Part shown: positions 1-64,000 of the stretch, piece by piece
Layout: every line of letters begins with the position of its first letter
How positions within the stretch are numbered: the stretch's first letter is position 1
NCBI RefSeq assembly: GCF_048593235.1
Contig: NC_133618.1
Location: 434,166,947 to 434,230,946, forward strand
Reading direction: 5' to 3'
Source of the DNA: Sminthopsis crassicaudata
Lineage: Eukaryota
Length of the DNA: 64,000 nt
Translations under genes and position numbers: made by a program
The notes under the pieces: model-generated
Told to the model about the DNA's origin: nothing
The model's input: only the letters and a program-made list of their open reading frames with translations
The model's database searches: none

Positions 1-13089: not shown

Positions 13090-15350
13090 AATTTCTTAAA
13101 AATAGATTTGGGAAAGGGGCAGAGTCAAAATAATTGAGTAAGAATTATTATTAACATTTTTTAAAATCAGCTTACTCAACACATCTCCTCCATAACAACT
13201 TAAAAAGTATACCAGATCAAATTATGATCAGGAAAGTCAAGGAAAAGTCATATTAAGTAATTCTGGCCAAGTCAGCTTAGGAAAATAAAGATTGCAAACA
13301 CGGAGATGGAAGCTGGCCAGGAATGGAATACTGCAGAAGCAGGGGTGGAGAGTCTTCTGGAGTCCAGGAATGTTGAGAAAGCTAAAACAGAACAGCAAAG
13401 CTGGAAGTACTGAGCCAGAAAGAGATCTCAAAGAGACTCTTGAACTAGCATCAATAACAGAAAAATGTGCCAACTGACGGCTCTGCTGTCTATTACCCAC
13501 TTCCAGATGATAGTTCCAGATGAGAAAGGAGTTGCTAGTAAGAGAGGTCCCTAGCTGAACAAGTTCCAAAGGTAGAGTAACAAGCAAGGTAGAAAGGACA
13601 CAAATACAGATGTCTAGAGTTCCACGGAGTCCTGAAACTAGAGAGTGCTATCCTAAACTGTCCAAGTACAAAGCGAAACAGATAAATCTAACCAAAAAAC
13701 TCACCAAAAAAAACCACAAGATGTTAAAGAGATAAACAAAATTTTAGAAAAGCTAACTTTGATAGATCTTTGGAGAACACTGAATGCAAACAGAGACTTA
13801 GACCAACTTCTCAGCTGTGCATGGCATCTTTATTTTAAAAACTTACTCTGAAGGTATGAAGGTATTAAAAAAAACCTCACAGACAAATAAAGACAGATTA
13901 AGCAACTGGAGAAATACAAATGGCTTATGGGTAGAGCCAATATAACAAAAATAACTATACTATCCAATTTACTAATTCAATGCCATACCAAACTACTAAG
14001 TATCATTTCACAGATCTAGAAAAAGTAGTAGAAAATTCATCTGGAGAAACAAAAGGTAGAGAATATCAAGGGCATCACTAAATAAATAAAAGTAAAGAAA
14101 GGCAGCCTCGCAATACCAGATGTCAAATTATACTACAAAGCAATAATTATAACAACAATTTGGAGATTTTGACCAGTGGAATAGGTTAAGTACACGATAT
14201 ATAGAAGTAAATGCTCACAGTAATCTCCTATAATGAGATCCATGCTACTAAGATAAGAATTTACTTCTTAACAAAAACCTAAGAAAACTGGAAAGCAAAC
14301 CAGCAGAAACTAAGCATAGACCAACATCTCACATACTATGTATCAAAAACAAGCTCAAACTGGCCACATAATTTAGATATAAAGAATGATATGAACAAAT
14401 TAGGAGAGTATGGATCAATAGATAAGAGTTCACGATCAAAAAAGGTTAAAAGGATCACAGAAAGTGAAATAGTTAATTCTGATTACATGAAATTTTAAGA
14501 TTTTGCACAAAGCCAATGTAACCAAAATTAGAAGAAAAGCAAAAAACTGAGGGAAAACTTTTTTCCCAAAAGTTTCTCTGATAAAGGTCTCATTTCTCAA
14601 ATATATAAGGAAACTGAGGCAAACTTATGAAAATAGGAGTCATTTCCCAATTAATAGTTAAAGAAAATGCTTAATTTTCAGAAGAAATCAAAGCTTCTAG
14701 TAGTCATATTAAAAAAAAGTTCTAAATCACTAATAATTCGAGAAACACAAATTAAAACAATTCACATGCATCAGATTGGCTAATATGATGAAAAGGAAAA
14801 TGACATTCAAGAGGGTACGTTAAGGCATTGTTGGTGAAGTTGTGAACCAGTCTAGCCATTCTGGAGAACAATCGGTAATCTATAAAATTGTGTGTGCCCT
14901 TTGATCCGATAATACTGCTTGCAAGCTGGTACTCAAAAGACATCAAAGCAAGAGGAAAAGAACCCACATGTACAAAGATATTTACAGCAGCTCCTTTTGT
15001 GGTAACAAAGAACTGGAAACTGAGGAAATGCTCCTCAGCTGAAAAATGGCTGAACAAGTTGCTGTATATGAATGTGATGGAATACTATTATACTGCAAGA
15101 AGCGATGAAGGGGACAGCGTAAGACTAATGTGAGAAAACAAACGAACAAAGTGAAATGAGCAAAACTATGGAACAATCTACATAACAATAGTAATACCAT
15201 AAAGATAATAACCTTCAAAAGACTTAATACTTCTGAATTAACAATGATGCATCTCAATTCCAAAGGACTCCTGATGAAACATACCATCCAATTTTTCAAT
15301 ACAAGAATAAAAGCCAAAAAAAAAATTAAATAAAATTAATCGAAACTAAA
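13090..15350 (+). mobile_element. Old rearranged L1 (5' UTR-like segment joined to ORF2 fragments)
   Basis: The ORF at 14888-15133 retains CxPFDPxIxL...KEPTCTKIFTAAxFVVxKNWK of the ORF2 C-terminus; endonuclease-like sequence from about 13700. Confidence 0.75.
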
Positions 15351-15416
15351 TACTATAAAATTACATTAACAAAACTTGGCCTGAAAGAAGAAAAATTAGA
15401 AGATACTATAAAGAGG

Positions 15417-15665
15417 GGTATGACAAAGCCAGCTCAAATTGGCTCTTAAGAACAGATTGTTATATTTATAGTGTGAGCATTTCACTTCAGAATTTGATAA
15501 ATGCAATAAATTAGTGTTTCATTTATTATTTTGTTGATACTCTGGAACTAAAATGATGGAGAAAATATTAATAATTCATATCAACTTTAAAAATGTGTCA
15601 ATGCACATATTCCCTCCCCCCGAAGAACCAAATGTTAAACATTTACCAACATATTTCTTACTATA
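15417..15665 (+). mobile_element. hAT non-autonomous DNA transposon, MER63-like
   Basis: cagctcaaattggctc...gattgtta...gtgtgagcattt...tgttaaacatttaccaaca resembles MER63-type consensus, from recall only. Confidence 0.55.
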
Positions 15666-16139
15666 AGTGTGTAACAATGTTTCATGTACTGCCAAACTAT
15701 TTTCATATGTCGATTAATTTTGACAAACTGAGCTTTTTTTACCTTTGCTATAAGGAATTACTCTCTAGGAGGGGAAGGAAATAGAATAAATTTAGAAATG
15801 TAGATAATGTAAAAACAAAAGGTAGCACTAAAAGTTTATTTAAAAACAAAAAAAGCAGCAGCAACAATATCCTACATTATATTAAAAAGAAGCATAGTAC
15901 CCAAAGCAAGGGAAGTATCTACTAAATTCTGCCCTTGTTAGGCCACATCTGGAATATTCAGTAAATACAATTTTTATAAGAAACAGGCAATAACAACAAC
16001 AATAACAATAACATCAGCACTACCACTGCCAATGGTACTAATGAAAGGCTAAGTTATATAAAGTCTGCTAGGTCTGTCTCAGCTATTGTTTTAAGCATTT
16101 TACAAATATAATCTCACATGAGCCTCATAATAATCTTGG

Positions 16140-16480
16140 GAGTTGAATGCTAACAGGAAAGCATGTAACATGTCCAATAGAAGATGACCTGAATGGTGAG
16201 AAAATTGGAGAATGGTCTATTCAAGAATTATGTAAAGGATCTAGGTTTATTTACCTTAGAGGAGATAAGATTTAAAGAGACCAGGATAGCTACCAACAAG
16301 TATCTGTAAGTATAGGATTGGCTCAAAAAGGTATTAGTTGTAATGTACAGAAACTACAGTAAAGTAGACTTAAGCTTAATGAAAAGAAAAGTATCCTAAC
16401 AAGACTTCTTCAAAAGTAAAATGGGATATCTTAAGACAAAACCATTTCTTCTAAGTGAAGCAACTAGACAAGCTAAAAAT
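16140..16480 (+). mobile_element. CR1/L3 LINE 3' remnant
   Basis: aaggatctaggtttatttaccttagaggagataagatttaaag is typical of the CR1 ORF2 end. Confidence 0.55.
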
Positions 16481-16854
16481 AGTCCTCCCTTGCATTCCCA
16501 GAGAACAACCATTATAGCAAAGAATAATTTTTAAAAGAGTTCTTTTAAAAAGAGTTTAAAATTTTTAAAATACAACCCACTAACCACGTTTTATTTTACA
16601 TATCTACATCTAAAGTCTCTCCTTTGCAAAGAAATGGAAGATTAATTCTCTCTCTTCTTCGGGCCATGCCCGTTACCCTAATAGAAGAACACTTGGTTTC
16701 AGCTACTTTCCTATATCACTGTTCTTTACATTAAAAGTGTTGTAGTACTATACCTTTTGTTTTCCTGATTCTGCTTATTTATTTTTCAATAAATAAGTCT
16801 TTCCATGCTTCTATCCATTTATTATATTCATTTTTTCTTATACTACAATAATGT

Positions 16855-17035
16855 TCTAATATAGTGGGAAAAGAGTTCTGGGTTTGGAATTAGAAAATCT
16901 GAGTTCAAATTCCAGCTATGACAGTTATTATCTCTGTAGCAAGTCACTTTACCTCTCTTGGCCTCTCCTCTGTAAAATGAGTGACTGAAATTAATCAATG
17001 AGATTCCTTCCAGCTGTAATCCATGATCTTTTGTA
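16855..17035 (+). mobile_element. MIR3-type SINE
   Basis: ctgagttcaaattccagct core and gattccttccagctgtaatccatgat tail. Confidence 0.7.
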
Positions 17036-17039
17036 CCAC

Positions 17040-17660
17040 AATTTGGTTAACCATTTCCTAAATAGTGGGGACCTGCCCTGTTACCAGTTTTCTGCACCTA
17101 CAAAAAAATTCTACTTTAGGTATTTGGGTATCTATAAAACCATTATCACTGGACTTTCTAGGCATATATCCCTACTAGTGGTATCTATCTATTAAAAGTC
17201 CATACATTTTAATTAATTTTTTAAAAGCACAATTGCAAACTGCTTTCCAGAGTGGTAGAAGCAATTCTCAATTCCACCATCAAGGTGTTAGTGTGCCTGT
17301 ATTCCATACTACTCTAATATGGCCATTTTCTTGTCTTCTCTGAGAATTTGCTAAGTGTGACATATCATTATATCATATCAAGTTGCAAATAGTTGTTAAT
17401 AGCTTAACATTATTTTGATAATAATTTGTCAGTATCCTCAGACTGCCTATCCTTTAAAGAATGGTGTCTTTCTCATAAAACTTGTGCTCATTTTCTCTAT
17501 ATCTTAGATCCTTGTCACAAATACGTGATACAAAGATCTTTTTTTCCCCGAATTCACTGCTTCCCTTCGAAACTCAGTTGCTTTAACTGTGTGTGTGTTC
17601 CAAGGATTTTCATGTCATGTAACTGAAATCATCTATTTTACCTTTTGTGATTACTTCTAT
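17040..17660 (-). mobile_element. Old L1 ORF2 3' remnant
   Basis: Reverse-strand gcaaactgctttccagagtggt...caattccaccatcaag L1 motif. Confidence 0.65.
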
Positions 17661-18049
17661 CCTTTGTTTAATTAAGCAATCTTCCCCTTACTATATACAT
17701 GCCTGATCTGGTTCTCATTATATAAAAAAAAAAAAAAAAAAAAAAAAGGCACAATCTTTAATAAATCACTTATCTACTTTGAACTTGTTATGATATATGA
17801 TAGAAGCCAATTGTCTACACCAAATTTCTAAGCAATTAGAGCTTCCTCAACTTATTTATGTTCCTAGGCTGATCAAACAGTGATTTGCTGAGTTCAATAA
17901 GCTAGTGTATTTAGTGAATAGGAAAAAAAAATCAAATTCTGACCGAAAATTATAAAAGCTGTATTAGAAAAATGGGCAACTCTGTTGTATTTTAGGTTTG
18001 AAAACAATTCTTCACATACTTATGAAAAACTGAACACTAAAAAATAAAT

Positions 18050-18830
18050 GTCATAATCCTCAAGGTGACAAAGAATACAAAACATGGAATATTCAGAGTT
18101 GGAGAGATTATGGAAGGAAAGGGACACTATTTTACAACTGAAATTATCCAACATTCTGGAAAACTGTTTAAAATTATGTGGAAAAGTATCTGAAATACCC
18201 ATATGCGTTGATCCAAAGATCCAACTACCAGATATAGTAGTTCCTGAAAAGTAAATGATAAAAAGAAAAACAGTCTGTACACATAATATAATAGCTCTTT
18301 TTGTTGTAGCAAAGAATTAGAAAATAAATGTCCATCAACTGGAGAATGGCTAAACAAACTATGAATGTAATGAAATATTACTCTTCTAAGAAATGAACAT
18401 AAAGAACATGGAAAAGCACAGGAATACTTACAATGAACTGAAACAAAATGAAGTAAACAGAATCAAGATGACAATATGCACAAGGACAATAATATACAAA
18501 AGGAAAGAACAAAACAAACAAACAAACAAACTGAATACTATGAGATTATAATATCTAAGTTTATCTCCAGAGAAGGATAAAAGAATGAGTCCCCCAGCTT
18601 TTCAGAGGTGGAGGACTATGGTTATGAAACACTGCATACAACATTGTACTTGGTTAAAGAATATTTGTAAGTTTTGCTAAACTTCCTCCTCTCTCCCCCT
18701 TTTTTATGCTTTATTATAAAGGATGGCATTTTTCAAAGAGGATGTGAAAGAGAAAAACACATTAGGAAATGAAAGGAAGAAATATATTAGGAAATGAAAG
18801 GGTTAACACCCTAGCAAAGCTTTTCGTTAA
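18050..18830 (+). mobile_element. Old L1 ORF2 end and 3' UTR
   Basis: gatccaaagatccaactacc...tgtccatcaactggagaatggctaaacaaact. Confidence 0.75.
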
Positions 18831-19502
18831 AAAAAAAAAAAAATTAAGAAAAGCAAGAAGAAATCATTAAAATAACCATCCATCAATGTATCCAAACTTC
18901 CTTGCAAAGAAACTAGTATTAACAAAGTAAGGCTCCTTCAGAAGGCTGCCAGACTTAGTTCAAAGCTACTGAAGATACAAAATTAAAGACATGAAGATTC
19001 CCATTACAAGGGGAAAAACACTTAAGTCTATAATGGTTTAAATGGTCCTTTAGACCTAGAGTGTAAATCCAATTAAAAAGCAGAGATTAGGTTACTGACC
19101 CTGGGCCCAGAGGAATAAAGAGAACTTGAAGTACTTTCCCTGAATGGATTATGAAGATACTCTGAACGTATCACTTAGATTCTATTCTGTATTATGTTAT
19201 CAATACTCTGCATTCCTGCTGCTAGGGTTTGAAAGTTCAGAGGAAGTAAAATTTACATTTGATTGAAGAAGATTCTGAAAAAAAGTTGCAAGCTCAATGT
19301 CAATGTCAAGGTCAAATATATGAAATTGCTGGGTTTTTCTTTATCTTGAGTGGGGGAGGATAAGATTAAGAATAAATTTGATGTTGGTGAAAGATACCTC
19401 ACAGCCAAGGAGAATAAAGCTTGATGCTGTGCCACAAGATAGCAACTCAGTATAGAAGAGAGGCAATGTTAGCTTTTCCATATTAGCCCTGCTTAATCCT
19501 GA

Positions 19503-19546
<44 letters not shown>

Positions 19547-19934
19547 AATCCATGGGTCTTTTGAAATTTATTGATTTTTGAACTTCTCTGCTGAGGATCA
19601 CCAAACAAGCCGATTAATCAATTGTCTTTGTGAGAATTCTTGAAATATATTCATCTTTCTGTAGTAATCCCTCCCAAAAGTACTTTTTTGTTTACTGCGA
19701 TTCAACAAACATTTATTAAGCACCTACTATGTGTAAGGCATTACTTAGGGACTAAGGGATGAAGACATCAAAATGAAACTGATAGTCTCTAACATCAAGG
19801 TATTTATGATCTAATAGTTGGAAAAGGATAAAGAAAATATAACATAGACAAAATATAAGGTTTCAAGAGATCCAAACAAATTACTCTAGGAAAATATGAA
19901 GAGAAAGATAGTATTTTAAATGGAGCAGTCAGGG

Positions 19935-20318
19935 TGAAGTAGGTTGGGGTCCCTTTAAGAAACTGTATTTCCTAATGATCTGAGATTCCTTTCGGATTCC
20001 CAACCCCTCCTGGCTGAGGCATATCCTCCCTGAACAAGTAGTCTTTCCAGGATATCTGACATTGAATTATAAATCCTGGTCAAAAGCATCCCTTTGAATT
20101 CCAATATGAGATCAGGGCTTGTTCCAGCCCCCATTATGACTTGCTTGGGCCGCCTAGCCCCCACTGATTCTGAAATAGTTCATTTTGCAACTGATATTCG
20201 GAAATAAGTGAATTCTTTCACTCCTAGAACCTGCGGCCAATTAAAGGGGATTCTTAATAATTCTCTTGTAGCCACTAACCTCTAGACCACCAGGAATCCA
20301 AACCTCTACACCTCATCA
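19935..20318 (+). mobile_element. Solo LTR, ERV1-like, related to 6894-7370
   Basis: TGA...CTCATCA termini, 4-bp TSD aggg (19931-19934, 20319-20322). Shares ggtccctttaaga and aaatcctggtcaaaagca with the LTR at 6894. Confidence 0.8.
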
Positions 20319-21419
20319 AGGGGAAAGAGGAAGAGGCATGGATCAGGAAAGGCTGCATAAAAAAATACTTGAGCTATGTTCTGAAGGAAGAGTTGAGGCA
20401 GTAATAAATAGGAACTATATTCCAAGTAAGGTAGGATTAATCTACATGAATGCAAGATGATGGGACACAACATAATAAAAGTCATCTAATAGCTACCAAT
20501 GCAGACTAGGACATGTTACATGTGAAGGGAGTGGGCAATGCAAAACACAGTAAAGAAAGGTCAGCATCAAACTGAGGAGGACTTTAAATGAAAGTTGTAT
20601 TTCATCCTATAAAAATTAAGACTAAATACCATTCATTTCAGTTGGTTCTACACCCAAGTCTAAACTGAAGTCTTATCCAAAGAAGTTCTCATCTGTCCCA
20701 ATTAAGTTCCTCAAATTTCATTATGAGTAAAAGACTACATTTAGGCACTTCCTTATTTAATAAATAAGAAGTATTGCTTAAGCAGAAGTTGAGAACCCTG
20801 CTTTTCCTTCCTGGCAATATAACTCACCCTTTTCAAGAGCTTTATAATGACACAATTTGAGATGTTAACCCTGTAAATTAGTGAAAGTCAAACACATTGA
20901 GATATGCAGCAAATACTCTCAAGAGCCTATGAACAGGATGATGCAGTATATTCTCTATTACATTCACCCCCATTCCCAATTAGTTTATTAATTTTGAATA
21001 TAATTTATATTTATCAATATATACATTTCTTTTCCCCTGGAAAGAATGAAAGCTCCCTGAAGGCATGATATGCTTAAGTTTTTGTTTTGATATTCCCAGA
21101 GATTAACAAACTACTTAGCATACAGAAGCCACTTAAATATATGTTGCTGGTTGACATAAATCCAATATTCTTTATACTCTACTATGCTATCTCATGATAC
21201 AACATGGATACCAGTCTGGTTCAAACAAAATGGTTATATGAGATTCGACAAGCAAAGTAGGTAGACGAGAGTACAGGAACAGAAATATCCAAAGCACTAA
21301 TAATGCAAGACAGTATAAAGTGTGTTTGGAGGAAGTAAGCAAGTTTGGCTAGAACATCCAGAACATTTGAAAGAATAAAATGAAACAAGTCTTAAGTACC
21401 CTATAACTGCTAGGATCAA

Positions 21420-21503
21420 ATACAAACTACAAATGTGTATATATGGAATGCACTTATGTATATACAAACTACAAATATGTATATACGGAATGCACTTATG
21501 TGT
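21420..21503. repeat. 42-bp tandem duplication followed by a TA/TG-rich run
   Basis: atacaaactacaaatgtgtatatatggaatgcacttatgtat twice, 3 mismatches. Confidence 0.9.
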
Positions 21504-21559
21504 GTATATATATGTGTATATATATATGTATATGACCACAAGACACAGATATGAATGAA

Positions 21560-22600
21560 AAAGAATTTATTGTTTATTACGTTTCAAACATTATTCTTTC
21601 AAAAGATTCCCTGCTGTCAAGGAACTCATATTCTAATGAGGGAAACAGTACATGTCAAGGGTTCAGCCTCAGGACAGACAGCAAGATCTGGTAGTCTTTA
21701 AGGTTTAATGGCAGTATGTATGGAAAGTATTGGGAGCTTTAGGAAGGTTCCCAGGGGTCAACAATTTGAAGCTGCAGTCTGCTTTTGTACTGCAAGGGAG
21801 CTTTTTTACAATCAAATTTTATTGTATTTAAAAATAGAAAAATCATTCTTAGCTAGTGCTAAGAAGATAAAAGGACTAGATTTGGTCTTTGGACTATAGA
21901 CTGCCAAATCTTGGGGAAGACAGATGTAAATGCAGGTAAAAGTATGGATGCACACACACAAGTGAAAATTTAGGGGGAGAAAAGCACCACAGCTATAGGG
22001 CTCAGGAGATGGTGCTAAGCTTGTCATGAAAGAAATCAGGAATTTTGAGAGATAGAAGTGAGGAGAGAATACATTGCAGGTAAAAGGGACATCCAATGCA
22101 CAGGTATGAAAATAGGAAATACTATGTGTAGGAAGCACTAAGTCAATTAATCTAGACAACCACAGAGTAATAAAGAAGTAACGTGTTCTAAGGATTTAGA
22201 GGTAAATTGGAGCCAGGTTATGAAGATTGATTGAGAGCCAGTAAATTTTTGAAGGCAGAAAAATTTCATTTTATTTGTATCCTCAGTGCCTTGCATAGTG
22301 CTTGGCACATAGTAGGTTCTTTTTGTTGTTGTCAGGAAACAGCCATTGAAAGTTTTTGAGCCCACAAGTAACATAGCCATTTATACACAAAAAGACTATT
22401 TGGGTAGAAATGCAAAACCACATGTATGGAGCTGGAAAGAAGGAAAAAGGCAAGAAGAGGCTTCTCTGCTACCTGTTCAGATAGGTAGATACAAGGGGTC
22501 TTATCACAACCTGGACAAGTTGGTGGCAGTGGCAACAGAGAGAAAGGAAAGGATACAAATGATGGTGTGGCTTCCTAGGCTGCTCTGATTAGAATACAAG
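21560..22600 (-). mobile_element. L2 LINE remnants
   Basis: tcaaggaactcatattctaatg and purine-rich L2 antisense texture. Approximate bounds. Confidence 0.55.
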
Positions 22601-23308
22601 GATAAATGAATAGTAATGAGCACGAATGTTATTCACTGCTGGCCTGATTCAATTTTAACCTTTTTAAAGTACAACCAAAAGGGTAATTCGAAAACTTTGA
22701 ATCTCTGGAATTCTGTCTCTGGGTCCTAAAAAACCCTCAAAAGGATGCTAATGATTCACAACCATCCCATTGCATTGACCTTTGATCTGACTTTGTCAAA
22801 AGCTAAGCTGGGACTTCCCATGTGCCAAAGTGCAAAAGAGCCCAGTTAGGTGTGAGTGAAATTGCCAGACAGAATTTCCTCTGCCTATAATATATATCCT
22901 GCTGATGTTCACATGTATTGTACTAGATTACAAAACTATCAAACACATATTCTGAAGCAAAAAGATATCTTAGAATGGATCTAAGATATTCTATGAGGCA
23001 GTTTTGAAGATCTGATCTTATTACTGAATTAAGTAAAAAAATTCCCTTGTACAAAGCTACGCAACAAAAGCAACTAGAGAGAAAGATGCCACAGTAAATG
23101 CTTAGGCACTGGCATCTGCAAACCTGGTCACATACAGACCAAGGCTAAAGAAAATTTAGAGTCAGAAGTCATTTTTAACCACTCTTTTCACATAAAACAC
23201 AGTACTTACGTTTCTCAGAGGAATTTATAACAGTAGCTAAAGACAAGAAGAAAAGAGTAACAGAGAGATTCTCTGGGAGAAGCTCAGAGAAATCAGGGTT
23301 TGGCTGAC

Positions 23309-23474
23309 CTGGTGAGTGTCTGCTTTCCTCCCCCACTAAACCATTGCAATACATGGCATGCAGCTCAATTTCTGTGGGCGGGAAACCCTGGTCACACATT
23401 GGGCAGGACACCTGGATATGGGCCGAGAAGATGGAGGCAGACATTTCCTTCTCATTATTTTCATTGACAGCAGC
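23309..23474 (-). CDS. UIMC1: UIMC1 exon (exon 10 equivalent), first UBZ4-type zinc finger QVSCPMCDQGFPPTEIELHAMYCNG
   Basis: tgtgtccttcag|GCTGCT ... TCACCAG|gtcagc, 166 nt. CxxC-x11-H-x3-C pattern matches human QVSCPLCDQCFPPTKIERHAMYCNG. Confidence 0.95.
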
Positions 23475-24439
23475 CTGAAGGACACAAAGAACATAATTAT
23501 CACAAAAGGAATCATAATACTTTCAATTTAAAAAGCAAGGAATTCTAAGTGTTTCCCACTCATTCAATTCAATATATATTCAAGTGGCATCACACACTAT
23601 AAACAGTGCTAGGTCCTTGGGCACAAAAAAATGAAAAAATGACAATCTTTTACCTAAAGGAGTTTTCAACCTTTGGGAGGAGGAGAGAGCAGGCAGTTTT
23701 CATAAGGGAAGTTGGAAAGAAATGACATGTATATGGAATAAGTTGCCTTCTCTAACATTTTTCCCTGAGGCAGAATAGTATGGTTGAAAGAGAAGACTTG
23801 CAATAAGAGGATCTTGGTTCAAATTCTGCTTTGTGCCTCTGTACAAGTCATTTCCCTCTCTAAGCCTCACTTTCCCCTTCTATAAAATGTGGATAATAAT
23901 ACTTACACTATCTACCATATGGGTTTGCAAGGAAAGCAAAACCCTCAAGCACTAAAGAAATGTTGAGTTCTTATCATCTTCACTGTCATGCAACTGTTAC
24001 TCCTCCTGCAATGCTTACATCTCACCTGTTCAGGTCAGAGCTGGGAGCTCTGCAGTTATTAACTCAGCAGCATGAGTGAGCACTGCAGCACAACTACCTA
24101 ACGCTTGTTTCCAAGGACAGCATGTCCCAGACAATCAATATTGAGGCTGCCCTGGATATTCACTGTTTCCATTTAAAGCAAGGATCACCTGTGTTGCTAC
24201 AATACTTCGCAGGGGAAAAAAAAGTAAATATTTCTATAGTCTAGAAACAAAATGAGATCAAAGCTAAGATGAATGAAAAATCATACAAGCCAAATCGCCA
24301 TTTGGAGCTGTAAAATCTGGCCACCTCCAAAACAAGTTATGCTCTTTGTGAATTGAAACTGAGTGGTGGAAAGACCCCAACTTTTGGGATAAGAATTCAC
24401 TACTTGACAAAAACTGCTAGGGAAATTGGAAACTAGTAT

Positions 24440-25845
24440 GACAGAAATTAGGCATTGACACACACCTAACACTGTATACCAAAATAATGTTGAAATGGAT
24501 TCATGATCTAGACATAAAGAATGATTTTATAAACAAATTAGAAGGACATAGGATAGTTTACTTCTCAGATCTGTGGAGAAGGAAGGAATTTGTGACCAAA
24601 GAAGAATTAGAGATCATTATTGATCCCAAAATAGATAGATAATTTTGATTATATTAAGTTAAAAAGTTTTTGTACAAACAAAATTAATACAGACAAGATT
24701 AGAAGGAAAGCAATAAACTGGGAAAACATTTTTACATTCAAAAGTTCTGATAAAGGCCTTATTTCCAAAATATGTAGAGAATTAGCTCAAATTTATAAGA
24801 AATCAAGCCATTCTCCAATTGATAAATGGTCAAAGGATATGAACAGACCATTGAAATTGAAACTATTTGCAGTCATATGTAAAGGTGTACCAAATCACTA
24901 TTGACCAGAGAAATGCAAATTAAGAAAATTCTGAGATACCACTATACACACCTCTCAGATTGGCTAAGATGACAGGAAAAGATAATGACGAATGTTGGAG
25001 GGGATATGGGAAAACTGGGACACTGATACATTGTTGGTGGAGTTGTGCACAGATCTAGGCATTCTGGAGAGCAGTTTGGAACTATGTTCAAAAAGTTATC
25101 AAACTGTGCATACCCTTTGACCCAGCAGTGTTTTGAACGGGCTTATATCCCAAAGAGATCTTAAAGAAGGGAAAGGGACCCACATGTGCAAGAATGTTTG
25201 TGGCACTCTTTTTTGTAGTGGCAAGGAACTGGAAACAGAATAGATGACCAGAATGGCTGAATAAATTATGCTATGTGAATGTTATGGGATATTATTGTTC
25301 TATAAGAAATAATCAGCAGGATGATTTCAGAGAGGCTGGAGAGACTGAACTGATATGAGTGAAATGAGTAGAACCAGGAGATCATTGTACACAGCAACAA
25401 GAAGACTATATATGATGATCAATTCTGATGGACGTGGCTTTTTTCAACAATGAGTTGATTTAAACTAGTTCCAATTGTTCAGTGATGAAGAGAGTCATCC
25501 ATACCCAGAGAAGCTTGTGGGTACTGAGTGTGGACCATAACATTGCATTTTCACTCTTTCTGTTATTTTTTGCTTGCACTTTGTTTTCCTTTTCAGGTTT
25601 TTTTCTTTCTTTCTAGATTCAATTTTTCTTGTGCAGCAAGATAACTGTATAAATATGCATACGTATATTGGATTTAACATATAATTTAACATATTTAACA
25701 TGTATTGGACTACCTGCCATCTAGGGGAGGGAGTGGGGGGAAGGAGGGAAAAATTTGAAGCAGAAGGTATTTGTAAGAGTCAATATTGAAAAAATTACCC
25801 ATGCATATGTTTTGCATATAAAGATACAATATTTTAAAAAAGAAA
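24440..25845 (+). mobile_element. 5'-truncated L1 (ORF2 C-terminus and 3' UTR), moderately old
   Basis: Colinear with the young copy at 51408 but has frameshifts and stops; ends in a G-rich tract and A tail. Confidence 0.92.
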
Positions 25846-28800
25846 AGAAATTGAGGGGTGGAAGCAAAAAGTTCAGTCAATTTGGAATCAGAAGGTCTAG
25901 GCTCAACTCCTAGACCAACTGAATACTTCTTTTGTGATCTTGGACAAGTTATTTATCTTTTCTTTCTCCACCTCCCCCTTCTCCTATCCCAGCTTCCTTG
26001 TCTATAAAGCAAGAAGATTAATCTAAGTAACTACGGTACTTTCTAGCTATAAGGCCAATATTCTTAAATAAAACCATTTTCTACCACCCCTAAGAAGTGT
26101 CCCAAATTTTAAAGAACAGATCCAAATAATGTAACTGAGTAGGGAAGACCTCAAATTTCTTTCCAACAACATTGGCTCTAAGTATCCTTTTCCCCTTAGG
26201 TTCGGTTCTTCATTGTATTTAGAGATGCCAGTCTGAAGCTTTATTTGAATAACAAAATCAATTATGCCTTAACAACATACAAGCAGTTACGAATGCCTCA
26301 AAATTGGTGGCCATCAACAATTCATTAAACAGTTGTGTTGTGTCATGCATCTTACTAGAATACACACCCCAGCACTATTTTCTTTGCATTCATAACCAGC
26401 TCTATAAAATGCAGAAAATGTGCTTTCAACTATTAATGTATTCAAGAGGAATAAGTCTGTCTATTATTGCCTTACTATGAATACTAGAACACTTCTAACT
26501 ATGTTCATGGGCAATCCAGAAGAGTTTTGAATATTTTTATAATAATAAAAAAATTTCTTTCTGGCACCATTAAAAAGATCTGTTTAAATATTAACTACCA
26601 TAGTGAAATCTCAAGAGGAAAAAATATAACAAAAGCAGCTTTTATTAAAGCCATGTAGCAGAAGACTCAACCTTAGCAGAGATACCTTTATTTCATATCA
26701 CATAACTACTTCTCAAAGAGATAATCAGATACCATGGTAAAGCATTTTGAAAAGAGTGACCCTTTAAATTTGACCACCAAAAGTCCATTGCAGTGGCAAC
26801 TTAGAAAAAAAAAAATTTTTAATTCTTTTGTAACCCTTGCAATGAGATTACCATCTAGGCCAGTCACTATACAAACACTTTCTCACTATCTACCAATTTA
26901 ACTAGTAGCCTGAGTAATAACCTCCACAGAAATCACTGAAGAAGAGGGAATTGACCTAGTACCTGAAAGACAAGTTTCCAAATACAACATTCATGAAATA
27001 AGCATCAATCCCACGGGAAAACAAATTCAGAGGGATTTCAGTTCAAGTGCCAATTTTTCAGCTACCTCAGAGATTCTGTCAAAGTAGTTTTCTGATATTT
27101 GCAATCTGGTGTCATTGAACAGTCACAGTACATTACAGAGTGGTATGGCAAGAATATATATCAAGCAAGACATTTCAGATCAAATGGTCCATGCTCAGAA
27201 ACGAGAGAACACACCCTTGTGATCTTCAATATCCCTACCTGGACACATATGAAAGGTTCAAAGAGCTTCCATAGCCCTAGTAAATAAAACTAAGCAAATG
27301 GATCACAATAATTAAAAGCTAAACATCTCTTATTGGAAACTTTCAAGATATTGAGGGAAGTAAATATAAACCACAATCACATTCTTCTGATGTGTAATGA
27401 TGCAGACATGCACTGTAAATTTTAAACAAGGCTCATGCTCTGTGACCCATATAAAGCCATATCTTTTGCAAGTGTGCTTGCATAGGGAATCATCCTTGAT
27501 TAACTCCAGGCTTGCAAGGACTTCTATGTGACAGAATGATTTAACATTCTTCCCATCTCAGAATGCAAGGAGATTTGGGATCCCTCACAGGGACATACGT
27601 CCAGAGGCCATATTTACATTGCTCAACAGGATCTGTGAATGGGCACTATGCTATAAGAAATGCTACCTTCTTATCTACTGCCCCTTGGCACCAGGAGTCT
27701 GTCAACTGTCAATAGTAATAGATCATGCTCCAACATACCAGGTTGTGTGAATGAGTAATGAAAGAAGTGGTCACATGGCTACCTGAAGCAGACACCAGAG
27801 AGGAGATCTACTCACTGTCCCCAAAACAGCTATAAGAAATGAGGAACATTAAAAAAGGAGAATTCTGTTCTCCGAGACTCTTTAAGATAGCAAAGGACAA
27901 AACAATTAGGCATACAAATGCAGCCAACTCTTTGTACCTACATGAGAATGAATATGTTTCATTCACAGATCCTCTTGTTACAACTCACATGTCTAAAGTT
28001 GACAGGACTTACTGATGGTCACATTTCTTTGTCAGAGTCACAAGAACATAGAGTCTTGAACAGAAGGAGGAACTTGCATTAGATTCTGTTATTGCAGTAG
28101 CTGCTTAGTTCTTACTGAAGATATGTCATAAGACAGGAAATGTAATCATGAAAATAAGAGATTAATTTCTACCATCTTTAAGGCTCAAGCTCTCAAGCCA
28201 GACACCAATGTAAAATCCCATAGTGACCTCAGAAGCACTTCATTTACCTTTCCATAGAGTGAGAAATCATGGATGTAGAACACTACAGAAAATTTCAGGC
28301 TTTTTTAAATGTACTAATTAGTTTTCTTTAACTTTTTTTTCTTCTTTTATTTTTTTTTTGAAATGAGAAGGGATACAGTGAGAAAAGATATTGTTAAAAA
28401 ACAAAAATGAATTTTTTTGAAAAAAGAGTTGAGTTCATCCTAAAATTTTTCATCCTCGTAATGTAACATACGAAGATGAAAAATTTTAGGATGAACTCAA
28501 CTAGCAACAATGAACAAGTAAGCTGCCCAAAAGCAATTTTTTCTCCCAACTAACAAATACAGAATCTTACAGCTGAAAGAGACCTTAGCATTCATCTAAT
28601 CCAAACTCCTTATTTTGCAGAGGATGAAAATTATCTACACGAGTGAATAATTTTATGTGACTTTCTGTCCAAAGTCACAGCATTAATGAAAAACAGTGAA
28701 GTTCTAACTCACAGTTTAAGAGTTAGCTTTTTTCATCATACCACACTACTTCGTAGCAGAATGCCAAGTTTGAGTGAATCAAAAGCCACAAGATTCTTCT

Positions 28801-28926
28801 CTGAGAAGTCAAAAGTAATGTTGCTTTGGAGATGGGCGACTTAAGAGACAGAAAACCCCAAAATATTTTCTATATAACAAGCTCCAGAAGTCCTCCATGC
28901 CCCATACCTGACTCCATTGCTCTTAC

Positions 28927-29030
28927 CTTAACAGGTCTTTCTTTTCTTACCTTAACAGGTCTTTCTTTATTAGACAGACATTCCTCTTCTCTCTCTAATT
29001 CAAGAAACTGAGATGGACTTAGCTGTGTCT
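28927..29030 (-). CDS. UIMC1: UIMC1 exon (exon 9 equivalent), TQLSPSQFLELEREEECLSNKERPVK[VRKERPVK]; ends at 28951 (80 nt) or 28927 (104 nt)
   Basis: ttgtattgcag|AGACACAG. N-terminal part matches human ETQLSSSETFDLERE. Two identical AAG|GTAAGA donors 24 nt apart. Confidence 0.92.
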
Positions 29031-29191
29031 CTGCAATACAAAAACAAATTCTTCTATGTGATTTCTATTCTCCAAACTCAAACTTTATTAGATAATAATT
29101 CAGTTTTCATCTTGCTATGCTGTCACACCATCTGTAAATCATTTATTAATAGTACTATATCTATCTATCTATCTATATATAGTACTATCTC

Positions 29192-29194
<3 letters not shown>

Positions 29195-29230
<36 letters not shown>
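29195..29230. repeat. (AC)18 microsatellite after a (CTAT)n run
   Basis: Direct read. Confidence 0.95.
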
Positions 29231-29234
<4 letters not shown>

Positions 29235-29394
29235 TTCAGTCAGTAGAAGCTACTCTTATTAGTGCTAATGCTGAAGGTATAGCAGGGATGTACTAAAATA
29301 AATGAGGTAGAAATTTGTAAAAAGAAAAAAAAAGAGTAAATCAAAACAAAGGTAAACTAAACATAGCTGTACTTCTCACCTGATAACTTTTTAA

Positions 29395-29645
29395 GAGCTA
29401 GCTGGTACAATGGCTAGGATGCTGGGCCTAGAATCAGGAAGATTTGAGTTCAGATTCAGTTTCAAACATTTAGTAGCTAGGTGTATGACAAGTTACTTAA
29501 CCTATATTTGTCTCAGTTTCTTCATCTGTAAAATGAGGATGATAACAGCACTTGTCTCAGAGTTGATATAAGAAGTAATGAGAGTATTTGTACAGCACTT
29601 AGCATGATGAGTGATATATCCCAGGCACTATATAAATGCTTATTT
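29395..29645 (+). mobile_element. MAR1/MIR-type SINE
   Basis: gaatcaggaagatttgagttca...cagtttcttcatctgtaaaatg...caggcactatataaatgctt. Confidence 0.75.
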
Positions 29646-31095
29646 TAAAAATTCACACATATAAACACTTACATATGTATATGGACATACACACAAAAAA
29701 TTTATGTATCTTACATTCTACTTATGCTAGGCAGAGTGATAATCAAGTATGGTAAAGAGATTTGTGTCAGTATATAGAATAAATAATGTTATCTTTGATA
29801 TACAAAATGATGATGTAGCAAGATTCTAAAGTATCCCTTACATTATCAAACTAAGATTAAATTGTGGTCAGTACTATTTTAATATTAAGTGTCTCTTACT
29901 ATATGTGAATATTATGAAATTAGTAACTATACATTAACATTATTGATCAATATATCTGAGCATAATATTCCCTACCATGCTGCAGAAAATAGAGATTATT
30001 CTTTGTCAGGTTTTGCTAACAAATGTTATGAAAAAAGACAGATTCTTCAAAGGCAAGGGCTGATTACTGCTTGGACTACTACAATCATATAAAGTCTTCA
30101 CTTCTGATTTTGAGAAATGACTGAAATACTTGATAATAATGACTGCTAAAGTGGACAGCTGCCCATAAATACATGATGCTAGAATAATACATATTACAGT
30201 ACCATGCTACAATACTGCTGTTTTAACTGAATAATACCACAAAGTAACTACATTGTTAATGGAGTGCTAGAAGCGTAGAACTGTCAGAGATTCTAGACAA
30301 GATGCAAAAAACATGGCCTAACTTCTCTCCATCTTTTTCACCTAAAAGGATCAAAACATACAGAATCAATTTATATCTAATATGAAGATTTCTTTTTTTT
30401 AAAAAAGTTTGCTTTTTCTAGTAGGATCTCTTTAGGCAAAAGGAATATTAATGGTATAAAAACCCTTTGCAATCTCACTTAGAAGTAGTTTATGTCAGTT
30501 ATTAATTGAACTTAATTATCAAGTTAATGACAATGAGTCATGACCATAAAAGCCATCCAACCTCAGTCATGGAATGTTTGGCTTTTCCTCTCATTAATTG
30601 TGGCTTTTGAGATCATTGTTATTTCCAGGTCCCTCTCTGTTGGAGTTTGCCATGATGTCAGATGCTATCATTCTAGAAAATGGAGTTAGTGATTTGAGTT
30701 GGAATTAGTGACACTCACCAAGAGTGTCTTTTTCATAAAGATAACATTCCTGGGGAGTACAATCTTACCAAAAGCAGAGCAATTAGCAGATGGGTCGGTC
30801 TTCTGCAAGAACCTCATTTTATGCAAACTGAGGGAGGACAGAACCGGGAAGAGGAACCATCCTGTAAAAAATTACTTCTAACCCTAACGTCTTAATTTTA
30901 AAAATAAAGTGTCATACTAACCCCAGGCTATGATGTAAGATGTTTATGTTCTAGACTTTGTCTAGAAAAAAACAAAAGTTTCTCTGGTGGACCTAATAGG
31001 ACCTTATAAAAGCCAGGAATAATGACATTTAGGTACAGAGGGGAAAAATAAAAAAGAAAAGTAGTCATCCAAATTCACTTGAAAATCTACTCTGT

Positions 31096-31235
31096 ATGAA
31101 GCAGCTAGGTGGTGCAATGGATCGAGCACTAGCCTTGAAGTCAGGAGGACCTGAGTTCAAATGTGGTCTCAGATACTTAACACTTCTTAGCTTTGTGACC
31201 CTGGGCAAGTCACTTAACTCCAATTGCCTCAGCAA
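31096..31235 (+). mobile_element. WSINE1-type SINE
   Basis: Full head and core; 15-bp TSD gaaaatct[a/g]ctctgt (31081-31095, 31236-31250). Confidence 0.92.
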
Positions 31236-31434
31236 GAAAATCTGCTCTGTGGCAATACTTGTTAGAAGGTAGATTAGTTAACTTGGGAATAGGAAAAGAC
31301 CTGAGTTTAAATTGCTTGCTAGTTGTGTAACCCTCCCCCTCAGTTTCTTCATCTATAAAATGGGGGTATGAAAAGTACCTCACCAATCAAATGAAGTGAC
31401 AGGACTTCTTAAACCTTAAAGCACTACACACTTA

Positions 31435-31438
<4 letters not shown>

Positions 31439-31478
<40 letters not shown>
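31439..31478. repeat. (AC)20 microsatellite
   Basis: Direct read. Confidence 0.97.
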
Positions 31479-31480
<2 letters not shown>

Positions 31481-32293
31481 TTCCAAAAGAATCTCAGTGC
31501 AGTTAAACTATGTAAGCTTAAAACTATACTGATAGTTTTGGGATAGCCTGTATCATCATCATCACAATAATCATATAATAATGTATATAATAATTCTGAA
31601 GTAGAAAGAGCTACCTTTGAGAAAGAATGAGTTCTCTAACACTGGGAATTCTTATTAGTGCATATTAATTATATAATTATAATAATGATGAGAAAATCAT
31701 CACCTCCCAATGAAGCCCTTTCTACTTTCTGATTATTATGTACTTTTCTCTTGCAACCTAATTTCTATAATTTATAAAATTAAAATACAATGAGGCAGCA
31801 AGCAAGGTTAACTGTCTATCTGAAATGAACAGTCAAAAGGCAGTGAGAGTTGTAGCACAAACTCACTCTCTTGAATTGTTACAACAATACGACATTGAAC
31901 TACAACATAAAAAGAAAATCACTGTAAATAATTTTTCTTTGATAACAAGTAAGTTAGCACACCAGCTTTGCAAGATACACTAAACCAACACACAAGATCC
32001 AATGGGTCCAAAAGCAGTGGTTAATAAGCAAGTGCTATTCCTGGTGCAATGCTGGCATCTCTGAGGAGGTTGGTATGCAAACAAGGAAATAAAAGTCATG
32101 TTAATTCCAACATTTAAAAAATATTCTCTGGAAGAAGAGAGGGAGAAGAAGAACTAGAGAGTTAGAGATAGTCTACCAAATGGATTGTGGAATTTAAAGC
32201 AAATCAAAAGAACTTTAAAAAATGTACTGAAGTGGGATTTAAAAACCAAATAGAGAATATGCAAATTTTTGCAAAGTTAGCAGAGGCTCTTAC

Positions 32294-32379
32294 CTGGGCA
32301 GACTGTGATCTCTTCTGCAGAGTTTTTCTTGTCAATGACTGGACTTTTCTTACTGGTCAATATGCTTAGAGCAATGGAG
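32294..32379 (-). CDS. UIMC1: UIMC1 exon (exon 8 equivalent), SIALSILTSKKSPVIDKKNSAEEITVCP(E)
   Basis: tcctttttcag|CTCC ... TGCCCAG|gtaaga, 86 nt. Matches human LTSKRSLVLMPESSAEEITVCPE. Confidence 0.95.
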
Positions 32380-35309
32380 CTGAAAAAGGACCAACAGTCA
32401 AATTCCCAGTAAAATAAATCAGGAGTAAGATCAAAATAATGCTGAGTAGCAGTATATTAGACAATGTATCTGAAAATACAAAATGACAGCATATTTGACA
32501 TCTGTTATCCCACAAAAATGTTTAAAAAAAAAAAAAAGGAAATGTGAAAAGTGATGGTGGAAATACCAGGAGAAAAATGTGAAAATACAATAGGCTTGAA
32601 ACTTCAGTCCTAGAGAAATCACTACATAAAAAGGAACTCCTTCTAGGGAACTTACAATAGAAGGTTGAAGGGTAAGCACTGCCTGTGTGCATCAGAGAAG
32701 GCAAAAATCTCCACTCCAATCTAAGGATGTCAAAGGTTTGTTTTATATTGCCTATCTCAGGTAAGCCTGAACATTGCAGTGATTTGTACACTCAGAGCAA
32801 ATAACTTGGAGAGCTTCCTGACATTGCACTAGCTTCTTCCTACTTTGCTGTTAATTTCTTTTTTATCTCAAGATACTTCTTTCTAAAGCAGCAAAAAATA
32901 GGCTACAACTCTCCAAGCTGCCCTACAGCAAAAATCTGCCCACACAAGTTGAGCATCTATTTTGTGCAGAGTTTAACTATGCATGGCTTCTCCCTATCTG
33001 ACCTTCTGGTTCTCCCTGCCTGTTCACGGAATGCCATCTCTTCCTGACATAAGAACACGTGGTTTAGCAATGTGGGCATTCAGAGCTGGCCCCCTCTCGC
33101 TTCACTGAGCTTTACGATTAGTTTGATCAAGTATGCAAGAAAACACTTTTAAAAAAAACACAAATCCCCATGTCAACTGAGAACCACAGAGAAGAGAGAA
33201 CAGCCACCATTGATTCATGATAAATAACTAAATCCTGATAGGAAACCACAAGTGGTTTCTTTCTCTAAATAAAACATCTCAAAGCATTTGTTAGAAACCC
33301 AAGCCAGGCACAGTTTACTCTGCATGTAACATCAGGGCTCTATTCAAAGGGTCCATCACAAAACAATTTGCTGACATTTATAAAATGGGCTAATCAATTT
33401 GAAGTCAAACCACATTGCCTGCTACTCCAACTATCTCCTAGTGACAAAGCGTATAATCATTTATTAAAACCTACATCTGCTCTGCACAAAATTCACCACA
33501 ACAAAGCAAAGAGGTCCACAGGAAGCAGAAAGCTTTCTCCAGTTAAAACCACTTCCAAAACCATTTGAATAGCCTGAGAATTCAACTAAAGACATATTTT
33601 CCAGCATTGAAAGAAATTCTTCTAGGCTGGTATACAGGCTATGCTATCCCTTTGCTCCACCTACCCAAATCTCAAATAGATTTGAAGGCCTAACTCAAAT
33701 TTCAGAGTGTTTTCCTTGTCTCCTCCAATCTTCTCTATTCTCTCTCTGGTCAGAGCACTATGTGGATTCATCATCACCATTATAAGAACTGGGCCTGGGA
33801 TAAAGTTTGGCTACATAGAAAAGGAAAAAATATGAGCAAGGATAGATGGGAAGTAAGAATGATCTGTGAAAAGCCCAGATAACACATAAGTTATAACTAT
33901 GCAGGGAATACCCACCAAAGCAACTTGTAAAATCTCCATGGCTCAGAGTAGTGACTAGTCAGAGGCATAATTTGACAATAATAACTACCAATAACCAGAT
34001 TCTATCACATTGTTATAAAAAATTACAACTATATGGAAGTAAAGTATACAGGAAACATCTGGGAAAGACACCTACCTTTAAAGAGCTTATAATTTAATTA
34101 GGAAGACATGAATAGGAAATAAGGGGGAAAATAATACACAACTATATGTAGTTGTGTTAAATAAATAGTACCATGGGGATAATCAGTATGAACCCACAAA
34201 ATAGAAATTGTTACTAGAAGATGGAAGAATCAAGCTATGAAGCTGAAGCTGGTACTTGAATGAAAAGTAAAGAGGGGAAAAGCACAGAGACAAGAAGAGA
34301 TGAATTAACATGAAATAAAATTAACATATGAGTACATGAAGAAGGGTTGAGGGGCAAAAAACAGGAAAAGACCACCAAATTGGAACTGAGGTTCCTATAA
34401 ACACAATTTTTTAAAAGTCTCTGTAAAGACTATGCCAGGTGCTATTTAAACAAGATAGACTTCACCCTCAAGAAGTTTATAATATAAGGAGGAGGAAAAG
34501 ACAAGTAGATAGATAATAAAAAATATCATTAAGTACGTGCATTAGAAAAATTCAAGGACAAGTGCTGTTCCAAAGCAGAAGATCACTATGAATTGATAAA
34601 ATCAGGCAGTCTTCCTAGAGGAAGTGACACATGAATTGGACTTTACAGGATGGGCAGGATGCAACAGATTGGGGAATGGGGGGAGGGGAGGTGTTTGAGC
34701 AGGCTGAGATGAAGGGGATGAATTCCAAGCATAGGGAACAGAATGAATCATGGCAGAGAAACATGAAAACCCAGTGTTTGGGGAAGGCAGAGAGTACAAT
34801 ATGTGTGCAGGGAGTCGTAAAAAATAACGCCTACAAGGTGACAGAGTTTCAGAAAAAAAAGTTGTCTGAACAAGAGGCAACTACCTAGGTTCCACATTAT
34901 GTTTACCACTAAAATCCTAAAGTTCCCATCAGAGTAAATAATGATTAAAAAAATGAGAAAATACGAACAAATTTTTTCTTTTACCCTAGAAATATAGACT
35001 AAGTAGACCAGAAGCCTGCAGAATGACCTGAAAGAGGACACTTGTAAGCTGCAAGTGTCCTCTCTCAGAGACAGAGAAAATGCTAGGATTCATATGGTTA
35101 CATATCTGCGATAGGTTCTGTTTTTCTTGCTTTCTCAAGAGTTTAAAGAAGAGACAGAATTTAGAACTGAAAATAAAATGAAACTGATGAGGAAAAATGA
35201 ACCACCATGCCCAAAAGCCCAGGAATAGATAGACCAAGGCTAGAATACAGACCTTTAATTCAAGAAATAAAACATTATGGATGAGTAAATCAAAGACAAC
35301 ACTGACCAG

Positions 35310-36230
35310 TATGAAGGAAATGAGCAGAACCAAGGGCAACAAGAAGGCTATATGATGATCAATTATGATGGACGTGGCTCTCTTCAACAATGAGGTGATT
35401 CAAACCAGTTCCAATTATTCACTGATGAAGAAAGCCATATACACATCCAGAGAGGCCTGTGGGAACTGAGTGTGGAGTACACATTTTCACTCTTTCTGTT
35501 ATTGTTTGCTTGCATTTTGTTTTCTTTCCCAGTTTTTTTTTCCCCCTTCTGGATCCGATATAAGCATATTGGATTTAACATATATTTTAACATATTTAAC
35601 ATGTATTGGCTACCTGCCATCTAGGGGAGGAGGTGCGGGGAAGGAGGGGATAATTTGGAACAGAAGGCTTTTCAAGGATCAGTGTTGAAAAATTACCTAT
35701 ATATATGTTTTGTAAATAAAAAGCTTTAATTAAAGAAATTAACTGATTATCCCTGAATTGAAAAAAAAAAAAAAAGAAAAGGAAAGAATTAGAAATGAGT
35801 GGATCCCCATCCATTGAGGAATAGCTGAGTAAGTTATAGTAGATGAAAGTAATGGAATATCATTATTCTATAAGAAATGATGAACAAGTTGATTTCAGAA
35901 AAGTCTGGGAAGACTTACATGAATTGATGCTGAGTAAGGCAAGCAGAACCAGGAAAACATTGTACACTTTTACTGTTATGATCAACTATGATAGACTTAG
36001 CTCCTCTTAGTAATACAGTAATCCAAGACAATTCCAACAGACTTGGATGGAAAAATGCCATCTGGATGCACTGCGGAGACTGAATACAGATTGAAGCATA
36101 CAGTTTTTACTGGCTTTTTTTATTTTTCCTCTCTTAGATTTTTCCTTTTGTTCTGATTTTTCTTTCCCAACATGATTCATATGGAAATATGTTTTAAAAT
36201 GTACATTTTTACCTATATAAACAAAATTTT
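35310..36230 (+). mobile_element. Two adjacent L1 3' UTR fragments (about 35310-35775 and 35790-36230)
   Basis: gaaatgagcagaacc...tacctgccatctagggg, then an older ataagaaatgatgaacaag...aatgtacatt copy. Confidence 0.8.
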
Positions 36231-37229
36231 AAAAGAGCATGTTCTGCCTGAAATTCATGATTTTAAAATAATGAACACAGTATCTCAAGAAATCACTAAT
36301 GATAACTGTTCATTTCTATGAAAAGTAGAAGGCAAAGTAAAAGCAGAAAGCAATATAGTTACCTTCCCCTGAAAGAAATCCCAAAAGAAAAAGTTCCAAG
36401 AATGTCACAGACAAAATTCTAAACTACCACATCAACGAAAAAATTCTGCAAGAAGGAATTATAATAAGACTCACACAAAACGTAGTAGCTACTAGAATAA
36501 GCAAGAGGAAATTTTGGAAGAGGTACAGAAAGAGAAATACATTTTCATGTACCTGGACACTGTTAATTTTCATTGTTAAACTTATTTCTATACAAAGGGA
36601 TTTTTTTTTTTTTTTGCTGTCTTTCTCCAAATTTTTAATTAGGAGAAAACAGGGGGTCCAAAGGTCAATAATATAACTGAAAAAAAAAAAAAAGCCAATA
36701 AAATGCTCTTAATTGTGCATATAAGACAAAAGAAGTTCAGAAAGAAGCCCAGACATGCAAGACAATTTTGAAAGTAACATACAGAATTATATGCTTTTCC
36801 AATAAAGTTATATGAAATGGGGCACTTCACATAGCATCCTTTTTCTTTTTCTTTTCTTTCTTTCTTTTTCTTTCTTTTTTTTTTTTTTTTTTGGCTGTGT
36901 ATGAAAATGCATTGGGGGAGAAGAAAGGGGAAAAAATTCTATACTAGAGAAGGACATATATAAAGTAGTAGATGAAAAAAGTTTGGCTAGGTATAATGGA
37001 ACTAAGAATGAAGGATGCTGAAAACTGGCAGTAGAAATGAGATAACACAGTAAGAATCAGAAAAAATTTGCTACTGGAATTCCTGGGTCTACCATCCTAT
37101 TTCTTAGGATCAGTTTTAATAATTACCTTATAATAAATACAATTAAAGATGTTACTTCTAGACTTCACCTTTTTTTCAACAAATACTTTGATATTCATCC
37201 CCTTTTGTTCTTCCAAATGAATTCATTTT

Positions 37230-38410
37230 TTTTTTCCCTCAGCTAAAAATAATTTTTGGTAGTTTGTTTGGGATGGCACAGAATATGAAGATCAGTTTAG
37301 GTAGAATTGTCATTCTTATTATATTTAGCCATGAACAATATTTTTCCAATTATTTAAATCTGACTTTATTTGTGTAACAAGTGTTTTATAATTAAGTTCA
37401 CATAGTTGCTTTAGCAGGTATACTCCCAGATATTTTATATTGACTACTGCTGTTTAAAGAAACTATTATCTACTACCTCTTCTTGCAGGGCTCTGTTAGT
37501 GATATATAGAAATTCTGATGAATTATGTGGGTTTATTTTATATCCTGCTACCTTGATAAAATTGTTTCAACTAATTTCTTAGCAGACTCACTAGGATTTT
37601 CCAAGTATATTATATCATCTGCAAAAAGAGAGTGTTTTATTTACTCATTGCCCATTCTGGTTCCTTCAATTTCTTTTTCTTCCTGATTATTATTGCCAGC
37701 ATTTCTAGTACAACACTGAATTATATTGGTAATAATAGTTATCTTTTGTTTCACTCCTAATCTTATTAGGAAGACTTCAAAAACTTATCTGTTACAGATA
37801 ATACTTGCTGATGATTTTAGGTAGATTATTGTTGTTGTTGTTCAATCACTTCAGTCATGACCCCATTTGAGATTTTTTTGGAAAAGATACTAAAGAGGTC
37901 TGCCATTTCCTTTTTCAGCTCACTTTACAGATGAGGAAACTGAGGCAAATAGGGTTAAGTGACTTGCCAGGGTCACACAATTATTAAGTGTCTGAATCTG
38001 AATTTGAACTTGGATCTTCATGACTCCAGGCCCAACACTCTGTCTACTGTGTCTCCTGCCTGCCCCTTTTAAAGTACATGCATGTTATTTTTAAGGAAAA
38101 ATCTATATCTACACTTTCAAAAGATTTTAATTGGAATGAATGTTATATTTTGTCAAAAGCTTTTTGTCCATCTATTATATAATCATATGATTTTTATTGA
38201 TTTTATTATAATCAATATAATTTTAATGTAATCAATTGAGTTAGTAGCTTTTATTATATTGAACTAGTCCTGCATTCCTGATATAAATTCCACTTGGTCA
38301 CAATGTACAATCTTGTTGCTTAGGTAGTATTTTGCTTAGGATTTTTGCATCAATATTCATGAGGGAAATTTGGTCTACAATTTTCTCTTGTTTTAACTCT
38401 TCCTGATTCA
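37230..38410 (-). mobile_element. Old L1 ORF2 remnant interrupted by a MAR1-type SINE (about 37828-38065, minus)
   Basis: Antisense L1 motifs (ggtagaattgtcatt, tatcctgctacctt); SINE core tttacagatgaggaaactgaggc. Confidence 0.75.
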
Positions 38411-39053
38411 CTTATTTGTATCACCTGGTTGTTTTAACCCAGATCCTTCCTACCTTTCTTCTTATACTTGATTCCCCCTTCATAAGACTCTATAATCCAG
38501 TCACACTTATCTTCTTGCTGTTTCTGTCACAAGACCCAACATCTCTCCATGAATTTTCTCTGGCTCTCTCATGCAGGAAATTCCCTATCTCCTCATTTCT
38601 GCCTTCTGGTAGCTTCCTTTAGAATTAAAATCCCACATTCTACAAGAAGTCATTCCCAAGCCATTCATCTGAGATTAAATATTTTGTTTGTGTATAGTCA
38701 TTTGCATGCTGGTTCTCCCATTATAAAGTGAGCACCCTGAGGATAGGGACTACTTTTGCCCTTTTTTGTATCCCCAGGACTTTAGCACATAGTACAATAC
38801 ATAAGTGATTAATAAAGTCAGTATGTTGACTATGACATATACTTTCTTCCCTCAAAACAGAGCCTTCTACACATACATTTAAATTGTAAATTCCTTGAGA
38901 GTAGGGACTGTGTGTAACCCATTTTTATGACCACCCCCCACCACCACCAAAGAACCCAATAGAATACTTTAAATCTGGATGATACACATTTGGATCAATT
39001 TCATCAAAATGATTTCAATTTCTTACAAAATGTCTTTGAAAATATCGAAAGCA

Positions 39054-39215
39054 GGGGCAGCTAGGTGGCGCAGTGGATAGAACACCAGCCTTGAATTCAG
39101 GAGGACCTGAGTTCAAATCTGGTCTCAGACACTTAACACTTTCTAGCTGTGTGACCCTGGGCAAGTCACTTAACCCCAGCCTCAAAAAAAAAAAAAAAAA
39201 AGAAAGAAAGAAAAA
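39054..39215 (+). mobile_element. Young WSINE1-type SINE
   Basis: Near-consensus, CpG retained, long A tail, 16-bp TSD gaaaatatc[g/a]aaagca (39038-39053, 39216-39231). Confidence 0.95.
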
Positions 39216-39328
39216 GAAAATATCAAAAGCATCATAAAAATTTTCTTTGTTTTACCCTACTCATATTGTACATCTGCTAAGGACAGAGAAATCAACTCCA
39301 AAGCAACACAAGTCAGATATAATCTCAC

Positions 39329-39393
39329 CTTGGTGTTAGTGTCATAACTTCATCTTTTTGAGGTGCATCCTCAGCAAACAGAACCTGGGAATT
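39329..39393 (-). CDS. UIMC1: UIMC1 exon (exon 7 equivalent), NSQVLFAEDAPQKDEVMTLTP(S)
   Basis: catttcattgcag|AATTCC ... CCAAG|gtgaga, 65 nt. Phase 0 in and phase 2 out, as the neighbouring exons require. Weak similarity to human SSQGIVEE. Confidence 0.85.
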
Positions 39394-39759
39394 CTGCAAT
39401 GAAATGGGCAATATCTTAAATATATGTGTATGAGTCAAACTGGATTTTCTTCTTTCTGTTATCTCATTTTTTTTTCAGCCCTTTCATCAAGCAAAGAGAA
39501 AGTGAAAGTTATTTGTACTGTATAAGTCAGAAGTAAATGAATGACTTCAGAAAAGCAAATTATCTCTCTGGGTGGAGTGGTCAAAGATGGGGAAAAAAAA
39601 GTATAACTCAAAAAATAACAGTAATTTGGGGATTACTTTCAATTTGGCTTATAAATTAGATTTTTTAAAAAGCATTCTGTACTCTACAGAAATAAAACAG
39701 CACATCTATAAGAATCTAGAAATATAGCAAGTTAATATACAATCTATCATTATGGTTTT

Positions 39760-40325
39760 GATATTAATATGTATGTGAGTAGATAACATCTGGAATATCG
39801 TGTTCAGTACTGGGTACTTCATTTTAAGAGGGAAATTGACAAAATCAAAATTTGACCAAAAGAAACTTACCAAAATGATGATGAATCTGGCAGTCATTCA
39901 TGTGTACTATAACTATTTACTATAGTAACTGAATATCTCACACCCCATTATGTTTCTGGCACATCATGAAAAGGTGAAGTAAACTAGAAATGTTTGGTTT
40001 AGAGAAATATTTTTATTTTGGAGGAAGGAGAAATAATTAAAAATGATGGCTCTCTTCAAACATGTGAAAGGTTATCATATGGAAAAGAGCTTGGCTCCAT
40101 AGATCAAAACTAAGATTGAAGTTATGGAGAGCCAAATTTATTCTCAAAATAAAGAACTTCCTAAAAATCATAATTGTCTGAAAATGGAATAAGCTTCCTT
40201 ATTGTGAGTTAGTGGGCTCCCTTATCACTTAAAAGTGACCAGAAGCTAGATGATTACTTGTCTAGACTAGTACATAAATGACTCATCTTTTTTAGATGAT
40301 CCTCTGGGATCCCATGATATTTTTA
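39760..40325 (+). mobile_element. CR1/L3 LINE 3' remnant
   Basis: tggaatatcgtgttcagtactgggtacttcattttaagagggaaattgac matches the CR1 ORF2 LEYCVQFW...FK region. Confidence 0.7.
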
Positions 40326-42284
40326 AGAGGTACAGTAAAATGATGGAGAATAAAGGCAAAAATGTAATTTCATTTGCTCAAAGTAAAACTGTCTTAATAT
40401 CAATTTACTGAATGCAGATGCACAGGAAGAAGTCACAGGAACAAAACGGGAATACTACTGACAAGAAACTCTACTATACAACTCTGCTTGCTTCTTAGAG
40501 CAAGTTTTCAATTTTCCATATCAACTACCAGAATACAATTAACACAAGCCAACTCAGACCTTCAGGTAAATGATTAAATATACTCAAAAATAGGAATAAA
40601 AGTTCAACTTTTAGTCATAGAGAAAACAGTTATAACAATGACCCAGGAATGAAGTTATCAGGAAAAATGAGAGATAAAAAGATGAAAATATAAGAGCATT
40701 AAAGGCTACACTAGACTATTTGCTAAAACTCAGGAAAAACAAAATGATGTTCTATCCCAGTTCTTCAAGAAGGAAAAGAAAAAGAGATACAATACTGACA
40801 TCTAGTGTCTTTCTAACATTGCATTCTGGCAAAAAGAATACAAAAACCTAATGATATAGAAGGCTGTCAGGATACTCAACCTGTCCCTCTTTAAGAATAC
40901 ATTTTTGGATGACCAAACAACTTGGATACATACTCTTCCTGTAGGACCCACAATCTCGTTAACTTTTTCTTTCCAAAGTCATTTATTGTCTTCCAACATT
41001 TTCTATAAGCCCTTTCCTAGAAAGTCTGTCAATCAATAGCTAAACATGACTTAAAAATCCTATTTTTAAAAATTTCTGAATCTTAAAACATTTCTTTACA
41101 GCCAATTTCTCTCTCACCCTAAAAATTTTGCAAAATTTTCACACATTTTGTTTTCTTTGTTTTTGAAGACTCTCTACTTTTCAGAACTTTGCTATTCTAT
41201 CATTTCTACAATTTTCCATTTAGGAGGCCCAAGTGTGGCCTTTTCTCATCAAAGCTACATGTTCAATGGTGAGTATTTGATAGTTAAAATCCTTCCTCCC
41301 TCTGTGGAATCCTCAAATTCCAAAAAAGAAAGATCCAAAAAAAGTACAGAAAGTTATATGCATTTTACCTATTTCTTTAACGTTCTATCGCAATCCCCAA
41401 GTTAAATGAAATTCTGACTCCTTCTGTCATTTACAGAATATTAGAGTTGGAAGGGGCTTCAGAGATCAAACTAATACAAATTCCAAAATTATGCAGATAA
41501 AAAAATTGAAATATAAAAATTTACCTAAGATAATTCATCAAAGAGATAAGAGCTATTCCAATTCCAAGTCCTACGCTGTTCCTCTATAATACAGCCCATG
41601 AAAATTTTCTGTTTTTTGAGCTAGAGAACTTTTTAGGAGTCACTGGCCTTGAACACTTTTATAGCTATTCTAAGATTACTGCTCAATTCTTGACTTCAAA
41701 CTAAGTAACCTGGAACTAATCTGCTCTCCTCAGGATTCAAGCCCCTAGCATTTTTCAAGCCAGAAATGTAAATGACAACAAATTACTAAATGTTGACTAC
41801 CATGAAGTTAATTTATTCCTTTAAAGGAATATCTCTGGGTTGCACAGTAATATCAACTAAAATTTATTTTATTGTATTTAAACTTCCCTTCTGGAAGGAA
41901 AAAAAAAAATCTAGCAATGGCTAGATGACCACTTGTTGAGCATATTGTAGAGGAATCTTATTCAGATATAGATTCAGATATGGGCTTGATGACCTCTTAA
42001 ATCCCTTCTAACTAACTCTCAGGCTCTATGATTCTATAGTAACCAGAGAAATCTGGAAACAAGATTTGAAAGAACAAGATTTCTTTTCCTTTCTAGGAAT
42101 CTTTCCAGACTCCACAAAACAAGCTGGTAAAGACAATGACTCCCAAAGAAGTGACAAGTCCCAATTAATTTAAAAATGCTAGGTTTCTAGTCCCTATTAA
42201 GGAACAAAGCAGGTTAATATTAACCTATATTACTAGTTGTTCTGCAGGTAAATCACCTCCGTTCCTGACATTTCTGTTCCTTAC

Positions 42285-43421
42285 CTGATGGTGACTGGTT
42301 GTTGGTTCTTCCTCCAACAAAGGCTTTTCTTGCAAACTTTGCAATGGGCTCTTGGGGGGATTCTTACTTTTTCGGCGCCATGTGGATGCCCTTGTTTCTT
42401 TCCTTGGTTCTATGTCATCTTCTATCTCTTTTGTGACAGCTTCATTTACTCCTGTGGCTTGCCTTTCATCATGGCCCTTTTGTAGCAGGGAAGAAGAGCT
42501 AGGTAATATTGGCTCTCCAAACTCTCTCTTCTGAACAAGTTGTCTCTGAGCCAATTTCAGGCTTTTCTGATAAACTTCTAGCTGACATAGAATAACCTTA
42601 GTGTAATGGTTAGGGTCCACTCCAATAGGACAGAATGGGATGCCCCAATAATAGTGCACAGTGCCTTCAATTTCCTCTTGCAGATTCTTGACATCAATTG
42701 AATTAGGAAGGCAGAGTTGAGATGTCTTCTTTCCTTTCCCTTTTGTAGCCATGAAAGAACCACAACCCAGTCTAATGTGTTCTTTAGGCTGCTTACACTT
42801 GATATCCTCAGCCCTCTGGCTGGTTCCACTGTCAAAAAAGCTCTTATTCTCAAGAATTGGATGGTTGAGTTTATTCCCAGTTCCAGAACTGCCAGTGACT
42901 GGCTGTGCTTCCAAGTTTCCAGTGTTATTCAAACGCTTCTCTCTACCTTCAACCTCCTCTTCTTGGTTAACATCTGAGTTTGCAAACAATTTCCGAGGTA
43001 CCAACTGCCATGTTCCTATAGGAACTCGAGAAAAGGTAGGACTCAGAACAAACTTTTTTTTAACAGGAGGACTTGATAAATTATCACTAGAGTCACTTAA
43101 CACGGGTGAGCAAGATGCTTCATTGGATTTAAGTGAAAGTTGGTTCTTTTCTTGAGATAAAATTATGCTTGATAATAATGAACTTTCAACTATTTCTTGA
43201 CTTAACCTCTTCAGCATCACCAGAGGGCTTTTGGGCATTTCTGTCTGTTCAGACTGAGATCTCTGTGACAGGGATGCGACAGATAAGCGTGGAGATTCAG
43301 GGCAAGGAAACAAGCGTTCAGTAGTCTCAGAAATCACTGGTTTCTCTTGGTGGTGCTGTGCAGATATCCCAGTGAACAAAGGTACAGAGCTTGTGGCAGA
43401 AGAATCAGAAAGCTGGCAACT
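42285..43421 (-). CDS. UIMC1: UIMC1 large exon (human exons 5+6 plus the intervening 300 nt), contains Abraxas-interacting region [42 protein letters not shown]
   Basis: ttgtttcag|AGTTGC ... CATCAG|gtaagg, 1137 nt = 379 codons with no stop (ORF 42225..43430). The AIR core closely matches human [42 protein letters not shown]. Confidence 0.95.
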
Positions 43422-44366
43422 CTGAAACAAGTTACCCCACCCACCATAAAATTATTAACGTAGATGCACATTGAGGAGCAATTTTAAAAAAGGATACTGC
43501 TCCTATAAATAAGTACTTCCTCTCCAACATCTGGAAGCTCAATCTTTTTTTTTTTTAAATAACCAGTGTTAACTGACATAAATAATGGCTTAGGAATGCT
43601 GTTATTTTCAACTACAGTTCTTAGTTTTTCATCTGTGTTTACCCACTAAAATTTATATCCATGTATTAAGAATACAGATTTAGATGAATATAATTTAGAT
43701 CTCCAGAAAAACTGCCAAATTTTATTTTTAATCCATATATTTCATCCTACCTCCCTGTCTCTTCTAACAATTTTTACTCTACTTTCCCCACAGGAGAATG
43801 CTACTCTGTGTCCTCTTCTTTTTAGTCCTTTGTAATCAAATATCATTATTTTAAGAGTAAAGATGTCTAATCATTTTATAGGTTGCAAAGGACTTTCTTC
43901 ATAACAATTCTGTGAAGCATGGACTTCTTAAACCCACCTAACAAAAGAGGAAAAAGAGGCTTAGAGAAGTTAAATTACTTGCTTCGAGTCTCACAACTAA
44001 TAAGTACCAAAGTTTACACTTGAAGCCAGAACATTTAGTTCCAAGTCCATCAATTTTTCCTTTCTATGATACCACATTAAAGTAGAAAAGCATTTTTATT
44101 AATTACTGAGTGCTATTCTTCTACGACAACCTAAAAGAAAAATCTACAGAGTAAACACTTTCATACAAAAATTAACATTCAAATAAAGCTTACCCCAGTG
44201 CCTCATGAATTCTTTTTCATGGGAATTTATAAACTCCTCCTTGTTATTTTAGGTTATACTGTAAAATATTGGAAATAATATTCTTTCTAGTCAGAAGTCT
44301 GTGACTGAGGGAGTGAAGGAATGTAGCTATCCAACCCCACCAAAACTTTTAAAGAAACATAATTAC

Positions 44367-44491
44367 ATTCAGGCTCTCAGCAATGGCCTTCCTTAAGAGC
44401 TCCTCCTCTTTTTCCACCTGGTCATTCACTTGCTGTGCTTCCTGTTCACTCATTTTCAGAGCCAAAGCAAACTGTTCATCTTCTGTCATCT
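44367..44491 (-). CDS. UIMC1: UIMC1 exon (exon 4 equivalent), tandem ubiquitin-interacting motifs: [41 protein letters not shown]
   Basis: cccttctcag|AGATG ... CTGAAT|gtaatt, 125 nt. Two UIM consensus motifs with the same spacing as human RAP80. Missed by the ORF track. Confidence 0.98.
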
Positions 44492-44563
44492 CTGAGAAGG
44501 GAAAAAAAAAATCATATATTTATGTGAATAGAAAGAATGGAATCACAGATTAGTAGGAGCTAG

Positions 44564-44693
44564 NNNNNNNNNNNNNNNNNNNNNNNNNNNNNNNNNNNNN
44601 NNNNNNNNNNNNNNNNNNNNNNNNNNNNNNNNNNNNNNNNNNNNNNNNNNNNNNNNNNNNNNNNNNNNNNNNNNNNNNNNNNNNNNNNNNNNN
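44564..44693. other. Assembly gap (130 N)
   Basis: Run of n about 70 nt upstream of the UIM exon acceptor. Confidence 1.
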
Positions 44694-44772
44694 GAGGCCA
44701 AATTTGAACTCGGGTCCTCCTGATTTCAGGGCTGGTGCTCTGAATGGTTCACTGAGCCACCTAGCTGCCCCC
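44694..44772 (-). mobile_element. WSINE1-type SINE 5' half, cut by the gap
   Basis: Reverse complement of the SINE head: tttgaactcgggtcctcctga...gccacctagctgcccc. Confidence 0.9.
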
Positions 44773-44969
44773 AGGGATCATCTAATCTAATTCAACATAA
44801 ATACTACTCAGTCTAGAATTCTATTCTGGACCTTTTAATCTTCCAGACTTGGGCTTTCTCCACTATATCATGTTCTACATTTGAACAGGTTAAACTTTTT
44901 AAGCCCTCCCTAACTGCCTTACCACAATATGGACTTTACCCTGAGCTCTCAAAAACTAATGTCCCTGAG

Positions 44970-45760
44970 TTGTGAACTAATCCAACCATTCTGGAACTAT
45001 GTCCAAAGGGCTATCAAATTGTGCATATCCTCTGATCCAGCAGTGTCTCTACCGGGTCTGTAGTCCAAAATAGATCATTAAAAAAATGTGTGCCCCCCCC
45101 CAAAAAAAAAAATCAGCCTTTTTTGTAGTGGCAAGGAACTGGAAACTGAATGGCTATCCCTCAGTTGGGGAATGGCTAAATAAATTATAGTATGTGAATG
45201 TTATAGAGTATTATTGTTCTATAGAAATCAGTAGGATGTTTTCAGAAACGCCTGGAGAGACCTACATGAATTGATGCTGAATGAAGTGAGTAGAATCAGA
45301 TCATTGTACACAGCAACAAGATTATATGATGATTAACTCTTATGGACGTGGCTCTTTTCAACATTGAGCTGATTCAGGCCAATAAAGTAGTGATAGAAAG
45401 AGCCATCTCTGCATCCAGCAAGAAGGCTATAGAGACTGAAATGTGGATCACAGATCACAAAATAGCATTTTCATCTTTTCTGCTATTGTTTTGATTGCAT
45501 TTTTCCCCCTTTTGATCTGATTTTTCTTGTGCAGCAAGATAATTGTGGAAATACATATAGAAGAATTGCACATATTTAACATATATTGGATTACTTGCCA
45601 TTTAGGGAAGAAGGTAGGGGTAAATGAGGGTAAAAATTTTGTAACACAAGGTTTAGTAAAGGTGAATGTTTAAAAAAACTCTTTGCATGTATTTTGAAAA
45701 TAAAAAGCTATTATTTAAAAAAAACAAAACAAAACAAACAAACAAACAAAAAAAAAAACC
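44970..45760 (+). mobile_element. 5'-truncated L1 with (AAAC)n tail
   Basis: ORF2 C-terminus and 3' UTR homologous to the other copies in the window. Confidence 0.88.
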
Positions 45761-47759
45761 TTATGTTCCTGATCACAAGCAAAGCTGGAAACATTTCAAG
45801 TAAAATCCTGGAGATAAAGTCTCTATGTCACTGAAAGACCCTTTCTATCTAATTTTGAAAAGATTTATCACCAAAGGATTGAGCCACCAAGTTTCAGGGT
45901 TTTCAATCAAAATACTTCAAAGAAAGACATCATGATGCATAGATGCATGTATTCCTTCCCTCTAATGATGCAAATTGCAACTTAACGATGCCTTTCTGCT
46001 TTGAAATTTCATTCATCCTATATATTCACTATAGAGGAAGGAAAAAAATCAGCTAGGTGGTGCAGCAGACCTGAAAAATAGAGAGATTAGAGTTCAAATC
46101 CTGTCTTAGGCACTTATTAGTTATGTAACCTCTATATCAGTAATTTTTAGTCTTAGTAATCTTTTAGCCTCAGTTTTCTCATCTACAAAACATGGATAAA
46201 AATAAAACCTACCTCATACAGCTGTTTTGAAAGTCAAATTAGAGAACAAGTAAAACACCATGCAAATTTTAAAGCATCATATAAATGTTAGCTATGAAAT
46301 GAGTATCAAAGAAAAATTTTAGTGAAGGTTCTAGTATATACTGAATTACATGTCTGATACTATGTTGATAATTATTAAAAAAAAAAAAAACATTGTCAAA
46401 GGATGATTTTGTGTTGGATTTGTGCTCTAGCACAAGATTGGGGCAGGGAGAGGGGAGCTTTCCTCAATCTTTCTAGATTCATGGTATTCCATGAATACCA
46501 ATGAAACACTTTATCTCTTGCTCTCACTATGGATGTGATGAAATAATTTCCCCATAATTATACACTGCTTTAATATCATCCTATACAGTCACCTGTCTTA
46601 CAAAATTCCTTACTTACAGCATATTAAGACCTATAGCCTCTACAATGCCCTTTGAATGATATTCAACTTTAATAATTCAGATTATAGTATTTCATGCCTT
46701 GAAGTCATATAACATCATCACCAATACAGTGGTAAAGACTTTATTTAGGAAAAAGTTGAGTTATTAAAATAACAATAATTTCTTAAAGATATCCAACCTA
46801 CTCTCCTGAGGACCTCCTATTCTAGATCCAAATTATTGTCCAATACAATGAATGTCCAAGATAAATATATTGGATAATCTCTATAGGCTTTCCTTCCTAT
46901 TGCATAATCATAGTTACTTTTCATCCACTTGTTTTTTTCTTGTGTGGTTACCTACTCTCTTGAATGATTACATATCTCACTGAATGAATTTCATTTAGAA
47001 GGTTCTGTAATGTTCCAGGATTTCGAGAAATCAGCACAGTAATTTACAAACAAGAACACCTGGAAAAATTCATGATTCACAGAGAATATAGCTTTTATAT
47101 GAACTGAATTGGCATTCTACCACATCTACCAGAATACCAAGAACAGCTCTGGTGAGCATACATCAGGTTTTATTCCTTGTTTCATAGCACTGCTGAATGT
47201 AGTTTACTTGTATTATTCTGACACATGCATGAGACACCCTTATCAGTGAATAAACACTGAGGAAGCATTAAGCTTTACCAAAACAATAAATAAACAATCA
47301 AAATAAATCACTGAACAAAAAGTATAGCAAGATTTTGTGTTCCTTATACCATTTGGTCTATTGTTATTGAAAAGATATGATTTACTCTAAAGTATAATCT
47401 TTTCTAGTGCCCTTATGAAGGATACCCTCAATTTATGCTTCTATTTTGTGCAGTCCTGTCCAACTCTATAAGATCCCATTTTGGAATTTTCTTTGCAAAG
47501 ATACTGGAATGGTTCACCATTTCCTTCTCTAGTGCATTTCATAGAACTAAGACAGAAGATTAACTTGCCCAGAGTCATAAGATAGTAAATATCTGAGGCC
47601 ATCTGAATTCAGAAAGATGAATCTTCCTGATCCCAAGCCCAGTGCTCTATCTAGTCACCCAGATGCTCTATCAATTTGTGTGTAAAGTTACATAGAAATG
47701 TTATAAAAATGTAAAAGTACAAATGTGAGTCAGTAGTAGTGGGTATTTTATTGGCTGTT

Positions 47760-49570
47760 GGTTTTTAGCAATAAGGTTCAAAATGATTAGGTTGAGGAGG
47801 TTACCTTTAGTGCCTTCCTCCCTTCCATAAACTTTGGGAATCAATTCCCCACTTCTCACTGACTTCAAAACTTATACATTCAACATGAATCCCCTTTATG
47901 GACCTCCTTGGTATAGTACAGTTAGTTTTTCTGTCTTTGTTCTCCTCAATGCCATATATACTTCCTTCAGTAACACGACCTGGAATATATGATAGATTCT
48001 AAATGTGATGGTTCCATCATCATTCATTATGAAGATAGTTTTATATAAAAATTCTTATGGATTTTCTATTTTACATGTTTGTCATTCTTTCAATTTCATT
48101 CTTAAATTTTTTTTGAGGCAATGCTGCTCATAATTAATTGCCTACTACTCAGTGGCCTTGATTCCTTTATTTTGTCTACCAAGAAGATCACATGCTAGTG
48201 ACTGATGTAGTTTCTAGGTACTTCTGTTTTCCTCATTGTGGCAACAAACTTCCATCAGTTAAAATGTCTATATGAAATTACTATAATTGATGTTGATGTC
48301 CTTTATTTCCCACTCTTCAGGGACAATAACTTATTCATGTCATGATGGAGTTGTTTTAATTGCATGCAGCATCTTTATTTTTTCATCTAGTTTTGATCTA
48401 ACAAATCTACAAATTTGGCACCACACAAGAGTTATGAACACACACTTCTCCATTCTTTGAAGAGATAGGGAGCTATGGGTTTAGAATAGCTATCAAACAT
48501 AGCTGATCTGTTATTGGTTTTGCTAAACTGCTTTTTTCCTCTCTTTTTAAAATTCTGTTACAAAGGACATTTTGCTGCGTACTGTAGAGGGAAGGACATG
48601 TTTGGAATTAAAGATGATGTAAAAAATTGTTATCAATAAAAAGAAAAGCAATAACAACAAACAAATCAATGGTATGATGGTACATAGTCAATTAATTTAC
48701 AAATTAATCCCATATCAGTAACAAGTTTCTTCTCAGCTATCAAAACTTAATTAATTTCATTTTTGGAGGCATTATGTATTTCTTTTCATATTCAGTCTGA
48801 TAATTCTTTTATCAAAAGTGTTCATTCAGATGTGTAATCTATATATGTCATTGGCCTATTATTCCTTACTCCTAAAACAATATTTTTTACCATACTTAAC
48901 TACACCCATCTTTCATCATAGTCACCAAATATAGAAGTATATGATTTAACTTTAAGAGTTCTCCATAGAATTTCTACATCTTCTATTTTACAACTGATGA
49001 ACACAGGAGCCATCACTGCACATGGAATCATCATTCTTTTCTTATAGTGTAATTAAAAGTGAGAATGTCAAGATTCACACAATTTAATCTTTTTAGTAAA
49101 TCTACTCTTTTGCATCTAAACAAATATCATTCTAACAGCTGGTAGTTTATAGTCTTAAAAATTGTGATTCTTAGCCTTCCAACATTCTGACATTAAAGTA
49201 GAGATTTAAAAAATTTTTTATAAGATTGAGGTCTATTTATGTTTTTCTTTGTTAATGGGCTGCTATGACCAAAGATTTCATTTCCAAGTAGCCAATCTAT
49301 TAAGTGTGGGACAGTTTTAACAGGGATGATCCTCAAAAAATAAACTGCTGCAAGGATTGTGGCCAAAGTTAGTTTTGTTTTGTTTGTTTGTTAACATAGT
49401 AGCATTTGTCCAGCTTATGCACCAATGGTTTGGTTGAAGAAAACTCAAGTTCACTTCTTTACCATGATATTATACTTATTGAAATTTGAGTCACAACAAA
49501 TCATCTACAAAGGCATACACAGAATTTGATCACTATCATTGTTGGGGGGAGGGTCCTTCAAGTAATTTAT
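47760..49570. mobile_element. Very old RTE-type LINE remnants (mainly minus strand; AYAP-containing piece on plus near 49410)
   Basis: Degenerate APE endonuclease motifs: FNVRML (minus, about 49180), IFGDY (minus, about 48930), AYAP and IIVGG (plus). Confidence 0.45.
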
Positions 49571-50539
49571 CTAAAATCAATTATGTCCCTTTCTACATCT
49601 ACCTTGTAATATGGACCTTTAATAATCTTATTCTAAAAACTAAATTGCACATGACAGCTACAAATGAGAACTATTACAATTTTAAAATAAAATCATATGG
49701 TGAATTTAAACAATTAATTAAGGCAAAGGGACCTGAGGAGGAAAAACAAATTATATTACAAAATAATAAATTTATACAAGAAAGAAAGTGAATTGGCATT
49801 TTCCATAGACATCATTTCCCTACTGCCATAGTATACATGTATATACAACACATACAAGTATACACACACAAATGTATACATATCCAACCCAAATTTCTCT
49901 CCTGAACTACAATTTCTGAATCACCAACAGCCTAATGGGTAAATTTCATTAAGATATTCCATAGGAATCTCATCCGATCTTTATAAAATATAACCATATT
50001 TTTCCCCAAAACTCGTCCTGCCTCCAAATCTCATTTCAATTGAAGATACTATCATTCTTCAATATCACTCAGGTTTCTGACAACTTACTCTCCATACGCT
50101 ATCACTTGTTAAGTTTTGTCAATTCTGGCCCTACAGTTTTTTTGATATACAACTCCTTTTCACTATTCCCACAGACTGTAGCCTAATTCAAGTTCTTATC
50201 AATTCTAATTTGAATTACTTTAATAGAATCTTAATTGGTCTCCCCCTTTCTAATTTCTCCCCTCTCCAATCCATCCTCTGGACTATCAAAATCATTTTTC
50301 CTAAAATACTGATCTACTCTTGTCACCACCATTTCCAAACTAAGTTAACTATTACTCTGGTCATGATGCTCAACTCCCTCTCCCTTACTAGAACTTTGGA
50401 TTTTGCTCTTGGGATGCCAGGTTTTAATAGGCAATTCATTTTTTTTTCATCTTTAGTATTTTATTTTCTCCCCAATTACATGTAAGAGCACATCATTTGG
50501 TTTTGTTTAGTTTTGTTTTTAAGTTTTGAATTCCATATT

Positions 50540-51080
50540 ATTGTTCTGTAAGAAACGACCAATAGGATGATTTCAGAGAGGCCTGGAGAGACTTACATGA
50601 ATTGATGCTAAGTGAAATGAGCAGAAGCAGAAGATCATTATATACAGCAACAAAAAGATTATATGATGATCAATTCTGATGGATGTGGCACTCTTCAAGA
50701 ATGAGATGATTCAGACCAGTTCCAGTTGTTTAATGATAATGACAGCCCATCTACAGCCAGAGAGAGAACTGTAGGAACTGAGTTTGGTTCACAACATAGC
50801 ATTTTCACTCTTTTTGCTGACATTTGCTTGCATTTTATTTTCTATTTTTTTCTGGTTTGATTTCTGTGGCAAGATGATTGTATAAATATGTATGGATATA
50901 TGGGATTTAACATATATTTCTACCATGTTTAACATATATTGGACTACTTGCCATCTAGGGGAAAAGGTGGGGGGAAAGGAAGGAAAATTGGGACATGGGT
51001 TTTGCAAGGGCTAATGTTGAATAACTATCCAGGCAGATGTTTTGAAAAATGAAAAGCTTTAATAAAGGAAAAAAAAAACC
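50540..51080 (+). mobile_element. L1 3' UTR fragment
   Basis: tgttctgtaagaaacgacc...tacttgccatctagggg...aataaag. Confidence 0.88.
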
Positions 51081-51407
51081 TTAGGAGTTACCTACAAGTG
51101 GGGAGAAAAAAAAGTTGTGATAGGTGAGGTGGTACCTCAGAATTATTTTAATTTGCATTTCCCTAATCAAAAGTGATTTAGAACATTTCTTCATTTGACT
51201 ATAGCTTGCTTTGATTTTTCTGACCTATCTGTTCACATCCTTTGACCATTCATCAACTGGGAATGATTTGTATTCAGGCAAACTTTATCTTACATCATTT
51301 CCTGGCCACTATTTCCAAACTATGCTGTCATTTCTATCTCTCACCTCTTTACAACCATTTTCAGTTCCCCTTAAGAGTATCTTAGAATACTTAGAATTAG
51401 AATGTAA

Positions 51408-52543
51408 TCAAACTAAAAAGTTTCTGTACAAACAATACTAATGCAAACAAGATTAGAAGGGAAGTAACAAATTGGGAAAATATTTTTACAGTTAAAGGTT
51501 CTGATAAAGGTCTCATTTCCAAAATATATAGAGAACTGACCCTAATTTATAAGAAATCAAACCATTCTCCAATTGATAAATGGTCAAAGGATATGAACAG
51601 ACAATTCTCAGATGATGAAATTGAAACTATATCCACTCATATGAAAGAGTGTTCCAAATCACTACTGATCAAAGAAATGCAAATTAAGACAACTCTGAGA
51701 TACCACTACACACCTGTCAGATTGGCTAAGATGACAAGAACAAATAATGATGAATGTTGGAGGGGATGTGGGAAAACTGGGACACTATTACATTGTTGGT
51801 GGAGTTGTGAAAGAATCCAACAATTCTGGAGAGCAATTTGGAACTATGCCCAAAAAGTTATCAAACTGTGCATACCCTTTGATCCAGCATTGCTGCTATT
51901 GGGCTTATATCCCAAAGAAATACTAAAGAGGGGAAAGGGACCTGTATGTGCCAAAATGTTTGTGGCAGTTCTTTTCATAATGGCTAGAAACTGGAAGATG
52001 AATGGATGTCCATCAATTGGAGAATGGTTGGTAAATTATGATATATGAAGATTATGGAATATTATTGCTCTGTAAGAAATGACCAGCAGGAGGAATACAG
52101 AGAGGTTTGGAAAGACTTACATCAACTGATGCTGAGTGAAATGAATAGAACCAGAAGATCTCTGTATACTTCAATGCTGTATGAAGATGTATTCTGATGG
52201 AAGTGGCTATCTTCAACATAAAGAAGATCCAACTCACTTCCAGTGGATCAATGATGGACAGAAACAACTACACCCAGAGAAGGGACACTGGGAAGTGACT
52301 GTAAATTGTTAGCACTATTGTCTATCTACCCAGGTTACTTATACCTTTGGAATCTAATACTTAACGTGCAACAAGAAAATTGGATTTACACACATATATT
52401 GTATCTAGGTTATACTGTAACACATGTAAAATGTATGGGATTGCCTGTCTTCTAGGAGAGGGAGTAGAGGGAGGGAGGGGATAATTTGGAAAAATGATTA
52501 CAAGGGATAATGTTATAAAAAAAAATTACTCATGCAAAAAAAA
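51408..52543 (+). mobile_element. Young 5'-truncated L1; ORF2 C-terminus open from the junction to about 52048, with the CCHC motif
   Basis: Perfect 15-bp TSD agaattagaatgtaa (51393-51407, 52544-52558). Translation includes CWRGCGKTGTLLHCWWSC. Confidence 0.97.
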
Positions 52544-54187
52544 AGAATTAGAATGTAAGCTTCTTAAGGATAGATATTATTTTGCTTGCTTATATTTATC
52601 AGTCAGCAAGCATTGAGTGTTACTACATTACCAAGTACTACAGAAGATACAAAGAAAGGCAAGAATATGTTTCTTGCTCTCATGGAATTAACATTCTAAT
52701 GGGAAAACAATATGTAAATAACGACTTAGATATAAAATATATACAGTGTAAATGGAAAATTATGTCAGAAGGAAATAAGTGGCAGATTAGGGAAGCCAGG
52801 AAAAGCCTCCTGCAGAAAGTAGGATCTGGGCTGAGTAATGAAGACAAAGAAGCTAGGATTTAGCACCAAGAGGAGGAAAAGAATAAAAACCATGGGAGAC
52901 AATCAGTAAAAATGCTATAGCTAGAAAACTAATGTAAAAATACACCAGAAATTAAATCACTAACTGTTCAGGATATTATGAAAGAAATTCATATATAGGT
53001 GAGGGTTATACAAGTTCAATTCAGCCATCTTACTAAGTATGAAATTCTGAGATCCTGTGACACTGAAATGCTTTTATTTTATTTCTTGACCAACAGGAAT
53101 TGGTTGATTAGATTAGCAATGAGTTATTTTCTTTGGATTTGTAAGGGAAAGTGACTTGAAAGTTTTTTGAAGCACCAAGGTATATAAAGAAGAGGTTTTA
53201 GTACAAGAACAAATAAGCAAATAAATAAGAAAATATTAAGCATTTACTATGTGCCAGACATTAGGTATATACCGTTCCTGCACTCAGGAAGCTTACATTC
53301 TATGGAAAAGACAAAGGATACATAAGCATAAATATTAGACAAAATAGGTAGAATGGAGCCTTTATTAAATTCTTATCATATGGCAGACACTGCATTAAGT
53401 GCTAGACCTCAAATTAGTTTCTGTGCATCAAGTATAATCCACCTACCATTCAAAGTCCAAAATGATTTTTCTAAAGAATAGATTTAATTATATAATTATC
53501 AAAACACAAACTCCAATATCTCTTTATTATCTGTAGGAACAACTATAATATTCTCCATTTGGCATTTAAATCACTTCACAATCTGGTTTCTTCCTTCATT
53601 TCTACTCTTATCTGTTATTGCTTTCTCTCCAAGGACTCTACAACCCAGTAATACCTTCTCAAAATTCCAAACATTTTTTTTTACTAGATGTCAATCAAAC
53701 CTAGAATTCTCTTCTTCCTTATTTCTATCTTCTGGCTTCCTTGGAGTGCTTCAGATTCTAAAAATCCCATTTTCTACAAGAAACTTTTCTTAATCTCAAC
53801 GCTAATATTTTTCCTCTGAGATTACCTCCCATTTACTGTACATATCTTGCAAGTAATAGCTGTTTGCATGTATTGCCCACCATTAGAATATAAGCTACTT
53901 GTATCCAGAATGCTTAGCACAGTGTCTGAAGAATCTAATAAATGCTTGTTACTGATTTTTGCTCTACTTTCTGCCCTAAGGGGCCAGGGAGAACAAGTAT
54001 AATCCCTCTTTCACAAGACAGTTTTCAAATTCCAAGGGCTGTCCAGTTTATTCAAACCTCCTCGAGATTAAATGTTCTCAGTTCTTTCAACTAATACTAA
54101 ATAGAAGATGACTTATATGGGAACTACTGGAAACTATCAACAGATAATTGGCATGGCTATCCTGCTCCTGTCACTTGTTCAATTACA

Positions 54188-54362
54188 ACAGAGGTGTCTA
54201 ATGCCTGGCAAATATCAAACTGGTCAGGGCCAGATTAAAATGCAATTGGGAAACATATTAACATTATCTACATTCTATTGTATTTTTATTTATTTTTGCC
54301 AAAAATTTTTCTGAGTTCACAAAGGCCAATTTAATGGTCTATTTCTGAGTTTGACACCACTA
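54188..54362. mobile_element. hAT-type MITE
   Basis: cagaggtgtc ... tttgacaccact imperfect terminal inverted repeats. Confidence 0.5.
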
Positions 54363-54787
54363 GAATAGAGTGTTATAACCAAGGTGTTCCAGAGCTTTCA
54401 GTTTCCTACCTCTTTTGAAAATTAATGGCCATACTGTGGTACATTAATGTAATAGATTACATTTTTACTGTAAGAACTGAATATGAAGAGTTTATAAGAG
54501 CAACAAAAAGAAATGAAACTTAACACTGTGAATTAATAGCCAAGTTTTTTCCCAAACAAAACATGAGAAAGTATACCTCATTGTTCTCTTCTTTCTGGAG
54601 GGTCAGAGGAAGGGATGGTGGATGATAGCTATGAAATACTGCATATACCATGTAACTAGACTGGCTAATTCTGTTAAACTGCTTTAGTACAAGAGATGGC
54701 TCTTTAGGTAGGAAAGGGATTTTTTGGAAATAAAACACTATAAAAACAAAAGCCATCAATAAAATAATTTTTTAAAAATACTAGGCA

Positions 54788-55331
54788 AAAAATGTTTGTG
54801 GCAGCCCTTTTTGTAGTGGCTAGAAACTGGAAAATGAATGGATGCCCATCAATTGGAGAATGGTTGGGTAAATTATGGTATATGAATGTTATGGAATATT
54901 ATTGTTCTGTAAATGACCAGCAGGATGATTTCAGAAAGACCTGGAGAGACTTACATGAACTGATGCTGAGTGAAATGAGCAGAACTAGGAGATCATTATA
55001 CACTTCAACAACAATACTGTATGAGGATGTACTCTGATGGAAGTGGATATCTTCAACAAAGAGAAGATCTAATTCAGATCCAGTTGATCAATGATGGACA
55101 GAACCAGCTACACCCAGAGACATATAGACATACATATATTTTATCTAGGATATACTATAACATATTTAACATATATGGGAATGCCTGCCATCTAGGGGAG
55201 GGAATGGAGGGAAGGAGGGGAAAATTCGGAACAGAAGGAAGTGCAAGGAATAATGTTATAAAAAATTATCCATGCATATGCACTGTCAAAAAAATGTTAT
55301 AATTATAAAATTAATAAAAAAATAAATTTAA
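54788..55331 (+). mobile_element. 5'-truncated L1 (copy A of tandem pair)
   Basis: ORF2 C-terminus (MFVAALFVVARNWKMNGCPSIGEWLGKLWY) and 3' UTR; TSD aaaaatactaggca. Confidence 0.95.
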
Positions 55332-55347
55332 AAAATACTAGGCAGAC

Positions 55348-55695
55348 ATCAATTGGAGAATGGTTGGGTAAACTGTGATATATGAATGTTATGGAATATA
55401 TTGTATATGTAATATGTGGAAGAAATGACCAGCAGGATGAATACAGAGAGGTTTGGAGAGACTTACATGAACTGATGCTAAGTGAAATGAGCAGAACTAG
55501 GAGATCATTATGCACTTCAACAATAATACTATGTAAGGATGTATTCTGATGGAAGTGGATATCTGGAGGGAAGGAAGGGAAAAATTGGAATAGAAGTGAA
55601 TGCAAGGGATAATATTGTTAAAAAATTACTCATGCATATGTACTGTCCCAAAAAAGTTATAATTATAAAATAAAATAAAAATTTATATAATAAAA
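55348..55695 (+). mobile_element. 5'-truncated, internally deleted L1 (copy B of tandem pair)
   Basis: Starts catcaattggagaatgg, ends in an A-rich tail; flanked by tactaggcaga on both sides. Confidence 0.9.
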
Positions 55696-56468
55696 AATTA
55701 CTAGGCAGAGAGATAATCCATCTTCATTATTAAGGACAATGAAAGGTAGTGGCTGAATTTCTTTCAACAGTTTTCTATTCCTTCAGTTAAGGGAAATATC
55801 ATATTCCAACCCATCATCAGAGATAGAAGTTGAAGGATGCCAGTGTCTAATATAGTACACAGAACAATGTTTACAGTGATGATCAAGTGATCTAGACAGG
55901 GTTAAATGATGTTTAGCACATTCAGTTTAGTTTGAAAAAGTAGGAAAGTATTAAAAGATTTCTGTCCAAAATGGTTAAAATAAAAAAGAAATTGGGAAGC
56001 TTAAGGGAACAAAATTTCAAGCAGATCGACAATTTGATTCTGTAAAACATCTTTTCCTAAATGTTCTAGAGAGCACCAACGCACCACCTGAGCCTTCTTT
56101 ATCATTATTTAAAATCATGGAGGCAGTAGAACAGAGAAGAAAAAGCACTGACACTAGAAATAAAAGTAATGGATTTCAAATCCTAGTTCTGCTACCGACA
56201 CTTATGACCATCAGCAACTCATTTATTAATGTCTTAGTCTTAGTTAATCTGTAAAAGAAGAATAATACTCAAAACTACGTTATCTCTCAGAACTTGTGAA
56301 GAAAATACTTTTAAAACCCTACAATAGAGATATAAATTATTATAATATGTGTCTTGGAAAATGAACATTAGTTTGCAAACAGTCTTATTTTGCACACCAG
56401 AAAAACACCAGATCCCTCTGTTACTCATAATGGCTCAAGACCAGACCTGTGATTTCACTGGTATAGAG

Positions 56469-56653
56469 CAGGGTTTCTTAAACTTTTCCCTATTCACAAT
56501 CACTTTTTACTCAAGAAATTTTACATGATACCAGGTATATGGGTATATAAAATAGTTATATAAACCAAATACTTGCTGATAAATCAATTTCATGACCCCT
56601 ACATTCAGTTATGTGACTCCATATAGGGTTACAAACCACAATTTAAGAATCTG
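56469..56653 (+). mobile_element. hAT/Charlie-type MITE, copy 1
   Basis: cagggtttcttaaact...tttaagaatctg TIRs at an NTATAGAN-like target. Confidence 0.75.
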
Positions 56654-56747
56654 GGATATAGAAAATTCCCATGTGAGGACATGGCCTCTGCCAATGCAAG
56701 TTGACATGGTCTCTTCTACCTACAGTCTTAAAGAGTATTGCTTTGGG

Positions 56748-56935
56748 TAAAGCTTCTTAAATTGTGAGTCATTACCCACATGGGGTCACATAACTGAATG
56801 TGGGAATTAGGAAATTATGATTTGTTATTAGTAAATATATGATTTTTATGTCTTTTTATATACTTATATACCCCAGGTCACATAAAAAACTTCTTGGGCA
56901 AAAAGGGGTAAGGGGAGAAACTTTAAGAAGCTCTG
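56748..56935 (-). mobile_element. hAT/Charlie-type MITE, copy 2 (inverted)
   Basis: Reverse complement aligns with copy 1 (cacattcagttatgtgac, cacaatttaagaa); degenerate 8-bp TSD gctttggg/gcttagag. Confidence 0.75.
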
Positions 56936-59868
56936 GCTTAGAGTAGTAATGAGAGGTTTAGCACCTCTCCCTAAGTTACATACAGGTAAGAAATAACTAT
57001 CTGGAACTTTTTGCTCTGAGGCACTCTATTCACTACTTTACATTTCTTTTCATTCATAAAATAGCTATAAATATGACGATTTCCATGAAGACTTATGATA
57101 CTATTATATACTAATAATTTTATCACATTCCATTCTCCTGCCACTTAAACAAGATGATAAAGCTGGATCTAGTTATCAAGTCCAAATGTCTCATTTTACA
57201 AATAAGGAAATGGAGGCCTTGAGAATAGATATAATTTAGCAGATGCTTAATAAATTATGTTGACTAGGTGTTGTCCAATTACATGCTGCCCAAGTACATG
57301 CTGAGCACGTGCATTTGAAAACTGAGCATGAAATTTGAAACAATGAAACATTTTGAAACCTGAACTTTTCAAATCCAGCGTTTCTTTTTTAGTATGTCAT
57401 ACTCCCTCTGAAATACTGTGTGTCAGGGAGATTTGAAAAGCAGTTATGCTCACCTTCCCTCCTTCCCCAGGTCTCAATTTCCTTATCTATAATAATTTAT
57501 CTTAACTACCTTGCCAGCTACAGAAGGCATTAACCACCTGAAAAACAGTTTCAAAGCAATACAAACATGAGATATAAACAAGGCCATACTCTTTATCCCA
57601 ACAATAAGTAGCCTATAGAGAAGAAAAGAAATAACATTCAGCAACTCATTCCCATCAGTTCACACAATTTAATCAAAAGTGATGCAAGGTTATGCTCTCT
57701 AGGCCATCAAAACAAAGGAAGTAATCAAGACATATTTTATCCTTAATTCTCAAGTGTTTAGGAACTTATAAGGTAATGTAAGAAGTATTTATAGCAATCT
57801 CACCTGGAAGTATGCACCCTAAGGGGAAATGTCAAGACAGAATTCACCCTCAGAAACCAGAAGGATTGGTATTGAGTCCTCTACACAGTATCTTATAATT
57901 CTACTTATCTGTCTCATCTTTCCAAACCATGTGTGTATGTACATAACTTGGGAGAGGCTGCTATCCCAATTATAATTTATGAGGCACAAGGACTCAAGAT
58001 GCTCTGTTGGTTTCCCACTGCTATGTGGACAGACTAAGACTCTGGAATACAAAACTAGATGTTTCATATATCAGCAAGTCCTACGGACAATGCCCATACA
58101 TCAAATGGTGATGCCAGCTCAAATTTGAAGTTCACTATGCCTATAAGGCAGATTACTGGATAAGGCTCCAAGGTCATTCATCTATACTGCCATCTCCTCA
58201 CTCTGAGCTCACTGCTCTTACCACTCACTACAGAATATTACACTAATTCCCACTACAGCATTTCACAGATGTATCCAATTGAACAAGCCAAATTCCCTTT
58301 CACCCAAATTTTTTCCCCCTTCATCTCCTTCAAAAATATTTCCTGTGATAAAATAAATGCCTTATACAACCTACTAAGATTTAGTGATGATGCATAATAA
58401 TGATCTAACAATGAAAAAAAAAAATGATCATTTTACCCAGGATTTCTGAATCTTTGCTATCAGAAAAACACTAACAATTACTTCAAATTGTATCATTTTT
58501 ACTTGTATAAATATTTTTATTTTAAATATTGACAAACAAGGCAAGGGAAAAGTCTGTTTAGATTTTGTGTTCTATTTTATCCTGCCTAAATAAAATATCT
58601 CGCCTACAGGCTCCAACAAACAAGTGACGACACAGACTTGGAAATAGCTTTGACTACAAACAAGAAAACATCAAACTTACAGAGACAAATGAAAATACAC
58701 AAAAATGTCTTTTAATGAACATTGAAAAAAATAGGCTTTTTTGAGTCAAGATATTATCTGCAATATATAGGAGAGTATGAATAAGGCCTAAACAGGCTTT
58801 TTTATAAAATCAGTATTAAACATAATACAGATTAGCACTGATAATGAAAGTGTTAAACAAAAAGGGTATTGAACTTAGTTAAGAAAAGACCTGGGTGCAA
58901 GTTATGATACATAGTAATTTTTCCCTCTAGTTTGTGTTTTTTTTTAATAATATTTTATTTTTCCATATACAAAGATAAATTTTCAACGTTCACCCTTGCA
59001 GAATCTTGTGTTCCAAATTTTCTCCCCTTTCTCTTGCCAAGAAAGCAAACAATCTGATATGGATTTAACTTCTATCACTTAATAATTGTAGTAAAGGTAA
59101 ATCATTTAAATGAATTTCCTTGTGCTTCAGTTTCTTCTTTTGTAAAATAGGGCTAATACTATTTGAACTATTTGCCCTGATTGGTGGAAATGAGAGAAGC
59201 ACTTTGTAAACTTTAAAAGACTGACAGAAATGTTAAATTATTCTTTGAAAGATTTAAGAACTGATCAAAGCAACCAACCACAACTACATTATTATAAACC
59301 ACTCACCTCTAAACAGAGAAGTGGTGGAGTCAGAGACATATTTGTTATAAAGGCTTTGTTTTCCTTTTTTTTAATGCAGGTAGGGAAAGGGGAAGGAGGC
59401 AATAAGCAAATTAAACACTTCTGGTGTGCCAAGCTCTGTGCTATGCATTTTAGAAATTTTATTTCATTTGATCCTCAAACCAATCCTGTGAGGTAGGTGC
59501 TACTAATTATTAATTATCCCCATTTTACAGTTGATGAAGCTGAGACAAAGATTTGTCCAGGGAAAAACTTCTAAGTGTTGGAAGTCAATTTTAAATTCAG
59601 GTTTTCCTGAATCTAGGCCTAGTACTCCACCCATTATAACACTTAGCTTTTCATCTGGGTAGAAACAAAAGGAATAAGATTTTTACTAATTGAAAAAAAT
59701 AAAATCTAATTTTAAAAAAATGTTCACTTATGTAAAATGAGCAAGGTCCTTGCGGCAAAACAAACAAGTAAAATTTGTCGATCAATAGTCACAAAACTAA
59801 AAAAATCCTCATTATTCAGTGAAAAAATATCAGTAGATTATAAACATTGGTTTAAAATATCAAGCTGA

Positions 59869-60024
59869 GGGGGCAGCTAGCTAGGTGGTGCAGTGGATAG
59901 AGCACCAGCCTTGAATTCAGGAGGACCTGAGTTCAAATCTAATCTCAGACACTTAACACTTCCTAGTTGTGTGACCTTGGGCAAGTCACTTAACCCCAGC
60001 CTCAAGGGGGAAAAATAATAAAAT
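59869..60024 (+). mobile_element. Young WSINE1-type SINE
   Basis: Perfect 15-bp TSD aaaatatcaagctga (59854-59868, 60025-60039). Confidence 0.95.
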
Positions 60025-60403
60025 AAAATATCAAGCTGACATTGAATAGTGATAAATTAAATTATATATTTGGATGAAAAAATAAACTATACAAGTACAG
60101 GAAGAGAGAAGTTAGATAATAGTTTACATAAGAGTTTTAGTGAAATACAAATTCAAATCAATGTTAGTTATATCAAATAGAAGTCACAAAAGCTGAAGCA
60201 ATCAGACTATGTTAATAAAAATCTTTATGCTTTTTGTTTCAGATTCCTTTGTGATCTGTGTAGCTTATGCACCCTTTCTAAAAATATTGTTTGGAAATGC
60301 ACAAAATAAAATACATGCTATTACAAAGGAAACCAATTACATTGATAGAGACAATATTTTTTGAAACATGTTTATAGATTCCTGTTAAGAATTCCTGGTT
60401 CAG

Positions 60404-60545
60404 AGGCAGCTAGGTGGTGCAGTGGATAGAGCACCATCCCTGAAGTCAGGAAGACCTCAGACACTTAATACTTCCTAACTATGTGATCCTGGGCAAGTCA
60501 CTTAACCCTAATTGCCTCAGTAAAAACAAAAAAACAAAAAAAAAA
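60404..60545 (+). mobile_element. WSINE1-type SINE (internally deleted)
   Basis: Head, core and A tail; degenerate TSD aattcct[g/a]gt[t/c]caga. Confidence 0.88.
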
Positions 60546-61073
60546 ATTCCTAGTCCAGACCAAGGGAGAGCATAATCCCAATGTCTTCTGCTATAGTCTG
60601 TCTATATCTGGAGTATTTTGTTAAATTTTAGGCATTACACTTTATGAAACCATAGTATGGGTCTTCTGATTCTTTAAGGCTCCATGAACTAGAAGGCAGA
60701 TAAAATAACCTAAAAGAAATTCTACTGATAACCAATGTAAACTATTTCTGAACCTATTATATGTCTAGTTATTACCATAGTGTAGCACACTTCAAAATCA
60801 GTAAGATTCAAGTTTAATTTCAAACTCCAATTCTTACAATGATTATGTAGATGCTAGTTTCTCTGAACCTCTGTCTCTTCCTCTGTTAAAATGAGGGTAA
60901 TAGCTTACAATTCCTACCTCATAAAATTAATGTAAACAAAGTATATGGTACAGAAATAGAAATGGTTATCATAGTACAATAGTACAATTAATTATCTCTT
61001 CCTAAGGGAGAAATCAGCAAATATTGTAGCATCCAAACTAAAAAAGCCTCCTGCTTTCCAAATGACAACATAC

Positions 61074-61161
61074 GTGTAATTTTTCTTTTGGTTGCACACT
61101 TTGCTCTATCCGACTGCTGCATTGTCCTTGTCCTCCGTAATCCATTCTCTTCCCCAGGTTC
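61074..61161 (-). CDS. UIMC1: UIMC1 exon (human exon 3 equivalent), EPGEENGLRRTRTMQQSDRAKCATKRKIT(Q)
   Basis: ttgcaacag|GAACCT ... ATTACAC|gtatgt, 88 nt. Resembles human EPKEENGLQKTKTKQSNRAKCLAKRKIAQ. Confidence 0.95.
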
Positions 61162-62714
61162 CTGTTGCAAGCAAAAAATAGAATCAGTTTAAAAACAAAA
61201 CACGCTTTCCCTTGCTTTCTCTGGGACTGAAATTCTGTAATAAAGAGTAACAGGTCCCTGACCTGAAAAGAAAAAATTATTTTTGGAAAATGGTGATTTA
61301 AAACCTGAAGAATAACAAAAAGCCTTTCATTCTAACAGCATTGTACTATCAGTGATGTTTCAAGGAGCCATGATCTCCTCATTCTATCAGGGTGAGCACT
61401 CCTTCCTTTAGTATAGCCAGCGACCCATCCATTCCCTCTTTTCATCCTACGTTTCATATTCACTGAATTTTAGAAATTCTCAGATTTACCCAAGACTGAA
61501 AGCATTTCAGTGATATACATCTATTATCATTATTTCAAAGATACTAGTGTAACATTTAGGTGGTCAATCTGTTCTCTCTCACTCTTCACTTAAGCACCTT
61601 TTATGTCAGGCACAGTGCTAAGGTTAGGAGATATAATAAGAGGCAAAAGATAGTCCCTGTCCCCAAGGAGCTCACAATCTAATAGAGAGGACAACATGCA
61701 AATATATACAAAGCAAGCTATGTACAGGATAAATAGGAAATAATTAATAGGAGTGTACTAGATTTAAGCTGGGATGAGCTGAAACTTGAAGTCAGGGAGA
61801 TCAGTAATTGGAGTGGTACAGAAAGGTAGCTAGAGAAAATGCCCAGAATCTAGAAATGGAGTATATTGTAAGAGAAATGGCCAGGAATGCAGTGAAAGAA
61901 GAGTGAAAGGCAGGAGGAAAATAGATTATGAAAGACTAAGTGCCAAGCAGACTATTTTGTATTTGATACAATAGGGAACCACTGGAGTTGGGGGGAGGCA
62001 AGCACACATGATCAGGCCTATATTTAGGAAAATCACTTTAGAGACTGAAGGGGGAATGGACTAGAGTAGGAGAGAGACTTGAGTTAGGCAGATCCCACCA
62101 ACAAGTTACTGAAATAATCCAGGTGTGAGATGGCAAAGGTCTCCATTAGACTTTCGATGACTCTTGCTATATGACTAGCCTGCCTTATTTTCCTATCATA
62201 CATATCCCTTATGAAGTCTCTTAAACCATTTCCCAAGCAATACATTTTTCCATGATCACAAGCTGCTGTTGCCGAAGTCCACCCTCCCTAACATTAATTC
62301 TCCCAAAGATGAAATATAAATAAATATAAATCATGGAACACTATCATCTCAGAAGAATCACAACTATATGTAACCCAAAGTACAACAGAAAGAATATATG
62401 CAATAACTTTTATTCAGAGAAACAGAGACAACCTCCAAATGAAGAAAACTGCCTATCCAGCAGTCTCCATAACTTAAAGAGTTCCCTAAAGCACTGAGAA
62501 GATAACTAACTTGCCTTGGATTACAAAGTCAGTATATGTCAGAAGTTCAAATCTTATAGGTTTGATACCAGCTCTTTATCTACTATACCATATTGGAAAT
62601 CTTAACTATATAAAAATATTATTAACAATAGCTATCAATATAAGGGAAAAAAATTTATCAAAAAGTACACACACAAAACCTTTTGCAGACAGAATCTGCC
62701 CAAATACGAGAATT

Positions 62715-62832
62715 TAGGGGCAGCTAGATGGCATAGTGGATCTAGAGCACCTGTTCCAAAGTCAATGTCAGACATGTTATACTTCCTAGCTATCATTTTA
62801 ACCCCAAGCACTTCCACAAAAGAAAAAAAAAT
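62715..62832 (+). mobile_element. Degenerate WSINE1-type SINE
   Basis: ggggcagctagatggcatagtgga head and A tail. Confidence 0.7.
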
Positions 62833-64000
62833 TTGCCTAGGTTTTATTTGGTTTTTTAAAAAATAATTGATCATCCTCCTCTGAAGCGTCATCATATTGT
62901 GGCAATGACTCTGGGGGCTCAAAGGCTCTACCAGTGAAAACATAAGCTGAAAAAGGTTTTACGTATAGCACTGGCCATGGGCCATGTCTCTGTGATCCAT
63001 GAAGAAGCCAAAGTAACTTCAAAAAGATTCTTACCAAAAGTGGACCTATAGAGTACAAGCTTTAATGATTTGCTTTAGTAAAAGTTCTTAATATGAGACC
63101 CATGAATTTGAATGGGATGCTATGCATATTATCTTAATTTTTACTAAAAGAATATGATTGAAATTTGACATTTTCTTCTATTGTGACTTTAAAAATATTA
63201 TGCTGAAAAATGATTATTTAACAAATTTCATTTAATTAACCTAATTTAATAAAATTAGACCTGAAAAAGGGTCTAACAAGTTTTTCATCAGATGGCCTAA
63301 AGACTTCATTACACAAAAAAGGTGAAGAACTCCTAAACTTAAAAGTTTCAATCTACAATAAACAGACATGAAATTGCAGCTCTTTTGAAGGATTAAAGAA
63401 CTTGTTTATTAGAACACACTTTCTGTTAGGTTTTTTTCTAGTTTGTTTATTTTTTTAAATTTTCACTAAGTTTTTATTCTTGAGTCAGGATCTCCTTGCT
63501 CTTAGACAGATTGTCAATTAGCAAGTGAAATAGCCCCTGGCTGCGCAGGTTGTTCTTTATAATATCAGTTTTATACTTCCCTCAAATCTAGAGAGCTTAA
63601 ATTTGCAAATTTTGCAAAGATGACTGGATTTTTTAAAATGACAAAGGAAAAAAAAATTATGGTTATGGAGACAAAAGAAAGGTGCCCATTCCTTCACTGT
63701 TACTCCAACTTCAGGATTCATCAGCCCTTAAAGATAGTTATTTATCATGTAATTCCCATTCAAGGGTATGTATGCCTTTCTAGAATATTATTTCTTTTCT
63801 CTCAGCTTTTCTTTCACAACTTTTTGTTATGTTTATTGCCCCAAGCATGAAAAAGCTAACAGAATATATCTTAATCCCAGTGAACTCTTGGTAGCAAATA
63901 ATTTTCAACAAATTTGCAGTCAAATTATTATGTAAAAATTATACATAAACTCACTTACTTGACTAGTTGCCCACTCACTCATATTCTAGTCACTTCAAAG

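What the first reader, a model, noticed from the sequence alone, without database searches (positions are those of the whole stretch)
28921..28968. Perfect 24-nt tandem duplication across an exon-intron junction creates two identical in-frame donors
Seen: tcttaccttaacaggtctttcttt occurs twice (28921-28944, 28945-28968) with no mismatch. On the gene strand this reads ..AAA GAA AGA CCT GTT AAG|GTA AGA AAA GAA AGA CCT GTT AAG|gtaaga. Both donors are AAG|GTAAGA, so the isoforms would differ by VRKERPVK, a basic octapeptide that makes KERPVKVRKERPVK (NLS-like) just before ZnF1. Inference: a very recent duplication that produces a new alternative 5' splice site and could be polymorphic or species-specific.
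Basis: seen in the sequence. Interest (0 to 1): 0.7.

Follow-up and report, generated by a model that had tools for sequence, protein, structure and literature searches.

The report
Duplicated splice donor in dunnart RAP80
A perfect 24-base tandem duplication across an exon-intron border of the fat-tailed dunnart DNA-repair gene RAP80/UIMC1 gives two identical splice donors, and the public annotation already lists protein forms with and without the resulting eight amino acids, so this is a neat but fairly ordinary lineage-specific splice variant.

Summary
Window 28921-28968 is an exact 2 x 24-nt tandem repeat with no other copy in the window.

On the minus strand it covers the last 18 nt of a coding exon plus the first 6 nt of the intron. 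This gives two identical donors, AAG|GTAAGA, 24 nt apart and both in frame. The gene is UIMC1/RAP80 of Sminthopsis crassicaudata, and the next exon (23474-23309) encodes its first zinc finger.

RefSeq already models both outcomes. Isoform X1 (827 aa) and X2 (819 aa) differ by exactly VRKERPVK. X1, X3, X4 and X5 use the downstream donor; only X2 uses the upstream one.

No annotated RAP80 of two other dasyurids (Antechinus, Sarcophilus) or five further marsupials has the octapeptide. The duplication therefore looks specific to the dunnart lineage.

Not tested:
- So relative donor usage, polymorphism and the DNA state in relatives remain open.

Perfect identity of 24 nt does not prove great youth, and the NLS likeness is weak. 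I rate it a new member of a known kind, of modest interest.

The parts
28945..28968 (-). Copy 1 of the 24-nt unit: the last 18 exon bases (coding KERPVK) plus GTAAGA. GTAAGA is intron if the upstream donor is used and codes V-R if it is read through.
28921..28944 (-). Copy 2 of the 24-nt unit, identical to copy 1: a second KERPVK plus the GTAAGA of the downstream donor.
28945..28953 (-). Upstream donor AAG|GTAAGA (last exon base 28951). It gives the 80-nt exon and the ancestral-length protein (RefSeq isoform X2).
28921..28929 (-). Downstream, intron-proximal donor AAG|GTAAGA (last exon base 28927). It gives the 104-nt exon and adds VRKERPVK (RefSeq isoforms X1, X3, X4, X5).
28927..29030 (-). 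RAP80 coding exon, long form; the short form ends at 28951. The acceptor AG is at 29031-29032 and the first codon is split with the upstream exon.
23309..23474 (-). Next exon, 166 nt, encoding the first UBZ-like zinc finger of RAP80 (the C-x2-C ... H-x3-C motif).
   Evidence: (solved-structure RAP80 chain 9sqy_I, residues 490-536, E 1e-15)
32283..32381 (-). Upstream neighbouring RAP80 coding exon (approximate limits from tblastn).
42228..43421 (-). Large RAP80 exon (open frame of 401 codons; the exon limits lie inside it). It was used to identify the gene.
28902..28910 (-). Third donor-like site CAG|GTATGG, 19 nt downstream of the second donor. Out of frame and not in any RefSeq protein seen here.

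Best explanation
A 24-bp tandem duplication arose in the dunnart lineage, after its split from the Antechinus and Sarcophilus lineages. It copied the last 18 nt of a small RAP80/UIMC1 coding exon together with the first 6 nt of the following intron. The pre-mRNA therefore has two identical strong 5' splice sites, AAG|GTAAGA, 24 nt apart, competing for one acceptor 5.5 kb downstream. Splicing at the downstream (intron-proximal) site keeps the whole second unit in the mRNA and inserts VRKERPVK, in frame, into the linker a few residues before the first zinc finger. Splicing at the upstream site restores the ancestral-length protein. The downstream site appears to be the default and the upstream one a minor alternative. 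Shown: the duplication, the identity and frame of the donors, the gene identity, the existence of both protein models, and the single copy in relatives' proteins. Inferred: that both junctions are really made in vivo, their ratio, the timing, and that the octapeptide is functionally near-neutral.
For: The repeat is exact and unique. Both donors match the consensus CAGGTAAGT at 7 of 9 positions, are identical over -18 to +6, and both keep the frame. The gene is RAP80: the zinc-finger exon hits a solved RAP80 chain at E 1e-15, the large exon is 88% identical to Tasmanian devil RAP80 at E 3e-222, and the dunnart RefSeq isoforms map onto the window exons. RefSeq X1 (XP_074148308.1, 827 aa) equals X2 (XP_074148309.1, 819 aa) plus exactly VRKERPVK. 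X1, X3 (three accessions), X4 and X5 carry the octapeptide; only X2 lacks it. No other species' protein has the octapeptide, so cross-species protein alignments cannot be what supports the long models. Antechinus flavipes X1/X2, Sarcophilus X1/X2, koala, Dromiciops, Trichosurus, Petaurus and Notamacropus all read K-E-(R/S)-(P/S)-(V/I)-K (Dromiciops K-E-R-P-K) directly followed by AAVNEN. Preference for the intron-proximal of two identical strong 5' sites is documented in vitro (PMC3413131).
Against: No read-level evidence was obtained. The RefSeq proteins are translated from the same assembly, so they are not independent proof of the duplication. Model X2 could rest on cross-species protein alignments rather than RNA. 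The number of models per donor is not a measure of usage. In the closest natural analogue, the human F7 intron-7 37-bp repeat, only the most upstream of the identical donors is used (PMC1557585), which is the opposite of what I infer here. The DNA of the relatives was not seen, so a silent second copy there is not excluded.
Confidence: 0.6

Rival explanations
1. The duplication is real, but only the downstream donor is used. The octapeptide is then a fixed, constitutive insertion, and isoform X2 is an annotation product of aligning single-copy RAP80 proteins from other species.
For: Four of five protein isoforms use the downstream donor. [quoted passage not shown] Single-copy proteins of close relatives exist and would align best to the upstream junction.
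Against: To my knowledge, NCBI keeps alternative variants only when they are supported along their length, usually by RNA-seq (my knowledge of the pipeline, not checked here). At only 24 nt apart the two U1 binding sites nearly abut, so exclusive choice is less expected (inference).
Confidence: 0.2
2. The duplication is real, but the upstream donor is the one mainly used, as in the human F7 intron-7 repeat. The long models would then come from reads with short overhangs placed ambiguously on the second copy.
For: In F7, several identical donors in a 37-bp repeat spanning the exon-intron border are silent except the most upstream one (PMC1557585). Reads with 18 nt or less upstream of the junction cannot tell the two donors apart, which follows directly from the sequence.
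Against: The long form appears in X1, X3, X4 and X5, that is in nearly all variant combinations, which is not what a rare or artefactual junction should give. The F7 paper also reports that downstream sites perfectly matching the consensus are used, though without stopping use of the most upstream site; the site here matches the consensus at 7 of 9 positions.
Confidence: 0.12
3. The second copy is an assembly artefact, or is one haplotype of a polymorphism, so the reference overstates what the species carries.
For: Nothing positive. The state was simply not confirmed with independent reads.
Against: A 48-nt stretch has no repeated 31-mer and is trivial to assemble (inference). Models with the octapeptide dominate the annotation, which needs transcript support that no foreign protein can give. 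Six whole-genome runs from two samples and two studies hold 81-88% of the sampled words of the surrounding 5.8 kb, but this says nothing specific about the 48 nt.
Confidence: 0.06

Closest known systems
Human F7 intron 7: 37-bp minisatellite whose first unit spans the exon 7-intron 7 border (Borensztajn et al. 2006, PMC1557585)
   Same: A tandem repeat whose unit contains the exon-intron junction, so identical 5' splice sites lie in series a few tens of nucleotides apart and compete for one acceptor.
   Different: F7 has 5-9 units of 37 bp, which do not preserve the frame in general, and only the most upstream donor is used physiologically. Here there are two units of 24 bp, in frame, and annotated proteins correspond to both donors, with the downstream one in most models.
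Engineered pre-mRNAs with duplicated identical 5' splice sites (Hodson et al. 2012, PMC3413131, and earlier globin constructs cited in PMC1557585)
   Same: Two identical strong donors in cis. The intron-proximal site is preferred when both are occupied by U1 snRNP, which matches the apparent default here.
   Different: Those are artificial substrates with a spacing of about 174 nt, tested in vitro. This is a natural allele with a spacing of 24 nt, and its usage has not been measured.
[quoted passage not shown] 2021, PMC9052919)
   Same: A tandem duplication that duplicates a donor splice site and changes splicing.
   Different: The FGG duplication is large, gives several aberrant transcripts with premature stops, and causes disease. 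The dunnart duplication is 24 bp, in frame and apparently tolerated.
RAP80/UIMC1 of other mammals
   Same: The same gene and exon structure around the zinc-finger region. The junction lysine is followed by AAVNEN and then the C-x2-C ... H-x3-C finger.
   Different: Only the dunnart proteins carry the extra VRKERPVK among the 220-plus RAP80 proteins fetched here.

Membership tests
UIMC1 / RAP80 gene (BRCA1-A complex subunit) | C-terminal zinc-finger region with the C-x2-C ... H-x3-C motif, matching RAP80 and not other UBZ proteins | tested here: met
   exon 23310-23474 matches a solved RAP80 chain (9sqy_I, residues 490-536) at E 1e-15. The next best hit, TAX1BP1, is at E 5e-3. Pfam alone gives only sub-threshold UBZ hits.
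UIMC1 / RAP80 gene (BRCA1-A complex subunit) | Orthology of the central region, including the Abraxas-interacting stretch | tested here: met
   the 401-codon open frame is 88% identical over 100% of its length to Sarcophilus RAP80 (E 3e-222); the dunnart RefSeq RAP80 isoforms map onto the window exons.
Alternative 5' splice sites made by tandem duplication of an exon-intron junction (F7 intron-7 type) | The repeat unit contains the junction, so the donors are identical | tested here: met
   both 9-mers are AAGGTAAGA, and identity covers -18 to +6.
Alternative 5' splice sites made by tandem duplication of an exon-intron junction (F7 intron-7 type) | Both donors are actually used in mature mRNA | tested here: inconclusive
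   Only indirect evidence: RefSeq models X1 and X2 differ by exactly the 8 residues.
Alternative 5' splice sites made by tandem duplication of an exon-intron junction (F7 intron-7 type) | The frame is kept, so both products are full-length proteins | tested here: met
   the extension is 24 nt with no stop, and X1 minus the octapeptide equals X2.
Classical nuclear localisation signal | K(K/R)X(K/R) core or a run of four basic residues | tested here: not met
   neither pattern is present in the long or the short form.
Classical nuclear localisation signal | PSORT 'pat7' pattern: P followed within 3 residues by a segment with 3 basic residues out of 4 (rule recalled from memory) | tested here: met
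   P-V-KVRK is present only in the long form. This is a pattern match, not a functional test.
Lineage-specific (Sminthopsis) duplication | A single copy in the genomic DNA of other dasyurids | not testable with these tools

The most novel reading that the evidence does not exclude
The duplication is a young allele restricted to Sminthopsis, perhaps still polymorphic, in which two identical strong donors only 24 nt apart are both used at appreciable and possibly tissue-dependent levels. That would make it a natural in vivo test between the 'intron-proximal site wins' rule and the 'most upstream site wins' scanning rule for 5' splice site choice. In this reading the extra basic octapeptide would also alter the linker next to the zinc-finger region, whose human counterpart (residues 491-583) binds TRAIP (PMC4735692).
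Probability: 0.3. Interest if true: 0.5.

Novelty: new member of a known kind. Interest (0 to 1): 0.3.

Why it matters
It is a clean natural example of how a very small tandem duplication can at once create an alternative 5' splice site and a new in-frame peptide without damaging the gene. Two published paradigms predict opposite outcomes for identical donors in series: proximity (PMC3413131) and upstream scanning (PMC1557585). A naturally tolerated 24-nt case in a laboratory marsupial could be measured in many tissues. For RAP80 biology the consequence is probably small: eight residues in a linker just before the zinc-finger region. The public annotation already contains both forms, so the only new element is the explanation of their origin.

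Tried and rejected
The local tblastn was run on two subjects cut beside them.

3. The duplicated exon alone finds nothing in the solved-structure sequences or in Pfam; it is a poorly conserved linker.

4. Folding the pre-mRNA around the donors gives no significant structure (z = -1.1). Each copy forms the same small local hairpin, so structure does not distinguish the donors.

5. The exon has no ATG/GTG/TTG-started open frame that a gene caller would report on genomic contigs. The earlier searches returned no assembly-derived marsupial proteins even for the 401-codon frame, so related runs are evidently not in that collection.

6. I did not run the large representative search. The gene was already identified, and clustering at 50% identity would hide an 8-residue difference.

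Exons were searched by reference, and the joined forms examined are database proteins.

8. The earlier-findings search by words found nothing.

9. Human RAP80 entries appeared among the hits and were not followed up.

Full report
**Observation**

Window 28921-28968 is an exact tandem duplication of a 24-nt unit.
- Tandem Repeats Finder gives period 24, 2.0 copies, 100% matches and score 96. I read the sequence.
- Period-24 identity ends exactly at both borders, so there is no flanking microhomology.
- The unit has no third copy in the window at up to three mismatches, and none in 100 shuffles.
- About 2e-9 such duplications are expected by chance in 64 kb.

**Anatomy**

The coding strand is the minus strand. 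An acceptor (AG at 29032-29031) opens an exon at 29030. Each repeat unit holds 18 exon bases, coding K-E-R-P-V-K, followed by GTAAGA.

The two donors are both AAG|GTAAGA, with GT at 28950 and at 28926. They are identical from -18 to +6 and match the consensus at 7 of 9 positions. The exon is 80 nt or 104 nt long, and both lengths close the codon that is split with the upstream exon. The 24-nt extension reads VRKERPVK with no stop.

The next exon starts at 23474 behind a pyrimidine tract and AG, and ends at 23309. The intron is therefore about 5.5 kb. A third donor-like site, CAG|GTATGG, lies 19 nt beyond the second donor and is out of frame.

**Gene identity**

- Exon 23474-23310 matches a solved RAP80 chain (9sqy_I, residues 490-536) at E 1e-15. 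Other UBZ-type fingers score far behind, and Pfam gives only sub-threshold UBZ hits.
- The 401-codon open frame at 42228-43430 is 88% identical to Tasmanian devil RAP80 (E 3e-222).
- A region search with the devil protein returned the RefSeq RAP80 isoforms of Sminthopsis crassicaudata. These map onto the window exons at 61218-61069, 44495-44367, about 43421-42228, 39396-39331, 32381-32283, 29030-28951/28927 and 23474-23309.
- Residues 643-827 are not encoded in the window.

**What the annotation says about the two donors**

The cluster look-up gave five dunnart isoforms:

| Isoform | Length (aa) | Octapeptide | Other difference from X1 |
|---|---|---|---|
| X1 (XP_074148308.1) | 827 | present | none |
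| X2 (XP_074148309.1) | 819 | absent | none |
| X3 (three accessions) | 816 | present | lacks 11 N-terminal residues |
| X4 | 669 | present | lacks the C-terminus |
| X5 | 448 | present | lacks the large exon |

X1 minus VRKERPVK is exactly X2.

So X1, X3, X4 and X5 carry KERPVK-VRKERPVK-AAVNEN, which is the downstream donor. Only X2 carries KERPVK-AAVNEN, which is the upstream donor.

The octapeptide is found in no other species' protein. The long models therefore cannot come from cross-species protein alignment and must rest on dunnart transcripts; this is an inference about the pipeline. The short model could rest on either transcripts or foreign proteins. I read this as good indirect evidence that the downstream donor is used and is probably the default, and as weaker evidence that the upstream donor is also used.

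**Relatives**

All of the following read one copy only, directly followed by AAVNEN:
- Antechinus flavipes X1/X2 (KERPIK)
- Sarcophilus harrisii X1/X2 (KERPVK)
- koala, Dromiciops, Trichosurus, Petaurus, Notamacropus and an unnamed marsupial entry

Among the 220-plus RAP80 proteins fetched, only the four dunnart isoforms contain VRKERPVK. This fits an origin after the dunnart lineage left the other dasyurid lineages. It is protein-level evidence only, and a silent second copy in their DNA is not excluded.

**Age**

With 24 site pairs, the mean time to the first difference between copies is about 7-21 Myr at 1-3e-9 substitutions per site per year. The 95% bound is 21-62 Myr. Selection on the codons and the splice site would stretch this further. 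Perfect identity is compatible with a recent event but does not show one.

**Mechanism of choice**

Two published paradigms disagree.
- Identical strong 5' sites on one pre-mRNA can both bind U1 snRNP in complex E. [quoted passage not shown]
- In the human F7 gene, a 37-bp repeat spans the exon 7-intron 7 border. There only the most upstream of 5-9 identical donors is used, and only downstream sites perfectly matching the consensus are also used, without displacing it (PMC1557585).

The dunnart donor is strong, and the annotation pattern favours the proximal rule, with some use of the upstream site.

Local context does not separate the donors by structure. The fold is not significant (z = -1.1), and each copy makes the same small hairpin. 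G-runs start about 20 nt downstream of the second donor, and the purine-rich unit is present twice upstream of it. Both features would be expected to favour the downstream site; this is inference from general knowledge of intronic G-triplets and GAA-type enhancers and was not tested.

**Protein consequence**

The insertion lies in a poorly conserved linker; the exon alone has no Pfam or solved-structure match. By the alignment it sits about four residues before the stretch that aligns to residue 490 of the solved RAP80 chain. In human RAP80, residues 491-583 (the zinc-finger motif) bind TRAIP (PMC4735692).

The long form gains +3 net charge and a P-x-KVRK pattern, but no K(K/R)X(K/R) core. The conserved N-terminal PRRKKK stretch is present. 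The 'NLS-like' idea is therefore weak and probably redundant.

**What could not be done**

- The run search found six whole-genome runs of the same organism from two samples, four small libraries whose 4-5% word share equals the exon share (likely mRNA-seq), and two related organisms at about 3% divergence.
- As a result, read-level confirmation of the two copies, junction counts, polymorphism and the DNA state of relatives all remain open.

**Verdict**

This is a lineage-specific tandem duplication of a donor site in RAP80 whose two products are already in RefSeq. It is a new member of a known kind (F7 intron 7, engineered duplicated donors, the FGG junction duplication; PMC9052919). Interest is modest and would rise only if both donors prove to be used at comparable levels.

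Noticed in passing
window 28902-28910 (-): A third good donor-like site, CAG|GTATGG, lies 19 nt downstream of the second donor. Using it would shift the frame. It is in no RefSeq protein seen here.
   Followed up: partly
window 29156-29231: A compound microsatellite sits in the upstream intron, roughly 125-200 nt from the acceptor of the duplicated exon: TATC-type repeats followed by (AC)18.5 on the + strand. It is a likely polymorphic marker next to the duplication.
   Followed up: no
window 2923-3095 and 44564-44693: Two runs of N. The second lies about 70 nt upstream, in gene direction, of the RAP80 exon mapped at 44495-44367. Both were left as they are.
   Followed up: no
window 42228-43421 (-): RefSeq isoform X5 (448 aa) lacks residues 124-502 of X1, that is the whole large exon including the Abraxas-interacting stretch. 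This is a much larger predicted change than the octapeptide.
   Followed up: partly
window 51593-52048 (+): A 151-codon open frame with LINE-1 ORF2-like wording lies inside a RAP80 intron. I judged this by eye and did not search it.
   Followed up: no
I did not examine them further and sent them to no search tool.
   Followed up: no
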